Origin: an uncultured Alphaproteobacteria bacterium
GTDB taxonomy: Bacteria > Pseudomonadota > Alphaproteobacteria > CAAGCB01 > CAG-977
Direction: 5' to 3'
Assembly: GCA_944391535.1 (NCBI GenBank)
Contig: CALXTY010000002.1
Span: 1-57,359, forward strand
Length of the DNA stretch: 57,359 nt
Position numbers and translations under genes: made by a program. The notes below the pieces were generated by a model. That model was given only the letters and a program-made list of their open reading frames with translations, did not search any database and was not told where the DNA came from. This document shows, piece by piece, positions 1 to 57,359 of this stretch (positions are counted from its first letter, which is position 1; each line of letters starts with the position of its first letter).

Positions 1-462
1 TTTTATCAAGGTGTTCGTCCGGCGGTGAACGTGGGTATTTCCGTGTCTCGCGTAGGATCTGCGGCGCAGATCAAAGCAATGAAGCAGGTGGCGGGTTCAA
101 TCAAGCTCGAATTGGCGCAGTATCGTGAAATGGCGGCCTTTTCTCAGTTTGCTTCGGATTTGGATCCTGCGACGCAAAAATTGTTGAATCGCGGATCGCG
201 TTTAACGGAATTACTGAAACAGAAACAATATCATCCGATGGCGGTTGAAGAGGAAGTTGTTTCGATTTTTACGGGGATTCGCGGATATCTGGATGATTTA
301 CCCGTCGAAAAGATTTCACGTTTTGAAACAGAGATGTTGACGCAATTAAAAGCGACGGTGCCGACGGTGTTGGAATCCATTCGCGAAGAAAAGGTTTTGA
401 CGCCTGATGCCGAAGACGATTTGCGTTACTTTTTGGACGATTTTATCAAGAAGTTTTCTTAG
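1..462 (+). CDS. atpA: F1 ATP synthase subunit alpha, C-terminal part (5' end outside window)
   Basis: Frame 1 is open from base 1 ([32 protein letters not shown]...), the conserved C-terminal region of F1 alpha. It is followed by gamma, beta and epsilon. Confidence 0.9.
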
Positions 463-479
463 TTTTGTAAGGAAAAGTT

Positions 480-3090
<2,611 letters not shown>

Positions 3091-3498
3091 ATGGGAGAGC
3101 AAGATACAATCTTTGTAAAAATGCTGATTCCGCAAAAGCCGTTTTTTGTGAAAGAAGTGTTGAGCGTTGAAATTCCGGCAATTGAGGGGCCTTATTTAGT
3201 TTTGCCGCGTCGTGCGCCTGCGATGAAGTTGCTCAAAGACGGTATGGTGACGTTAACCGATGCGGATCAGACGAAAAAGGAGAAATACTTTATTTCGTCC
3301 GGAATTGCTAAAATTCGGGATAATGCTTGTACGATTTTGACGCATGACATTTTAGGTTTGGAAGAAGTTGATCCGGATAAGATCAAAAAGGATCTGATTA
3401 TGTATAAAGAAAAAGAAAATAAAGAAACGCACTTGGACGAAATTGATCAGAAACGAGTCGCGTTTCTTGAAATGATAGCAGGGTATTTTGCGAAGTGA
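3091..3498 (+). CDS. atpC: F1 ATP synthase subunit epsilon
   Basis: 135 aa, ATG immediately after the atpD stop. Position in the operon and size fit epsilon. Confidence 0.8.
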   Translation: MGEQDTIFVKMLIPQKPFFVKEVLSVEIPAIEGPYLVLPRRAPAMKLLKDGMVTLTDADQTKKEKYFISSGIAKIRDNACTILTHDILGLEEVDPDKIKKDLIMYKEKENKETHLDEIDQKRVAFLEMIAGYFAK

Positions 3499-4936
3499 GC
3501 TTTATCTTAAATCAGATCTGAAAGAAAAAGGAAGATCCCTTTTAAGTCAAAGGGAAGAAAGAGAAAATCGCGTTTTTAAACTCAAAATTTTACGTTGTTT
3601 TAAAGAAACGTGGAAACTGGCGATACCCGTCGTGATTGCCCGATTGGGAGCCGTTGGTATGGCTTTGGTGGATACGGTTTTTGTCGGTCGTTACAGTACG
3701 CAAGATTTGGCATATCAAAGCATTGCCGGAACTTTGCATACCTTGTTTTTATCTGTGGCCATGGGGCTGTTGCAAGGAACGATCGTTTTAACGGCGAATG
3801 CTTTCGGTCAGTCGAAATATCGTGAATGCGGAATGGTCTTGAGACGTTCCATACCGTATGCCTTGTTGATCGGTTTTATATTGATGGTGATGTGCCTTCC
3901 ATCTGAATTTGTGATGAATTTATTGGGACAGCCCGAAGACGTTGCGCAAGGCAGCGCCAAGGTTTTATCCGTTTATGCTTTGGGAATGCCTTTTGCATTG
4001 TTGTTTTTCGTGATGTCCTCTTTTTTGGAAGGAACAAAGCGTCCTCTTCCCGGTATGGTGATGATTTTACTGGCAAATGTGATAAATATTTTTGCCAATT
4101 ACGCTTTTGTTTACGGTCATTACGGCTTTCCGGCAATGGGAGCCGTGGGGTCGGCAGTCGCGACGACGCTCATTCGCGTTATTTTAGCGGTGGGTATGTT
4201 TATCATCGTTTTCTGTATTGATGAAAACGATTTGTACGGCGTTTGGGTAAAACCTGAAAAAAACAAAGCGGAAAATAAAAAAATACGAGATGTCGGTTAT
4301 GGTGCCGCCGCAACGATCGGCGTGGAAGAAGGATCTTATTCCGTTGTCAATATTATGGCCGGTTGGTTAGGCGCAATGGCTTTGGGCGCATATACGATTA
4401 TGCTGAACGTTTCAACGAATGTCTTTGTTTTAGCCAGTGGTGTCGGCACGGCATCCGCCGTGTTAATGGGGATTGCCAAAGGGAAAAAATCCGTGTTGGA
4501 AATGAAAATCGTCGGCTATACGGGATTGATTTTTAATTTAGCCATCATGTTGCTATGTTCTGTTTTCTTTTTGGTGTGTCCGGAGTTTATTGCCTCCATT
4601 TATACAAAAGATCCCGAACTGGCAAAAATGACCGTTCCTTTAGTCATGATTTGTTCTTTATTATGTATTTTCGACGGCACGCAACAGGTGATGGTCAATA
4701 TTTTGCGCGGTGCGGTGGATATTTTGGTTCCGACCGTTTGTCAGGGAGCGGCTTTTATATTTATTATGTTGCCTTTGATTTGGCTGTTTTCCTTTAAATG
4801 GGATCACGGCGTGATGGGCATGACCTATGCGATGATCGTTGCTTGCGCTTGCGCGGCGGTGTTTTTGATTATACGTTTTGTTTTAATTTGCAGACGTTAT
4901 GAAAAAGAAGGCTTTGACCGCCGGACGTCAGTATAA
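3488..4936 (+). CDS. MATE family efflux transporter (start uncertain)
   Basis: About 12 predicted TM segments. N-terminal pattern WKLAIPVVIARLGAVGMALVDTVFVGR is typical of NorM/DinF-type MATE proteins. The TTG start from the ORF track overlaps the atpC end. Confidence 0.75.
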   Translation: MRSELYLKSDLKEKGRSLLSQREERENRVFKLKILRCFKETWKLAIPVVIARLGAVGMALVDTVFVGRYSTQDLAYQSIAGTLHTLFLSVAMGLLQGTIVLTANAFGQSKYRECGMVLRRSIPYALLIGFILMVMCLPSEFVMNLLGQPEDVAQGSAKVLSVYALGMPFALLFFVMSSFLEGTKRPLPGMVMILLANVINIFANYAFVYGHYGFPAMGAVGSAVATTLIRVILAVGMFIIVFCIDENDLYGVWVKPEKNKAENKKIRDVGYGAAATIGVEEGSYSVVNIMAGWLGAMALGAYTIMLNVSTNVFVLASGVGTASAVLMGIAKGKKSVLEMKIVGYTGLIFNLAIMLLCSVFFLVCPEFIASIYTKDPELAKMTVPLVMICSLLCIFDGTQQVMVNILRGAVDILVPTVCQGAAFIFIMLPLIWLFSFKWDHGVMGMTYAMIVACACAAVFLIIRFVLICRRYEKEGFDRRTSV

Positions 4937-4944
4937 AACGTATC

Positions 4945-5790
4945 TTACGGACGAATATTTGTTTTTTTCAGGAAAGCTTCGACGGTGTTTTCCAACAGCA
5001 TGGCGATTGTCATGGGGCCGACGCCTTTTGGAACGGGTGTGATCGCACTGCATTGATCAAAGCAGTTTTCAAAATCGACATCTCCGCAAAGCTTTCCGTC
5101 TTCGGTTCGATTAATCCCGACATCAATGACGATGGCTCCTTTTTTGATCCAGTCGGCGTTAACGGTTTTGGGTTTTCCGATGGCGGCGACCAAGATATCG
5201 GCGTGGCGGCATAGTTCAGGCAGATTTTCTGTTTTGGAATGAGCTATTGTGACCGTGCAATTTTCTTTAAGTAACAGTTGAGCGATGGGTTTTCCGACGA
5301 TCACCGAACGCCCGATGACAAGAGCGTTTAAACCGGTCAGATTTTGTTTTGCCAATCGGATCAGTTTCAGACAGCCTTTTGGCGTGCAAGCGACCGGAGC
5401 CGGTTCGCCGATCATCAATTTTCCCAGATTTAAGGGGTGGAAACCGTCAACGTCTTTTGCGGGATCAATGGCTTGTAAAATTTCTTTTTCATTCAGATCG
5501 TCAGGCAGAGGCAGTTGAACTAAGATTCCATCGACCTCCGTATCATTATTGAGATCGGAAATTAATGAAAGAAGTTCTTTTTGAGAAATCGTATCGAAAC
5601 GATAAACGACGGATTGAATGCCGACTTCGGCGGCGGCTTTTTCTTTATTTTTGACATAAACGGCGCTGGCGGGATCGTTTCCGACCAAAACGACGGCCAG
5701 TTTGGGGGCGCGCGGCAGAGTTTTTATTTTTTCCGCCAACTGTTCTCGGCATTGTTTTGCCAGTTCGAAACCGTTCAATAATAAAGTCAT
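4945..5790 (-). CDS. folD: bifunctional methylenetetrahydrofolate dehydrogenase/cyclohydrolase
   Basis: 281 aa with conserved FolD blocks (VLVGNDPASAVYVKNK, GILVQLPLP, DVDGFHP, GRSVIVGKP, PVPKGVGPMT). Confidence 0.9.
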   Translation of the reverse strand: MTLLLNGFELAKQCREQLAEKIKTLPRAPKLAVVLVGNDPASAVYVKNKEKAAAEVGIQSVVYRFDTISQKELLSLISDLNNDTEVDGILVQLPLPDDLNEKEILQAIDPAKDVDGFHPLNLGKLMIGEPAPVACTPKGCLKLIRLAKQNLTGLNALVIGRSVIVGKPIAQLLLKENCTVTIAHSKTENLPELCRHADILVAAIGKPKTVNADWIKKGAIVIDVGINRTEDGKLCGDVDFENCFDQCSAITPVPKGVGPMTIAMLLENTVEAFLKKTNIRP

Positions 5791-6089
5791 TCTGTCCTCG
5801 TCAGTTTTTCGACCAAATCATCCGGATCGCCGGAAATCAAAAGTGTTTTCGACCGGTCTGTTTCTCCGGTGACCAAGGTAATGGAAGTTTTTGCGATATG
5901 CAAATATTTTGCCAGCCATTTCATCAAAGCATCATTGGCTTTACCGTCGACGGGCGGAGCTGAAACTGCGATTTTTAACCGTTCTGTTCCTTGAGGATCT
6001 TGATAAATTCCTTCAATGCCTTCGCGTTTGGCTTTAGGAGACAGTCGGATGAATAATTTTATTCCGTTTGGCGTTTTTTGTAGAAACAT
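5787..6089 (-). CDS. DUF167 (YggU-like) protein
   Basis: 100 aa with the PPVDGKANDAL motif typical of DUF167. Adjacent to yggT, as in many bacteria. Confidence 0.7.
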   Translation of the reverse strand: MFLQKTPNGIKLFIRLSPKAKREGIEGIYQDPQGTERLKIAVSAPPVDGKANDALMKWLAKYLHIAKTSITLVTGETDRSKTLLISGDPDDLVEKLTRTE

Positions 6090-6409
6090 CAGGAAGTCAT
6101 TCTTGCCAGTTGAAGGAGAAGATTAGGAATGAAAGTCTGTAAGAAATACAAAGCGATCAAGCCGATCAAAGGGGAAAAATCGACCATACCCGCCGCAGGA
6201 ATGAACTTGCGGAAAAAAGCGAAGTAAGGTTCGGTCAGACGTTTAATCGTGTCACAGATCAAACGAACGGTGGAATTGTATGTATTCAAGACGTTGAAGG
6301 CTTCCAACCATGACAGGATAACGGCGGCGAAAATGATATAAGTATAGTAATGGATCAGCAGATAGGACGGATAAGCCAGAGCTTGAAAAAAAGAAGACAA
6401 AATGGACAT
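6089..6409 (-). CDS. YggT family membrane protein
   Basis: Small multi-TM protein. I chose the start at ATG 6409 (MSILSSFF...) just after the rsmA stop at 6412. Conserved yggT-yggU pairing. Confidence 0.65.
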   Translation of the reverse strand: MSILSSFFQALAYPSYLLIHYYTYIIFAAVILSWLEAFNVLNTYNSTVRLICDTIKRLTEPYFAFFRKFIPAAGMVDFSPLIGLIALYFLQTFIPNLLLQLARMTS

Positions 6410-6411
6410 GA

Positions 6412-7248
6412 TTATTTCTCCAATAGACGCGCCATAGCGCAAAAATCTTTAACGCTGATTTCTTCCGCGCGTGCGCTGAGGGGAACATTTGCCGCGGCGC
6501 ACAGTTCTTCGGGATTGCCGACGGATTTCAAAGACGAACGTAACATTTTTCTGCGTTGATTAAAAGCGGCGGCAGTAATTTTTTCCAATAAGTCTATACG
6601 CGCATCAGCCAAAGGTTTTGAACGCGGCTTCAGGAAGACGACAGCTGAAGTCACTTTGGGCGGCGGTGTAAAGCAGCTTGGCGGAACCGTGAACAGGATT
6701 TCAGCTTCGCACAGCCATTGTGTCAGGATTGACAGGCGTCCGTATTCCGGTGTTTTGGGTTGAGCCACCAGCCTTTTTGCGACTTCTTTTTGAAACATCA
6801 AAGTCAAGGAAGAAAAAGAATTAATGTTCTTCAGCCAACCGGTCAACAACAACGTTCCGACATTATAAGGCAGATTGGCGATGACGGATCTGGGTGCCGA
6901 TCCGAGTTGTTCCGCTTGAACTTTCAAGGCATCTTCGTTAAGAACGGTTAAACGTTGCGGATAAGCCTCTTGAATGTCTTGTAACAATCCCAGACAACGT
7001 TCATCTTTTTCAATGACGGTTAAATGCTTGGCACCGTTTTCCAAAATGGCTCGTGTCACACCGCCGGGGCCGGGTCCGACTTCGATGACCGTCCCTTTTT
7101 TAAATGGATCCGGATCGCGTTGTTTGGCGCTGCGCACGATTTTATCCAACAGATTGGTGTCCAAGATAAAATTTTGCCCCAACGTTTTTTTGGCCGACAA
7201 GGAATACTTGGCGATGACTTCTTTTAACGGCGGTAAAGATGCGGTCAT
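6412..7248 (-). CDS. rsmA: 16S rRNA (adenine1518/1519-N6)-dimethyltransferase
   Basis: SAM-binding VIEVGPGPGGVT, NLPYNVGT motif, 278 aa. Downstream of surA as in the lptD-surA-(pdxA)-rsmA cluster. Confidence 0.9.
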   Translation of the reverse strand: MTASLPPLKEVIAKYSLSAKKTLGQNFILDTNLLDKIVRSAKQRDPDPFKKGTVIEVGPGPGGVTRAILENGAKHLTVIEKDERCLGLLQDIQEAYPQRLTVLNEDALKVQAEQLGSAPRSVIANLPYNVGTLLLTGWLKNINSFSSLTLMFQKEVAKRLVAQPKTPEYGRLSILTQWLCEAEILFTVPPSCFTPPPKVTSAVVFLKPRSKPLADARIDLLEKITAAAFNQRRKMLRSSLKSVGNPEELCAAANVPLSARAEEISVKDFCAMARLLEK

Positions 7249-8465
7249 TGACGGATCTCCGTGACGGATTCTCTTCTTAATTCGCGCAAACGTCTTTGCG
7301 CCATTGTTTCCAGACGTTGGGATTCGATTTGCATACGAATGTTTTCTTTGTCAGGCAATATCGAAATTTCTTCTTTTGAACACATCATAAAGATCAATGC
7401 CCCGCCATCAATGGGGAGAGGCTGACTGGGTTCAAGCAAGGCCGTACGATTGAGCACCGAAAAAATGGGAGAGGGTAATTCGCCCAGAGGCACTTTCCCC
7501 AGATCGATGCGCGGAGTTGTTTTTAAGTCTTCGGAAATGGCTTTAAACTGAGAACAGGATCCTTTGGCCATGTTCAAATCGCGTATGACGGTTTGGCGTT
7601 GTTTTGCGCTAAAAGAGTCCGGTAAAAAGATCTGCATTAAATGGACGACGGTTTGCTTGTCGGGGGTATCTTCAGGATCCCGTACGGCGTGCAATACAAA
7701 TAATTGATATCCTTCGGGTGTTTTTATCGGAGTACTCAGCTGTCCCGGATTCATGACGGACAATTCTTCTTTAATGGCGGGGGTCAACATTTCTTCGGAA
7801 ATCCAGCCCAGCAGGCCGCCTTTTTGCGCGCTGGGAGCTTTGGAGTATTTTTGCGCGATTTCTTCAAAGACTTCCCCGTCGCGCATACGCATAATCAATT
7901 GCATCGCCAAACCGTAAGTTTCATCTTCTTTTTCTTCATTTTCGACAGGCAGAAGGATTTCGGAAAGCAAGTATTGTTTTTGATTGATTTGTTTTTTTAT
8001 TTCTCCGATTTTTGCTTCCACTTCACGATCGGAGACTTCTCCTCTTAGTCCGGCATTTTTTTTAATGGCGCGGATGTAAAGCAAATCGCTTTTGATCTGA
8101 TCTTCGATCACGGAAAGAGGCAGATTGTTTTGTTTGAGTTGCCGGCGTACTTTGTCATAATCCAACCCGTTTTGTTTTAAAGTGATTTTTACGGCCTGTT
8201 GGATTTCTTCTTCGGATATTTCAATGCCGGCGGCGCGGGCTTCTTGTTGTTTTAATTTTTCATCAATCAACTGTTTTAAAATTCTGTCTTGAATCTCTTT
8301 ATCGGAAATATCCGCTTGTCCGGTCAATTGAATGAATTTCAATCGTTGTTTGAAATCAAGTTCGGAAATAATGTCATCATTGACCTGAGCAATGATTTTC
8401 GTTTGCGCCAGAGCTGTCGAAAAAGAAAGAACAACAGAGCATAAAATCAGCAAAAACAAGCGCAT
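7245..8465 (-). CDS. surA: SurA-like periplasmic chaperone / parvulin-type peptidyl-prolyl isomerase
   Basis: Signal peptide, SurA N-domain-like helical region, parvulin motif KGGLLGWI. Located between lptD and rsmA. Confidence 0.75.
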   Translation of the reverse strand: MRLFLLILCSVVLSFSTALAQTKIIAQVNDDIISELDFKQRLKFIQLTGQADISDKEIQDRILKQLIDEKLKQQEARAAGIEISEEEIQQAVKITLKQNGLDYDKVRRQLKQNNLPLSVIEDQIKSDLLYIRAIKKNAGLRGEVSDREVEAKIGEIKKQINQKQYLLSEILLPVENEEKEDETYGLAMQLIMRMRDGEVFEEIAQKYSKAPSAQKGGLLGWISEEMLTPAIKEELSVMNPGQLSTPIKTPEGYQLFVLHAVRDPEDTPDKQTVVHLMQIFLPDSFSAKQRQTVIRDLNMAKGSCSQFKAISEDLKTTPRIDLGKVPLGELPSPIFSVLNRTALLEPSQPLPIDGGALIFMMCSKEEISILPDKENIRMQIESQRLETMAQRRLRELRRESVTEIRQ

Positions 8466-8480
8466 AAAAAAATCCTTATA

Positions 8481-10589
8481 TTACATATTGAAAGCACCGA
8501 AGGGTTTAAATTCGACTCCTAAACGGAAGGTAATACCGTTTTCATAGTCGCGGTCATAAGTATAATCTTTTTCAATTCCCGTTTCCAACACGAAGCACTC
8601 ATCTTCATAGCGCAGATATCCGGCTGTTTCCAACAATCCTCCGCCCTCGGAAAGATTGATGCGTTGATTGAATTTCAAAGTCCAGTACTGTGTTAATTTG
8701 GATTCAATGTAATAGATCAATTCTTCACGCGTATTATAAGCCGAATATTCGGAAATGGAACTTTTCAGGTTCATATAACTGGCAGAAACCCGCAAGAGAG
8801 CGTTTCCGACGGATAAGGAGACATCGCTGCGATTTAAGTCCAAAGATTTGCGATTCATGCGAAAAGCGTAATTCAAACTGATGAATGCGTTCGGATTAAT
8901 GCTCAGTCGTCCCACAATATCGGAAGCCTGATCGACGAGCCCTGAATCCGGCGGAAAGATATCAGAATGTGTAAATCTGTAGCTTTGTCCGATCAAAGCG
9001 GAAATATACCCTTTTTTATGACCGTACAAGCTCCATTTTAGTCCATAGTTTACTCTGGATCCCGGTTCAAACATATCGAAACCGACGAATCGTCTTTCGG
9101 CGAACAGGTTTGTGTCGTCAAAATCCAGATCGCTACTGTCGTCGTTGGGAATTTTATCCGAGTTTTTAGAGTTCGGAGCAACAACGCCCATAACGATCGG
9201 TTCAAGGATTTGATTATACGTTTCTCCGACTTTAACAAAAGGATAACTGATTTTTAAGGAGGCTTGCGGATTAAAAGCCGCGACGTATCCTGAAAACATT
9301 TTGTTTTGTTCGGGAATAAAATAATTTTCAATTTTGTATCCGCTCACCAAAGCCGAAGCGTCAAAGCTGTAAGCGGCTCCCCAATCGGTTATTCCCGGCA
9401 AATGCCACCCTGATTCAAACGACAAGCGAGAGCTGTCGTTTCCCAATTTACGTGTCAGTGTTGCGGACGACACGTCAAAAGTCCAATAACCGCCGTTTTC
9501 TTCGGGAGACGTTGTATGAGAAAACTGCATTAAAGGAACGGCTTCGGGAATGGTGTCGTCATTAACGTCGGAACGCATATTTTGATAGAAGGTTCCGCCG
9601 AAGGAAAAATAACTTTGAGCCGTCAAGGCTTCGATTTTGGCGTCAGACTTCAACCACGGCGCATAAGTATCATCGCTGCGGATATCATAACGACGCAGAT
9701 ACGTATCGTCGGAAGCGTGATCAATATTCAGGTTGGCTCGCCATATATCGTTGATATGCCAACCGGCGTTTGCCACGATGTTATATCTGTTTTGCCCGTC
9801 TTGACGGATAAAGGAACCGTTGACGTTCATTTTTCCTTGAGAAAAATTATGGCGCAGATCACCGCTCCACAGAACCCCTTTTGTTGCGATCCACGGCGAA
9901 AACAAAAAGTCGGTATAAGGGCCGATTTCCCAGTAATAAGGCACGGTGACACCGACGCTCATGGCTCTGTTGGACTTTATTCCCGGCATCAGGAATCCTG
10001 ATTTTCTTTTAACCGTCGGATCTGGATATGAAAAATAAGGGACATACATTACGGGGACATCGGCGATCGTCATTGTCGCGTTATGAGCGGTCATGTTTTT
10101 TGCGTTTTTGTCATGGGTCATTTTTTGCGCTTTGATTTCCCAGAATCTGGAACCGTTTTCACAAAAATCGCAGGAAGAATAAGCGACGTCTTCGAATTCG
10201 GTGAAATTGCCTTGAATATGTTCGGCTGATTTCGCCGTTAAGACGGATCGATCCGACAGAGTGTATTCGATTTTACGGATCAGTCCTTCTTTAAGATCTC
10301 CGGACAATTTAGCGTAATTTCCGCGCATCAACCCGCCGTCGGGGGTATAGATTTCGACATTTCCCGTAGCGATGACTACCCCGTCGATTGTGTCGTAGTT
10401 GATATGGTCGGCGCGTAAAGACGATTTTCCTTGAGTGAAAGTGACGTTCCCGCGGGCGATGATTAAGTTCATTTCACGGTCGTAAGTCAATTCGTCAGCC
10501 GAAAAATCGACGGGCAAGTCTTTATCCGAAGCGGCAACCGTTCGGGAAAAAAGCAACATCGCCGCAAAAATGATGCCGAAGAGCTTCAT
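8481..10589 (-). CDS. lptD: LPS-assembly outer membrane protein LptD
   Basis: 702 aa with signal peptide. N-terminal OstA-like region (ADHINYD, GNVEIY) and a large beta-barrel. Synteny with lptF/G and surA. Confidence 0.85.
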   Translation of the reverse strand: MKLFGIIFAAMLLFSRTVAASDKDLPVDFSADELTYDREMNLIIARGNVTFTQGKSSLRADHINYDTIDGVVIATGNVEIYTPDGGLMRGNYAKLSGDLKEGLIRKIEYTLSDRSVLTAKSAEHIQGNFTEFEDVAYSSCDFCENGSRFWEIKAQKMTHDKNAKNMTAHNATMTIADVPVMYVPYFSYPDPTVKRKSGFLMPGIKSNRAMSVGVTVPYYWEIGPYTDFLFSPWIATKGVLWSGDLRHNFSQGKMNVNGSFIRQDGQNRYNIVANAGWHINDIWRANLNIDHASDDTYLRRYDIRSDDTYAPWLKSDAKIEALTAQSYFSFGGTFYQNMRSDVNDDTIPEAVPLMQFSHTTSPEENGGYWTFDVSSATLTRKLGNDSSRLSFESGWHLPGITDWGAAYSFDASALVSGYKIENYFIPEQNKMFSGYVAAFNPQASLKISYPFVKVGETYNQILEPIVMGVVAPNSKNSDKIPNDDSSDLDFDDTNLFAERRFVGFDMFEPGSRVNYGLKWSLYGHKKGYISALIGQSYRFTHSDIFPPDSGLVDQASDIVGRLSINPNAFISLNYAFRMNRKSLDLNRSDVSLSVGNALLRVSASYMNLKSSISEYSAYNTREELIYYIESKLTQYWTLKFNQRINLSEGGGLLETAGYLRYEDECFVLETGIEKDYTYDRDYENGITFRLGVEFKPFGAFNM

Positions 10590-11758
10590 ACTTTGGAAGG
10601 ACTCCTCTTTTCCATCAGTTTTTTTACAAACGCGTTGGCGCGTTCGGCGAAGAGTTTCATTTTTGTAAATTTAAATTCACCGGCATGTTTAAGGACATAC
10701 AAGCAAATAAAGATCGGAGCGATTGCCAGGACATACAGCAAAGGAACGAAATACAGGTTTTTCATGCAAAGATTTTCAACGCCCAACGCGGCGATTTGCA
10801 CACCTGCCATGATCAAGACCGTTACGATAATGCGTTTATTATGACCTCGTCGGTTAAAGTTTCCTGTCAGCAAACCGGCGGCGGCGATCAGCATGAACGA
10901 AAGGTTGTAAAACGGCATGGACAAGCGTTTAAACCCTTCCATTCTGAAACGGTGATACGTTTTATCGTTTGGCAGTTGATTGCGCGGCGTTGTCAGCAGT
11001 TCTTTCAAGCTGCGTTCTGCGGGGTTTTTAAATCGGCTGGCGGATTTGTCTTTGTTTGAAACGAAGTCCAGATTGTAATAATCGAAATAAAGGATGGAAA
11101 ATCGTCCTGTTTTATTTGAAACTTCCTGACGGGAACCGTTTTTCATGGAAATTTGAGGAACGCCGTCTTTATAAACGATATTGCCTTTTTCCGCCAGCAA
11201 AGTGACTTGACTGTCCGGATTGTGTTGATCATGCAGGATGATGCCTTCCAAAGACCCGTCACCGTTTTTATTGCGGATATAGACGGTAATGCCGTCAGTA
11301 ATGTCGTTAAATTCGCCTTCCTGTATGAGCAGATGAGAAACGTCATGTTGAACTTTCCAACGCATTTCTCGGAAATTTGCGACGGCGTGGGGGACGAGGA
11401 TCAAAGAAATATAGAAGCCGATTAAGGTAAACAGGATGCCGATGGTTAATACAGGTTTGGCCAATTGCATGGGGCTCATGCCGGCGGCGCGCAGAATGAT
11501 CAATTCGCGGTCTGTGATCAGCCGGTTGTATGTGAACAAAGCGACGGCGAACAAAGCGATCGGAGAAATAATTGCGAGATAGCTGGGGATCAGCATCATG
11601 GTCAGGCGGACGAAAAGCCAGATCGACACTTTTGAGTTCAGCAGCATATCGAACAAACGCAGGGACTGAGACAACCACACGATCATCAAAAGCCCCGAAG
11701 TGATCAGGAGAAACCCGAACAGCATTTGTTTTAAAATATATTTCGTAACTATTTTCAT
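10586..11758 (-). CDS. LptF/LptG family LPS export permease
   Basis: 390 aa YjgP/YjgQ-like with 6 TM plus a periplasmic domain, motif DRELIILRAAGMS. It overlaps the lptD start by 4 nt. Confidence 0.8.
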   Translation of the reverse strand: MKIVTKYILKQMLFGFLLITSGLLMIVWLSQSLRLFDMLLNSKVSIWLFVRLTMMLIPSYLAIISPIALFAVALFTYNRLITDRELIILRAAGMSPMQLAKPVLTIGILFTLIGFYISLILVPHAVANFREMRWKVQHDVSHLLIQEGEFNDITDGITVYIRNKNGDGSLEGIILHDQHNPDSQVTLLAEKGNIVYKDGVPQISMKNGSRQEVSNKTGRFSILYFDYYNLDFVSNKDKSASRFKNPAERSLKELLTTPRNQLPNDKTYHRFRMEGFKRLSMPFYNLSFMLIAAAGLLTGNFNRRGHNKRIIVTVLIMAGVQIAALGVENLCMKNLYFVPLLYVLAIAPIFICLYVLKHAGEFKFTKMKLFAERANAFVKKLMEKRSPSKV

Positions 11759-11794
11759 AAGGCGGAATTATAGCGTCAAGAAGCTGTTTCGTCT

Positions 11795-12724
11795 TCAATT
11801 TTTTGAATTTTTTTCAAAAAAATCGATATTGGCCAGAGGATGATTTTTTTCGACGGTATTTTTTAAACGATTGTCGAGGATATGTGTGTAAATTTGAGTT
11901 GTTGCGATATTGGAGTGCCCCAACATTTGCTGAACGGTTCTTAAGTCGGCGTTGTGTGCGATCAGATGGCTGGCAAAAGAGTGGCGGATCACGTGAGGCG
12001 ACACGCGTTCGCGATCAATGCCGGCGATTAACGCCAAGGACTTTAATTCTTCGAAGAATCCTTCTCGGGTCAGATGCCCGGTTTTTCCTTTTGACGGGAA
12101 AAGCCAACGGGATTCACGGCCTTTGGGCAGTGTTTTTTCCCGAACGGGTATCCAGTCTTTCAAAGCTTTTTTCGCGGCGTCCGTCAAAGGAACCATTCTG
12201 TCTTTGCTGCCTTTTCCTCGAACGATTAAAAAGTTTTCTTTCACGTTTGCGGTGGCGGCGGGCAAAGAAATCAGCTCTGAAACGCGCAAACCGGAAGCGT
12301 ATAAAATTTCCAACAGTACTTTCATTCTGTCTTTTTTAGGCGATTTCAGTTCTTCGACGGCATTGAACAGGCGATTGATTTCTTCTTCGGACAGGTATTT
12401 GGGCAAGGATCTTGCCGTTTTTGGGGAATCCAAAGCATCAGTCGGGTTGTCGGTTCTGATTTTTTCCGTATAAAGGTATTTGTAGAATTCTCGCAAAGCC
12501 GAAATACGCCTCGCCTGCGTTTTTGCGCTTAGCCCTCTTTTGACCAAAGAAGACAGATAAGTTCTTAATTCCGGCAACATAGCATTTTCAAAAGTTCTGC
12601 GTTTGGAATCCAAAAATTCGCCGAAATCTTCCAAGTCGCGGGTGTAAGCGGCAATTGTGTTTTTGGCGGCTCCGCGTTCGGCCGTAATCGTTTCCATAAA
12701 GGCCGAGATCAATCCTTTATTCAT
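11795..12724 (-). CDS. xerD: site-specific tyrosine recombinase XerD
   Basis: N-terminal ERGAAKNTIAAYTRDL. Catalytic region HVIRHSFASHL...LGHSNIATTQIYTH. 309 aa. Confidence 0.8.
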   Translation of the reverse strand: MNKGLISAFMETITAERGAAKNTIAAYTRDLEDFGEFLDSKRRTFENAMLPELRTYLSSLVKRGLSAKTQARRISALREFYKYLYTEKIRTDNPTDALDSPKTARSLPKYLSEEEINRLFNAVEELKSPKKDRMKVLLEILYASGLRVSELISLPAATANVKENFLIVRGKGSKDRMVPLTDAAKKALKDWIPVREKTLPKGRESRWLFPSKGKTGHLTREGFFEELKSLALIAGIDRERVSPHVIRHSFASHLIAHNADLRTVQQMLGHSNIATTQIYTHILDNRLKNTVEKNHPLANIDFFEKNSKN

Positions 12725-14459
12725 TGGCGTTTTCCGGATTTAAAACAATGTTCAAAGACTGCAAAGCGATCTGAGCGGCTTCGTCTTTTAATCCCATAGC
12801 GGTTAAAATTCCCAGAGATTTGATCAGACCGACATAACTTCCGTCCAGAGCACTCAGTGCTTTCAAGACGTTGTTGCCTGCGGACTCGTTTTCGTCAATG
12901 GGGGGATTTTTTTGTCTTGCGGCAATGAAAGCGGTTTCAGAGCCTTCCGGAAAAGACGTGAAATGCCATGTTTCATCGCTTTGGATCATTTCCAACGTTT
13001 TAAACATTAACATCAACCGATCGATTTTATTTATGAAAAGGGTGTCGGCTTTTTGATCGCTTTCGGCCAAGGCCATTGTTTTTTCCAAATAGGGAATGAA
13101 AATGTGTTGATCCGGATTTTTCTTAATCAACTCGACAAAGACCCACCCTTTTGCGACTGTTTGAGAATCAGGGAAAATGATTTCGGCTTTTTTAAACCAG
13201 TCCTCAGCTTTTTCTGTCATTCCGGACAAAGCGAACGCTTCAATCAGCGCATCGGATTCGGCCAATGTGTCAAGATCAGGCTTCAATGTTTCCAAAACAT
13301 CTTTCGCCGCATTGGCAAAAGCGTAGGTTAAACGGTCTTTTTTTGCGGATTCCAGAGCTTTTTTTAAAAAAATCTGTTTTTGAACGTTGTCTTCGGACAG
13401 GCTGCTTAAAGCGGCCGCTTTTTGCAACATAAAAGCCCGATACGTCGCAGGAGAAAGCTCGTCTTCATCGACATTTTCTGCAAAGGGAATCTGCTGATAA
13501 TAGGTGCGTAATTTAGAGGAAGGCAATAATCCTTCTTCAACCAGATTTTCTGCGGTGTTTAAACGTTTTTCGACAGGAATGGTTTCATCGGAAACGAACA
13601 TTTTTTTAAACCAGACGGACTGTGTTTCGTCGTTCAACTCGATTAAACCTTTACCCGCTTTTTTCCAAACGGCGGCGGAAAGCGGAGTTATTCTTTTAGG
13701 CGTTTGGGTCAAAGGTTTGCCTTCCAGAAAAAATTCTACGGCATTGACGGTGAAGAGGTCGTCTTCGTATTGCTCTTTGAGCACGTTCATTGCCAGAAAA
13801 GTTTTGTCTTCCTCTTTGTTAAAAGCGGCGCACACGGCCGACAGCTGTTGCCAGAAAACATCGTCGGATCCGACGTTGGTTAAAAAACAGGCGGCTTGCA
13901 TATCTTGGATCAACAACGTGTCGGCATAGATTTTATTTTGTTCGTCCGATCTGATTTTTTCGGGTATTTTTTGCATTAAACGGTAAACATCGTCAAACGC
14001 CGCGCGATCGAACAGCTGATGCAGCTTTAAAGTAATGAAGGATTGTCCCGTCGTTCCTTGAGGCGGTTCCGCGGCCAAAGTCAGTAACTTCAAACGCAGA
14101 CTTTCCGCTTCGGCGACCAGATTTTGAGGGGCTTTGGCGAATTTGTCGGCCGTAACCGGATAAGCGGCGTTTTTCCATAAGTTTTCATTTAAGATGTCGT
14201 CTTTTTTTCCGACAATCAGACCGTACGCATTTGTCTGCATTTTCTTTAAAGGCAGCAATTGAACGGGCGGAACCAAATAAATCATTTCTTGTCCGAAAGC
14301 CTTTCCCGCGATCAGAAAGGACAGAGCGATGAACAAGAATTTATTTTTGAAGCTGATCATAACGAATTTCTTTTTCAACGGTTGTTTTGGGAACTTGAAT
14401 ATCGTAAACAGCAATAAAAATACCAAAGCCGATAACGACAAGTAAAATCGGATAAACAT
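12717..14459 (-). CDS. hypothetical secreted/membrane-anchored protein (alternative start ATG 14360 gives a classic signal peptide)
   Basis: Long ORF with no recognisable catalytic motif, helical and repeat-like. Its 3' end overlaps the xerD start by 8 nt (operon-like). Confidence 0.5.
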   Translation of the reverse strand: MFIRFYLSLSALVFLLLFTIFKFPKQPLKKKFVMISFKNKFLFIALSFLIAGKAFGQEMIYLVPPVQLLPLKKMQTNAYGLIVGKKDDILNENLWKNAAYPVTADKFAKAPQNLVAEAESLRLKLLTLAAEPPQGTTGQSFITLKLHQLFDRAAFDDVYRLMQKIPEKIRSDEQNKIYADTLLIQDMQAACFLTNVGSDDVFWQQLSAVCAAFNKEEDKTFLAMNVLKEQYEDDLFTVNAVEFFLEGKPLTQTPKRITPLSAAVWKKAGKGLIELNDETQSVWFKKMFVSDETIPVEKRLNTAENLVEEGLLPSSKLRTYYQQIPFAENVDEDELSPATYRAFMLQKAAALSSLSEDNVQKQIFLKKALESAKKDRLTYAFANAAKDVLETLKPDLDTLAESDALIEAFALSGMTEKAEDWFKKAEIIFPDSQTVAKGWVFVELIKKNPDQHIFIPYLEKTMALAESDQKADTLFINKIDRLMLMFKTLEMIQSDETWHFTSFPEGSETAFIAARQKNPPIDENESAGNNVLKALSALDGSYVGLIKSLGILTAMGLKDEAAQIALQSLNIVLNPENANE

Positions 14460-14584
14460 ACCAACGCGAATTACGGCGCATTTCGGATCCTTTCGTTTAA
14501 AACAGTAAAAACTTCTTTTCTTATGGCATAATCAAGTTAAAATAACGTTAGAATTTTCACTAAGGTAACGCACGGGATAACATA

Positions 14585-15160
14585 ATGCCGCAAAAAAAAG
14601 AAACAATGCTTCATTTTTCATATCCGTTGGATCGGACTTTGTTTTTAGTCGGTATGATGGGCAGCGGAAAAAGCAGCATCGGTCGCAGGTTGGCGCGCAT
14701 TTATTCGATGCCTTTTGTTGACGCGGATCTTGAAATCGAGAAAGCGGGCGGTGCGGATATACGTTATTTGTTTGAACGTTATGGAGAACAGGACTTCAGA
14801 AGGGTCGAAGAACGCATTATGGATCGATTGCTGAACGGGAAAAAATGTATTTTGGCTTCCGGTGGCGGCGCTTTTATGTCGGATCAAACCCGAAAAACGG
14901 TGGCTCGAAAGGCCGTCAGCGTTTTTTTGGATGCCGATATAGATACTCTTGTGCGCAACACGGCGGGACGCACGCATCGCCCGTTGTTGAACGTGGACAA
15001 TCCGATCGAAGTGATACGCGAACTTTTAGATCGTCGCCGTCCTTTTTATGAAAAGGCCGATATCCATGTCAGTTATAAAGAAGAAACGATGGGGCAATTA
15101 TTAAGAATTATAGTAAAGAAAATAAATCAGTTTAAATCGGGAGGGCACAATGAATTTTGA
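14585..15160 (+). CDS. aroK: shikimate kinase
   Basis: Walker A GMMGSGKSSIGRRLA. It precedes aroB with an overlap. Confidence 0.85.
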   Translation: MPQKKETMLHFSYPLDRTLFLVGMMGSGKSSIGRRLARIYSMPFVDADLEIEKAGGADIRYLFERYGEQDFRRVEERIMDRLLNGKKCILASGGGAFMSDQTRKTVARKAVSVFLDADIDTLVRNTAGRTHRPLLNVDNPIEVIRELLDRRRPFYEKADIHVSYKEETMGQLLRIIVKKINQFKSGGHNEF

Positions 15161-16283
15161 CGAGTTGTTGCAGGTAAAGGTGGAGCTGAAGGAAAAAAGT
15201 TATCCTATTTTTATCGGTTCTGATTTTTTAATGCGGATCGGAGAATTGATCGAACCGTATGTGCGATCCCGAAAACTGTTTATTATCACGGATGATTTGG
15301 TGTCGATGCTGTATTTGCCGATGGTGGAAGAAAGCTTAAGGAAAGCTCAATACGATGTTTATTCGTTAACCGTTCCTCAGGGAGAAAGCAGCAAAAGTTT
15401 GGAACAAGCCGACGAGTTGTTGGAAAATATTTTAAAAATCGGTTGCGACAGACAATGTGCGATCATTTCATTAGGTGGTGGCGTTGTGGGGGATTTGGCC
15501 GGTTTTTGTGCTTCTGTATTATTGCGGGGTGTGGATTTTATTCAAATACCGACAACACTTTTATCACAAACGGACAGTTCTGTTGGGGGAAAGACGGCGG
15601 TCAATACGACGATCGGAAAGAATCTGATAGGAACATTTCATCAACCGAAAGCGGTGTTTATAGATGTTCATACGTTGAAGACGCTTGATTCTCAACAGGT
15701 TTTAGCCGGATTTGCCGAGGTTGCCAAATACGGTTTGGCATTGAATGCGGATTTTTGGAATTGGTTGGTGGATAACGGTGAACAGGTGATCGGTTTGGAA
15801 GAAACGGCGTGTATCTCTGCCGTAGAACAGTGTTGTGTCATCAAATCGGCTGTCGTGGCGGGAGATGAATTAGAGCAGACAGGCTTGCGTTCTTTGTTGA
15901 ATTACGGTCATACGATCGGTCATGCGATTGAAGCGGGAGCCGGAATGCGCGGAACCATTTTGCACGGAGAAGCGGTTGCGATCGGGTCTGTTTTGGCGAC
16001 ATGGTTGTCGGCGGAATTGAACTTATGCGATCAGGAAATTCCGGTTCAAATTACGGAACAATATAAAAAATGGGGTCTTCCGGTACAGTATGAATATTTA
16101 AAGACGCCGGATTTGTTGTCTTCTATGAAAAAAGATAAAAAGGTGAAGGGCGGTCATTTAAATTTTGTTTTATTGGAAAAGATCGGACACAGTGTTTTGG
16201 TCGAAGATATAGATCCGGCCGATGTTGAAAAAGTTTTGGATGAAAAAGGGCGAAAAAAACATGAATTTTCCTATTACGGATAA
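15150..16283 (+). CDS. aroB: 3-dehydroquinate synthase
   Basis: 377 aa with conserved GGGVVGDLAGF, VGGKTAVN and NYGHTIGHAIE blocks. Confidence 0.9.
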   Translation: MNFDELLQVKVELKEKSYPIFIGSDFLMRIGELIEPYVRSRKLFIITDDLVSMLYLPMVEESLRKAQYDVYSLTVPQGESSKSLEQADELLENILKIGCDRQCAIISLGGGVVGDLAGFCASVLLRGVDFIQIPTTLLSQTDSSVGGKTAVNTTIGKNLIGTFHQPKAVFIDVHTLKTLDSQQVLAGFAEVAKYGLALNADFWNWLVDNGEQVIGLEETACISAVEQCCVIKSAVVAGDELEQTGLRSLLNYGHTIGHAIEAGAGMRGTILHGEAVAIGSVLATWLSAELNLCDQEIPVQITEQYKKWGLPVQYEYLKTPDLLSSMKKDKKVKGGHLNFVLLEKIGHSVLVEDIDPADVEKVLDEKGRKKHEFSYYG

Positions 16284-16821
16284 AGACAGAGAAGAAATTT
16301 ATTTTCGTCATATTGATTATGTCGGTTATCGGCGATCGGATTCTTTATGGGATATAGAAGGACATTTTCAGGATCGTCGAACGGTTGATTGCAATTGTAT
16401 CGACCGTGGCGGCGTTATTCGGGCGGGGGAAACGTTTCATGAAATGTTTTTAACGTTGACGATTGACGACGATATGAACATCTGCGCCATTGATGTTAAA
16501 ATAGATAAATATCCGTATAGGAAATGTCCTTGTGCCGAAGCCGTATTTAAGAATGTGGAAGGTTTGAAAATCGCCCCCGGTTTTTCGAAAGAGTTACGCC
16601 GCCGCATTCCGGCCAAATTGGGCTGTACGCATTTGTTTTCTTTGTTGATCGGTGCGGCCGGTGCCGCTTTTCAAACGGTGGCTCAAGTGCGTATGATGAA
16701 ATACTGTCGCGGCGTGACGCCGGATCCGTTGGATACGTGTCTGGCTTGGGACAGTTCGGGGGAAATGGTCAAAAGGGAATGGCCCGATTTCTATAAGCCC
16801 AAAGAAACGGAGTCCGAATAA
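16261..16821 (+). CDS. DUF2889-like protein
   Basis: Pattern FHEMFLTLTIDDDMNICAIDVKIDKYPY..C....KLGCTHL resembles the DUF2889 family. Start taken at ATG 16261. Confidence 0.5.
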   Translation: MNFPITDKDREEIYFRHIDYVGYRRSDSLWDIEGHFQDRRTVDCNCIDRGGVIRAGETFHEMFLTLTIDDDMNICAIDVKIDKYPYRKCPCAEAVFKNVEGLKIAPGFSKELRRRIPAKLGCTHLFSLLIGAAGAAFQTVAQVRMMKYCRGVTPDPLDTCLAWDSSGEMVKREWPDFYKPKETESE

Positions 16822-16826
16822 CTTCG

Positions 16827-17414
16827 ATGGGACGTCGATCGAAAACAAATTTTTCCTTTAATGACCTGATCGGTCAAGCGCCGGTCGTGCCGGAACACGT
16901 CTGCGATAAAGAAGGGTGTGGCAAACCCGCCGAGTATCGCGCGCCCAAAGACCGGACGTTGACGGATTATTATTGGTTTTGTTTGGAACATGTCCAAGAA
17001 TACAATGCGCGATGGGATTATTACGAAGGAATGAGCCCTCTGGAAATCGAGGAGCATTTGAAACAAGATGTCTGTTGGCAACGTCCGACCTGGAAATTGG
17101 GGGAAAGAGGCGTTGATCCGTCAATGTTTTCGGATCCTTTGGGGATTAAGAAGGAAGCCTTTGGAAAAGACGAAGATCCGTTTGTTCCCAAAAACAATCA
17201 AACGACGTTTCAAGATCCGGCGATCGCCGCTGCGGCAAGGATTTTGGAATTGGCTTTTCCGTTGGAAATAAAGAATGTCAGACTGAATTATAAACGTTTG
17301 GCCAAACGGTATCATCCCGATTCCAACGGCGGAGACAAAGCATTGGAAGAAAAATTCAAAGATATTACGGAAGCCTATCGCTTGATCATCAGTGTTTTAA
17401 CGGTCAAGAAATAA
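16827..17414 (+). CDS. J-domain (DnaJ-like) protein with N-terminal Cys-rich segment
   Basis: C-terminal J-domain signature YKRLAKRYHPDSNGGD...FKDITEAYRLI. Confidence 0.7.
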   Translation: MGRRSKTNFSFNDLIGQAPVVPEHVCDKEGCGKPAEYRAPKDRTLTDYYWFCLEHVQEYNARWDYYEGMSPLEIEEHLKQDVCWQRPTWKLGERGVDPSMFSDPLGIKKEAFGKDEDPFVPKNNQTTFQDPAIAAAARILELAFPLEIKNVRLNYKRLAKRYHPDSNGGDKALEEKFKDITEAYRLIISVLTVKK

Positions 17415-17423
17415 CAAAAAAAA

Positions 17424-17448
17424 CCGTCCTTTTCAGGACGGCTTTTTT
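17424..17448. terminator. bidirectional intrinsic terminator between the convergent J-domain gene and rpmB
   Basis: Hairpin CCGTCCT-TTTC-AGGACGG flanked by an A-run and a T-run. Confidence 0.8.
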
Positions 17449-17465
17449 CTTAAACGACAGAACGA

Positions 17466-17765
17466 TTAAGCTTTGGCGGCCATTTTTTCTGCGGCGCCTT
17501 TGATGCGTTTTTTCAAACGCTTTGCTTCGCAGGATAATTTGCCGTTCGGGGTGGACAACAAGAAAGCGTCCAAACCGCCGTTGTGTTCAATCGTCCGCAA
17601 ACCACGGGAAGAAATGCGCAGATTGACGGTTGTTCCCAATGTTTCGCTGAGCAAAGAAACAGCCTGCAGATTCGGTAAATACCGACGACGGGTTTTGTTG
17701 TTTGCGTGAGAAACATTGTTGCCTGTCTGAACGCCTTTTCCTGTAATAATACAACGTTTTGCCAT
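17466..17765 (-). CDS. rpmB: 50S ribosomal protein L28
   Basis: [34 protein letters not shown] is a canonical L28 N-terminus. Confidence 0.9.
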
Positions 17766-17911
17766 GACACAAATTCCTTTAAACGAAAAAACAGAAACTT
17801 TTTTTTAGCTTTAAAGCTCTTTTTCGTCAAGATAAATCTAAAGAAAGTTTGATAAAGAGCGGACAATCAGTTTAAAATAAGCCCAAATGAAGATCAAACA
17901 GGGAGAAAAAG

Positions 17912-19066
17912 ATGCTGAATTTTGAATATTATTGCCCGACTCGTATTGTTTTCGGCAAAGGATCGATCGCCCGTTTACCGGAATTGATTGATAAATCTCA
18001 AAAGGTTTTGATAGTTTACGGAGGCGGATCCATTAAAAAGAACGGCGTGTACGATCAGGTCAAGCAAGCCTTGTCAGGTTATGAATTATTGGAATTTGGA
18101 GGGATTGAGCCGAATCCGAAATATGAAACCTGTATGAAAGCGGTGGATTTGATTAAAAAAGAAAAAGTCGATTTTTTGTTGGCGGTCGGCGGCGGATCGA
18201 CTTTGGACGGGACGAAATTTATTGCCGCCGCGGCGAAATACGAAGGGTTCGATCCTTATGATATTTTAACAAAAGGCGCCGAAGTAAAAGACGCGATGCC
18301 GTTGGGAGACGTGATAACGTTGCCGGCGACTGGATCGGAAATGAATTACAATGCCGTTATTTCACGTTTGTCTACGAATGAAAAACTTGCATTTGCCAGT
18401 GAAAAAGTTTACCCGCGTTTTTCAATTATTGATCCGAGCGTGACGATGTCTTTGCCCGAAAGACAGACGGTCAACGGGATTGTGGACACATTTGTTCATA
18501 CAATGGAATTATACTGTACATATGATGTGGATACGCCATTGCAGGATGAATGGGCTTTGGGATTGTTAAAGACTTTAATTTTGGAAGCGCCGAAAGTGTT
18601 GGAAAATCCCGAAGATTATAACTTGCGAGCCAATATCTTTTGGTGCGCGACGTGCGGGTTGAACTATTGGATTTCTCTGGGGGCGGTTCAGGACTGGGCG
18701 ACACACGGCATAGGACACGAACTGACGGCTTTTTACGGCATTGATCACGGACAAAGTTTGGCGGTTGTTTTGCCAAGGTTGTTAAAAAACCAAAAAGCGG
18801 TGAAACAAGAAAAGTTGGCTAAACTGGGACGGGAAGTTTTTCATATTAAAGATAAAAACGATTCCGAAGCGGCGGATCTCGCGATCGAAGCGATTGAAAG
18901 GTTCTTTAATTCGATCGGAATGAAAACGAGATTGTCAGATTACGGTATTAATCCGCAGGAAGCAGCCGAAAAAATCAAAGCCCGCTTTGCCGAACGCGAT
19001 ACGAAATTGGGGGAACGCGCCGCGATAGATGCGCAGGTGTCTTACGATATCGTCAAAGCGTGTTGA
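17912..19066 (+). CDS. iron-containing (group III) alcohol dehydrogenase, YqhD/butanol-DH-like
   Basis: 384 aa with the GGGS motif (AVGGGSTLDGTKF) and conserved His cluster (HGIGHELTA). Confidence 0.85.
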   Translation: MLNFEYYCPTRIVFGKGSIARLPELIDKSQKVLIVYGGGSIKKNGVYDQVKQALSGYELLEFGGIEPNPKYETCMKAVDLIKKEKVDFLLAVGGGSTLDGTKFIAAAAKYEGFDPYDILTKGAEVKDAMPLGDVITLPATGSEMNYNAVISRLSTNEKLAFASEKVYPRFSIIDPSVTMSLPERQTVNGIVDTFVHTMELYCTYDVDTPLQDEWALGLLKTLILEAPKVLENPEDYNLRANIFWCATCGLNYWISLGAVQDWATHGIGHELTAFYGIDHGQSLAVVLPRLLKNQKAVKQEKLAKLGREVFHIKDKNDSEAADLAIEAIERFFNSIGMKTRLSDYGINPQEAAEKIKARFAERDTKLGERAAIDAQVSYDIVKAC

Positions 19067-19085
19067 TCGCAAACCGGCTTTAAAA

Positions 19086-19117
19086 GCGGCAAAGAAGTTT
19101 CTTTGCCGCTTTTTTTT
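19086..19117 (+). terminator. intrinsic terminator after the alcohol dehydrogenase gene
   Basis: GCGGCAAAGAAGTTTCTTTGCCGC hairpin followed by T8. Confidence 0.8.
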
Positions 19118-19178
19118 ATAAAAAAAATGAACCTTTTTCAAAACGCTTTCGTTTATCCTAATGTGAAAGGGAAATGCG

Positions 19179-19433
19179 ATGTACGATGAAGTTTCAAAAT
19201 TAATCAAAGAAGCAAAACCTCTTTACTTTAAGAGGAAACGTTTCCGTCAACGTATGAAAGTAATGACCTCATTAAGCGTATTCGGAGTGATGTTGTATGC
19301 TTTTAATACGATGCCGCAACAATCTTATCCGACAGCGGATCGTTTCGATCCTTTTATGCTGGTGGAAGATGTTTCCATTATTGAAACCATGGGATTGCCG
19401 ACAGACGAATACGGATTGTTGAAAGTTGTTTAA
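19179..19433 (+). CDS. small single-TM hypothetical protein, first gene of the ECF sigma operon
   Basis: 84-aa ORF with one hydrophobic helix. Its stop TAA is directly followed by the sigma factor ATG. Confidence 0.4.
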   Translation: MYDEVSKLIKEAKPLYFKRKRFRQRMKVMTSLSVFGVMLYAFNTMPQQSYPTADRFDPFMLVEDVSIIETMGLPTDEYGLLKVV

Positions 19434-19931
19434 ATGAAAGAAATCATTTTTCAAAATCGATCCCGCATACGTTCAATTATCCGGAAGATGACCGGTTCCG
19501 ATAATGAAGATCTGGAACAGGAAGTCTATATCAAGGTGTGGCAAAATAAGGAGGACTATCAGGAAAAGGGCAAGTTTTCTCAATGGGTGAATACGATTAC
19601 GATCAATCTGTGTCGAGATTTTTTTAGATCGAGGACGTATCGCCAAAGACAGTTCGAAGTTCAAAATGAAGATCACGCTTTGCCGGACACAACGAAAAGT
19701 GCGGAAGATATTTATGATGAGCGAAAGCGACAAAAAATGATTTTAAAAGCGGTGGACGAATTACCGTCAAAGCTGCGTCAGATCATCATTTTGTTTGAAT
19801 TTGAGGAATTAAGTTACGAGCAGATTTCCAAAAAAACAGGTTTACCGATCGGAACGATCAAATCTCGTCTTTTTTATGCTCGGAAAATGTTAAGCGAAAA
19901 ACTAAAATCTTTGAAAGGAGATATCAAATGA
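19434..19931 (+). CDS. ECF-type sigma-70 family RNA polymerase sigma factor
   Basis: 165 aa with region 2 (DLEQEVYIKVWQ) and region 4 HTH (LSYEQISKKTGLPIGTIKSRLFYARKML). Confidence 0.85.
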   Translation: MKEIIFQNRSRIRSIIRKMTGSDNEDLEQEVYIKVWQNKEDYQEKGKFSQWVNTITINLCRDFFRSRTYRQRQFEVQNEDHALPDTTKSAEDIYDERKRQKMILKAVDELPSKLRQIIILFEFEELSYEQISKKTGLPIGTIKSRLFYARKMLSEKLKSLKGDIK

Positions 19932-20314
19932 AAATCACACCATTGGCATTAGCTTTTTTAATGGCGTTCAGTTCTTCGGTTTATGCGCAGGAACCGGCGA
20001 AACCGTTGGACAAACCGATGCCACGCAAAGAAATGCGTCATGAAAGACCGAAACCTTTTGAAAATTTGGCGAAAGAATTGGCTTTAACCGAAGAACAAAA
20101 GGCGGAATATCAAAAGATCAATGAGGAGAGTCGAGAAAAGATCAAACCGTTGATGGAACAGATTCAGAAGATTCGTAAAGAAAACATGGAAGCTTTTGAG
20201 AAGATATTAACACCGGAACAAAAGGAACAGTTTATAAAGATGAAAGCGGAAAAGAAAGCTAAACACTTTGAAAAAAGAGGAAGAGGTAAAGGTAAAAAAC
20301 ATCATAAACCTTAA
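19928..20314 (+). CDS. periplasmic Spy/CpxP-like protein with LTXXQ motifs
   Basis: Signal peptide and two LTXXQ-type motifs (LTEEQKAEY, LTPEQKEQF). Overlaps the sigma gene by 4 nt. Confidence 0.6.
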   Translation: MKITPLALAFLMAFSSSVYAQEPAKPLDKPMPRKEMRHERPKPFENLAKELALTEEQKAEYQKINEESREKIKPLMEQIQKIRKENMEAFEKILTPEQKEQFIKMKAEKKAKHFEKRGRGKGKKHHKP

Positions 20315-20335
20315 GAAAACGAAAAAATGAAAAAA

Positions 20336-20360
20336 GCTCTCTTTAAAAGAGAGCTTTTTT
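20336..20360 (+). terminator. intrinsic terminator of the ECF sigma operon
   Basis: GCTCTCT-TTAAA-AGAGAGC hairpin plus T6. Confidence 0.8.
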
Positions 20361-20433
20361 ATAGCTTAAACCGTCAGTGATCGGGTATGCTTAATAAATA
20401 AGAAGGATTGTCCAAAGATCAGAAAGAAACAAG

Positions 20434-20643
20434 ATGTTATATGTATTTTATTTGATTTTATTTGTTGTTTTAGGCGCGTTGGCTTACGGCATAGTGTTGT
20501 TTTTCTTAAAATGCCTGTCTTGCGCGCGCGATCCTTGCGAACGTTCTGCGCAAGAACGTGAAATAGAAGAAGAATATATGATGCATGACTTTATGGCGGA
20601 CGGTTCTCTCGACGGCAGACTGGATCCGCATGATCGGGATTAA
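20434..20643 (+). CDS. small hypothetical membrane protein
   Basis: 69-aa ORF with one N-terminal TM helix and no recognisable family. Confidence 0.3.
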   Translation: MLYVFYLILFVVLGALAYGIVLFFLKCLSCARDPCERSAQEREIEEEYMMHDFMADGSLDGRLDPHDRD

Positions 20644-20770
20644 GAAAGGGAGGTCGGAGCAATACTTTAAATGCCGTTGAATTTGTCGTCGTGGATTCAT
20701 TTTTTTTTCAATGTCTGATTTTCTGCTGTCTTTTTTATAATTGCTTTGATATGCTGAACGGGCATTCGTA

Positions 20771-20967
20771 AACAAAACGGGTGCAGGGCGTCAGAAACCC
20801 TTTTAAACCTAGTCGCAGAAGCATATAGCGACTTTAAATATTTATGCCGATTTCTGTCTTATATGGGCGGATGTCGGCTGAATACGGCTATCTGCCCAAT
20901 AGGTCGAGCCGTTTTAGGTTTATACGGTTTCTGAACATCCGCCCACCTGATCGGTGGGTTTTTGTTT
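20771..20967 (+). ncRNA. copy 1 of a repeated structured RNA-like leader (candidate cis-regulatory element or sRNA) ending in a terminator-like hairpin
   Basis: Shares conserved blocks and helices with 33961-34165(-) and 56921-57119(+). Hairpin CCCACC-TGATC-GGTGGG plus TTTTTGTTT lies 27 nt before ATG 20994. Confidence 0.55.
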
Positions 20968-20993
20968 AATGTTTAACAAAGGAATGTTCAGGA

Positions 20994-21648
20994 ATGAAAA
21001 AAATAATTATTTCTTTTTTAGCGGGATTTTTCCTGTTTTGCGGCGTTGCGCGGGCGCAAACGGCTTCGGTGCAGGTTGTCGGCGATAAAACGGAAACCAA
21101 GTATCTTCAAGGTGTCTTGGGGATTGATGTTTCGGGGATCGGCGTGGATATCACGGACGGTCTGGATAACTTTGTCGAAGACGCTTATTCCGCGATAACT
21201 TTGTCCGCCGGTGTGAAAGTCAACAATCAAATCTCTCTTACGGGATTTTATCAGTTTTCCTCGGAAGAAGACAAAACAACATACGCTTATTTGGGATATG
21301 ATAATTACTTGTACGAAAAAAACAACAGGCAGTTTTAAAGCGTACGGCGTTGATGCCTCTGTTTATCTTCCGGTGTCTGAAAAAGTTGATTTTGTTGCTT
21401 CCGCAGGCGTGGGGTATTATGACGTTTCTGTTGATTTTAAAGATAGCTTCTCAGATGGCAGCTATGCTTGGGGAACCTATGAAGAAGATCATATCGGTTT
21501 GCGTTTCGGAATCGGAGCGGAAGTCAAACTGGCCGAGCATATCGCTTTGACGGGCAATGTGCGCTATGTCTTTTTGGATTATGACGATGATACCGATTAT
21601 ATCGAAAATCTGGCGGAATTCGGTCTGGGCGTCAGGTTTTATTTCTGA
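20994..21648 (+). pseudogene. small outer-membrane beta-barrel protein gene interrupted by a frameshift in an A7 tract (or phase-variable, or a sequencing error)
   Basis: ORFs 20994-21338 (signal peptide) and 21298-21648 (ends ...GLGVRFYF) overlap at A7 21316-21322. One extra A would give a continuous ~218-aa OMP-like protein. Confidence 0.6.
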
Positions 21649-21659
21649 GGGAGCGAACA

Positions 21660-22055
21660 ATGAAAAAAATGATTTTTATCTTGCTCGCTTTGGCGGGACT
21701 GTCCGGTTGCGCAACTATTGTCAAAGGATCTTCTCAGACAATGAATATTTCGACATCAAACGGAAAACAGGCAAATGTTGTCGTTACGGGAAAAAGCGGA
21801 ACGATACCGACTTTGATTCCTCAGGCTCTTTCGGTTGAAAAGTCTGCGGGGGATATCGTCATCAATGTGACGGAAGCCGAATGTGTTCTGCCTTCGACAA
21901 CGATTGTCAAGTCGCGTCTTAATCCGTGGTTCTGGGGGAACTTCATTTTTGGCGGTCTGTTGGGGTCTACCACGGATGTTGCTACCGGATCGGCTTGGGA
22001 ATATGACAGCAATATCATGGTCAATGTTGTGCCAAAAGATGGCTGTAAACAATAA
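21660..22055 (+). CDS. lipoprotein, function unknown
   Basis: Signal peptide with lipobox LSGC (MKKMIFILLALAGLSGCAT). Confidence 0.6.
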   Translation: MKKMIFILLALAGLSGCATIVKGSSQTMNISTSNGKQANVVVTGKSGTIPTLIPQALSVEKSAGDIVINVTEAECVLPSTTIVKSRLNPWFWGNFIFGGLLGSTTDVATGSAWEYDSNIMVNVVPKDGCKQ

Positions 22056-23190
22056 AACAAAAGGCGGCGGAGTTTTCTTCGCCGCTTTTTGGCTTTTTTC
22101 GTTTGGCGCGGTCGCGGAAACCGAATATGAACAAAAGGTCGTTTTCGATCGCGTGTCTTTGGTGATAGCGGCGGAAAACAACGCGTCCCCCTCTTCGGCG
22201 ATGGGACATTCTTTTTTAAAGATTTCGGGAAACGGATACGAATACGCTTTCAGTTATTACGCCGTTTTGAACGGAGCCGCTTCCTATTTGAAAACGTTGG
22301 CAGGAAAAGCCGAAGGCGCTTATGTGCTGTCGCCTTATTCTCAAAAAGCCGCCGAATATTTGCTGTCGGAAAACAGGTCTTTGTGGGAATTTGAATTGGA
22401 CTTGAACGATGCGGAAAAACGGCTGTTGAAAAAACGCGTGAAAGAAAAGAAAAATAAACAAGAAGCATATTCTTTTGTTTTTCATAACTGTAACACGGCA
22501 TTGGAAAACTTGTTGTCTTCGGTCAACGGCGATTTTAAATATCATCGCAAAAAACCTTTTACGACACCGGTCGAATACGCTCAATTTCTTAATCGGCAAG
22601 AAAAAATAAGAAAAATTTCTTTTATAAGGTCTCCCGTTCAAAAAAAAGAGGAACTGAAAAATATCTTGAAAGCCAAACCGCCGTCACGATTGGCGATTGA
22701 AACGGGATATTTTGAATTTTCTCCGGTGTATCAGGACTTAAGAAGCGTTTCGGACGCTTATAATGCGGAAATGGAAACGAAAATGTTGTCTTTCCGCTTT
22801 TCGATCAAAGACAAAGCGCGCTTGGATCGGCTGGATTTGTTGACGCTGTTTTCCGTTCGATCTTTGTCAAAGTATCTTCGTATCGGATACGAACAAGGCT
22901 GGCTGAGCGAATTCGGTCTTGGCGGCGGATATAGGAAAAACGGCTTTTCCGTTTATGCTTTGGCGGTGGGCGGCGGACGTGAAAGCAGAGCTTTTATCGG
23001 TGCAAGAGCGGGGATTGTACAACGATTTTCCGATAAAGCCAAACTCGTTCTGTCCTATGAAACGACAACGGATAAAAAAACGTTTTCGGCTTGGCTCTGT
23101 ATTTTTAAAAAAATAAAAGCCAAGTTCGTTTGTTTTCAACGACTTGGCTCTCAGAGTGGCTGGGGCGGCTGGACTCGAACCAGCGAATGA
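22039..23190 (+). CDS. DUF4105-like periplasmic protein (start at ATG 22039; 3' end runs into tRNA-Gln on the opposite strand)
   Basis: Signal-like N-terminus and the AMGHSFLKISG motif typical of DUF4105/Lnb N-terminal domain. No stop codon until 23190. Confidence 0.5.
   Translation: MAVNNKTKGGGVFFAAFWLFSFGAVAETEYEQKVVFDRVSLVIAAENNASPSSAMGHSFLKISGNGYEYAFSYYAVLNGAASYLKTLAGKAEGAYVLSPYSQKAAEYLLSENRSLWEFELDLNDAEKRLLKKRVKEKKNKQEAYSFVFHNCNTALENLLSSVNGDFKYHRKKPFTTPVEYAQFLNRQEKIRKISFIRSPVQKKEELKNILKAKPPSRLAIETGYFEFSPVYQDLRSVSDAYNAEMETKMLSFRFSIKDKARLDRLDLLTLFSVRSLSKYLRIGYEQGWLSEFGLGGGYRKNGFSVYALAVGGGRESRAFIGARAGIVQRFSDKAKLVLSYETTTDKKTFSAWLCIFKKIKAKFVCFQRLGSQSGWGGWTRTSE
23107..23149 (-). terminator. 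intrinsic terminator downstream of tRNA-Gln
   Basis: On the minus strand: AGCCAAGTCG...CGAACTTGGCT hairpin followed by TTTTATTTTTT. Confidence 0.7.
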
Positions 23191-23231
23191 CGGAGTCAAA
23201 GTCCGTTGCCTTACCGCTTGGCTACGCCCCA
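23157..23231 (-). tRNA. tRNA-Gln (anticodon UUG), CCA encoded
   Basis: Minus-strand sequence TGGGGCGTAGCCAAGCGGTAAGGCAACGGACTTTGACTCCGTCATTCGCTGGTTCGAGTCCAGCCGCCCCAGCCA folds as a cloverleaf and is close to E. coli tRNA-Gln. Confidence 0.9.
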
Positions 23232-23342
23232 ACGGGAATATGAATAAGTAATCTTTTTTTGCTCCTTTCGTCAAGAGATTTATTTCATGATTTAAATTTT
23301 CGTTGTTTTTTTGCTGAAATGGGCTATTGTGTTGCATATCTT

Positions 23343-23419
23343 GCGCCCGTAGCTCAGCTGGATAGAGTATCGGCCTCCGACGCCGAGGGTCGTGGGTTCG
23401 AATCCCGCCGGGCGCACCA
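23343..23419 (+). tRNA. tRNA-Arg (anticodon CCG), CCA encoded
   Basis: GCGCCCGTAGCTCAGCTGGATAGAGTATCGGCCTCCGACGCCGAGGGTCGTGGGTTCGAATCCCGCCGGGCGCACCA. Anticodon loop is CTCCGAC. Confidence 0.9.
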
Positions 23420-23423
23420 ATAG

Positions 23424-23452
23424 TAAAAAATCCCCATTTTGGGGATTTTTTT
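23424..23452 (+). terminator. intrinsic terminator after tRNA-Arg
   Basis: AAAAAATCCCC-ATTT-TGGGGATTTTTTT. Confidence 0.8.
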
Positions 23453-23567
23453 AGTGCGCGAGGCGTGGATGAGAGTCCACGACGAGTGGGTTCGGGGAGC
23501 GAAGCGAACGACGCCTTCAGGCGATCCCGTTAGGGACGAAGAGCGCCAGCGATGAGCAATCCCGCCG

Positions 23568-23610
23568 GGCGCACCAATAGTAAAAAATCCCCGAAAAGGG
23601 GATTTTTTAG
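23568..23610 (+). repeat. second copy of the tRNA-Arg 3' end (19 nt incl. CCA) plus its terminator; direct repeat of 23401-23452
   Basis: AATCCCGCCGGGCGCACCAATAGTAAAAAATCCCC is identical in both copies. The hairpin loops differ (ATTTT vs GAAAA). Confidence 0.85.
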
Positions 23611-23825
23611 TCTGCCGGGTACTGTTTCATTATCGGTTATGCTTGATGATGAAACAGTACCCTTTTTATCGCAGGCAGTTCGCGTTGGTAAGGTGAGTGT
23701 CTTTCAAACAACTTGATTAACTGTCATTCAGAATAGGAAATAAACAACAATATTGCTGTGTCGAAAGACACACTGTTTGGAATATTTTTTCTTATACGTC
23801 GGAAAAAAGAAATATGCACTTTTTG

Positions 23826-24575
23826 TCAGGATAAAATATCGGCATTCTGCTCTAATAATTTAAAAGCTTCCAAAGCGGTTAATATTTCGTTTTTTTCGCC
23901 TTTTGTTGTTGCCGATTCTCCGTCAACGTAATCGCCGATGCTGTCGGCCGTATCCGTTCCGCAGATCACGACATTATTTAAAATTGAAGCCGTTTTTATG
24001 CCGCGTAACCGTCCGATTGTAAATAAAGCCGCTGTTTCCATGTCGGCGCAAAGAACGCCTTTTTTCGCCCAAAAGCGTTTTTGATCTTCGTTATCGTCGA
24101 TATAAAAACTTTCATGAGAATGAATGATGCCGATGTGGTGGGGAATGTTATTTTGTTTTACGCTTTTCAGGCAGGCGTTTAACAATTCCGTGTCGGCAAC
24201 GGCGGGATAACGCAAATCAACGTAAGCTTGAGAAGCTCCGTCATCTCGGACGGCTCCGGCGGCTAAAATCAGATCTCCCAAGCGTATGTTTGATTGCATG
24301 GCACCGCAGGAGCCGATTCTGATCATCGCTTTAACGCCGATCCGGGCGAGTTCTTCAATGGCGATTCCCGCCGAACAACCTCCGATCCCCGTTGAAACCG
24401 CAAGAACGCGAACGTCTTTGTATGTTCCCGAAACACTGCGAAATTCGCGATTGAAAGCCAATTCTTTAACGTCTGTCAAAAAAGGAATGATCCGATCAAT
24501 GCGAGCCGGATCTCCCGGTAATATGGCATAGGAAGCCGTTGAAGTTTCATCAATTCTGATATGAGGCTGCATCAT
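23826..24575 (-). CDS. nucleoside phosphorylase, uridine phosphorylase-like (PNP/UDP family 1)
   Basis: 249 aa with LPGDPARIDRI, VSTGIGGCSAGIAIEEL, RIGSCGA and CADMETAALF blocks. Confidence 0.75.
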   Translation of the reverse strand: MMQPHIRIDETSTASYAILPGDPARIDRIIPFLTDVKELAFNREFRSVSGTYKDVRVLAVSTGIGGCSAGIAIEELARIGVKAMIRIGSCGAMQSNIRLGDLILAAGAVRDDGASQAYVDLRYPAVADTELLNACLKSVKQNNIPHHIGIIHSHESFYIDDNEDQKRFWAKKGVLCADMETAALFTIGRLRGIKTASILNNVVICGTDTADSIGDYVDGESATTKGEKNEILTALEAFKLLEQNADILS

Positions 24576-24589
24576 TTTTTATTCCTGAT

Positions 24590-25078
24590 TTAACCGGCTT
24601 TTACAATGGATTTTTTTTGGCACGAAGAAACATGCATACGATTGATTTTGGCTTTTAATTTCCTGATCTTTTCCGGTATTTCACTGTCGGGCAGATTTTT
24701 TACGGCCTCGACGCTGCCCAGTTCCAAAGCCATATCATAAAACCAACATTTATAAGTCAGCATATCTAATGTGTTTTGCAAAGCTTTAATATCTTCCTCG
24801 ACGCATTCTTTCTGATCATAGAACATTTTGCGCCGTTCTTGTATGGTTGTGTCCCCTTGGATAAACAGATCAATATAACGTTTGATGTCTTTGATTTGTA
24901 ATCCGCTGGCTTTCAGGCATTCGATCAAACGCAACCATTCCAGATCCGTATCTTGAAATTTACGGATTCCTCCGTTGCCGCGATTAACAAAAGGCAAAAG
25001 GCCTTCTTTATCGTAATAACGCAATGTCGGAGCCGGAAGCCCTGTTTTTTCTGAAACATCGCCGATCGTGTATAACAT
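24590..25078 (-). CDS. MerR family transcriptional regulator
   Basis: N-terminal HTH YTIGDVSEKTGLPAPTLRYYDKEGLL. Confidence 0.85.
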   Translation of the reverse strand: MLYTIGDVSEKTGLPAPTLRYYDKEGLLPFVNRGNGGIRKFQDTDLEWLRLIECLKASGLQIKDIKRYIDLFIQGDTTIQERRKMFYDQKECVEEDIKALQNTLDMLTYKCWFYDMALELGSVEAVKNLPDSEIPEKIRKLKAKINRMHVSSCQKKSIVKAG

Positions 25079-25092
25079 GAGAGTTGTTTCCC

Positions 25093-25108
25093 TTAAAGTT
25101 AACTTTAA
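25093..25108. promoter_or_regulatory. perfect 16-bp palindrome TTAAAGTTAACTTTAA upstream of the merR-like gene (candidate operator)
   Basis: Seen directly. Lies 15 nt upstream of the merR start codon. Confidence 0.35.
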
Positions 25109-25168
25109 ATTTTAAAAAGGGTACTCTTCATTTATTTGATTTTCAATAAGAATATTGAATGAACACTT

Positions 25169-25432
25169 TCAAATTAAGACGGGTGCAAGGTTTTCCGTTT
25201 TGAGCAGTTCCAATTTTTGAGCCGTGATCAAAGCTTCGATTCTGTTTTTGACGTTTAGGCGCAAATACAGTCCTGTCAAATGCAGTTTGATTGTTGAAAC
25301 GGATAATCCCATTCTATAGGCGATTTCTTTATTTTGGTATCCTCTGGCCAAGTAAAATAAAACTTCTTGTTGTTTGGGGGTGATTGACATTCGCCTGTGT
25401 TTGATTTCTATCATATTAAGGTTTTCTTTCAT
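25169..25432 (-). CDS. stand-alone LuxR/GerE-type HTH regulator (88 aa)
   Basis: LTPKQQEVLFYLARGYQNKEIAYRMGLSVSTIKLHLTGLYLRLNV. Start moved to ATG 25432, which is preceded by AGGAGA. Confidence 0.75.
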   Translation of the reverse strand: MKENLNMIEIKHRRMSITPKQQEVLFYLARGYQNKEIAYRMGLSVSTIKLHLTGLYLRLNVKNRIEALITAQKLELLKTENLAPVLI

Positions 25433-25628
25433 TTTTCTCTCCTTTTCATCTATTGATTGTTGTTTACGATAGCATAAAAAATAAAACGTGTCCACAATCT
25501 TGGCGTGTATAAAAATATTTATCTGCGATGAATTTTTGCAGAAGCGATCAATTAAGGAAGGGGGGCAACAGTTGTTTTTTTATTCGAATTTTTGTGGACT
25601 GAAAAAAAACTGAAAAGAAAAAATCATC

Positions 25629-25669
25629 TTTACATTTGTTCTAAAATATTTTATAAGCTTTTGCAAAAG
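25629..25669 (+). promoter_or_regulatory. putative sigma70 promoter (TTTACA-17-TATAAG) with an adjacent 12-bp palindrome CTTTTGCAAAAG, upstream of the rubrerythrin gene
   Basis: Hexamers and spacing read directly. The palindrome 25658-25669 abuts the -10 and may be an operator. Confidence 0.4.
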
Positions 25670-25696
25670 ATGCATTTATTTTGAAAGGGATGAAAA

Positions 25697-26233
25697 ATGA
25701 AATATGTATGCACAGTTTGCGGGCAAATTATTGAAGCTGATGAAATGCCCGAAGTTTGTCCGGTTTGCAAAGCGACGACATTCAAAGTTGTTGATGAATC
25801 TGCAAAAGTTTATGCCGACGAACATCGTGTGGGTTCGGCCAAAGGATTGGACGAACGTGTTGTTGCCGGTTTGCGTGAACATTTTACGGGTGAATGTTGC
25901 GAAGTCGGGATGTATTTGGCGATGTCGCGTCAGGCGGACAGGGAAGGTTACCCTGAAATTGCCGAAGCGTTCAAACGTTATGCTTTTGAAGAAGCCGAAC
26001 ATGCCGCCAAGTTTGCGGAACTGTTAGGGGAAGTCGTTACGGATTCCACCAAAAAGAATGTGGAAATGCGTGCCGCCGCGGAATTCGGCGCTTGTGAAGG
26101 TAAGTTGAAAATTGCCAAACTGGCGAAAGAATTGGGCTATGATGCCGTTCATGACACGGTTCATGAAATGTGCAAAGACGAAGCCAGACACGGTAAAGGT
26201 TTTGACGGTCTGTATAACAGATATTTCAAATAA
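25697..26233 (+). CDS. rubrerythrin with N-terminal rubredoxin-like domain (reverse rubrerythrin architecture)
   Basis: N-terminal CTVCG...CPVCK. Ferritin-like diiron motifs EEAEHAAKF and DEARHGKGF. Confidence 0.85.
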
Positions 26234-26240
26234 CGGAAAA

Positions 26241-26267
26241 GGGAAGGTGAAAACCTTCCTTTTTTTT
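26241..26267. terminator. intrinsic terminator after the rubrerythrin gene (convergent with the DUF4139 gene)
   Basis: GGAAGG-TGAAAA-CCTTCC followed by T7. Confidence 0.7.
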
Positions 26268-27978
26268 ACATTTCCGTCAAGGTTCTGTCTTTAGGCCACG
26301 AAACGGAATATCCGTAATTGATTTCTTTCTTTTCTTGGGGTTGATAAACGCTTTCCCATTTAATCAATCCGATTTTATCGTTAGGTGATTGGATATATCC
26401 TTGAGTGGTTTTGTCTTTAATGATTTTAACGGCGATATCGCTGTTTCTGGATACGGGAATTTGTTCGAAAACAGAGATTTTGATCGGTTGCAGATGCAGG
26501 TTTTGAACGCTTGTTTTAGACAGGACGTCTTTTCTGGTTTCGCGTGAAATGACACCGCCTTCGGTTGTTTCTCCGCCCAGAGGCGTATAGGTGACGCGTA
26601 TTTTTTCGTCTTGTCCGAAAGCCAGATGCATTTTTTCATTCGGTCGTAACAGATCCATATACGAATTTCCGATAAAGGCGCCGTCACGGAACAACGCAAT
26701 ATTGCCGGGTAAAAGAGGCAGGTCGGCGTTAAAGACCAGAGAAGCGATCAGATAGGCGGAAGGATCTGCCGCCGGATAGATTTCCGCGCGGATTTCGGCG
26801 GGTGTCAAATAATTTCCGATATTGAACCGGTATTCGGATCCGTCCGAAGGCACATTGGATAATCCTTTAATGGCGAAAACACCCGAAAATTCAGTGCCGA
26901 CGGCAGTCGCGCTTGATATTTCTGCATTGATTTCTTCTTCTGCAAGCCCTGATCCCGCTACGGCCATCGTATCAAAAGCGGCGCTTTCCCGAACGGCAAA
27001 ATTTGTCGTTAAAGATTTCATCGGCAAAATATCTTGTTTTGCTTGCTTCACATATGCGTAGTCGAGTTGTTCTTTTTGTCTCAGGTTCAACCAAAGAGTC
27101 GGCAACGTCGGCGGTTGCATGTTAACGGACGGCTGAGCCGTTGACAATGTCAAGATGACGTTATTCCAGTCTTCTCCGGTTTTTTGAGCGATATTGCCGT
27201 ATTGAATGATGTTAACGGTTTCATCGGCGGAATCCAATCTGGCTTCATACAAAGGATTCCAATACGCTCCGGCAATTTGGTACTGCAAAACGACACTGGC
27301 TTTTGTCGGTTTTTCCGTTTCCACATTGACGCGGATTTGTTTATAACTTTTTTTACCGGTGGATATTTCTCTGAGTTGGTTCATCAAAGCGGAAATATCG
27401 TTATCCAAAGAACGGATTTTGATTTGCTTTTCGATTGCTTCGCGTCCTAAGGAATTCATACCGTTTTGAATGGTTTGCCATGCGTTTTTCCACTGATCCG
27501 GCAAAAAGCTTTGTGATCCGTTTTGATTTTGTCCGATCGCGGCGGGAGGAGTTCTGGTCAGATTTTCCAAAAAAGCCTTTCCCGTGTCGGCGGCTTTGAT
27601 TTGCGCTTCAATGAAACGTTTTTGATCGCGCAGGGCGGCGATTTTATCTTGAATTTTCTTTTCTTCGGCAACGGCGAGATCCGCTGTAAAGATTTGTTTT
27701 GTTTCAACGGAACCGATCGTAAAGGGCTGCGACCCTTTTCCTGAAACCCTCAAAGAATCCGTCATCAATCCGGCGGGCAGACTATTAAAGACCAAGGTAT
27801 GCTTTCCGGCGGGAATAGTGATGTCGGCAGATCTGGAAACATCGGCGCGATCCGGAAAAACGGTGACGGCGTAAATGCTTGACGAAGCATCAATATCGTC
27901 GGCGTATGCGGCGGAACAGACAAAGGCGGATAAGAGAAGCAGGTGAACTTTTTTCATGGCGGTATTCCTATTTTTCAA
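26266..27978 (-). CDS. DUF4139/DUF4140 (MuiA-like) secreted protein
   Basis: Signal peptide. N-terminal VTVFPDRADVSRSADITIPAGKHTLVFNSLPAGLMTDSLRVSGKG is typical of DUF4140. Coiled-coil middle region, 570 aa. Confidence 0.7.
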   Translation of the reverse strand: MKNRNTAMKKVHLLLLSAFVCSAAYADDIDASSSIYAVTVFPDRADVSRSADITIPAGKHTLVFNSLPAGLMTDSLRVSGKGSQPFTIGSVETKQIFTADLAVAEEKKIQDKIAALRDQKRFIEAQIKAADTGKAFLENLTRTPPAAIGQNQNGSQSFLPDQWKNAWQTIQNGMNSLGREAIEKQIKIRSLDNDISALMNQLREISTGKKSYKQIRVNVETEKPTKASVVLQYQIAGAYWNPLYEARLDSADETVNIIQYGNIAQKTGEDWNNVILTLSTAQPSVNMQPPTLPTLWLNLRQKEQLDYAYVKQAKQDILPMKSLTTNFAVRESAAFDTMAVAGSGLAEEEINAEISSATAVGTEFSGVFAIKGLSNVPSDGSEYRFNIGNYLTPAEIRAEIYPAADPSAYLIASLVFNADLPLLPGNIALFRDGAFIGNSYMDLLRPNEKMHLAFGQDEKIRVTYTPLGGETTEGGVISRETRKDVLSKTSVQNLHLQPIKISVFEQIPVSRNSDIAVKIIKDKTTQGYIQSPNDKIGLIKWESVYQPQEKKEINYGYSVSWPKDRTLTEM

Positions 27979-29008
27979 AAGAAGGGGCTGTGATCAAGCC
28001 GCCGTCTTTGGTTAATTTGTTTGCGGTGCGGTTAAGCTTCAGCACGGATTTATCGCCCAATCCTCTTTGATAGATTTCGGCGTAATTTCCGCGTTCCGCC
28101 AATGCCCGATAGATCCAGCCGGCGTCCAATCCGATTTTGTCGGCGATTTTTTTATTCTGTCCCAACAAGTTTTGAATTTCAGGATCTTCGGTGTTTTGGA
28201 AATCTTCGATGTTTTGGGAGGAAATGCCTTTTTCTTCGGCTTTAATGACGGCATAAATCAACCAGCGCAGAATTTTAAACAAGTCGGGGTCGTCGTTGCG
28301 GATATACGGGCCTGACGGGTAAGTTCGCACGATTTCCGGCAAAACGACCAGATCGATACCGTCGGGGCTGTTTTTGAAATAGTCCGAGTGAAGCGTTTCC
28401 AGTCGGGCAAAGATCAGATCGCAGCGTTTAAGGTAGAGCAATTCTTTTGCTCTGGTTAAAGAGGGGGCTTTCATCAATCTCATATCCAATTGATAGCGTT
28501 GATTGAAAGCGTTGAATTCCTGCAGCAGGAAAGGCGTGCTTTCGACGCAGACTTTTGCCCCCTGATAGTCTTTCATCGAAGAGGCTTCGGGATTGTAATG
28601 TCCGATGAACGCCAAGGCCGAATAATAGAAAACGGCGGGGAACACGGCGTTAGAAGTCAATTCTTGTTCCATCGTCCAAGGGGTCGCGGCATTTAAGATG
28701 TCGATTTGCCCGTTTTCCAATAAATTGAAACCGTTTTCCTGATTAACGGGAACGATTTGAACGGCTTCGGGACGTCCCAAGACGGCGGATGCAACCAATC
28801 GACAGATTTCAACGTCAATTCCGTTCCATTCTTTGTCTTTTTGATATGCGAACGCTCCTGCGGTTGTTCTGGCTCCGCAACGAACGATTCCGGTTTGTTT
28901 GATTCGATTTAATGTGGTTCCGGCTTGAACGGTCAACGGGTGAAGCAAGAAAAAAGCAAAGCAGAATAAAAAAGAAAGACGCATGAGAAAATCCGGTAAG
29001 CTAAACAA
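27968..29008 (-). CDS. periplasmic solute-binding protein, amino-acid ABC type (family 3); no cognate permease or ATPase in the window
   Basis: Signal peptide with SBP_bac_3-like pattern (LNRIKQTGIVRCG..., DILNAATPWT). It overlaps the downstream DUF4139 gene by 11 nt. Confidence 0.6.
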   Translation of the reverse strand: MFSLPDFLMRLSFLFCFAFFLLHPLTVQAGTTLNRIKQTGIVRCGARTTAGAFAYQKDKEWNGIDVEICRLVASAVLGRPEAVQIVPVNQENGFNLLENGQIDILNAATPWTMEQELTSNAVFPAVFYYSALAFIGHYNPEASSMKDYQGAKVCVESTPFLLQEFNAFNQRYQLDMRLMKAPSLTRAKELLYLKRCDLIFARLETLHSDYFKNSPDGIDLVVLPEIVRTYPSGPYIRNDDPDLFKILRWLIYAVIKAEEKGISSQNIEDFQNTEDPEIQNLLGQNKKIADKIGLDAGWIYRALAERGNYAEIYQRGLGDKSVLKLNRTANKLTKDGGLITAPSFEK

Positions 29009-29088
29009 TCGATAAATTAATATACCTTAAAAAAAGGAAGTAGTGTATACTGATTTTACGCTTATAAATTTTTGACAGAAGAAGACAG

Positions 29089-29802
29089 ATGATAAAGAAA
29101 ATATGTTTTTATTTTTTTGTGAGTTTATTTTCGTTTGATGTTTTTGCGCAGACGGTTTCGGCGAAGATTTCTCCGGAAGACTGGCTGATGAACAAAGGCA
29201 AGGAATTGGTAAAAATTCTGTCGGAAGAACAAACCAAGGCGCGCTATGTTAAAATGCGTCGGATTGCAAAGGACGTGTTTAATCAACAAGAGATGTCTCG
29301 TTTGGCGATGGGGCGGTATTGGCGTGATTTTTCCGCCGATCAGCAATCGGCGTTTCAATATTTGTTTTTTGATTATTTTGTTGTGACGTACGGCACTTCG
29401 TCATTGGGGTTGGACAAAGTGGATATAAAAATAGCCGATAAGAAAGCCTCGGGAAAAGATATATTGATCAGTACGCATATTACTGTTGATTTTGCGGGAG
29501 CCGGCGCGCAAAACATTCCCGTTAAAAAACAACAAGACGGGGCATCTTCTTCCGGAGAGGAAAGAAACTATTTCGAAATTTTCTTTGCGTTGCGTCCCAC
29601 CGAAACGGGTTACTACATTCGGGATGCCAAGGTTGAAGGGCAAAGCGTTTTGATGTTTTTGCGCAATCAGTTGGAAAAAGAATTTCAGACTGCGGGATAC
29701 GATCCGAATGAATTGATCGGATCCATGCGGGAAAAAATCAACTTGCGTTATCGTGCGGCGGAAGATATGGCCAAAGCCGAGGAAGAAAAAAACGAAGAAT
29801 AA
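29089..29802 (+). CDS. MlaC/Ttg2D-family phospholipid-binding periplasmic protein
   Basis: Signal peptide and the pattern MSRLAMGRYWRDFSADQQSAFQYLFFDYFVVTYG typical of MlaC. Confidence 0.65.
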   Translation: MIKKICFYFFVSLFSFDVFAQTVSAKISPEDWLMNKGKELVKILSEEQTKARYVKMRRIAKDVFNQQEMSRLAMGRYWRDFSADQQSAFQYLFFDYFVVTYGTSSLGLDKVDIKIADKKASGKDILISTHITVDFAGAGAQNIPVKKQQDGASSSGEERNYFEIFFALRPTETGYYIRDAKVEGQSVLMFLRNQLEKEFQTAGYDPNELIGSMREKINLRYRAAEDMAKAEEEKNEE

Positions 29803-29896
29803 AAATCGCCGATCGGATCTTTGTCGAAAAATATTGACAAAATTTTCAAAAAGACTACCATGTTTTCATTAAAACTTTAAGAGTCGGGAGGTCATT

Positions 29897-30499
29897 ATGG
29901 CTTTAAGTTTGGAACAAAAAACGCAATCGTCGGAAAAAAACAGCAAGTCGGCGGCATTGCTGAATAAGTATTTAACGACGGCCGTACATTTGACACATTC
30001 CGATACGATTTTCGAAGCTCATCGGACACTGTCCGATTATGCGACACGTCCGCAATGGGAAGAAATCAATCCCAAGGACATCAAAGCCAAACGCAAAGAA
30101 ATCAAAGAAGAGTTGAAAGGCTACAGTTTGCGGGACAAGGCGGCTTATTACGGGAACATCAAGGCGGGCGATCATTTTCGTGAGACAATGATTAAAATGG
30201 GTATTGTGGCGACGGCGGCGGTTGTTGCGTCGTCAATTTCTCCGGAATTGGGGCAGGCGGTCGCAGGAGCCTCTTTAATGTATATGGGTTCCAAAGTGGC
30301 GGCTAAAGCCGTGGGTGCGCCGACAACGCCGAAACAGCTGTTTTCCACGCGTGATTATGCGGATTTGAAACACGCGCAGATGGCGTTGCGTAAATTGGCT
30401 CACAGATTGGAAAAGAAAGAAATCGACAACATGAAACGCGAAGCCATGATCAAAGGGGTATACTTTCCGATGGCCGGTCGCGGCGGAATGGGATATTAA
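29897..30499 (+). CDS. hypothetical protein with a central hydrophobic segment
   Basis: 200-aa ORF with RBS GGGAGG upstream and a terminator downstream. No recognisable family. Confidence 0.4.
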
Positions 30500-30510
30500 G
30501 AAATCAAAAA

Positions 30511-30535
30511 AGCTCCGGAAACGGAGCTTTTTTTA
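30511..30535 (+). terminator. intrinsic terminator
   Basis: AGCTCCG-GAAA-CGGAGCT plus T-run. Confidence 0.8.
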
Positions 30536-30564
30536 TATAGATCGAATTATCTTTTTTCCGCCTC

Positions 30565-30593
30565 TTGACAAAGGTCGAAGGTGTGCCTATCTT
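30565..30593 (+). promoter_or_regulatory. sigma70-type promoter of groESL (TTGACA-17-TATCTT)
   Basis: Consensus -35, 17-nt spacer, and a -10 directly abutting CIRCE. Confidence 0.7.
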
Positions 30594-30594
30594 G

Positions 30595-30621
30595 TTAGCA
30601 CTCGATGGCGAAGAGTGCTAA
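30595..30621 (+). promoter_or_regulatory. CIRCE operator (HrcA binding site)
   Basis: TTAGCACTC-GATGGCGAA-GAGTGCTAA, a perfect match to TTAGCACTC-N9-GAGTGCTAA. Confidence 0.92.
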
Positions 30622-30671
30622 ACTTTCGTCATGGACATTTAGTTTTCACACATTCAAAAGGGTTGTTTACC

Positions 30672-30959
30672 ATGAAATTCAAACCGTTATTTGACCGTAT
30701 TTTGGTTAAACGCACAGCAGAGGACACAAAGACTGCCGGCGGAATTATCATTCCCGACACGGCGAAAGAAAAACCGTCAAAGGGTGAAGTGATCGCTGTC
30801 GGTACGGGTGGCCGTGACGAACAAGGCAAGACGATTCCCATGACGCTGAAAGTCGGCGATCAGGTTTTGTTCGGTAAATGGTCCGGCACGGAAGTCAAGA
30901 TCGACGGTGAAGAACTGTTGATTATGAAAGAAGCGGACGTTTTGGGTATTTTGGAATAA
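30672..30959 (+). CDS. groES: co-chaperonin GroES
   Basis: [14 protein letters not shown]...[13 protein letters not shown]. Start at ATG 30672. Confidence 0.95.
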
Positions 30960-30976
30960 TCCCGAACGTTTTTTAA

Positions 30977-32665
<1,689 letters not shown>

Positions 32666-32690
32666 TCGTCTGTTCCTCAAATGGATTAAA

Positions 32691-32715
32691 AGAGCCTCGA
32701 AAGAGGCTCTTTTTT
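32691..32715. terminator. bidirectional intrinsic terminator (groEL and the convergent Cys-rich gene)
   Basis: GAGCCTC-GAAA-GAGGCTC flanked by an A-run and T6. Confidence 0.8.
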
Positions 32716-32720
32716 ATGTA

Positions 32721-33176
32721 TTATACGCAACAACACCCCGATGATGTGGCGGCTGGTGAATACCCCGATTTGCAGGATACGCCTTCGCATCCGACAGGTA
32801 TGCAACAACACCCCGTGTCCGTCGCTTCCGCAGTTGATCCGGACAAACACGAAACGTCCGTGCAATTCGGTATCGCGTTTTCACCGTCGCAATAGGTCTT
32901 TTCGGGACAGACCAGACACAGATTGTCGGATATATACCGATCAATCGCGCAGGACAGACACGACCCGGTCGTTTTATCGCATTTTTGACAGTTTGCGTCA
33001 CAGTCAAATTCTTCGGGTGGTTTTACGATTTCCGCGGATCCTGTCGAAGTGGACAATTTAATGACGCTTTGATACGAACTGGTCGCGTTCATATTTCGTC
33101 CCAGTTTCAGAACCCTGCTTTGCGCCGGCGGGCTCAACAGCATTAAGGCGCAAACAATACAGATGCACTTTTTCAT
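32721..33176 (-). CDS. secreted cysteine-rich protein (151 aa), C-terminus ...GCCCV
   Basis: Start at ATG 33176 gives signal peptide MKKCICIVCALMLLSPPAQS. CxxC-rich mature part. Lies 11 nt downstream of the preceding Cys-rich gene. Confidence 0.6.
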   Translation of the reverse strand: MKKCICIVCALMLLSPPAQSRVLKLGRNMNATSSYQSVIKLSTSTGSAEIVKPPEEFDCDANCQKCDKTTGSCLSCAIDRYISDNLCLVCPEKTYCDGENAIPNCTDVSCLSGSTAEATDTGCCCIPVGCEGVSCKSGYSPAATSSGCCCV

Positions 33177-33187
33177 GATCGCCCGCC

Positions 33188-33934
33188 TTATTTGTTGATG
33201 CAACAACAGCCGTCGGACGACAACGTCATGCGGGACGGACACGAATTGACCGTGTTCTTTTTTGTCGGTTCGGGTTCGTCTTCGACACATTGTCCGTTCA
33301 CCGCTTTAAATCCGGAATAACAAGCGGTGCAGTAAGCGGGATTTCCGTTCGTGCACGATTTGCATGGTGCCCTGCATGGTTGGCAAATGGGATCTGTTGG
33401 ATTCATGTGAGAATAACCGTCCCGGCAGACGGGAAAAGTTGTCCCTCCCGGACACGTGGCGTTGGAAGGGCAAGACTGGCAGGAACCATTATATAAAAAA
33501 TATCCCGGTCTGCAGCTGGCGCATCTATTGCTACTGTCAACGCACGTTACGCAGGCCGGAGAACAGGGTCGGCAAGTCGTACCCTGCGGAAAGAAACCGT
33601 CCGGACAGGAAACGATTCGGTTCGTTCCGTCACAAGTCGCTCCCGCAGGGCAAGGAGCGCACTGATAGTAGGTGCTGGCGTAAAGCAAATAACCGGGATT
33701 GCAACGGACGCAGTTTTGTCCGTTTCCCACCGCGCAATTTTTATCCATACAATATACCCTGCTTCCCGAGACGGAAGAAAATTTATATCCGGCGCCGGTG
33801 CAAATTTCTGCCGGCGTTCGGGTTTCATCGCAGCCCACGGAAAAAGATCCGTCCGGCCCGCGACAGGATATTGCCAGACTGTCGGTCGGACTCAGCCATA
33901 AGGCGATTAAAATAAGAAAGAGTTTGATTTTCAT
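33188..33934 (-). CDS. secreted cysteine-rich protein with furin-like (FU/VSP-type) repeats, C-terminus ...GCCCINK
   Basis: Signal peptide, then 32 Cys by my count. Repeated C-x2-C-x2-GY(F/L)LY...C-x2-CP...ATC units (CVRCNPGYLLY..CAPCPAGATC; CASCRPGYFLYNGSCQSCPSNATC). Confidence 0.7.
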   Translation of the reverse strand: MKIKLFLILIALWLSPTDSLAISCRGPDGSFSVGCDETRTPAEICTGAGYKFSSVSGSRVYCMDKNCAVGNGQNCVRCNPGYLLYASTYYQCAPCPAGATCDGTNRIVSCPDGFFPQGTTCRPCSPACVTCVDSSNRCASCRPGYFLYNGSCQSCPSNATCPGGTTFPVCRDGYSHMNPTDPICQPCRAPCKSCTNGNPAYCTACYSGFKAVNGQCVEDEPEPTKKNTVNSCPSRMTLSSDGCCCINK

Positions 33935-33960
33935 TTGAACAATCCTTTGTTTTGTTGTTT

Positions 33961-34165
33961 AAACAAAAACCTACCCGAAAAGGTAGGCGGATGTTCGAAA
34001 ACCGTATACGTATTTACGGCTCGGCGGTTTCGCGCAAAGCCTTATAGCGCCGACATCCGCCCGTAAGACAGACAGAAATCGGCATAGATATTTACAGTCG
34101 CCATATGCATTGCGACTATACGTAAAAGGGTTTTCGAAGCCCTGAACCGTTGATTTAAACGGTCT
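33961..34165 (-). ncRNA. copy 2 of the repeated structured RNA-like leader
   Basis: The reverse complement aligns with copies 1 and 3. Compensatory TCGAAAACC/GGTTTTCGA helix. Hairpin CCTACC-TTTTC-GGGTAGG plus TTTTTGTTT lies 27 nt before ATG 33934. Confidence 0.55.
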
Positions 34166-34319
34166 GGAACAATTATATCAGGAACGTCCGTTGAATGCCA
34201 GATTTAACTCGTTGTTATGACAATTATATGAAATAAAAGAATTTTTTCGGGTTGCAATAAGTCGTCGGGCGTGTAGAGTAAAAGGTGAATTATGAATACA
34301 GTTTTTTAAGGAACAAGAA

Positions 34320-35177
34320 ATGTTAACGTTTTTGACCGGATTATCCATTGTGCTTTTATATGCCGTTCGTCCTTTTGTGTATAAGCCGGCCAGCCGTCAA
34401 TTTGACGCCGAAATTTCATCTTATTTTACGGCGCTATGGTGTTTTTTATTTATCCTTCCGACGATCCCGTTTTGTTTTAAGTATTTTTTTATAGACGGAC
34501 GTTTCGTTTTATGGCGTCCCGAAGCGATTACTTTTCCTCTTCTTAAAGGAATTTCTCTTTATTTTTTTATGAAATACAATCAGGAGGTGAATAAAGAAAG
34601 CACTTCCGGATCCGTTTTTTGGGGAGTGATCGGATTGGCTTTGGTCACCTTGATTTCGACGTTTGTTTTTCACGAACCGTTGGATTTTTCGAAACAGGCG
34701 ATGATTGTTTTGATCGGTATATTGGGGGCTTTGTTTTTTATTTTCGGCGAAGGTAAAAAGCTGAGCGCGAACGGGAAAAAAGCCTTTTTAGGGACGCTTT
34801 TTTTTGCTGTTTTAAACAATTTGTGCGACGTATTAAGCATACGTTACGCGAATTGGTACATTTTATATATGGTGCCGACGATCGGTATGTTGTTGTGCGC
34901 GATTAAACAAGTCGGGGGAAAGGTCGGCGCGAAACAGTTTTTGACGAAGCGTGATTTTATCATTGCGGGATCGCTTTACGCCGCTGGCGAAATGATTTTG
35001 ATCTTTTCGATGCAGTCTTTCTTTCCTGTTATCGTCGCCATTTTTTTAATTCGTCTGGCGCAAGGGATCGATTTGATTTTGGCCTACCATATTTCCAAAG
35101 AAGGTAAAGCGGGGGTACAATATTTCTTTGGAATATGCATAGTGGTTTTAGCGTATTTTTTCTTTTTCGGCGTTTAA
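34320..35177 (+). CDS. polytopic membrane protein, DMT/EamA-like (tentative)
   Basis: 285 aa with about 9-10 hydrophobic helices. No sharper motif recognised. Confidence 0.45.
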   Translation: MLTFLTGLSIVLLYAVRPFVYKPASRQFDAEISSYFTALWCFLFILPTIPFCFKYFFIDGRFVLWRPEAITFPLLKGISLYFFMKYNQEVNKESTSGSVFWGVIGLALVTLISTFVFHEPLDFSKQAMIVLIGILGALFFIFGEGKKLSANGKKAFLGTLFFAVLNNLCDVLSIRYANWYILYMVPTIGMLLCAIKQVGGKVGAKQFLTKRDFIIAGSLYAAGEMILIFSMQSFFPVIVAIFLIRLAQGIDLILAYHISKEGKAGVQYFFGICIVVLAYFFFFGV

Positions 35178-36331
35178 AGATTCATTAAATCGATCCGATG
35201 TTTTTCCGGATTGTACCGTAAAGCGATTTTTCCTTTTTTCATTTCCAGCGCGTCTTTGCCGAAAATTTGATAACGCCAACCTTTTAACGCGTTGATGTCG
35301 GGATTTTTTTCACCGGCGAGCATATCCAGTTCGTCCGGCGAGGCGATCAACTTTTCAGCGACATCGTTTTCGGCGGATTTAATCATCAACAACAGCCGCA
35401 ACATTTTGGAAACGGATCTGGCGGTACGGGGAAGTTCATAAGGTTTTGGCAAAACGGGATAAGACGATTCATCTCGTTGTTTAACGTCGGCGATGATTTT
35501 TAAGATGTCTTTACCCATTCTGCCGTTGGCGAATCCATGGGGCAGACCGCGCATTTTTGTCATTTCTTCAGCGTTGTCCGGTGCGTTTGCGGCGATTTCG
35601 AGCAAAATTTCATCGCGAATGATGTGCTTTCTGGGACGATTTAGGCGTTTTGCTTCGTTTTCGCGATATTCCGCCAAGGCTTGGCACATAGCCAGATAAA
35701 AAGGTTTGGTGCAGTTCAATTTCAGTCTTTTCCACGCCATGGCTGAATCGTTTTCATACGTTTTCGGATTAAGCAGAAAGGCTGTGTCATCATCGACCCA
35801 ATGAGTTCGCCCCGTTTTTTCCAAAACATCCAACATTTTTTGATAAATGTCTCTGAGATGAGTGACATCGGCCAAAGCGTAAAGGATTTGCTTTTCCGTC
35901 AAAGGGCGTCGCGCCCAATCGGTAAAGCGCATGGACTTGTCCAATTCCGTGTCCAACAGTTTTTGAACCAGATTTTGATAGCTGACGGATTCACCGAATC
36001 CGCAGACCATAGCGGCAAGCTGCGTGTCAAAGACGGGGAAGGGTGTTTTCCCCGTGAGATGATAAAAAATTTCGATATCCTGTCTTGCGGCATGAAACAC
36101 TTTGACGACATTTTCATTTTGCAACAAATCAAACAAGGACTGCAGGTCGATTCCTTGCGCCAAGGGGTCGATACAAACGGCTTCATCAACGCTGGCGATT
36201 TGGATCAGGCACAATTGCGGCCAATAAGTTTTTTCACGAATGAATTCCGTGTCGACCGTCACGAAACGGTGTTGAGCCAATCGAGAGCAAAGCAGATTAA
36301 GTTCTTCGGTTGTTTGAATAAAATGACACAT
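35174..36331 (-). CDS. rnd: ribonuclease D
   Basis: DEDD exonuclease motifs (VTVDTEF, HAARQDIEI, YALADVTHL) plus an HRDC-like C-terminal region. 385 aa. Confidence 0.85.
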   Translation of the reverse strand: MCHFIQTTEELNLLCSRLAQHRFVTVDTEFIREKTYWPQLCLIQIASVDEAVCIDPLAQGIDLQSLFDLLQNENVVKVFHAARQDIEIFYHLTGKTPFPVFDTQLAAMVCGFGESVSYQNLVQKLLDTELDKSMRFTDWARRPLTEKQILYALADVTHLRDIYQKMLDVLEKTGRTHWVDDDTAFLLNPKTYENDSAMAWKRLKLNCTKPFYLAMCQALAEYRENEAKRLNRPRKHIIRDEILLEIAANAPDNAEEMTKMRGLPHGFANGRMGKDILKIIADVKQRDESSYPVLPKPYELPRTARSVSKMLRLLLMIKSAENDVAEKLIASPDELDMLAGEKNPDINALKGWRYQIFGKDALEMKKGKIALRYNPEKHRIDLMNL

Positions 36332-36434
36332 TTTTCTTTACCGGATAAAAATAAAAACCGTTCCTGTTTTACATTTGAAAAACAAAAAAATAAAGACAGA
36401 AAAGCACCTTATTTTGCATTTTGGGATAAAGTAC

Positions 36435-36462
36435 TTGAGTTTAAAGGCGAAAGGCGTACAAT
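36435..36462 (+). promoter_or_regulatory. putative sigma70 promoter of the cold-shock gene (TTGAGT-16-TACAAT), implying a ~135-nt 5' UTR
   Basis: Hexamers and spacing read directly. Confidence 0.4.
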
Positions 36463-36602
36463 TTTTAATAAGATTTTATACTTCTCGCGATGTGTCGGCC
36501 GAAAGGCATATACAAAGAGAGTTGTTCTGTTTTACGGGACAAATATAAACTCTTCCGTTTAATTTAAACGGCTTTCTTTTTTTTATTGATGGAGATTCCG
36601 AT

Positions 36603-36806
36603 ATGCCGAACGGTAAAGTCAAATGGTTCAACAGAACAAAAGGTTACGGTTTTATTCAACCCGAAGACGGATCGAAAGACGTCTTTGTTCATATCAGTGC
36701 CGTTGAAAAAGCCGGACTGAAAACACTGAAAGAAAATCAGGAACTCAGTTACGAACTTGTGACACATAACGACAGGACCTCAGCAGAAGAACTTAAATTA
36801 ATTTAA
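36603..36806 (+). CDS. cspA: cold-shock protein, CspA family
   Basis: [31 protein letters not shown] (RNP1/RNP2 motifs). 67 aa. Confidence 0.9.
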
Positions 36807-36826
36807 ATTGTTTTGCTTATTAAAAA

Positions 36827-36857
36827 AGGAACTTTGTTAATCAAAGTTCCTTTTTTT
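36827..36857 (+). terminator. intrinsic terminator after csp
   Basis: AGGAACTTTG-TTAAT-CAAAGTTCCT plus T7. Confidence 0.8.
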
Positions 36858-37024
36858 ATAAAAAATCATTAGTTTCTTTAAAAGAAAAAAGGATCGTTTT
36901 TGTAACACATTGATTTATAATGTTTTTTTATTAAGCCGCTGAAATAATAGATACAAATAATGATTGTTTTTTTATTTGTTTAATGATAATGTTTGTACAC
37001 TAAAGTAAAAAAGGGGAGGCCATA

Positions 37025-38239
37025 ATGAAGTTATTTAGAATATTTGCTTTTTTATTAGCATTTATTCCGCTGTCCGCGAAAGCGGATTTGTTTTCAATTA
37101 CATTGACGCAAAACGGTAATACCACAACGAAAGGTTTTACGTCCGTCATGGATATTTTTGATCAATACGAAGACGGCACGTTGGATACGATTTTAGCAGG
37201 GTATAATACGAATGACCCTGCAAACGGTGTTTTGGATTTTCGCGGCATTCGCATGGAGTTGAATTATACGAACGGCGGAACTTTGGGCAAACAGCTTGTT
37301 TTTAACGTTCCGGCGATCGGTATTAACGACTTAACGTTTGAAGGGGCAACACAAGAAGAAGCGTTTGACGCGTTTAAAGAATATTTAAAAACGAACCAGG
37401 ACGATTTGTTGACCAAGATTTTAAAAGAAAGTGTTTCCCATACGCCGTATGACGCCGTTGCTGGGAACCCGTCTTCTTTAATGGCGCAGATGACGGATAT
37501 CGCTTTTTCAAATCCGACGTTGAATGTGACGGAACGGGCTTTGGTGTCAGGACAGTCCGGCGGATTTGTGATTTTATCCCCTTCGGGCGGATCTCATAAA
37601 ATCAAGGGCGAAGACGGAGTTGAAAGAACAGCGACGACTTTGAATTTACCGTTGGGATACACGTTTAAATTCGATAACAATTGGGCTTTGGGAATTGATA
37701 TGCCGCTGTCTTACATCGATTTGGACGGATCTGTGACGTATGCGGCTCAATTAGGACTGAGCCTGCAAATTCCGCTATATAAAGACAAGTGGTTGTTAAC
37801 GGCTTCCGGTCGTATCGGCGCGACGGCTTCCGAAGATTCTTTATCGGGCGGCATTTTGTATATGGCTTCCGTGACCAGTAGCTATACGTTTGATATTAAA
37901 GAAACTTCCATTACGATCATCAATATGTACGGTCATGTTCAAGACTACACATTGGATGTTAAAGGATACGATATCGAATATGGTTTAAAGAACGATGTGT
38001 TTAAAAACGGCTTGGCAATCAAACAAAAGTTAAGCGAAAAAACAGCATTGACCGTTTTCGGATACGATACGCGATATACGGGATCGGATTTGTATATTGA
38101 CGCTTATGACGAAGTCGGGTTGAGCTTTACGAAATATTTTGCGGGCGACAGCTTTTTCACGGGGATAGACATTACTGCCAGCTATACGTTCGGAGATAAT
38201 TACAAAGCTTACCGTGCAGGTTTGGCCTTCTTATTCTAA
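37025..38239 (+). CDS. putative outer-membrane beta-barrel protein, function unknown
   Basis: Signal peptide (..LSAKA/DL). Alternating hydrophobic pattern in the C-terminal half and a terminal ...AGLAFLF. Confidence 0.5.
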   Translation: MKLFRIFAFLLAFIPLSAKADLFSITLTQNGNTTTKGFTSVMDIFDQYEDGTLDTILAGYNTNDPANGVLDFRGIRMELNYTNGGTLGKQLVFNVPAIGINDLTFEGATQEEAFDAFKEYLKTNQDDLLTKILKESVSHTPYDAVAGNPSSLMAQMTDIAFSNPTLNVTERALVSGQSGGFVILSPSGGSHKIKGEDGVERTATTLNLPLGYTFKFDNNWALGIDMPLSYIDLDGSVTYAAQLGLSLQIPLYKDKWLLTASGRIGATASEDSLSGGILYMASVTSSYTFDIKETSITIINMYGHVQDYTLDVKGYDIEYGLKNDVFKNGLAIKQKLSEKTALTVFGYDTRYTGSDLYIDAYDEVGLSFTKYFAGDSFFTGIDITASYTFGDNYKAYRAGLAFLF

Positions 38240-38298
38240 GATGTCTTTTGACATCATAAGGGACTAAGCGATATACTAAAATAAAAAAAGGAGATTTA

Positions 38299-38970
38299 AT
38301 GTTTAAATTCCTCATCGTTATTTTATGTTTATCGCTTTTTCCTTGTGACGTTTTTTCAAGAGCCGTTAAGTTGGGCAGTAAGGCTGGTCAACAAAAAAAT
38401 TTGACTTTTTCATTACCTACGGCTTCGGTAAAAACATCCGGTATTTCCTGTTTTGAAAATGAAGACTGCGCCTATGATCAGGAATGTGTCGCGTTACAGT
38501 GTGTTAATGTTTGTAAAAGCAACGCGTGTCTTGACGGGACATATTGCGCTCCGGCAGGTAAAGATAAACCGCATCAGTATCAGTGCGCCGAATGCGTTGT
38601 GAATTCTCATTGTTCTGACGGTATGTTTTGTGATCGGGATTATACGTGTAAATATCCCGATCCGTGCGCCAATGCGGTTTGTTCTCCGGCGGCACCCCAT
38701 TGCTTGCCAAAACCGTATAAGTCTTTGCCCTATACTTGCGTACAGTGTACTCAAGACGATCATTGTCCGCCGGTGGCGGGTTTGACCAGACGTTGTGTTG
38801 ACGGGTATTGTCTGTTTAATGTTGAAGGCAACATTCCGACGCAACCGGCAGAGCAGGAAAACCCTTCTGTTCAGGCGGGACAACCCGTTCAGCAACAGCC
38901 TCCAGCAAAAGAATATTATGATGAAGATCTTTATCCGTATGAAGACGAATACGAAGATATGTCTTATTAA
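38299..38970 (+). CDS. secreted cysteine-rich protein with acidic Tyr/Glu/Asp-rich tail
   Basis: Signal peptide. Repeated ..C....DC......C....C.. modules. P/Q-rich linker, then EYYDEDLYPYEDEYEDMSY. Confidence 0.55.
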   Translation: MFKFLIVILCLSLFPCDVFSRAVKLGSKAGQQKNLTFSLPTASVKTSGISCFENEDCAYDQECVALQCVNVCKSNACLDGTYCAPAGKDKPHQYQCAECVVNSHCSDGMFCDRDYTCKYPDPCANAVCSPAAPHCLPKPYKSLPYTCVQCTQDDHCPPVAGLTRRCVDGYCLFNVEGNIPTQPAEQENPSVQAGQPVQQQPPAKEYYDEDLYPYEDEYEDMSY

Positions 38971-38974
38971 AAAA

Positions 38975-38997
38975 GCCCCGCTCAGGGGCTTTTTTTT
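38975..38997. terminator. bidirectional intrinsic terminator (Cys-rich gene and the convergent flgL)
   Basis: GCCCC-GCTCA-GGGGC flanked by an A-run and T-run. Confidence 0.8.
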
Positions 38998-41365
38998 AAA
39001 GGTAGTTCAATAAACTCAGTTGATTGAGTGTTGATAGAACAGAATAGGAAACTTTTAAGTTTTCGGCAGCTTGCAACAGCATGGTTGCCGCTTCGGTTTT
39101 ATCGACTTGCGTTAAAGAGGAAATATAAGTTTCCAAAGAGTTTTGCAACGTCGTTTGATTGTCGATGGTTGTTTTGACCAGATCCAGTTTGCTGATGACG
39201 GCGTATTGGATACTGGTGACATCTCCGTTTTTTTCTTTTGAATTGGCGGTCAATGCTTCGTCCAATAAATCCAACGCTTCGGAAACGCGTTTGGTCGCGC
39301 TGTCAACGTCTTCGGGATCCAGCATATTTCCCTGAGCTATGGACCCCAAAGCTCGAAAGACTTTTTCAAAGGCTCCGGAAGAGGCGTTAATATCATTAAT
39401 AACATTTGTCGTTTCACTTATACGGTAAGAAGAAGACAGTTGTCCGCCGTCATAATAAGTGCTGGTTTCAAAATTAGCGGACGTAAAGCTTTCTGTTGCG
39501 TCGTATTCAGGGAAATCTTCGGTTCTGACGATCAATTCCTTACCGTCATCGGAAACGCCCAAAACGGTATATAATCCGTTATAAGCTCCGTTTGTTCCGC
39601 CCATTTCGACCGTTGCTCCGACCGAATAGGTTTTGCAGATGGTGATTCCGTCACCGTTGGCGATCGGTTGACCGTTGAGCAAACTCATTTCTTCCGTCAC
39701 TTTTGTTTCATCAGAAAACTTGATAGTGCGTCCGTCTTCGGAAACGGAATCGACAATATACATTTTATCGTTGCCGTCCGCACCTTTGATAATCAGACAG
39801 TCGCCTTTTTTATAGGAGGAGAAAGCACCTTTTACAGTAGCGGACATGGTATTTTGATTGACGCTGAAGCTGATGTCTCCGGTTTGCAAAGCACTGCCTT
39901 TCATACTGGAAGTGACAAACCCTCCGATATCGGAGTGTGTTTCGATTACCAGAGGCACATTTGTTAAATTGGTGTCAGGTATGGGCGTGCTGGTCGAAAT
40001 GTCGATTTTTGAACCGTCCGGCGAAACCGATTTAACATAGAGAGTGTATTCATTATTGGCGGCATCGGTAAGGGTGACGGTTTGTCCGCCTTTTAATTCT
40101 GAAAACGTTCCGGCGGGACCTGTCAGCGTATTGTTGGCCGTATCAACGGTTAAAGCGGAAGGACAATCGATTGTTTCAATAACGATGCCGACATTTTTTT
40201 CGGCCGTAATCGTTCCGACTTGCGTGCTTTGCTGAATATTGATATTGATCGTGTCGTCCGTCAACCGTTCGACTTTGATTGTTTCGTTAACGACATTTTC
40301 TTCAAAGATGATGGTCGATCCGTCATCGGATATTTCTTTGACGGTGAGGTAACCGTTATTTTTATCCGTACCGTTGATCAGGACTTTTTCGCCGACTCTC
40401 AAGTTTGAAAAGGAAGCGGGTCTTCCTTGTAAAGAGTTTGTCGTAATGCCGGTGGTCAGGTCTGTTGAAGACATAAAGACCCAACTGCCTTTAGTCAAAG
40501 AAACATTTGAGGAATCGGCGATTGTTTCATCGGTGACGGGTTCGACAAAAGTCAGGGTTGAACCGTCATCTGAAACGGATTGCACGGTCAGTGTTTGATT
40601 GTTTCCTCCGGTTCCCTGAACGATGATCTGATCTCCTGCGGAGATTCCGTTAAACGTGTCCGGATTGGCGGATAAGGAATTGGTTGCGGCATCGAAAGTC
40701 ATTTGATTGGTCGCCGATCCGTGATAGACGACCGTTTTCGGATCCAAGGTTTGGAATTCCTGTTTAATGGTCACGCCGCCCAGAGTGTCCGCGGAAGTGG
40801 ACATTTGAGAAAGCGAAGCGGAGTAACTGGTCGGATACGTCAGGACGTCACCGTCATAGACGGCTTGGAATTCTTCCAAAGTGGTATAGGGGAAATTGAC
40901 CGGAGGCGTTGTTGTTTTTCCTCCGCCGAAGACATAGTTTCCGTCAACTTCCGTATTTAAGTAATACGCGATTAAGGACATGGCTTCGAAGGCGGCTTCC
41001 TGCACGTTTTGCAACGCCAGCAATTCTTCTTCGGTGGGATTTTCGGACATGGCGGCCAGATCGTTGGCAAAAAATTCACGCACTTGGGAACGTACGTCCG
41101 TTAAAGCCGATCGGATACCGTCAATCGAGGTTTGTTGAGATTCCAAAACGACTTGAGTAATGGCATTTGTTTCCAGATACTTTGACGTAACGGCCTGTTC
41201 GTTTTGCAAAGACAACAGCCGATAAGTCGACAAACCGTATTTATCATAGGAATCATATCGATTTCCCGTTGAAGCCTGATAAGAAATATCGGTCATTGCG
41301 AGCTTTTGTTTTGTCATTTGAGACATATACAAGTTGTAAGTAGCTGTTGTGGGGACGCGTGTCAT
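38996..41365 (-). CDS. flgL: flagellar hook-associated protein 3 (FlgL), greatly expanded (789 aa)
   Basis: Flagellin-like N-terminal and C-terminal helices (N: TTATYNLYMSQMTKQKLAMTDISYQASTG; C: ..LLQAAENLKVSYSVLSTLNQLSLLNYL). Immediately downstream of flgK. Confidence 0.75.
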   Translation of the reverse strand: MTRVPTTATYNLYMSQMTKQKLAMTDISYQASTGNRYDSYDKYGLSTYRLLSLQNEQAVTSKYLETNAITQVVLESQQTSIDGIRSALTDVRSQVREFFANDLAAMSENPTEEELLALQNVQEAAFEAMSLIAYYLNTEVDGNYVFGGGKTTTPPVNFPYTTLEEFQAVYDGDVLTYPTSYSASLSQMSTSADTLGGVTIKQEFQTLDPKTVVYHGSATNQMTFDAATNSLSANPDTFNGISAGDQIIVQGTGGNNQTLTVQSVSDDGSTLTFVEPVTDETIADSSNVSLTKGSWVFMSSTDLTTGITTNSLQGRPASFSNLRVGEKVLINGTDKNNGYLTVKEISDDGSTIIFEENVVNETIKVERLTDDTININIQQSTQVGTITAEKNVGIVIETIDCPSALTVDTANNTLTGPAGTFSELKGGQTVTLTDAANNEYTLYVKSVSPDGSKIDISTSTPIPDTNLTNVPLVIETHSDIGGFVTSSMKGSALQTGDISFSVNQNTMSATVKGAFSSYKKGDCLIIKGADGNDKMYIVDSVSEDGRTIKFSDETKVTEEMSLLNGQPIANGDGITICKTYSVGATVEMGGTNGAYNGLYTVLGVSDDGKELIVRTEDFPEYDATESFTSANFETSTYYDGGQLSSSYRISETTNVINDINASSGAFEKVFRALGSIAQGNMLDPEDVDSATKRVSEALDLLDEALTANSKEKNGDVTSIQYAVISKLDLVKTTIDNQTTLQNSLETYISSLTQVDKTEAATMLLQAAENLKVSYSVLSTLNQLSLLNYL

Positions 41366-41380
41366 GACTTTATCTCCCTA

Positions 41381-43585
41381 TTAAACAATGTTATCCAGCA
41401 TTTCAAGCATTTCCAACGCCGTTGTCAACGCTTTGGCGGCCGCGCTGTAAGAACGTTGATAAACCAACATTAAGGACAATTCTTCGTCCAGATCAACGCC
41501 GCTGACTTCCTGTTCTTTTTGATAAATGGTGGTGACCAGTTCCGTTTGATAATCCGTTGTGGAGTTGGCTTCGTTCAGACTGGTCGCCAGCCCGCTGACG
41601 ATTGAAGACGCATAGCTGGACAGAGTTGTCGTGATTTTCAGGAAACTGCCGGCCGAACCGAAATCAATGGGTTGCGTAAAGACGCTTGCGAAATCGTTGG
41701 CCAAAGAGTTGTCGGCATCGCTTAAGAAATATTCACCGGTTTCGGAACTGTATTGCATTTTACCGGTATTGATCAGTCCGGGCGAATTTAAGATATCGGA
41801 TCTGACGGCTAATTCCGAAGCGTATCCGGCATGAGAAACGCCCAACCCCAAACGGTTTAAGATGCTGCCGCTGGTGACGCCGTTGACGGTTGTGGTCGTT
41901 TCCGTGATTTCCATTTGATTGTTATTGATATTTGTAATGCGCAAACGATAGCCCGACCCCTCTTTGACCAGATCGGCTTTGACGATTGGATTGCCGGAAG
42001 CGTCAACCAGAGTCGTATTAATTTTTTCGGCGATTGTTTGTAAGGTGTCTCCCGCGCCGACTTCGATGGAACCGAAGTTTAACCCGTTGGCGGTATCCGA
42101 AAAGTTAATCGTTGTTTTTCCTTTTATGCCCATCAAAGAGCCCGACGGGAAGATTTCGGATTCATAGACGGAATCTTTTTTTGAGGTGACGATCAAGTCG
42201 TTCAGTCCGAAGAAATTGGAAAAACCGGAGTATGTTTTATCGATCGTCCCGTCTCCGTCGGCGTCAAATCCGACGGACAGATCGGTGGCTTCACTGCCCA
42301 GCAGGACGGATTTTTCATCTCTGAGGGCGATGGAATAAGCACTGTCGCCCAGATCTATTTCCAGTTTTCCGTCTCTGTTCAGCCCGACCGAAGCACCGCT
42401 GAGATGGGGGCCGTCAACGGCGTTTTGCAGCCAGTCCTGAATTTTTTCGCACATTTCGTTGATACTGCCGGAAGAAAATTCGAGTTCACCGGTCAAGCTG
42501 ACATTGAAAGCTTCGGTGCCGTCATTGTTGAACAAAACGATTTTCAGGTCTCCGCCGGACAGGGAAATTGTTTGCTTATCCCCGTCAATAAATGTTCTTG
42601 TGCCGGTCATTTCATAGACGGTATTGGGATAATTGACCCCTTTGTTGTGGACGGCATTTAATTGTAATGTCATTTGGTAAGCCAGCTCGTCCAACTGTGT
42701 TTGCATATCCTGCAATTCGGTGTCGCGCAGTTTGATCAAACCGCTCAGTTCGCCCGAAGTGATTTCATTGGTAATGTCGAACGATCCCGCATAAATGCCG
42801 GTGATACTGCCGGCGGAATAAGAAATCAGGGATCCGGTGGACGCGGCGGCTTCATGGGAAACGATCACGCCGTCTTTATCCAACAAAGGCTTTCCGCCCG
42901 CCGTCAAGATCACGGTTTCACCCGTGGAACGTTCATAGCTTTGAATGTCCATGATTTCGGATAAACGCGTAATCAACAGATCGCGCTGATCTTTATAGTT
43001 GTCGGCGGACTGTCCTTCCAAAGCGCCTGTGCGAACGATATCGTCGTTTAATTTGTCGAGCTGTTCGAGAATGCCGGTGACTTCATCGCATAACGCCGAG
43101 ATTTCCTGATCGATTTCCAGTCGTAACGCTTGGATTTGAGAGCTGAGCTCCCGCATTTGCGAAAACGCGGTGTCAAGCGAAGTCACCGCCGTCGATTGAG
43201 CGTTTAACTTATCGGAATCAACCCCCAGACTTTCAAAAGCCGTCTGCATGGCCGCGACACGATTGCCGATCGAATATTCGGAAGACGGCTGCCCCATTTT
43301 GGCTTGGATCAGATCCAGATAATAGACGCGCACGCTGGACGCTTGCAATATGCCCGTTTCTTTTCTGAGCTGAGCGACCATTTTCGTATCGACTTGGCGT
43401 AAATCCGTATTGCTGATTGCGCCGGACATTTGCCCGTTGTTCAGGACGAGTGTCCTTTGGGAATAACTTTTTCTGTTATATCCTTCGGTGTTGACGTTGG
43501 TGACGTTTTCGGAAACGACGTCAAGAGCTTTTTGCGACGTTCTGATTCCGTTTAAAGCGCTGCTGATCGCACTGGACAAAGCCAT
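41381..43585 (-). CDS. flgK: flagellar hook-associated protein 1 (FlgK)
   Basis: N-terminus MALSSAISSALNGIRTSQKALDVVSENVTNVNTEGYNRK. C-terminus EELSLMLVYQRSYSAAAKALTTALEMLEML. Confidence 0.85.
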   Translation of the reverse strand: MALSSAISSALNGIRTSQKALDVVSENVTNVNTEGYNRKSYSQRTLVLNNGQMSGAISNTDLRQVDTKMVAQLRKETGILQASSVRVYYLDLIQAKMGQPSSEYSIGNRVAAMQTAFESLGVDSDKLNAQSTAVTSLDTAFSQMRELSSQIQALRLEIDQEISALCDEVTGILEQLDKLNDDIVRTGALEGQSADNYKDQRDLLITRLSEIMDIQSYERSTGETVILTAGGKPLLDKDGVIVSHEAAASTGSLISYSAGSITGIYAGSFDITNEITSGELSGLIKLRDTELQDMQTQLDELAYQMTLQLNAVHNKGVNYPNTVYEMTGTRTFIDGDKQTISLSGGDLKIVLFNNDGTEAFNVSLTGELEFSSGSINEMCEKIQDWLQNAVDGPHLSGASVGLNRDGKLEIDLGDSAYSIALRDEKSVLLGSEATDLSVGFDADGDGTIDKTYSGFSNFFGLNDLIVTSKKDSVYESEIFPSGSLMGIKGKTTINFSDTANGLNFGSIEVGAGDTLQTIAEKINTTLVDASGNPIVKADLVKEGSGYRLRITNINNNQMEITETTTTVNGVTSGSILNRLGLGVSHAGYASELAVRSDILNSPGLINTGKMQYSSETGEYFLSDADNSLANDFASVFTQPIDFGSAGSFLKITTTLSSYASSIVSGLATSLNEANSTTDYQTELVTTIYQKEQEVSGVDLDEELSLMLVYQRSYSAAAKALTTALEMLEMLDNIV

Positions 43586-43606
43586 GACGTTCCCCTTTCG
43601 TTAAAA

Positions 43607-44047
43607 TTAAAGCACTTGGTTAAAAGAAATGGCGGCCGGATTGCCCGCGTCGTTTTCCATGCAGCCTTTTTTCGTGTACAAAGGCGTTTTGGCGTGCGTT
43701 TGTTCGGTGATGTCCTGCACGATGGCGTTTAACAAACGCGAAGTGGCTTCCAGATTGATTTTCAACAGTCTGGCGTTTTCGTTTGTCAGATCGCCCAGCA
43801 TGACGGCGGCTTTGCGCAAAACGCGTTTTTGCTTTTCGGGCAACGCTTTTAACAATTCGGAACGTTGAGCGAAGTAGGCAAAAGATTCTTCATACGCCGC
43901 GGACAGTTTTGTTTTTTGTTCCAACAGATCTTTGCATTCGCTTTGGCGTTGGTTTTTCAACAAGGAATTTTCTTTTTTCAACAAACTGCACAGCTCGCTC
44001 ATCAAGGTCAGCAGACGGCTGAGTTTCTTTTCGGGGAATTGTTCCAT
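43607..44047 (-). CDS. FlgN-like flagellar chaperone (tentative; could be an FlbY-type regulator)
   Basis: 146-aa helical protein between the rod-binding protein and flgK. Pattern LSRLLTLMSELCSLLKKENSLLKN resembles FlgN. Confidence 0.45.
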   Translation of the reverse strand: MEQFPEKKLSRLLTLMSELCSLLKKENSLLKNQRQSECKDLLEQKTKLSAAYEESFAYFAQRSELLKALPEKQKRVLRKAAVMLGDLTNENARLLKINLEATSRLLNAIVQDITEQTHAKTPLYTKKGCMENDAGNPAAISFNQVL

Positions 44048-44065
44048 TGTTTTTCTCCTTTTAAA

Positions 44066-44410
44066 TTATTCCGCTTTAGCCGTTTTCAAGCTGTCGGCTT
44101 CCTGCTGTTGCAACAATTGGGTCATAATTTGATCGGTCAGACCGATGCCTCCGGCTTTGGCGGTCATTTTGCCGTATTCGTCGATCATCATCGAACGGAA
44201 TATCTTTTCGGCGTTTCCGCCTCCGAACGTTTCATTGACGGGCACGGTGGCATACATTTGTTCAAACGTTTGCGAAATAAAGAACGCTTCGAATTCCTGA
44301 ACGGCCTGCCGTGTTTTTTCGATGTCAAAAGATTTGTTGATTTTCGGCGCGGTCTTCTGCGGTAAGGCGGAAGAAACAAAGTCCGCTGATAAAAGATCCG
44401 TACTCATCAC
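44066..44410 (-). CDS. flagellar rod-binding protein (FlgJ N-domain / CheL-like)
   Basis: QEFEAFFISQTFEQMY...EKIFRSMMIDEYGKMTAKAGGIGLTDQI is typical of the Rod-binding family. It overlaps the flgI stop. Confidence 0.7.
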   Translation of the reverse strand: MMSTDLLSADFVSSALPQKTAPKINKSFDIEKTRQAVQEFEAFFISQTFEQMYATVPVNETFGGGNAEKIFRSMMIDEYGKMTAKAGGIGLTDQIMTQLLQQQEADSLKTAKAE

Positions 44411-45555
44411 ATCACCTCGATTTCAGCCTGAAGGGCTCCGGCGGCTTTAACGGCCTGCAAGATGCTGATCATGTCGCGGGGACCCACGCCCAAAGCGTTT
44501 AAGCCGTCAACCAGTTCCTGCAAAGACACGCCGCTTTTTAAAATATTGAGCTTGTTGCCGGATTCTTCGTCCACCTGAATATCCGTTCTGGGGACGGTGA
44601 CGGTTTCTCCGGTTGTGGAAAACGGGGCGGGTTGGGAAACCTGCGGCGTTTCCGTAATTCTGATTGTTAAATTGCCTTGCGCGATGGCGATCGGATTGAT
44701 GCGGACGTTTTCTCCGATGACGATAATGCCGGATTTTTCATCAATGATGACCTTGGCGATTTGATCGGGTTGGATACGCAACTGTTCGATATCGGTCAAG
44801 ACTTGGATCAGGTCTTCTCTTCTGGTTTTGCCTAGATTTAAAGAAATTGTTCCCGAATCAAGCGTTGTGGCGGCGACTGATCCCAGATAGGAATTAATGG
44901 CGTCCGTAATGCGGGAAGCCGTTGTAAAGTCGGGATTGCGCAAAGCCAACTTAATGGATTTCTGATTGGCAAAGTCGAACAGGATTTCGCGTTCGATGAT
45001 CGCTCCGTTGGCAATTCTGCCGGAAGTGGGAACGCCTTTGACAATGCTTTGCGCGTCGCCTTGGGCGGAAAAACCGCCGATGGCGACTTGCCCCTGAGCA
45101 ATCGCATAGACTTCGCCGTCCGCGCCTAACATCGGGGTGACCAGCAAAGTGCCGCCTTGCAGACTTTTGGCATCGCCCAAAGCACTGATCGCCACGTCAA
45201 TTCTGGTTCCCTGTCTGGCAAAAGCGGGCAGACTGCCCGTGACCATGACGGCGGCGACATTTTTTGTTTTGATTTTGCCGTCACGCGTATTGACGCCTAA
45301 ACGTTCCAACATGCCGATCAAGCTTTCTTCGGTAAACGCCATGGAAGAAATGCTGTCACCCGTTCCGTTTAAACCGACGACCAGACCGTATCCGATCAAA
45401 TAGTTTTCGCGCACGCCTTCAATATCCGAAATATCTTTAATTCTGGAACTGGCCTCGGCCTGTGCGGCAAAAAGCAAAATGCCGCCCATAATCAAAAAGG
45501 CGAGATTTTTTTGAATATGTTTTATTAACTTTATCATCTTTAGCCTCATTAGCAT
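44407..45555 (-). CDS. flgI: flagellar P-ring protein FlgI (likely true start ATG 45537)
   Basis: RIKDISDIEGVRENYLIGYGLVVGLNGTGD and high conservation throughout. Confidence 0.9.
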   Translation of the reverse strand: MLMRLKMIKLIKHIQKNLAFLIMGGILLFAAQAEASSRIKDISDIEGVRENYLIGYGLVVGLNGTGDSISSMAFTEESLIGMLERLGVNTRDGKIKTKNVAAVMVTGSLPAFARQGTRIDVAISALGDAKSLQGGTLLVTPMLGADGEVYAIAQGQVAIGGFSAQGDAQSIVKGVPTSGRIANGAIIEREILFDFANQKSIKLALRNPDFTTASRITDAINSYLGSVAATTLDSGTISLNLGKTRREDLIQVLTDIEQLRIQPDQIAKVIIDEKSGIIVIGENVRINPIAIAQGNLTIRITETPQVSQPAPFSTTGETVTVPRTDIQVDEESGNKLNILKSGVSLQELVDGLNALGVGPRDMISILQAVKAAGALQAEIEVM

Positions 45556-45584
45556 ATTTCGGCGAAAAAATCTGATTAATAATA

Positions 45585-45600
45585 TGCGAAAATCGTGCCA
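45585..45600 (-). promoter_or_regulatory. sigma54-type promoter upstream of flgI
   Basis: Minus strand reads TGGCACGATTTTCGCA, with GG and GC at the canonical -24/-12 spacing (consensus TGGCAC-N5-TTGCA). Lies 30-45 nt upstream of the flgI start. Confidence 0.55.
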
Positions 45601-45726
45601 ATTTTTATTTTTTGAGAAAATAAAGGATATTCGTATCTTAATTTTGCCGGACTGGGCAAAATTTGCCGATTTTTAACTTTGTTCAAATAAGGTATAATGC
45701 GAGTAAATTCTTCAAGGAGGAAGTCC

Positions 45727-46164
45727 ATGACAATGAAAATCGGATCGACGGGGGCGGCAAAACCGGTCGGATCAACACGCAAAAGCTCGCGTTCTTCATC
45801 GGTTGAGGGGGATTTTTCCTCTTTTTTGGAAGAAACCGATGCCGCAACAACCGCTTCGGTCGGCGCGACGGCCGGCGTTTCAGGGATTGAAGCCCTGTTG
45901 GCGGCGCAATCGGTCGGAGACGCTTTGCAAGACGGATCCAAGAAACGCAGAGCGGCGGCGCACGGGAACGACATTCTGGATAAACTGGAAGATCTAAGGG
46001 CGGCTATATTGTCCGGCGTCGTGTCAAAAACGAAATTGATTGAGTTGGCTCAAACCTTGCGAGAAAAACGCGAACCCGGTCTTGATCCCGAATTAAATCA
46101 AATCCTTGACGATATTGAGTTAAGAGCCGAAATAGAATTGGCTAAACTTTCACACAACGTTTGA
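45727..46164 (+). CDS. fliX: flagellar assembly regulator FliX-like
   Basis: Divergent from flgI as in Caulobacter. Conserved C-terminal ...LNQILDDIELRAEIELAKL and central ALLAAQ block. Start at ATG 45727 after AAGGAGGA. Confidence 0.65.
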   Translation: MTMKIGSTGAAKPVGSTRKSSRSSSVEGDFSSFLEETDAATTASVGATAGVSGIEALLAAQSVGDALQDGSKKRRAAAHGNDILDKLEDLRAAILSGVVSKTKLIELAQTLREKREPGLDPELNQILDDIELRAEIELAKLSHNV

Positions 46165-46222
46165 TTTTTTTAAGGCTTTGGTGTAACAATAGTACAGTTG
46201 AATAAAACAAAGAGGACTTCTT

Positions 46223-46639
46223 ATGGGAATACAATTGCCTAAAGGTTACAGACCTTCTGCCGACGAACCGTTTATGAACGATATGCAGAAAGAATACTTC
46301 CGTCAAAAGCTGTTGGCGTGGCGCGAAGAATTGTTGCATGATTCCGAAGAAACGCTGGATAATTTAAAAGAAGGCGGTATGACGGTTCCCGATATTTCGG
46401 ATCGCGCTTCGGCCGAAGCGGATAAAGCCTTGGAATTACGGACACGCGACAGAATGCGCAAGGTTATTTCCAAGATTGACGTCGCTTTGGGAAAAATCGA
46501 CGACGGCACCTACGGTTATTGCGAAGAAACAGGCGAACCGATCGGCTTGGAACGTTTGATCGCACGTCCGATCGCAACGCTGTCGATCGAAGCTCAGGAA
46601 CGTCATGAACGTATGGAAAAAACCTATAACGACGATTAA
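46223..46639 (+). CDS. dksA: RNA polymerase-binding transcription factor DksA
   Basis: 138 aa with the conserved coiled-coil DxxDxA tip (DISDRASAEAD) and a C-terminal globular region. Confidence 0.85.
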   Translation: MGIQLPKGYRPSADEPFMNDMQKEYFRQKLLAWREELLHDSEETLDNLKEGGMTVPDISDRASAEADKALELRTRDRMRKVISKIDVALGKIDDGTYGYCEETGEPIGLERLIARPIATLSIEAQERHERMEKTYNDD

Positions 46640-46670
46640 AAATTAATTTGATTTTATGCCTTTAAAACAA

Positions 46671-46696
46671 GGCGGGTCTTTACGATCCGCCTTTTT
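46671..46696 (+). terminator. intrinsic terminator after dksA
   Basis: GGCGGGTC-TTTAC-GATCCGCC plus T5. Confidence 0.7.
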
Positions 46697-46717
46697 AGTG
46701 AAAAAAGGAGTTCTTTC

Positions 46718-47290
46718 GTGACACATCTTGTTCTGGCTTCCGGATCTCCGCGCCGTTTGGCTTTACTGGCGCAAATCGGTGTCGTCCCCGATGAAATTTG
46801 TCCGGCGGATATTGATGAAACGCCGTTAAAAAATGAAACGCCGCAACGATATGCTTTGCGTATGGCGTTGTCAAAAGCCGAAAAAGTGGCTTTGCAAAAA
46901 AAAGACGGCTTTGTTTTGGCTGCGGATACGGTGGTCGTTTGCGGCAAACGCATTTTGCCCAAAGCCGAAACGAGGGAACAGGCTCAATATTGTTTAAATC
47001 TGCTTTCGGGCAGACGACATACGGTTTACGGCGGTGTTTGCCTGATAACGCCGGAAGGTCAAAAAATAACCCGTTTGGTGAAAACGGCGGTGATTTTTGC
47101 CCGTTTGGACGATGTTCAAAAAAAATCTTATTTGGACGGTGGGGAATGGCAAGGTAAAGCGGGCGGTTACGCCGTTCAGGGACAAGCCGTTTTGTTTGTC
47201 AGAAAAATTATCGGTTCTTATTCCAATGTGGTCGGTTTGGGATTGTATGAAACGGGCAATCTGCTTAAAGGGCGGGGAGTGATCGGATAA
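46718..47290 (+). CDS. maf: Maf-like nucleoside triphosphate pyrophosphatase
   Basis: GTG start after AAGGAG. LASGSPRRLALL and GKAGGYAVQG motifs. Confidence 0.85.
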   Translation: MTHLVLASGSPRRLALLAQIGVVPDEICPADIDETPLKNETPQRYALRMALSKAEKVALQKKDGFVLAADTVVVCGKRILPKAETREQAQYCLNLLSGRRHTVYGGVCLITPEGQKITRLVKTAVIFARLDDVQKKSYLDGGEWQGKAGGYAVQGQAVLFVRKIIGSYSNVVGLGLYETGNLLKGRGVIG

Positions 47291-47292
47291 TC

Positions 47293-48543
47293 ATGCGGTT
47301 GGTGCACAGCTTTTCCCCGTTTGAAGAAGTGTGTCTTTTATTTGATGAAAAAGACGCTCCTTTAAATGTTTCCGTCTGGCGGGAAAACGAATTGTCCGTC
47401 GGCAGCATCTGTCTGGCGCGCGCCGTTAAATCGACGGAAACGGGTTGGTTTTTAGATGTCGGGAATAATCAAACGGTTTATTTGAACGATCCCTCTTTTT
47501 TTATTCGACCGGACGGTTCGGTTTGTTGGTCGAAATTAAAGGAAGGCGATTTTTTAATTGTTGAAATCATTCGTTTTCCGACACGGGAAAAGTTGGCGGA
47601 AGCGCGGGTAAAGGTCGCTTTAAGCGGTCAAAGCGTTCTTTTTTTGCCGTGGCAGGACAAAGCTTCTTTTTCCAAACGCTTACCTGAGGAAACCGTTGAA
47701 CATTTAACGGAACGTTTTAAGGAAACGAATATTTTATTCAGAACGGCCTGTCAATTTGCAACTGCGGAAGAAATTCAAACGGAGATCAAATTTTTAAAAC
47801 AACGTTGGTTGTCTTTACTGGGCAAAGAAAAAACGCCGCAAGTTCTCTTTCGTCCCAAAAAAGACGTTTTTCGTCTGGTTCGGGAATACCGGCAGGATTT
47901 AAAGGAAATCGTGACGGACGATCCGCAAACGGCCGCAGAGCTGAAAAAAGAGTTTGATTGTGTCACATATTGCCTGCAAGACGTTTGGGAACAAGAACGC
48001 ATTGACGAAGTGTTGGATTCGGTTTTGTCTTCAAAAGCAATATTGCCTTCGGGGGGCAGCCTGATAACCCAACAAACGTCTGCTTGCGTGTGTTTTGACG
48101 TGAACTCGGGATCGGGGAAAATCGCTGCGGCGAATGTTGAAGCGTGTCAGGAAATTTTACACCAGATTCGTTTAAAGAATTTAAGCGGACAGATGATTAT
48201 CGATTTTGCGGGCAGAAAAGATAAAAAATATTTATATCCTCTGTTGAAACATTTAAAACAGGAAAATGTTTTTATCGCCGGTTTTTCATCGTTGGGGTTG
48301 GTGGAATTAACGGTTGAACGCAAAACACGTTCGGTTTTTGAAGCTTTTTCAAAAGATCGACAAGCGGCTGCTTTAATCCGTAAGTTATGGTATTGTACGC
48401 CGATATCCGAGATTAAAATTTTCGCTTCTTTTGATATATTAAATATCATACAGGATTATTTGGTACGGTTGAAAGATCGTTTAAAAGTGAACATAAATGT
48501 ACAAATATCAGATTATCTTAAAACGGAAGGAATAAAACAATGA
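47293..48543 (+). CDS. ribonuclease E/G family protein (short alphaproteobacterial type)
   Basis: Position in maf-rng-yacG synteny. S1-like N-terminus and a catalytic-core-like region (SLITQQTSACVCFDVNSG). Moderate confidence without a search. Confidence 0.55.
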   Translation: MRLVHSFSPFEEVCLLFDEKDAPLNVSVWRENELSVGSICLARAVKSTETGWFLDVGNNQTVYLNDPSFFIRPDGSVCWSKLKEGDFLIVEIIRFPTREKLAEARVKVALSGQSVLFLPWQDKASFSKRLPEETVEHLTERFKETNILFRTACQFATAEEIQTEIKFLKQRWLSLLGKEKTPQVLFRPKKDVFRLVREYRQDLKEIVTDDPQTAAELKKEFDCVTYCLQDVWEQERIDEVLDSVLSSKAILPSGGSLITQQTSACVCFDVNSGSGKIAAANVEACQEILHQIRLKNLSGQMIIDFAGRKDKKYLYPLLKHLKQENVFIAGFSSLGLVELTVERKTRSVFEAFSKDRQAAALIRKLWYCTPISEIKIFASFDILNIIQDYLVRLKDRLKVNINVQISDYLKTEGIKQ

Positions 48544-48740
48544 AAGTTCCCAGTGTCTTTGAACGTCCCTCTGATTTGCCCGAAGTCGACACGACTTGTC
48601 CGATTTGCGGCAAGCCTTCGGTTTTTTTGTATAAGCCGTTTTGTTCGAAACGTTGTGCCGACGTTGACTTGAATCGTTGGTTGACGGGCGTTTATACGAT
48701 TGAAACGGACGAAGAAGAAGAAACTGAAGAAAAAAATTAA
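48540..48740 (+). CDS. yacG: DNA gyrase inhibitor YacG (zinc finger)
   Basis: CPICGKP...FCSKRCADVDLNRWL, 66 aa. Confidence 0.8.
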   Translation: MKVPSVFERPSDLPEVDTTCPICGKPSVFLYKPFCSKRCADVDLNRWLTGVYTIETDEEEETEEKN

Positions 48741-48792
48741 AAAGACTATAGACAGATCATTTTGAATCGGGTATAAACTCTTTTTGTGCGCT

Positions 48793-48868
48793 GCCTGGGT
48801 AGCTCAGTCGGTAGAGCAGGGGACTGAAAATCCCCGTGTCGGCGGTTCGATTCCGTCCCCAGGCACCA
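48793..48868 (+). tRNA. tRNA-Phe (anticodon GAA), CCA encoded
   Basis: GCCTGGGTAGCTCAGTCGGTAGAGCAGGGGACTGAAAATCCCCGTGTCGGCGGTTCGATTCCGTCCCCAGGCACCA. Confidence 0.92.
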
Positions 48869-48873
48869 TTAAA

Positions 48874-48900
48874 GCCCCTTTGCGGGGCTTTTGCTTTTTT
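48874..48900 (+). terminator. intrinsic terminator after tRNA-Phe
   Basis: GCCCC-TTTGC-GGGGC followed by a T-rich run. Confidence 0.75.
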
Positions 48901-48913
48901 AAAGGCAAAAACA

Positions 48914-49414
48914 GTGAAAAAGATCTTCTTATTTCTTTTTTTAATTTTTACAATCGGCGTTTCTTTGATCATCGGCGCGGAAGAAATTGAAATACGCCGG
49001 TTACAGGAAACAAAAGAAGTCTTAAGCGAAAAATTGCCTCTAGTTTTATTGGTTTCCGAACAGGAAACGTATGAGTTGCATTTATATGATAATGAAGCGG
49101 CGCGTGAGTTGTTGGCTCAATTACCGCAAAAGTTGGTGATGAATCGACGCGGAGATGGTGTATATTACGCTCCGTTATCCAAAAAGATTGAAGTGTCAAA
49201 GGCGACAACGCGTCGAGCTTTTAAACGCGGAGAAGTTGCCTTGTTAATAAAAGGGAATGTTCTTTGTTTACTGTTTGGTCCGACGCCGTTCAGTTTGACA
49301 ACGGATATACCGTTGTTACCTTCGGCAGGTGTTGCTTTAGGGCGCATTAAATCCTTTTCCGGCTTGGATCAATTGCCTTCCGTCGCCGAATTTGAAATAA
49401 AGGTCAAAAGATAA
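48914..49414 (+). CDS. secreted cyclophilin-like-fold protein (tentative)
   Basis: GTG 48914 gives a signal peptide (VKKIFLFLFLIFTIGVSLIIGA). The ORF-track start at 48836 would overlap tRNA-Phe. Pattern ...GEVALLIKGNVLCLLFGPTP resembles the cyclophilin-like family. Confidence 0.4.
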   Translation: MKKIFLFLFLIFTIGVSLIIGAEEIEIRRLQETKEVLSEKLPLVLLVSEQETYELHLYDNEAARELLAQLPQKLVMNRRGDGVYYAPLSKKIEVSKATTRRAFKRGEVALLIKGNVLCLLFGPTPFSLTTDIPLLPSAGVALGRIKSFSGLDQLPSVAEFEIKVKR

Positions 49415-50377
49415 TCACTTTTGTTCGATAGGATCAGATGTTTCAGTGTATTTCGGATCTGTCAGGATTGCGATCAATTCATCTTTAACCGCGGCCGCCT
49501 GATCCAAATCAATTTGGCAGGTGCCAACGTTGGCGTGTCCTCCGCCGCCATATTGCAACAGCAGTTCTCCGATATTAATAATATTTGATCTGTTCAAAAT
49601 GGATTTACCGACAGCATAGACGATTCTCTGACCGTTAATTCGCCACATGGCGTGCATGGAAACGTTTATTTCCGGATATAAGGCATAGATCATAAATCTG
49701 TTTCCGACATAAATGATGTCTTCATTTAGAATGTCGATATAGGCCAGATTTTTATAGAGGGTAGTTTGTCTTTTCAATTGTTCTATGAATTTGTCTTGCT
49801 GAGAAAAATACAGATCGACTCTTTCTTTGACATCGGGCATTTCCAAGACTTCGGCAGGATCATGTTCTCGGCAAAAATCGATCAGGTTCATCATCAACTG
49901 ATAATTAGAGATTCTGAAGTTGTGGAATCTGCCTAATCCCGTTCGGGAATCCATGATAAAGCTCAGAAGAGTCCAACCGGTCGGGTGCATAATATCATCA
50001 ATAGTATAGTCTGCGCAATCCGCTTTATCGACGGCAGCCATCATTTCTTCGGAGATATTTTTAAATCTGTCTTTACCCCCGAAGGTATCCCAAACGACTC
50101 TGGCGGCGGAAGGGGCATTGGGATCAAGATAGCTGTTGCTTTTTTTTCCGACGCGCGCCATTTCGCTGATATGGTGGTCAAAGACGTAGGACGCCGATTT
50201 GGAATAAGGCAGATTAGTGATGATATCGCCTTGTTGAATATCGACCAGGCCGTCTTGGACGTCTTTCGGATGAACGAATTTAATTTCGTCAATCAAGTCG
50301 AGTTCTTTTAATAAGATGGCGCAGACCAAGCCATCGAAATCGCTGCGCGTAACCAAGCGGAATCTATCGTCAACCAT
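49415..50377 (-). CDS. DHH/DHHA1 family phosphoesterase (NrnA/exopolyphosphatase-like), paralog 2
   Basis: Motifs DFDGLVCA, FDHHIS and GGGGHANVGTC. Confidence 0.65.
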   Translation of the reverse strand: MVDDRFRLVTRSDFDGLVCAILLKELDLIDEIKFVHPKDVQDGLVDIQQGDIITNLPYSKSASYVFDHHISEMARVGKKSNSYLDPNAPSAARVVWDTFGGKDRFKNISEEMMAAVDKADCADYTIDDIMHPTGWTLLSFIMDSRTGLGRFHNFRISNYQLMMNLIDFCREHDPAEVLEMPDVKERVDLYFSQQDKFIEQLKRQTTLYKNLAYIDILNEDIIYVGNRFMIYALYPEINVSMHAMWRINGQRIVYAVGKSILNRSNIINIGELLLQYGGGGHANVGTCQIDLDQAAAVKDELIAILTDPKYTETSDPIEQK

Positions 50378-50392
50378 AGTAGAACCTTAAAA

Positions 50393-51319
50393 TTAAACGT
50401 CTTGAACCATCGCGGTAATAATTTCTTCGCGGATTTTGTCCGCCTGATTAACAGGGACTTGGCAAGTTCCCGCGGCGATATGCCCTCCACCGCCGTATTG
50501 CAACATAAATTCCCCGATATTCATTTTAGATGTGCGGTTAAAGATTGATTTTCCTGCGGCGAAGACAACGTTTCTTTTGTTTTTTCCCCATATTTCATGG
50601 ACGGAAATATTGATTTGCGGATACAAAGCGTAAACCATAAACCTGTTGCCGGCGTAAATGGTTTCTTCGTCGCGCAAATAGATATGCGCGGCGGTTTTAT
50701 GGATTCGCGTGCAACGTTTTAATTGTGCAACAAATTGATCTTTGTGTTCGAAATACAGATTGACGCGTTCTTTGACGTCTTCGTCTTCAAGGATTTCTTC
50801 GACGCTGTGAGTCCGGCACAAATCAACCAGTTTCATCATCAAGGCGTAGTTTGTGATGCGGAAATTTTTGAATCGTCCGAGACCTGTTCTGGCGTCCATG
50901 ATAAAAGCCAACAAGATCCACCCGGTCGGGTTAATGATTTGGTCTTTTGTGTATTTTGCGGAATCGGCGACATCAACGGCTTCCATTAAGGAAGAAGGAA
51001 TATTTTTAAATCGACCTTCTGCGCCGTAATATTCATAGACGACGCGAGCCGCCGACGGAGAGTTTGGATAAACGATATGATTAGGGGGGCTGATAACACG
51101 GGATAATTCGCTGATATGATGATCGAAAGCGATGTAAACACCGTCAACGTACGGCAAGTTGGCAGTGATATCCATATCAGTGATGGATATTCGTCCGTCT
51201 TGCATATCTTTGGGGTGGACGAAGCGGATTTCATCAATGATATCCAGTTCTTTGAGCAAAGCCGCGCAGACCAACCCGTCAAAATCGCTGCGTGTCAACA
51301 GCCGTTTTTTTGCTAGCAT
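50393..51319 (-). CDS. DHH/DHHA1 family phosphoesterase, paralog 1
   Basis: Motifs DFDGLVCA, FDHHIS and GGGGHIAAGTC. Collinear similarity to the downstream paralog. Confidence 0.65.
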   Translation of the reverse strand: MLAKKRLLTRSDFDGLVCAALLKELDIIDEIRFVHPKDMQDGRISITDMDITANLPYVDGVYIAFDHHISELSRVISPPNHIVYPNSPSAARVVYEYYGAEGRFKNIPSSLMEAVDVADSAKYTKDQIINPTGWILLAFIMDARTGLGRFKNFRITNYALMMKLVDLCRTHSVEEILEDEDVKERVNLYFEHKDQFVAQLKRCTRIHKTAAHIYLRDEETIYAGNRFMVYALYPQINISVHEIWGKNKRNVVFAAGKSIFNRTSKMNIGEFMLQYGGGGHIAAGTCQVPVNQADKIREEIITAMVQDV

Positions 51320-51479
51320 TAAAAACTCCTTAAAAGTATCCCTTTGGATTAGGATAATCGAAAATAATACACAAAATCAACCAATGCTTTAAGGAAATGA
51401 AAAAAAACGTTTTCTTTATTGAACATCATTTGTTTTTCATAGATGATGAAGATTGGTTAAAGAGTAAAAGGTCTCAATA

Positions 51480-51797
51480 ATGTTCATCAGGAAGACATTA
51501 TTTTTCAGTGGCATTTTAATACTTAGCGCCTGTGCGCCGTTTGTGGATTCCAGACGTGAAGCGGGTTTTACGCGCACGATTGGGGAATCGACGTCGGATC
51601 GTGTTGCGATTTGTTACAATCCGTATTCAACGAACGCCAATGAAATCATCAAGATGGCGCAAGAGGAGTGTGAAAAGACGGACAGAGAAGCCGCGTACGA
51701 CGGTCATAAGTATTGGTCTTGTCGTGTTTTTTTGCCGCATCGCGTTTATTTTCGGTGTCAGGCTAAGCCGAAAGAAGAAAAGACGGAACAATTATGA
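51480..51797 (+). CDS. small lipoprotein, function unknown
   Basis: Lipobox LSAC (MFIRKTLFFSGILILSACAP). Confidence 0.5.
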   Translation: MFIRKTLFFSGILILSACAPFVDSRREAGFTRTIGESTSDRVAICYNPYSTNANEIIKMAQEECEKTDREAAYDGHKYWSCRVFLPHRVYFRCQAKPKEEKTEQL

Positions 51798-52639
51798 GTG
51801 TTTTATCCGTTCAATCCAGAGTCGTTGCGGGCTTTGCCGGAAATTCGACAGCTGTTTTTTGTTTGCAAAGAGCCGGGATTGATTGTTGGGGATTGGACAC
51901 GCTTCAGTATTCGAACCATACGGGATACGCGGGTTTTGGCGGTCGGATTTTTGACGGAGAACAACTGCGAACGGTTTATGACGGATTAAAACGTTATGTC
52001 GGTTTGCAAAAATGTCAGGCGGTTTTGTCAGGATATCTGGGCAGAAAAGAAACGGGCGATCTTGTTTTGGACATTGTCAATGATGTCCGTTTAGCGAATG
52101 CTTCGGCCGTTTATTGTTGCGATCCTGTTTTAGGCGATGATGAAGGCTTGTATGTTTCGCCGGATATTCCGGATTTTATGCGAAATCAGGCGGTTCCGAT
52201 CGCCGATATCATTGTGCCGAATCGATTTGAATTAGGTTTTTTATCTCGGAAGCCGGTCAATGATATGGATCAAATTATTGATGCGGCTCGTTTTTTAATG
52301 GGAAAGGGACGGACACAGATATGCGTCGTCAGCGGCGTTTTTATTCCGGACGGCGTTTTTTCCGTTGCCGTGACGCGTGCGGAAGCTTACGGCGTTTCAA
52401 CGCCGTTGATCGATTGGACGGCGGAAGATACCGGCGGATCGGGCGATATGATGACGGCTTTGTTTTTGGCGCAGTGGATAAAAACGAAAGATGTCGCCGG
52501 ATCTTTATCGCAAGCGGTGTCTTCTTGTTACGGCGTGATTTCTCAAACGGCGCGGCGGCGTTCTCAAGAACTTTGCTTAATCGAGGCGCAACAGGAAATC
52601 GAACGACCGTCTCGGATTTTTACGGCGAATAAAATTTAA
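51794..52639 (+). CDS. pdxY: pyridoxal/pyridoxamine kinase
   Basis: 281 aa with PdxY/PdxK pattern (VLSVQSRVVAGFAGNS, VYCCDPVLGD, TGGSGDMMTA). Confidence 0.8.
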   Translation: MSVLSVQSRVVAGFAGNSTAVFCLQRAGIDCWGLDTLQYSNHTGYAGFGGRIFDGEQLRTVYDGLKRYVGLQKCQAVLSGYLGRKETGDLVLDIVNDVRLANASAVYCCDPVLGDDEGLYVSPDIPDFMRNQAVPIADIIVPNRFELGFLSRKPVNDMDQIIDAARFLMGKGRTQICVVSGVFIPDGVFSVAVTRAEAYGVSTPLIDWTAEDTGGSGDMMTALFLAQWIKTKDVAGSLSQAVSSCYGVISQTARRRSQELCLIEAQQEIERPSRIFTANKI

Positions 52640-52711
52640 TTATTTGCTGGACAGTTTTTCAAAATTTTTGTATATTTTTGTCAATAAATTCTTTTTTTGA
52701 GGTGGACTCTG

Positions 52712-53536
52712 ATGTTGGAAGATAAATTTGTTCATGTAAAACGCGAACGTAAAAAAGGTAAAGGTCGCGGGAACGGCGGTAAAAGGCAACAGCACAATCA
52801 TTCGAACGGGGCTTTTTATGCCGAAGGGCATCACAATCGGGATCAGCGCGAAGGTAATTTTTCGTTTGACACGATTCACGGCTTGAAATTGAAAGAAGTC
52901 GAATATACGGTTCCTTCCAAAGCCGAACGTGTTGCCAAGCGCGCTGAATTTAACGGTGTTCGCGATGAAAACGGAAACGTTGTCGTAGAAGGTGTCCGTT
53001 CCAAGTTTTTAAAGATGTTGGCGCGGGATCACGAAAAGGAATTGATTGAACGTTTGGGGTTGACCGAACGCGACATTCAGGGAATGCGCGAAGGCTACAC
53101 GCCGAACGGTTTTAACGTGCATCATAAACTGGCTTTGCACGGCGGCGGCAAGAATGAGTTTTCGAACTTTATTTTAACGCCGTTATATCCGCATGATCAG
53201 TGGCATCATGATGTTATGGACGCTCAGATTTTGGGGATTCGCGAAGGGGAAACGCGCAAAATCAAAATTCCTTGGACAGATGAAATGATCTATGATCCCA
53301 AACAGTTCGGTTTTACAAAAGAAAATCAACCGGTCAAACCGAACTACACCTCCAATGTCAATCCGGCGAATTATCCCGCATTGTATAAACCGGAACATAT
53401 CAGCGTGGCCAAACGTCAAAAGGACATGGCCGCTTTTTATGCGGAACTTGACGCTAAAAAAGCCGCTCAGCAAAAGACGTCAACTCCTGTCAAGACGGCT
53501 GTTCGTCAGATTGTGCGCAGCAGGCAAAGAGGGTAA
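52712..53536 (+). CDS. HNH-motif nuclease-domain protein with basic N-terminus, function unknown
   Basis: Start at ATG 52712 after GAGGTGG. Motif NVHHKLALHGGGKNEFSNFILTPLYPHDQWHH fits HH..N..N..H HNH spacing. Confidence 0.55.
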   Translation: MLEDKFVHVKRERKKGKGRGNGGKRQQHNHSNGAFYAEGHHNRDQREGNFSFDTIHGLKLKEVEYTVPSKAERVAKRAEFNGVRDENGNVVVEGVRSKFLKMLARDHEKELIERLGLTERDIQGMREGYTPNGFNVHHKLALHGGGKNEFSNFILTPLYPHDQWHHDVMDAQILGIREGETRKIKIPWTDEMIYDPKQFGFTKENQPVKPNYTSNVNPANYPALYKPEHISVAKRQKDMAAFYAELDAKKAAQQKTSTPVKTAVRQIVRSRQRG

Positions 53537-53556
53537 AGACCGTATTTAAATGAAAA

Positions 53557-53590
53557 CGCGGAAACTGTTAGAGTTTCTGCGTTTTTTTTT
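53557..53590 (+). terminator. intrinsic terminator after the HNH gene
   Basis: CGCGGAAAC-TGTTAGA-GTTTCTGCG (one G-U pair) plus T9. Confidence 0.75.
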
Positions 53591-53718
53591 CATAGTCAAC
53601 AAGATTTACGGAGCTTTATTGTGTTGCTGTTTTGTTGAGAGAGTGAAATTTTTGTTGAAAATTTTGTCTAATTTTTATAATTTGTTTTATAAGAAAACAA
53701 TTTTTCAAGAGTTTTGAT

Positions 53719-54456
53719 ATGGTTTGCGAATATAAATTCGTTCATGCCAGACGCGAACATAAAAAAGGATTGGAACCCAAGAAAGTTATTTATACGCCGG
53801 ATCAACAGCTCGGACGCTTTAATTTTGATGAAATACACGGAAGAAATTAAAGAAAGTGGTCTATCAGGTTCCTTCCGGTGCCGAACGTAAAGCCAAACGA
53901 GGGGAATTTCAGGGGCATCACGGCAAAGAAGGAATGCGTTCGAAGTTTTTGAAGATGTTGGCCAAAGACCATGAAAAGCAGTTAAGAGAGCAATTGGGTT
54001 TTACGGATTACGGATGCCGAGATTAATTTGATGAAACAGGGACGTTCGGTTTCGGTGTATAACGTGCATCATAAATTGCCTTTGCACGGCGGCGGCAAGA
54101 ATGAATTTTCGAATTTTATCTTAACGCCGTTATATCCGCATGATCAGTGGTATCATGATGTTTTGGATCCTCAGATTGCCAACTGCATGGGGACGGCTGA
54201 CAGGAAAGAAGTAATGTTGCCGTGGACGGATGAAATGATTTACGATCCGAAGAAATACGGAATAACGAAGAACAATCAAAAAGTGGAACCGAATTACACG
54301 TCTCGAGTTGATTCGAGCAAATATCCGAAAATTTACACGGCGCAACAGGTGGCTGACGTTTCCAAACACAAGCGGGAGCTTGATAAGTTTACCTCAAAGG
54401 ATCAGTCACAAAAAGCGTTTTCGGTTGCTTTGCGCAAGTCGGCCAATCAGCGATAA
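53719..54456 (+). pseudogene. decayed tandem paralog of the HNH-motif gene (three reading-frame pieces)
   Basis: Collinear with 52712-53536 (MVCEYKFVHARREHKKG vs MLEDKFVHVKRERKKG; NVHHKLPLHGGGKNEFSNFILTPLYPHDQWYH). Broken by a 1-nt loss near 53840 and a tandem TTACGGA duplication at 54001-54014. Confidence 0.65.
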
Positions 54457-54488
54457 ATTCGGGGAAAAACGGCTTTTAAAGCTGTTTT

Positions 54489-54992
54489 TTAAAAGGGCAA
54501 GGTATTTTTATAATAGATAACGTCAAGTTTTTCGTCCGGACTGATCGGCACATAATGTTTTGCGAGGGCGTCAAAAGCATTTTCGTCTATTTCCAAAGCG
54601 TTCGGATCGGTGCGCGTTCTGTTCAGGACGCGTTTTTTGGCGGTTTCCATATCGCATTCGATTTGATGAAACAGCAATGAATCGCAGAAAAACTTTGCGC
54701 GATGAACGGCATCGGCTCGGCTTTGTTTTGACCAAAAACCTCTGTCCATGATGACATTCCCACCGGCACAGATAATGCGTTCGGCTAATTTCCAAGTAAA
54801 TTGAGAAACTTTTTCATGCGCTTCGCGAAATTGTTTTTCAGGCAGATTGCGACCGAATAATTCGCACATGAATTCATCATCGTTTAGGACGACGGCATTG
54901 TACTGAATGGCCAGTTTTCGTGCGATTGTTGTTTTTCCGAATCCCATATAACCGCAAAGGAAATGCAATGTTGGCATATTTAGAAAAACCAT
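54489..54992 (-). CDS. P-loop NTPase, AAA_33/small kinase-like
   Basis: Walker A GYMGFGKTT, 167 aa. Confidence 0.55.
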   Translation of the reverse strand: MVFLNMPTLHFLCGYMGFGKTTIARKLAIQYNAVVLNDDEFMCELFGRNLPEKQFREAHEKVSQFTWKLAERIICAGGNVIMDRGFWSKQSRADAVHRAKFFCDSLLFHQIECDMETAKKRVLNRTRTDPNALEIDENAFDALAKHYVPISPDEKLDVIYYKNTLPF

Positions 54993-55189
54993 TGTTGAAC
55001 GGAATAAAAGATTTTATCTAAAAAAGTTTTTATTCCGGCGATATTGAAAAAATACAGAATGGCCAGAATAAGAATAATGCGTATCAGGCATTCTTTTATA
55101 AAAGTAAAAGTTTCCGAGCAGAATCGAACGGTACCTTTAAATAATCCGGGGATAAGTTCGTAGAGCAGATAAAGGAGATAATTTTTCAT
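54980..55189 (-). CDS. small hypothetical membrane protein
   Basis: 69-aa ORF with hydrophobic segments. It overlaps the downstream P-loop gene by 13 nt. Confidence 0.3.
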   Translation of the reverse strand: MKNYLLYLLYELIPGLFKGTVRFCSETFTFIKECLIRIILILAILYFFNIAGIKTFLDKIFYSVQQWFF

Positions 55190-55225
55190 TAGCTCTCATC
55201 GTTTAGCTTAAAGATGACCGATTAT

Positions 55226-55250
55226 AAAAAACCCCCTTGTTCAAGGGGGT
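55226..55250 (-). terminator. intrinsic terminator downstream of tRNA-Met
   Basis: Minus strand: CCCCC-TTGAACAA-GGGGG plus T6. Confidence 0.8.
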
Positions 55251-55258
55251 GTTTAATT

Positions 55259-55335
55259 TGGTAGCGGAGGAGGGATTCGAACCCCCGACACGCGGATTAT
55301 GATTCCGCTGCTCTAACCGACTGAGCTACTCCGCC
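55259..55335 (-). tRNA. tRNA with anticodon CAU (elongator Met, or Ile2 if lysidine-modified), CCA encoded
   Basis: Minus strand GGCGGAGTAGCTCAGTCGGTTAGAGCAGCGGAATCATAATCCGCGTGTCGGGGGTTCGAATCCCTCCTCCGCTACCA. It lacks the initiator features (C1-A72 mismatch, three G-C pairs in the anticodon stem). Confidence 0.85.
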
Positions 55336-55352
55336 ATCAATCACAGAGGTTT

Positions 55353-56069
55353 TTAACGTGTTTTCGCCGGACTGTCAACACGATTTTTTGTGTCGGGTTC
55401 TTTTTTCTGGTTGTTCAGAGCGTTGATTTGCTTTTCCAAGGATTTGACTTGGCTTTTTAAGTCATCGAGAGCTTTCATCATGGGGTCTGTTTTTTCGGCG
55501 GCATAGGCTTCGAAACATTTTTCCGTTTTTTTGCGGCAACGAACGATTTGAGCAGGCACTCCGACGGCGGTGGCCGCATCCGGCACATCTTTTAAAACGA
55601 CGGCATTGGATCCGATTCTGGCATCATCACCGATGACAATGGGACCTAATAATTTTGCGCCGGCGCCGACAATGACGCGATTTTTTAATGTCGGGTGGCG
55701 TTTCCCCTGGCTGGTTGACGTTCCGCCCAAGGTGACGCCGTGGTATAAAGTGACATCGTCTCCGATTTCGGCGGTTTCGCCGATCACGACGCCGGTGGCG
55801 TGATCAATGAACAGATTTTTTCCGATTCGTGCGGCGGGGTGAATATCGACTCCGGTCAAAACACGTCCGAACGCGGAAATAAGTCGAGCCGTTGTAAAAA
55901 AATTTTTTTTCCATAAGTAATGAGCCAGACGGTACAGCATGATTGCGTGAAGCCCCGGATAACAAAGGAAAACTTCGATTTTTGAACGCGCTGCCGGATC
56001 ACGTTGTAAAACGGAATTGGAATATTCGGAAGCTTTTGAAAATAATTCTTTTGTCAGACGCTTGAACAT
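55353..56069 (-). CDS. cysE: serine O-acetyltransferase
   Basis: Left-handed beta-helix hexapeptide repeats ([37 protein letters not shown]). 238 aa. Confidence 0.85.
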
Positions 56070-56136
56070 TGTACCTTCATTTCGCTAATATGAACTTTTC
56101 TACAAGCTTATAACCCACCCTTTGCAAGGTTTCAAT

Positions 56137-56844
56137 ATGCCAGAAATTATTTTTAACGGTCCGGAAGGAAGATTGGAAGGTCGCTATCAACAAGCCAACA
56201 GCGAAGAAGCTCCTTTGGCTTTAATTCTTCACCCGCATCCGCAAATGCCGAACGGAACGATGAATAATCGTGTGACGTATACATTGTTTCAGACATTCAG
56301 CGCGTTGGGCTTTTCTGTTTTAAGGTTTAATTTTCGAGGTGTCGGTCGTTCACAAGGAACTTACGATGAAGGTCAGGGAGAATTGGGTGACGCGGCGGCG
56401 GCTTTGGATTGGCTGCAAATGATGAATCGAAATGCGAAAACGTGTTGGATCGCCGGTTATTCTTTCGGGGCGTGGATCGGTATGCAGCTGTTGATGCGCC
56501 GTCCTGAAATATCCGGTTTTATTTCGGTGGCTCCTCCGGCGAATTCCAAAGATTTTTCTTTTTTGGCGCCTTGTCCGGCCTCCGGTTTGATTATTCACGG
56601 TGCGGAAGACGCTCTTATTCCGGAAGCTTCCGTCGCGGCGTTGGCGGATAAACTGTCAGGACAACGTAACATTCATATCCGTTATGCGATGTTTCCTCAT
56701 GCGGGGCATGATTTTGACAATCATTTAAAAGACATCAGTTTGACGGTACGTGATTATGTGACGGATATCATGACGCGCAAACATAAGAAGTCATTAAAAG
56801 GCAAAGGTGGCAAGAAGATCCGTCCGAAAGAAAAGGAAGCTTAA
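56137..56844 (+). CDS. alpha/beta hydrolase fold protein
   Basis: Nucleophile elbow GYSFGAW and an HG..D late motif. Start taken at ATG 56137 (MPEIIFNGPEGRLEG). Confidence 0.7.
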   Translation: MPEIIFNGPEGRLEGRYQQANSEEAPLALILHPHPQMPNGTMNNRVTYTLFQTFSALGFSVLRFNFRGVGRSQGTYDEGQGELGDAAAALDWLQMMNRNAKTCWIAGYSFGAWIGMQLLMRRPEISGFISVAPPANSKDFSFLAPCPASGLIIHGAEDALIPEASVAALADKLSGQRNIHIRYAMFPHAGHDFDNHLKDISLTVRDYVTDIMTRKHKKSLKGKGGKKIRPKEKEA

Positions 56845-56850
56845 AAAAAA

Positions 56851-56874
56851 CGCCTGAAAAATCAGGCGTTTTTT
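56851..56874 (+). terminator. intrinsic terminator
   Basis: CGCCTGA-AAAA-TCAGGCG plus T6. Confidence 0.85.
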
Positions 56875-56920
56875 GTTTCATCTGGTTTTTATGATCTCTT
56901 TTTGTTAAAATTTGATCAGG

Positions 56921-57119
56921 CGGTTTAAATCAACCGCTCAGGGCGTCAGAAACCCTTTCACGTGTAGTCGCAATGCATAGGGCGACTTTAAATAATTATG
57001 CCGATTTCTGTCTGACGGGCGGATGTCGGCGTTATAAGGCTTTGCGCGAAATCGCCGAGCCGTAAATACGTGTACGGTTTCTGAACATCCGCCTACCTTT
57101 GTTGGGTAGGTTTTTGTTT
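56921..57119 (+). ncRNA. copy 3 of the repeated structured RNA-like leader
   Basis: Aligns with copies 1 and 2. Hairpin CCTACC-TTTGTT-GGGTAGG plus TTTTTGTTT lies 27 nt before ATG 57147. Confidence 0.55.
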
Positions 57120-57146
57120 AACCTAAACAAAAAGGATTGTTCAGAG

Positions 57147-57359
57147 ATGAAAAAATCAATAAAACTTATCAGCGTTTTTACGCTTCTTCTCCTTTCTTTC
57201 TGTCCGACAGACAGTCTGGCAATATCCTGTCACGGGCCGGACGGATCTTTTTCCGTGGGCTGCGATGAAACCCGAACGCCGACAGAAATTTGCACCGGCG
57301 CCGGATATAAATTTTCTTCCGTCTCGGGAAGCAGGGTATATTGTATGGATAAAAATTGC
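57147..57359 (+). CDS. secreted furin-like Cys-rich repeat protein, paralog of 33188-33934 (3' end outside window)
   Basis: Open frame from ATG 57147 to the window end: MKKSIKLISVFTLLLLSFCPTDSLAISCHGPDGSFSVGCDETRTPTEICTGAGYKFSSVSGSRVYCMDKNC. The mature part is nearly identical to the other copy. Confidence 0.75.
   Translation, partial: MKKSIKLISVFTLLLLSFCPTDSLAISCHGPDGSFSVGCDETRTPTEICTGAGYKFSSVSGSRVYCMDKNC

What the first reader, a model, noticed from the sequence alone, without database searches (positions are those of the whole stretch)
32721..33934. Tandem pair of secreted, eukaryote-like furin/VSP-type cysteine-rich repeat proteins
Two consecutive minus-strand genes, 11 nt apart, encode signal-peptide proteins very rich in Cys; I counted 32 Cys in the 248-aa product. 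The larger one has repeated units of the form C-x2-C-x2-GY(F/L)LY-x(3-6)-C-x2-CP-x3-ATC. This spacing is characteristic of furin-like (FU) repeats found in Giardia VSPs, ciliate surface antigens and animal receptors, and it is uncommon in bacteria. At least one more paralog starts at 57147. In a possibly host-associated bacterium these could be surface or secreted mimics of host proteins, or adhesins.
Basis: partly seen in the sequence, partly recalled or inferred. Interest (0 to 1): 0.65.

Follow-up and report, generated by a model that had tools for sequence, protein, structure and literature searches.

The report
Variable cysteine-rich secreted protein cassette
Two adjacent genes of an uncultured bird-gut alphaproteobacterium encode exported, disulfide-rich proteins built from animal/protist-type furin-like repeats; they belong to an undescribed, multi-copy two-gene cassette whose middle part evolves fast and is swapped between copies, as expected of an exposed surface or secreted protein.

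Summary
Gene A (33188-33934, minus strand) gives 248 aa with 32 Cys. Gene B (32721-33176) gives 151 aa with 21 Cys. The gap is 11 nt, and a paralog starts at 57147.

A is furin-like/VSP-type. Its own Pfam VSP score (23.4 bits) is below the 31.4-bit cut-off, but close relatives pass. Its best hits outside the family are giant eukaryotic Furin-like_2 proteins. Its AF2 model (pLDDT 84) best matches R-spondin Fu1-Fu2.

New here: A and B form a self-contained unit (promoter-like site, structured about 220-nt leader with terminator, A, B, terminator). This unit recurs several times per genome in uncultured gut Alphaproteobacteria.

- Every A ends in the invariant tail CPSRM(T/K)LSxDGCCC(I/V)NK.
- Every B carries an AVKLGR motif, one furin-like unit and two GCCC hairpins.
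- The A body evolves near neutrality (dN/dS 1.1-1.3), against 0.06 for the tail and 0.13 for B.
- Synonymous divergence jumps at the body/tail border in five comparisons, so modules recombine.

Best reading (inferred): an exposed, variable coat or adhesin protein that docks through its tail to partner B. Localisation, expression and the tail's role are untested. Host mimicry and recent transfer from a eukaryote are not supported.

The parts
34172..34201 (-). Promoter-like site (CTGGCA-18-TATAAT with TG) just upstream of the leader
   Evidence: Consensus scan, 10/12 matches. A pattern match only.
33935..34160 (-). Conserved structured 5' leader of the cassette; it ends in a terminator-like hairpin (33969-33988) plus a U-run, then the RBS AAAGGA
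   Evidence: 11-sequence alignment, 80% mean column identity. RNAalifold gives 60 pairs, 15 of them with compensatory changes. Hairpin found. Only a sub-threshold Rfam match, sRNA-Xcc1 at 33.3 bits against a cut-off of 53.
33188..33934 (-). Gene A: 248-aa exported Cys-rich protein. Signal peptide residues 1-21, head 22-66, furin-like repeat body 67-218, linker 219-229, invariant tail 230-248.
   Evidence: 55 homologues. AF2 pLDDT 83.7. Foldseek top hits are R-spondin Fu1-Fu2.
33632..33712 (-). Full furin-like unit 1 of A (residues 75-101, CVRCNPGYLLYASTYYQCAPCPAGATC)
   Evidence: Regex check. Lies within the Pfam VSP match 69-157.
33452..33523 (-). Full furin-like unit 2 of A (residues 138-161, CASCRPGYFLYNGSCQSCPSNATC)
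   Evidence: Regex check. This unit aligns with B residues 58-100 by hhalign: probability 95.4%, E 1.8e-8.
33191..33247 (-). Invariant C-terminal tail of A: NSCPSRMTLSSDGCCCINK
   Evidence: Invariant columns in 18 sequences. Many synonymous differences between copies. dN/dS 0.03-0.08. AF2 predicts a beta-hairpin, strands 236-238 and 244-246.
32721..33176 (-). Gene B: 151-aa exported conserved partner. Signal peptide 1-20, (A/R)VLKLGRN motif 21-28, low-confidence linker, one furin-like unit 58-105, two GCCC beta-hairpins 110-151.
   Evidence: 17 homologues, 65% mean identity, 34 invariant columns. AF2 C-terminal half pLDDT 83-87. Follows A at an 11-nt gap here, in L010-L012, L017, L018, L020 and L021 and in L014, where B was not called but reads in frame 2; it directly follows A in L003 and L005-L009.
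32688..32713 (.). Bidirectional terminator hairpin between the stop of B and the stop of groEL
   Evidence: AAAAGAGCCTC-GAAA-GAGGCTCTTTT, 11 pairs.
56921..57146 (+). Second copy of the leader
57147..57359 (+). Paralogous gene A2 (first 71 codons; runs off the window)
   Evidence: Mosaic identity to gene A.
20768..20993 (+). Third copy of the leader, in front of an outer-membrane beta-barrel gene (20994-21648, split by a frameshift)
   Evidence: Pfam OMP_b-brl 41.1 bits against a cut-off of 28.7.

Best explanation
The stretch is one copy of an undescribed two-gene cassette of uncultured gut Alphaproteobacteria.

Shown:
- It is a self-contained transcription unit: promoter-like site, structured leader of about 220 nt ending in a terminator hairpin before the RBS, gene A, gene B 11 nt later, then a terminator.
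- A and B both have Sec-type signal peptides.
- A is an elongated disulfide-rich protein. It has a variable head, two to three furin-like (FU/VSP-type) repeats and an invariant 19-residue tail, CPSRM(T/K)LSxDGCCC(I/V)NK.
- B is a conserved small protein with an AVKLGR motif, one furin-like unit and two GCCC hairpins.
- Cassettes occur several times per genome, at unrelated places.
- The A body evolves near neutrality, while the tail and B are under strong purifying selection.
- Leader plus signal peptide, body, and tail plus B have different histories, so modules are exchanged by recombination.

Inferred:
- After Sec export and oxidative folding, A is displayed outside the cell, as a coat or adhesin-like protein or as a released factor. 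There its body is under diversifying pressure from host immunity, phages or other cells.
- The invariant tail is the constant docking piece. It joins each variable A to the constant partner B, probably through its cysteines, or to another envelope component.
- The shared leader switches all cassettes, together with at least one outer-membrane protein gene, in response to one unknown signal, by transcription termination and/or RBS masking.
For: Family and pairing:
- 55 A homologues and 20 B homologues, none with a descriptive name; the only names on record are 'hypothetical protein'.
- A is followed by B in the window, L003, L005-L012, L014, L017, L018, L020 and L021, among otherwise unrelated housekeeping genes.
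- The strict tail pattern occurs in only 3 of the species-representative genomes scanned. All three are gut Alphaproteobacteria MAGs with 3 copies each.
- The window holds 2 copies.
- The window's DNA is found in chicken and bird gut metagenomes.

Fold:
- AF2 pLDDT 83.7. Foldseek top hits are R-spondin Fu1-Fu2, probability 0.99-1.0.
- VSP hits in 13 of 18 members.
- phmmer hits to eukaryotic Furin-like_2 giants.

Selection (window A against L017):
- Body: dS 0.11, dN 0.138, ratio 1.26.
- Tail: dS 0.80, ratio 0.06.
- B Cys part: dS 0.83, ratio 0.13.
- The nonsynonymous:synonymous ratio of the body differs from B (p = 3e-5) and from the tail (p = 0.004).

Recombination:
- Synonymous divergence jumps at the body/tail border in five comparisons, in both directions, p = 5e-5 to 6e-3.
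- The sliding identity profile is mosaic.
- An identical A+B pair sits in two different downstream contexts.

Tail under peptide-level selection: many synonymous codon differences.

Envelope link:
- The same leader precedes an OMP_b-brl gene.
- FlgK is present, so the organism is a flagellated diderm.

Leader structure: 15 covarying pairs.
Against: - There is no direct evidence of expression or location. No RNA run holds the gene.
- No route across the outer membrane is known for these proteins.
- dN/dS of the body is about 1, not significantly above 1 (p = 0.6), and it is measurable only in two low-divergence pairs. Relaxed constraint would give the same number.
- An HMM of B's GCCC modules does not find the A tail above shuffled controls, so the tail is not shown to be homologous to B's modules. 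The tail-B contact is pure inference.
- A tail-focused search (208-663 aa) found only Cys-rich furin-like proteins. The tail is therefore not shown to be a general sorting signal.
- Metagenome contigs that look like divergent alleles of A could come from paralogs.
Confidence: 0.5

Rival explanations
1. Structural envelope lattice. A and B are constant building blocks of a disulfide-cross-linked outer-envelope layer, working like the chlamydial cysteine-rich OmcA/OmcB pair. The variation in A is relaxed constraint, not adaptive variation.
For: Two adjacent Cys-rich exported proteins are co-transcribed and tightly coupled. They share a leader with an outer-membrane protein gene. Mature Cys counts are mostly even, with odd counts in the xCC-tail variants, which is compatible with intermolecular disulfides. 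The body's dN/dS is not significantly above 1.
Against: There are several cassettes per genome with unrelated heads. Modules are exchanged repeatedly. A purely structural component would not be expected to vary this much. No lipobox or membrane anchor is present.
Confidence: 0.15
2. Periplasmic thiol, metal or redox protein. The many cysteines, above all the CCC clusters, bind metal ions or buffer redox state, and the leader senses a metal.
For: Extreme Cys content. The tail first Cys is dispensable in three relatives, which leaves an odd Cys count, so some thiols may be free. A riboswitch-like leader of unknown ligand is present.
Against: The Cys spacing and the confident AF2 model fit a disulfide-bonded furin-like fold. 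Near-neutral evolution and module swapping of the body are not expected of a periplasmic housekeeping protein. No match to any metal-binding family or known metal riboswitch was found.
Confidence: 0.1
3. Secreted mimic of host furin-repeat ligands. A acts on host receptors, for example in the manner of R-spondin or EGF-family proteins.
For: The best structural matches are R-spondin Fu1-Fu2. The bacterium lives in the gut. A is exported.
Against: The similarity is to the generic fold only: 24-29% identity, E about 1e-3, low TM-scores. The heads and loops vary freely between copies, which is unlike a ligand tuned to one conserved receptor. GC3 is native-like and the family has diversified within the lineage.
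Confidence: 0.07
4. Bacteriocin or toxin (A) with an immunity or helper protein (B).
For: A small secreted variable protein is followed by a small conserved gene.
Against: B itself has a signal peptide and is conserved while A varies, which is the opposite of toxin-immunity co-variation. The variable part of A is N-terminal and the C-terminus is constant. No toxin, phage or defence-related domain was found.
Confidence: 0.03

Closest known systems
Giardia variant-specific surface proteins (Pfam VSP, PF03302) and related high-cysteine proteins
   Same: CxxC-rich furin-like repeats with GY-type motifs. A variable N-terminal ectodomain and an invariant C-terminal end. A multi-copy family in a gut-lumen organism. 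13 of 18 family members hit the VSP model, and 2 of the 10 scored individually pass its cut-off.
   Different: This copy scores 23.4 bits, below the 31.4-bit cut-off. It has no transmembrane helix and no CRGKA end. The protein is much shorter (2-3 repeats). It uses a bacterial Sec signal, has an obligate partner gene B, and sits in an operon with an RNA leader. Each copy has its own promoter-like region, and no switching has been shown.
Furin-like (FU) repeats of R-spondins, ErbB/insulin-receptor ectodomains and giant protist Furin-like_2 proteins (PF00757, PF15913, PF14843)
   Same: The same disulfide-rich repeat fold by Foldseek: R-spondin Fu1-Fu2, probability 0.99-1.0. The best sequence hits outside the family carry Furin-like_2, VSP and GF_recep_IV, and one lies among eukaryotic genes.
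   Different: P0001 has no hit to these Pfam models, and relatives reach only about 18 bits against a cut-off of 28. E-values in the structure search are about 1e-3 with low TM-scores. There are no accompanying eukaryotic domains.
Chlamydial cysteine-rich envelope pair OmcA/OmcB (from general knowledge; not tested here)
   Same: Two adjacent genes for exported, Cys-rich envelope proteins that are thought to be cross-linked by disulfides.
   Different: No sequence or fold relation was sought or found. OmcA is a lipoprotein, whereas A and B have no lipobox. The chlamydial pair is single-copy and not modular.
Bacterial variable surface-protein families that diversify by recombination (for example Mycoplasma Vsa/Vlp, Borrelia Vmp/VlsE, Neisseria pilE/pilS; from general knowledge)
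   Same: Multi-copy genes with conserved ends and a variable middle. Mosaic histories indicate segment exchange.
   Different: No silent cassettes, invertible promoters or repeat-tract switches were seen. Every copy has its own leader and RBS. The proteins are unrelated.
sRNA-Xcc1 (Rfam RF02221), for the leader only
   Same: The 3' half of the leader (33977-34062) matches the whole model: an outer helix enclosing two hairpins, E 4e-4 in a 431-base search.
   Different: 33.3 bits against a cut-off of 53. The leader is about 220 nt with additional covarying helices and a terminator, and it is cis-located before coding genes.

Membership tests
Pfam VSP (PF03302) | HMM score at or above the gathering cut-off (31.4 bits) | tested here: not met
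   P0001 scores 23.4 bits, E 3.3e-5. Relatives P0004 (32.6) and P0005 (46.7) pass; P0003, P0006, P0008, P0012, P0017 and P0111 do not.
Pfam VSP (PF03302) | C-terminal transmembrane helix followed by the conserved cytoplasmic CRGKA end | tested here: not met
   A ends ...EPTKKNTVNSCPSRMTLSSDGCCCINK, with no hydrophobic segment.
Pfam VSP (PF03302) | Frequent CxxC motifs in a Cys-rich (over 10%) extracellular region | tested here: met
   9 CxxC and 12.9% Cys.
Furin-like repeat (PF00757 / PF15913 / SMART FU) | Significant match to a furin-like repeat model | tested here: not met
   P0001 has no hit even at E up to 10. Relatives score 17.7-18.1 bits against a cut-off of 28. SMART FU was not available.
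Furin-like repeat (PF00757 / PF15913 / SMART FU) | Furin-like disulfide-rich beta-hairpin repeat fold | tested here: inconclusive
   AF2 pLDDT 83.7. The top PDB matches are R-spondin Fu1-Fu2 with probability 0.99-1.0, but E is about 1e-3 and TM-scores are 0.2-0.4. TNFR and laminin-EGF modules follow closely.
Sec-exported protein (signal peptidase I substrate) | Basic n-region, hydrophobic h-region, small residues at -3/-1 | tested here: met
   Both proteins, judged by inspection and hydropathy and conserved in homologues. No dedicated predictor was available.
Bacterial lipoprotein | Lipobox [LVI][ASTVI][GAS]C at the end of the signal peptide | tested here: not met
   A has SLA|ISC, and homologues have GQA|YLC and SHA|RLC. 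B has no Cys after its signal peptide until residue 59.
Known C-terminal sorting signals (PEP-CTERM, LPXTG, GlyGly-CTERM, MYXO-CTERM, T9SS CTD) | Match to an NCBIfam or Pfam sorting-domain model; a motif followed by a transmembrane helix and a basic tail | tested here: not met
   NCBIfam gives no hit at E up to 10. The tail has no hydrophobic helix. The tail was found only on Cys-rich furin-like proteins.
Sulfatase-type formylglycine motif ((C/S)xPxR) | Invariant C/S-x-P-x-R | tested here: not met
   SCPSR fits SxPxR in this copy only. The Ser is Thr or Asn, and the Arg is His or Glu, in relatives (NTCPSRM, SSCPSHM, DNCPAEL).
Cis-regulatory structured RNA leader (riboswitch or attenuator class) | Conserved secondary structure with covariation, ending in a terminator and/or RBS-sequestering element upstream of the regulated gene | tested here: met
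   60 pairs, 15 of them compensatory, with a terminator hairpin, U-run and RBS. The ligand or signal is unknown. No Rfam family reaches its cut-off.

The most novel reading that the evidence does not exclude
Uncultured gut Alphaproteobacteria possess a bacterial counterpart of protozoan VSP coats. Many self-contained cassettes each encode a furin-repeat surface protein whose head and body are shuffled between cassettes by recombination. An invariant Cys-Cys-Cys tail locks whichever variant is made onto one conserved partner protein (B) by disulfide exchange. A single new riboswitch-like leader gates all cassettes together with outer-membrane protein genes.
Probability: 0.2. Interest if true: 0.8.

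Novelty: new variant of a known kind. Interest (0 to 1): 0.6.

Why it matters
Furin-like/VSP-type cysteine repeats are a hallmark of eukaryotic surface and signalling proteins. Here they form the variable part of a lineage-specific, multi-copy, recombining cassette in gut bacteria that have never been cultured.

If these proteins are exposed, they are probably the main interface of these bacteria with host immunity, phages or partner cells. They would then be a convergent or anciently shared solution with the protease-resistant coats of gut protists.

The invariant tail and partner B define a possible new protein-docking or display mechanism. The shared leader is a candidate new regulatory RNA class. 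Both can be tested with recombinant protein and reporter assays, without culturing the organism.

Tried and rejected
- Exact look-up of P0001's contig found nothing on record.
- NCBIfam, PHROGs and PDB sequence searches gave no meaningful hit.
- Foldseek of B against the PDB found nothing with E below 0.3.
- Foldseek of A against viral structures found only Cys-rich proteins of eukaryotic viruses and no phage link.
- Homology of the A tail to B's GCCC modules: an HMM built from the B modules scored 4.1 bits or less on A proteins, while shuffled controls reached 10.3 bits. Rejected as unsupported.
- Tail as a general sorting signal: the tail-region search found only 6 Cys-rich proteins. Not supported.
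- Sulfatase SxPxR motif: rejected because it is not conserved in relatives.
- CaaX-like prenylation end (CINK, CCCV): rejected because the sequences are non-canonical and the proteins are Sec-exported.
- Lipoprotein: rejected because there is no lipobox.
- Recent transfer from a eukaryote: GC3 is 0.54, within the range of window genes (0.38-0.59), and the GC excess lies in codon position 2, so it reflects amino-acid composition. An ancient transfer cannot be excluded.
- Expression data: no RNA run holds the gene.
- Strain-level hypervariability from metagenome contigs: the A body shows 7-10% divergence against 1% or less in most flanks. The contigs end inside the cassette, so paralogs cannot be told from alleles. 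Left as suggestive only.
- The preprint on cysteine-rich repeats and horizontal transfer (10.64898/2026.06.07.730663) concerns other repeats and does not mention furin or VSP.
- Assignment to order Rs-D84 / Ca. Enterousia: not made. PMC12306168 reports that this order lacks flagella, whereas the window encodes FlgK.
Full report
**Observation**

Gene A (33188-33934, minus strand) encodes 248 aa with 32 Cys. Gene B starts at the ATG at 33176, 11 nt after A's stop, and encodes 151 aa with 21 Cys. All homologues use that start. Cys makes up 12.9% of A, against a median of 1.26% for the 49 long ORFs of the window.

Both N-termini have two basic residues, a strongly hydrophobic 10-residue core and small residues at -3/-1. 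Neither has a lipobox. A contains two full units of the type C-x2-C-x2-GY(L/F)LY-x3-6-C-x2-CP-x2-ATC (residues 75-101 and 138-161), one partial unit, and 9 CxxC motifs. A paralog begins at 57147 and runs off the window.

**What the repeats are**

Evidence from sequence models:
- Pfam gives only a sub-threshold VSP hit for this copy: 23.4 bits against a cut-off of 31.4, E 3.3e-5.
- NCBIfam gives nothing.
- 13 of 18 aligned relatives hit VSP. P0004 (78% identical) and P0005 (63% identical) pass the cut-off.

Evidence from wider searches and structure:
- phmmer against 1.84 billion cluster representatives finds 890 hits with E below 1e-3. Outside the family these are giant multi-repeat proteins carrying Furin-like_2, VSP and GF_recep_IV.
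- The best of these (3955 aa) lies between genes for a protein kinase, Rpn13 and a BTB protein, so it is in a eukaryote.
- The AF2 model of A is confident (pLDDT 83.7). Its best PDB matches are R-spondin Fu1-Fu2 (probability 0.99-1.0, E about 1e-3), followed by TNFR and laminin-EGF modules.

A is therefore a furin-like/VSP-type repeat protein by fold and by family context. Formal Pfam membership is not met for this copy. B shares one furin-like unit with A (hhalign 95%, E 1.8e-8). Otherwise it has no Pfam or NCBIfam match and no significant match among solved structures.

**The cassette**

All 18 aligned A relatives end in a nearly invariant tail, (N/S)(S/T)CPSRM(T/K)LSxDGCCC(I/V)NK. Their heads are of several unrelated kinds. 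More distant members keep CP..M....G.CC..K but may lack the first Cys of the triplet.

In every locus that has downstream DNA, A is followed at once by a B homologue. This holds for L003, L005-L012, L014, L017, L018, L020 and L021. B is well conserved: 65% mean identity and 34 invariant columns. It has an AVKLGR motif after the signal peptide and two GCCC(I/V) motifs, which AF2 folds as beta-hairpins.

A divergent pair keeps the same logic. Its A' has the tail CPAELTLSADQCCCEKK, and its 338-aa B' has AKAVKLGR and one CCC. The neighbouring genes are unrelated housekeeping genes.

The strict tail pattern occurs in only three species-representative genomes. All are uncultured gut Alphaproteobacteria with three copies each. 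The window's DNA is found in chicken and bird gut metagenomes. The window also encodes FlgK, so the organism is a flagellated diderm.

**Transcription unit**

- A promoter-like site lies at 34172-34201.
- It is followed by a leader of about 220 nt that is conserved across paralogs and species. RNAalifold gives 60 pairs, 15 of them with compensatory changes. The leader ends in a hairpin plus U-run (33969-33988) just before the RBS.
- Rfam has no family at threshold. The nearest is sRNA-Xcc1, at 33.3 bits against 53.
- A bidirectional terminator lies between B and groEL.
- The window holds three leader copies. The third precedes an outer-membrane beta-barrel gene.
- Earlier notes of this scan treat the leader as a finding of its own. 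I checked only its presence, its covariation and the outer-membrane protein link.

**Evolution**

Window A against the cassette in L017:

| Part | dS | dN | dN/dS |
|---|---|---|---|
| Furin-like body | 0.11 | 0.138 | 1.26 |
| Tail | 0.80 | 0.046 | 0.06 |
| Signal peptide | 0.95 | 0.437 | 0.46 |
| B Cys part | 0.83 | 0.107 | 0.13 |

- Against L021 the body's dN/dS is 1.09.
- The nonsynonymous:synonymous ratio of the body differs from that of B (p = 3e-5) and from that of the tail (p = 0.004). It is not significantly above 1 (p = 0.6).
- Synonymous divergence jumps at the body/tail border in five comparisons, in both directions:
  - window vs L017 and window vs L021: the body is close and the tail is far.
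  - L001 vs L010: body 0.02, tail 0.57.
  - L009 vs L011: body 1.45, tail plus B 0.1-0.2.
  - L002 vs L003 (the same MAG): body 2.1, tail 0.09.
  - p values range from 5e-5 to 6e-3.
- A sliding identity profile shows the same mosaic. The window's signal-peptide region is 96% identical to L020, but its body is 90-100% identical to L017. The two copies in the window share a 97-100% identical head behind signal peptides that are only 61-63% identical.
- The tail's codons differ at many synonymous sites, so selection acts on the peptide, not the DNA.
- An identical A+B pair sits in two different downstream contexts.
- In metagenome contigs, the leader and the tail/B junction are many times deeper than the flanks. 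This is consistent with multiple copies, although depths are summed over all organisms in the sample.

**Interpretation**

Shown: an exported, disulfide-rich, modular protein pair in a multi-copy cassette. The cassette has a fast-evolving, exchangeable body, a strictly conserved tail and partner, and a shared structured leader that also precedes an outer-membrane protein gene.

Inferred: A is exposed, on the surface or released. The tail docks it to B or to the envelope. The leader co-regulates the set.

Points against or still open:
- There are no expression or localisation data.
- An HMM of B's modules does not recognise the tail.
- The tail was not found on unrelated passenger proteins.
- Cys parity hints that not all tail cysteines are in intramolecular bonds, but it proves nothing. 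Counts are even in 23 of 24 CCC-tail proteins and odd in 3 of 3 xCC-tail proteins.
- Nothing points to recent acquisition from a eukaryote or to a phage link.

**Novelty**

The repeat type is known. The cassette architecture, the tail, partner B and the leader are not in Pfam, NCBIfam, Rfam or the papers searched. Earlier AI notes of this scan describe similar cassettes in other gut alphaproteobacterial genomes. They are leads that agree with this reading, not independent evidence.

Noticed in passing
window 20994-21648 (+): The outer-membrane beta-barrel gene behind the third leader copy is split into two overlapping frames at an A7 run (21316-21322). This could be a phase-variable homopolymer, a pseudogene or an assembly error.
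   Followed up: partly
window 38299-38970 (+): A third secreted-looking Cys-rich protein (223 aa, 9.9% Cys) with no Pfam match lies next to a 404-aa protein that also has no Pfam match. It is not related to the A/B cassette by the checks made here.
   Followed up: partly
L017 361-1616 and L018 330-1585: An identical A protein (P0003) with a near-identical B lies in front of different downstream genes in two samples: an RMMBL-type hydrolase in one and an aminotransferase in the other. The cassette, or its surroundings, has moved.
   Followed up: partly
L010 6947-8460 (-) and L001 5975-6475 (-): A divergent cassette type. A 161-aa A' has the tail CPAELTLSADQCCCEKK and sits behind the same leader. 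It is followed by a 338-aa B' that starts like B (AKAVKLGR) and then carries extra furin-like repeats.
   Followed up: partly
L014 11119-13278 (-): A 719-aa protein with some 16 tandem acidic repeats (EEAVEYEYVEAPAAEAP...) and no Pfam hit lies directly downstream of a cassette.
   Followed up: no
window 34320-35177 (+): A 285-aa multi-pass membrane protein without a Pfam match lies next to the cassette. One metagenome strain shows 5% divergence here (21 differences in 402 bases), against 1% or less in most neighbouring genes.
   Followed up: no
window 38996-41365 (-): The 789-aa FlgL-like protein (weak Flagellin_C match) gives a Pfam Phage_attach hit (36.8 bits, above the 26-bit cut-off) in its central repeat region.
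   Followed up: no
window 33977-34062 (-): The 3' half of the leader matches the whole Rfam sRNA-Xcc1 model below threshold (33.3 bits against 53, E 4e-4 in a 431-base search). The two RNAs may be distantly related.
   Followed up: partly

Follow-up and report, generated by a model that had tools for sequence, protein, structure and literature searches.

The window, by which we mean the whole 57,359-nt stretch of DNA analysed here, carries three copies of one non-coding block, each followed on the same strand by a gene for a predicted surface or secreted protein. Copy 1 (20750-20993, plus strand) precedes a gene for an outer-membrane β-barrel protein that is truncated at 114 aa (20994-21338, plus strand). 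The 215-aa homologue of this protein in L015 matches OMP_b-brl with 61.8 bits, and the DNA alignment reveals hypervariable blocks and a 4-nt indel, with intact genes of 215-217 aa in other strains. Copy 2 (33935-34180, minus strand) precedes a gene for a 248-aa Cys-rich secreted protein (33188-33934, minus strand), which matches the Pfam family VSP, the variant-specific surface proteins of Giardia, weakly (23.4 bits, below the family cut-off). Copy 3 is followed by the start of a paralogous gene, likewise for a Cys-rich secreted protein, which extends past the window edge (57147-57359, plus strand). Exact look-ups returned no match for two of the window's proteins, and one look-up returned only a 1.6-kb contig.

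A covariance model built from relatives of the leader matches exactly three sites in the 57-kb window, with 153.8 bits for copy 1, 143.3 bits for copy 2 and 153.9 bits for copy 3 (E values of 1e-34 to 1e-37), and everything else remains at or below 8 bits. Sequence and alignment bear out the three copies originally predicted at 20771-20967 (plus), 33961-34165 (minus) and 56921-57119 (plus). The 14-mer GGGCGGATGTCGGC has three exact occurrences in the window; allowing up to two mismatches, four are found as opposed to 0.43 expected by chance. Relatives of the leader occupy at least 115 loci in about 70 metagenome-assembled genomes (MAGs) of gut and rumen Alphaproteobacteria, and single MAGs contain up to 11 or more copies. 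A metagenome scan for a second subfamily returned 15 loci, seven of which are chance matches within unrelated sequence. A Shine-Dalgarno (SD) sequence and an ATG follow on the same strand in 103/118 leader occurrences, the ATG lying 42-64 nt past the core (median 52; 103 relatives). In the window copies 27-35 nt separate the U tract from the ATG, in agreement with the spacing of about 27 nt first proposed.

Pfam assignments for 101 downstream proteins across the family include OMP_b-brl (9), Autotransporter (7), Opacity (6), PEGA (6), GT2 (4), APH (4), Bundlin, a type IV pilin (3), GT8 (2), Sialyltransferase (1) and Stealth (1). As judged from these matches, the downstream types are predicted surface antigens, namely Opa-like and other β-barrel outer-membrane proteins, autotransporters and type IV pilins, together with glycosyltransferases. 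The signal-peptide genes originally described behind the window copies thus broaden, across the family, to surface genes in general, cytoplasmic glycosyltransferases included. This gene set, made up of surface proteins and surface glycosylation, is functionally coherent; it would hint at a signal rather than a metabolite, and offers no metabolic pointer to an effector.

No family in Rfam accounts for the block. An Rfam scan of the window at gathering score returned four tRNAs and no family for the leader, as anticipated by the original prediction that it belongs to no recognised riboswitch or sRNA family, and permissive scans of copy 3 and eight loci gave nothing except a sub-threshold resemblance to sRNA-Xcc1. 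Literature searches of non-exhaustive coverage retrieved no prior description. The three repeats are accordingly predicted to represent an RNA leader that is heavily folded and previously undescribed.

A compact pseudoknotted core

Transcription of copy 3 probably starts at about 56917-56919 (plus strand), downstream of an extended -10-like box read from the sequence (TGTTAAAAT, 56903-56911, plus strand). Similar elements are the -10-like box TATGCU of copy 1 (20750-20755, plus strand) and the extended -10 TGATATAAT of copy 2 (34172-34180, minus strand). Across the family, a promoter-like motif is present in 54/106 leaders as opposed to 77/530 control regions, and the -10 element ends 24-29 nt before the first core helix (P1). 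A stricter scan found no full -35/-10 pair in copy 3, and its promoter is therefore counted as putative. The gene upstream of copy 3 has its own terminator at 56845-56874.

The leader begins with a 5' terminal hairpin, P0, which the minimum-energy fold of copy 3 places at 56919-56938 (GGCGGUU/AACCGCU, plus strand); its counterparts are located at 20763-20784 in copy 1 (plus strand), ahead of a core at 20785-20943, and at 34145-34164 in copy 2 (minus strand), ahead of a core at 33986-34143. Pairing in P0 is kept while its sequence varies between the copies, as originally noticed for this upstream hairpin. Its folding energy is -4 kcal/mol or better in 96% of relatives, with a mean of -7.4 kcal/mol compared to -2.5 kcal/mol for shuffles.

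The core following P0 contains nine helices, three pseudoknots among them, each with compensatory changes. In copy 3 (all on the plus strand), the 5' domain consists of the P1 hairpin (AGGG/CCCU, 56940-56956; three of four pairs compensated, for example AGGG/CCCU to GAGG/CCUC) and the P3 hairpin (AGUCGC/GCGACU, 56966-56987; 6/6 pairs compensated). The 3' domain is a three-way junction closed by P4, whose 5' strand GGCGGAUGU lies at 57018-57026. It further comprises the P5/P6 arm (57027-57057), in which 5/5 P5 pairs and 2/3 P6 pairs covary, and the P7 hairpin (CCGU/ACGG, 57060-57077; CUAU/AUAG in subfamily 2), in which two pairs are compensated. The internal loop of P5/P6 carries the conserved sequences GAAUAAGG and AAAUAAG, represented in copy 3 by the variants UUAUAAGG and GAAAU, and the junction nucleotides are near-invariant. 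Downstream of P7 follows a strand, here termed B (57078-57093), composed of UUUCUGA and then ACAUCCGCC, the 3' strand of P4.

Three contacts clamp the 5' domain onto this junction. The P1 loop (UCAGAAA, 56946-56952) pairs with UUUCUGA of the B strand to form the pseudoknot PKb, with three pairs compensated and the states CAG/CUG, CGA/UCG, CAA/UUG and GAG/CUC all represented. This pairing had been predicted from the three copies and proves real, covarying in larger alignments. The linker between P1 and P3 (CACGUGU, 56959-56965) pairs with the P7 loop (AUACGUG, 57066-57072) in the long-range helix P2, where 7/7 pairs covary, all four Watson-Crick pair types are present and 100% of alignment cells are paired. 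Finally, the pseudoknot PKa joins GCAU in the P3 loop (56975-56978) to a downstream AUGC (56998-57001), with both bases altered in all four pairs (such as GCAU/AUGC to GCAC/GUGC). P2, the P3 hairpin, PKa, P5, P6 and P7 extend the set of helices first proposed. The GGCGGAUGU/ACAUCCGCC pairing, originally suggested from invariant sequence, proves to be a true helix. Close relatives show no change in it, and diverged copies carry the compensated forms GACCGGAAG/CUUCCGGUC, GGCUGGAAG/CUUCCAGUC and GUGGGGAUG/CGUCCCCAC, with four pairs changed on both sides.

Statistical controls corroborate this structure. In one alignment (A7), 95.3% of cells are paired compared to 78.3% in shuffles, and the covariation score of 0.470 (0.165 in shuffles) was reached by 0/500 shuffles; slid controls retain 32-40% pairing. 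P4, P7, PKa and PKb are absent from the covariance-model structure, and the alignment was thus not fitted to them. Furthermore, allelic leaders at one orthologous locus, identified by the exact look-up of the protein at 19928-20314, which is found in seven places, have identical flanks and internal helices that differ with compensation. A structured RNA with strong covariation is therefore supported.

The original prediction had left open whether the crossing helices represent a pseudoknot or two mutually exclusive folds. The pseudoknot stands and exclusive folds within the core are ruled out, since the nucleotides of P1, PKb, P2, P7 and P4 do not overlap and all covary. The crossing helices are compatible, and the core hence corresponds to one compact pseudoknotted fold. 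The long PKb and P2 helix seen in minimum-energy predictions arises because pseudoknots are beyond that method. Two other candidates were discarded: an internal UUUCUG at 57005-57010, considered as an alternative partner for the P1 loop, does not change in step with the states of that loop, and an open reading frame starting in the P3 loop of copy 3, considered as a leader peptide, is not conserved in copy 1.

Terminator, ribosome-binding site and a candidate switch

The core runs directly into an intrinsic terminator. In copy 3, a terminator scan calls the hairpin at 57091-57111 plus TTTTGTTTAA, the whole element (GCCUACCU...GGGUAGGU then UUUUGUUUA) spanning 57091-57120 (plus strand). The corresponding stems with U tract are CCCACC/GGUGGG in copy 1 (20942-20967, plus strand) and CCUACC/GGUAGG in copy 2 (33961-33987, minus strand). 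The GC-rich hairpin with its U tract and the scan together confirm the terminator predicted just 5' of the ribosome-binding site, and the hairpin covaries as proposed. A terminator stem of 5-10 bp was resolved in 80/110 relatives scanned, with a T-run after every resolved stem; in the remaining 30, T-run detection failed. The terminator shares nucleotides with the closing helix of the junction (57091-57093 in copy 3). In well-resolved relatives P4 lengthens to 10-11 bp, and the outermost 3-5 nt of its 3' strand coincide with the 5' strand of the terminator, where they form the base of the terminator stem. This overlap also occurs in diverged copies of different sequence. The overlap is short and leaves room for a complete terminator alongside a P4 core of 7 bp, and mutual exclusion is therefore only partial. 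The leader appears to combine a conserved structured sensor domain with sensor-helix nucleotides that are shared with the expression platform, two features generally expected of a riboswitch.

A second overlap concerns translation. The sequence UUUCUGAACAUCC, besides pairing within the fold, shows complementarity to the SD region. The entire 16-nt B strand (UUUCUGA-ACAUCCGCC) has two alternative partner sets: inside the fold it forms PKb and P4, and outside the fold it can pair with the SD region GGAUGUUCAGAAA, which mimics the 5' strands of P4 and PKb in one contiguous stretch. The alternative partner of this 3' strand is hence predicted to be the ribosome-binding site outside the core. In copy 3, the B strand (57078-57093) doubles as an anti-Shine-Dalgarno sequence by its complementarity to the translation-initiation region, where the SD and spacer GGAUUGUUCAGAG (57134-57146, plus strand) are complementary to UCUGAACAUCC; the SD regions of the other copies lie at 20981-20993 (copy 1, plus strand) and 33935-33945 (copy 2, minus strand). 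Each B strand pairs with its own initiation region at a mean of -11.2 kcal/mol (n=103), as opposed to a mean of -5.2 kcal/mol when it is matched to 430 other genes from these loci (p = 4e-39).

This complementarity co-varies within and between the two subfamilies. Leaders with CUG in the B strand are followed by xAGA in 20 cases and YGAA in two, whereas those with UCG are followed by xAGA in five and YGAA in 12 (Fisher test, p = 1.2e-4), and pairing energies are -11.17 for the own class versus -9.59 for the swapped class (p = 8e-8). The initiation regions of subfamily 2 (B = CAACUUCC, SD = GGAAGUUG) pair with their own B strand at -9.3 kcal/mol and with the subfamily-1 B strand at -4.6 kcal/mol. 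Co-inheritance of a duplicated leader together with its gene could inflate this signal. Minimum-energy folding of the segment from B to the ATG forms the B:SD helix in 3/3 window copies (z of -4.2 to -5.6), with -30.4 kcal/mol for copy 1, -24.9 kcal/mol for copy 2 and -32.4 kcal/mol for copy 3 (57070-57155; z = -5.6). When the full-length leader is folded by minimum energy, its core remains intact and little pairing involves the SD; an OFF state consequently requires a destabilised core.

Taken together, these features favour a reading in which each copy would be a cis-acting 5' leader of about 230 nt that gates its downstream gene via a candidate effector, either a small ligand or a protein, and we assign it a probability of roughly 0.55. 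The attenuator or riboswitch-like function originally proposed is in line with the covariation, the fixed register, the promoter-like site, the terminator, the P4 overlap and the anti-SD strand. The complete, stabilised fold would weaken the terminator, permitting polymerase read-through with a free ribosome-binding site and switching the gene ON. Fraying of the outer P4 pairs, or lack of stabilisation, would allow the terminator to form and yield a short RNA of about 200 nt, and in any read-through transcript the freed strand would sequester the ribosome-binding site, keeping the gene OFF. With many copies per genome, one common signal could act on a variable surface repertoire of outer-membrane proteins, pilins, autotransporters and surface glycosyltransferases.

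An independent gene for a stable small RNA similar to sRNA-Xcc1, acting in trans or by protein binding with read-through being incidental, would display the same anatomy of promoter, structured RNA and intrinsic terminator. Its 3' domain would then resemble an RNA that is itself discrete and that in E. coli EDL933 is abundant yet shows low ribosome coverage (PMC5331693), and three short variants of the leader (L035, L037, L107) indeed lack a downstream open reading frame. This reading is nevertheless unlikely. Orientation and register to the next start codon are fixed in 103/118 occurrences, and a second promoter has no room between terminator and start codon, as the original prediction had argued. 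In addition, each ribosome site is complementary to a strand of the leader that precedes it and co-varies with that strand, two covarying helices bury the candidate "seed", and a trans-acting sRNA would not usually be expected in at least 11 near-identical copies within a single MAG.

Slightly less probable is a constitutive, non-sensing 5' UTR that stabilises the mRNA by means of its 5' hairpin and compact fold while its anti-SD strand keeps translation low. Activation by RNase processing, known for type I toxin mRNAs, would be conceivable here. The 5' terminal hairpin P0 and the strong sequestration of the SD in the read-through fold would suit such a UTR, as would the position of bona fide sRNA-Xcc1 next to tightly controlled genes (symE in Xanthomonas, ant in an E. 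coli prophage). However, nine helices, three pseudoknots and a near-invariant junction far exceed the needs of stabilisation or simple SD masking, and the fact that P4 and the terminator compete in a conserved manner implies that a decision is taken there.

Recruitment of a specialised antitermination factor, either a paralogue of RfaH/NusG or a put/EAR-like RNA acting on RNA polymerase, which would carry the polymerase past the terminator and along extended operons for surface structures, is very unlikely even though the gene set fits a regulon of the RfaH/UpxY type (LOS/LPS glycosyltransferases, pili, autotransporters and outer-membrane proteins) and the terminator immediately follows the element. 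GGCGGAUGU also bears a loose likeness to the ops element, GGCGGUAG. Yet ops acts as non-template DNA and is conserved in sequence, whereas the strand discussed here changes to GACCGGAAG or GUGGGGAUG with pairing kept; the ops sequence GGCGGTAG has a similar counterpart, GGCGGATGT, which in relatives is replaced by GACCGGAAG, GGCTGGAAG or GTGGGGATG with compensation in the partner strand. Moreover, the downstream units are mostly single short genes rather than long operons, and antitermination leaves the anti-SD covariation unexplained. Control of the CsrA type was considered as well: the SD context ACAAAGGAUGU resembles the CsrA SELEX consensus, and the location of the upstream GGA inside a helix argues against it.

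A DNA-level repeat with incidental RNA structure, be it a MITE, a mobile promoter cassette or a recombination site for antigenic variation, would fit multiple copies upstream of contingency-type surface genes, mosaic leader alleles at one orthologous locus and a repeated foreign element inserted at one fixed leader point in several copies, but is largely refuted already by covariation and most improbable, given that compensatory changes keep RNA pairs including many strand-specific G-U pairs, that copies scoring 104-165 bits in the sense direction reach 7-36 bits on their reverse strand, and that sense orientation and ATG register are kept and the ends (promoter side and SD side) lack terminal inverted repeats. 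The same fixed orientation and ATG spacing speak against the MITE that the original prediction had named as its possible refutation. The mosaic alleles themselves suggest gene conversion between copies. The inserted foreign element has the junctions GGGCGGAT|CAACCC... on the left and ...CTAACAATG| on the right. Neither the leader nor this element matches viral contigs, which argues against a phage origin, and the absence of the leader from such contigs also speaks against a DNA-level repeat.

If the leader does act as a cis-acting switch, it may tentatively be viewed as a new class of riboswitch or protein-sensing switch, in which a triply pseudoknotted aptamer for one intracellular or host-derived signal would control both termination and translation of a whole surface-antigen repertoire and sRNA-Xcc1 would be a minimal relative; this wider proposal is possible but doubtful. 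The leader would give a bacterial group so far represented solely by metagenome bins a large and well-supported family of structured RNA, present in dozens of genomes, and would place a single RNA device before genes that decide what these gut bacteria show to host and phages. Its predicted dual expression platform, combining the terminator overlap with a co-varying anti-SD strand, leads to directly testable predictions, and the effector, if one exists, would reveal the signal controlling the surface repertoire.

Comparison with known RNAs

The closest known RNA is sRNA-Xcc1 (RF02221), to which the 3' three-way junction bears a weak likeness (33.0-37.7 bits against a gathering score of 53). 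The sRNA-Xcc1 model scores 33.0 bits at 57017-57102 of the window and 37.7 bits in L016, compared to 69.1 bits for the E. coli EDL933 member; the leader covariance model gave no meaningful match to the E. coli Xcc1. P4, P5/P6 and P7 align to the model and each covaries, and in both RNAs the closing stem is GC-rich, the long arm contains an internal loop, and a short hairpin (GCCGU/ACGGU) is followed by the conserved junction sequence UUU(Y)UGA. Like the leader, sRNA-Xcc1 is encoded immediately ahead of a same-strand protein gene: the E. coli EDL933 member is found 40 nt before ant, with a hairpin overlapping the closing stem by 2 nt, and elsewhere it precedes symE in Xanthomonas integron cassettes and an ORF6N gene in APSE phages. 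Both can also be multicopy, with seven Xcc1 copies in Xylella.

In contrast, sRNA-Xcc1 is a discrete RNA of about 90-100 nt, mapped by RACE in Xanthomonas campestris pv. campestris as an 88-nt RNA whose 5' end corresponds to the closing stem (PMC2996969). The promoter-like site of the leader precedes the P4 5' strand by about 100 nt, and P1, P2, P3, PKa and PKb all require a 5' extension absent from the 88-nt RNA. This extra 5' domain of about 100 nt (P0, P1, P2, P3 and PKa), which pairs with the Xcc1-like junction and hairpin loop, occurs in the leader only. The hosts differ as well, being gut Alphaproteobacteria chromosomes for the leader and mobile elements of Gamma- and Betaproteobacteria for Xcc1, as do the classes of downstream genes. 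Xcc1 has been called a trans-acting sRNA and is mechanistically obscure; the link to the leader raises the prospect that it may be a cis-acting leader rather than, or besides, a trans-acting sRNA.

In its proposed logic, the leader corresponds to the adenine riboswitches add and pbuE, which are "ON" switches based on competition between closing helix and expression platform. In pbuE the 3' strand of this helix is also part of the terminator stem, in add it is the anti-SD sequence, and the folded sensor thus results in read-through or a free ribosome site, respectively. The order of promoter, aptamer, terminator, ribosome-binding site and gene is likewise the same. The leader has no sequence or structural relation to these riboswitches, however, and differs from them in uniting both platforms in one RNA, in a terminator overlap of 3-5 nt and in its much larger core of about 155 nt with three pseudoknots. 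At the level of the regulon, a further parallel is the c-di-GMP-I (GEMM) class, which occurs in many copies per genome before pilus, adhesin, outer-membrane and secreted-protein genes. Copy 3 has no Rfam match to GEMM or any second-messenger riboswitch even at E values up to 10, and the analogy, with a different fold, is one of regulon only: in both cases, a multicopy RNA would coordinate surface behaviour.

Copies, relatives and fold of the leader RNA

The three related non-coding blocks of the original prediction are confirmed in the window, with a mean column identity of 83% in the alignment. R1, a covariance model trained on relatives, matches exactly three sites, as had been claimed, namely the leader cores at 20785–20943 (+; copy 1), 33986–34143 (−; copy 2) and 56940–57093 (+; copy 3), with scores of 143–154 bits (E 1e-34 to 1e-37). 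The same search found no further leader site in the window, all else scoring ≤8 bits, and comparison with Rfam returned no known family at gathering score in the window apart from four tRNAs. The blocks represent a real, strongly supported structured RNA family that serves as a 5′ leader and is apparently without earlier description, none having been found in the literature searched, the coverage of which was not exhaustive.

At least 115 loci carry ACGGTTTYYGAACATCCGCC (exact-pattern scan, one genome per species). Among the matches listed, the hosts are almost all ‘Alphaproteobacteria’ MAGs from gut or rumen, under titles including Acetobacter sp. CAG:977, uncultured Azospirillum, Rhodospirillaceae UMGS1296 and Candidatus Scatocola; the few bins labelled otherwise, all from one project, are probably mislabelled. 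At least 11 leader copies occur in MAG CAVGVF and at least 3–4 in each of several others, while a search of viral contigs yielded no leader match. A diverged subfamily 2 opens with GAGGUGUGAGAACCUC and scores 33–48 bits with R1; true members account for 8 of 15 matches in a metagenome scan.

In copy 3 (+), an extended −10-like box (TGTTAAAAT, about 56903–56911) is followed by the 5′ terminal hairpin P0 (56919–56938) and the hairpin P1 (AGGG/CCCU, 56940–56956), whose loop UCAGAAA (56946–56952) pairs with UUUCUGA (57078–57084) to form the pseudoknot PKb. The P2 5′ strand (56959–56965) pairs with 57066–57072, and the GCAU loop of hairpin P3 (56966–56987) with AUGC (56998–57001) in pseudoknot PKa. 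P4 joins GGCGGAUGU (57018–57026) to ACAUCCGCC (57085–57093); P5/P6 is a long arm with an internal loop (57027–57057), and the loop of P7 (CCGU/ACGG, 57060–57063 with 57074–57077) is the P2 3′ strand. A terminator comprising hairpin and U tract (57091–57120), the Shine-Dalgarno (SD) sequence with its spacer (GGAUUGUUCAGAG, 57134–57146) and the start codon ATG (57147) complete the arrangement. The promoter-like motif occurs in 54 of 106 leaders versus 77 of 530 control regions, its −10 ends 24–29 nt upstream of P1 across the family, and P0 has a mean fold energy of −7.4 kcal/mol versus −2.5 in shuffles. The crossing helices had been read as either a pseudoknot or two mutually exclusive folds; since all helices lie on different nucleotides, the core is a single fold and only the pseudoknot stands. 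This fold is a three-way junction clamped by a 5′ domain via the loop–strand pseudoknots PKb and P2, plus PKa. Short variants lacking P3 and PKa (L035:89–208, L037:2387–2516, L107:6713–6842), none followed by an SD or ORF in the next 160 nt, are perhaps degenerate or free-standing copies.

Covariation and leader alleles

In the alignment of 46 close relatives, pairing extends to 96.3% of cells versus 87.8% in shuffles, and the covariation score is 0.285 versus 0.121, with none of 500 shuffles as high. All four Watson-Crick pair types occur at seven of the eight P2 pairs, and two PKb pairs switch together (AU 29/GC 17 and GC 27/AU 19); P4 and P7 are invariant in this set, one strand having been fixed by the search pattern. 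In A7, an alignment of 43 sequences with subfamily 2 included, compensatory pairs appear in all nine helices, with 95.3% of cells paired versus 78.3% shuffled (slid controls, 32–40%) and a covariation score of 0.470 versus 0.165 (0/500 shuffles as high). Compensated pairs number four in P4, two in P7, three in PKb and four in PKa; these helices were absent from the model structure, and their pair counts are therefore not fitted. Furthermore, frequent G-U pairs and far lower reverse-strand scores place the constraint on RNA, not DNA.

The orthologous copy-1 locus (window 20785–20943; L133/L134:4716–5061) carries two very different leader alleles among strains. Promoter, P0, P1, the B strand (UUUCUGA plus the P4 3′ strand), terminator and SD are identical, and P2, P3/PKa and P5 are replaced, with every difference compensated. 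Such mosaics point to gene conversion among paralogous leaders.

All four leader copies found in MAG UMGS1296 are interrupted at one point within the P4 5′ strand (L011:545–640, L015:799–853, L088:7028–7077, L090:1220–1269). The foreign sequence is identical in all four and hairpin-rich, contigs end there, and at the right junction ...CTTTTCTTTCTAACAATG meets (A)TGGCG or TCGGC; in another strain (L136:2936–2958), the copy-1 locus has a left junction that joins GGGCGGAT to CAACCCAGTTAAAAAGTATCAT. Neither the window nor viral contigs contain this insert, which has the look of a repeated mobile element, perhaps of the IS110/IS1111 type, that targets conserved leader sequence.

Downstream genes and the proposed switch

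A signal-peptide gene had been predicted after each copy. Secreted or outer-membrane products do follow in the window, copy 1 preceding a β-barrel outer-membrane protein gene and copies 2 and 3 paralogous Cys-rich secreted protein genes; family-wide, what unites the genes is the cell surface rather than the signal peptide itself. A Pfam search of 101 distinct downstream proteins identified OMP β-barrel (9), Autotransporter (7), Opacity porin and PEGA lipoprotein (6 each), GT2, APH-type phosphotransferase and OmpA-like (4 each), BspA LRR, Surface_Ag_2 and Bundlin (type IV pilin; 3 each), GT8 and VSP-like Cys-rich (2 each), and Sialyltransferase, Stealth and DNA methylase (1 each). Many other downstream proteins start with a prepilin-type motif, GRSMIEMLGVLAII.

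In the window, a 4-nt indel within a hypervariable block shortens the copy-1 β-barrel gene (20994–21700) to 114 aa; other strains have intact homologues (215–217 aa), distinguished by mosaic variable blocks that resemble antigenically variable surface loops. Directly upstream of copy 1 (19434–20643) lie an ECF-type sigma factor gene (Sigma70_r2/r4_2) and two small ORFs (128 and 69 aa), an arrangement conserved in other strains. A second Cys-rich secreted protein gene (32721–33290, −), with an internal start MKKCICIVCALMLLSPPAQS, CxxC repeats and no Pfam match, adjoins the 3′ side of the copy-2 gene.

A terminator scan called 57091–57111 in copy 3. P4 can be extended to 10–11 bp with at most one mismatch, and its 3′ strand overlaps the terminator 5′ strand by 3–5 nt in well-resolved relatives, an overlap retained by diverged copies of other sequence (e.g., GACCGGAAG/CUUCCGGUC then GUCGCU...AGCGGC). 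The SD region GGAUGUUCAGAAA mimics, in one uninterrupted stretch, the P4 (GGAUGU) and PKb (UCAGAAA) 5′ strands and is therefore able to pair with UUUCUGAACAUCC. Mean duplex energy of the B strand is −11.2 kcal/mol with its own initiation region (n = 103) versus −5.2 with 430 other genes of the same loci (p = 4e-39), and −11.17 versus −9.59 for own and swapped class (p = 8e-8). The spacer is xAGA/YGAA in 20/2 CUG copies and 5/12 UCG copies (Fisher p = 1.2e-4). In subfamily 2 (B strand CAACUUCC, SD region GGAAGUUG), initiation regions give −9.3 kcal/mol with their own strand versus −4.6 with that of subfamily 1.

The core ends 42–64 nt before the ATG. For each window copy, the folded B-strand-to-ATG segment (−24.9 to −32.4 kcal/mol, z −4.2 to −5.6) contains the B:SD helix, within which lie the terminator hairpin and a hairpin of U tract with A tract. 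The U tract UUUUUGUUU complements the A-rich tract AAACAAAAA directly 5′ of the SD (57112–57133, 20959–20980 and 33948–33969), even its lone G having a matching C; in read-through RNA this pairing is predicted to form the third hairpin of an SD-masking junction.

The fold, the dual partners of its 3′ strand, the P4–terminator overlap and the cis register are established; the family belongs among structured cis-regulatory leaders, and a putative effector-responsive switch is well motivated. Stabilisation of the fold by a putative ligand or protein would keep the outer P4 pairs, weakening the terminator and leaving the SD free (gene ON); without it, the terminator would form, and in read-through RNA the freed strand would also mask the SD (gene OFF). 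The weak points of this model are the short overlap, a full-length minimum-energy fold that leaves the core intact, and SD statistics that may be inflated where a leader has duplicated together with its gene. Rival readings are an autonomous sRNA, a constitutive UTR that silences or stabilises, and a recruitment site of NusG/RfaH type; a DNA repeat is ruled against by the covariation and essentially excluded.

Comparison with sRNA-Xcc1 and riboswitches

The sole database resemblance is to sRNA-Xcc1 (RF02221), along whose whole 87-position model the P4-P5/6-P7 junction aligns. Membership was rejected, since the scores of 33.0 and 37.7 bits fall below the gathering score of 53 and the leader model does not detect genuine Xcc1. 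Xcc1, at 88 nt (PMC2996969), lacks a 5′ domain, whereas the window RNA has an extra ~100 nt gripping the junction. A genuine Xcc1 in E. coli O157:H7 EDL933 (69.1 bits; L132:24620–24708 (−), NZ_CP008957.1 1394619–1394707) shares a strand with ant, the prophage antirepressor gene, which follows after 40 nt, and 2 nt of the Xcc1 closing stem also belong to a hairpin (CCGCCAG/CUGGCGG); Xcc1 precedes symE in Xanthomonas and an ORF6N gene in APSE phage. Its position before ant and the overlapping hairpin suggest that Xcc1 may itself be a cis leader. The resemblance is architecturally consistent, and the leader may be distantly related to sRNA-Xcc1. Some ON riboswitches set their closing helix in competition with a terminator or anti-SD, and the proposed logic of the leader would resemble theirs.
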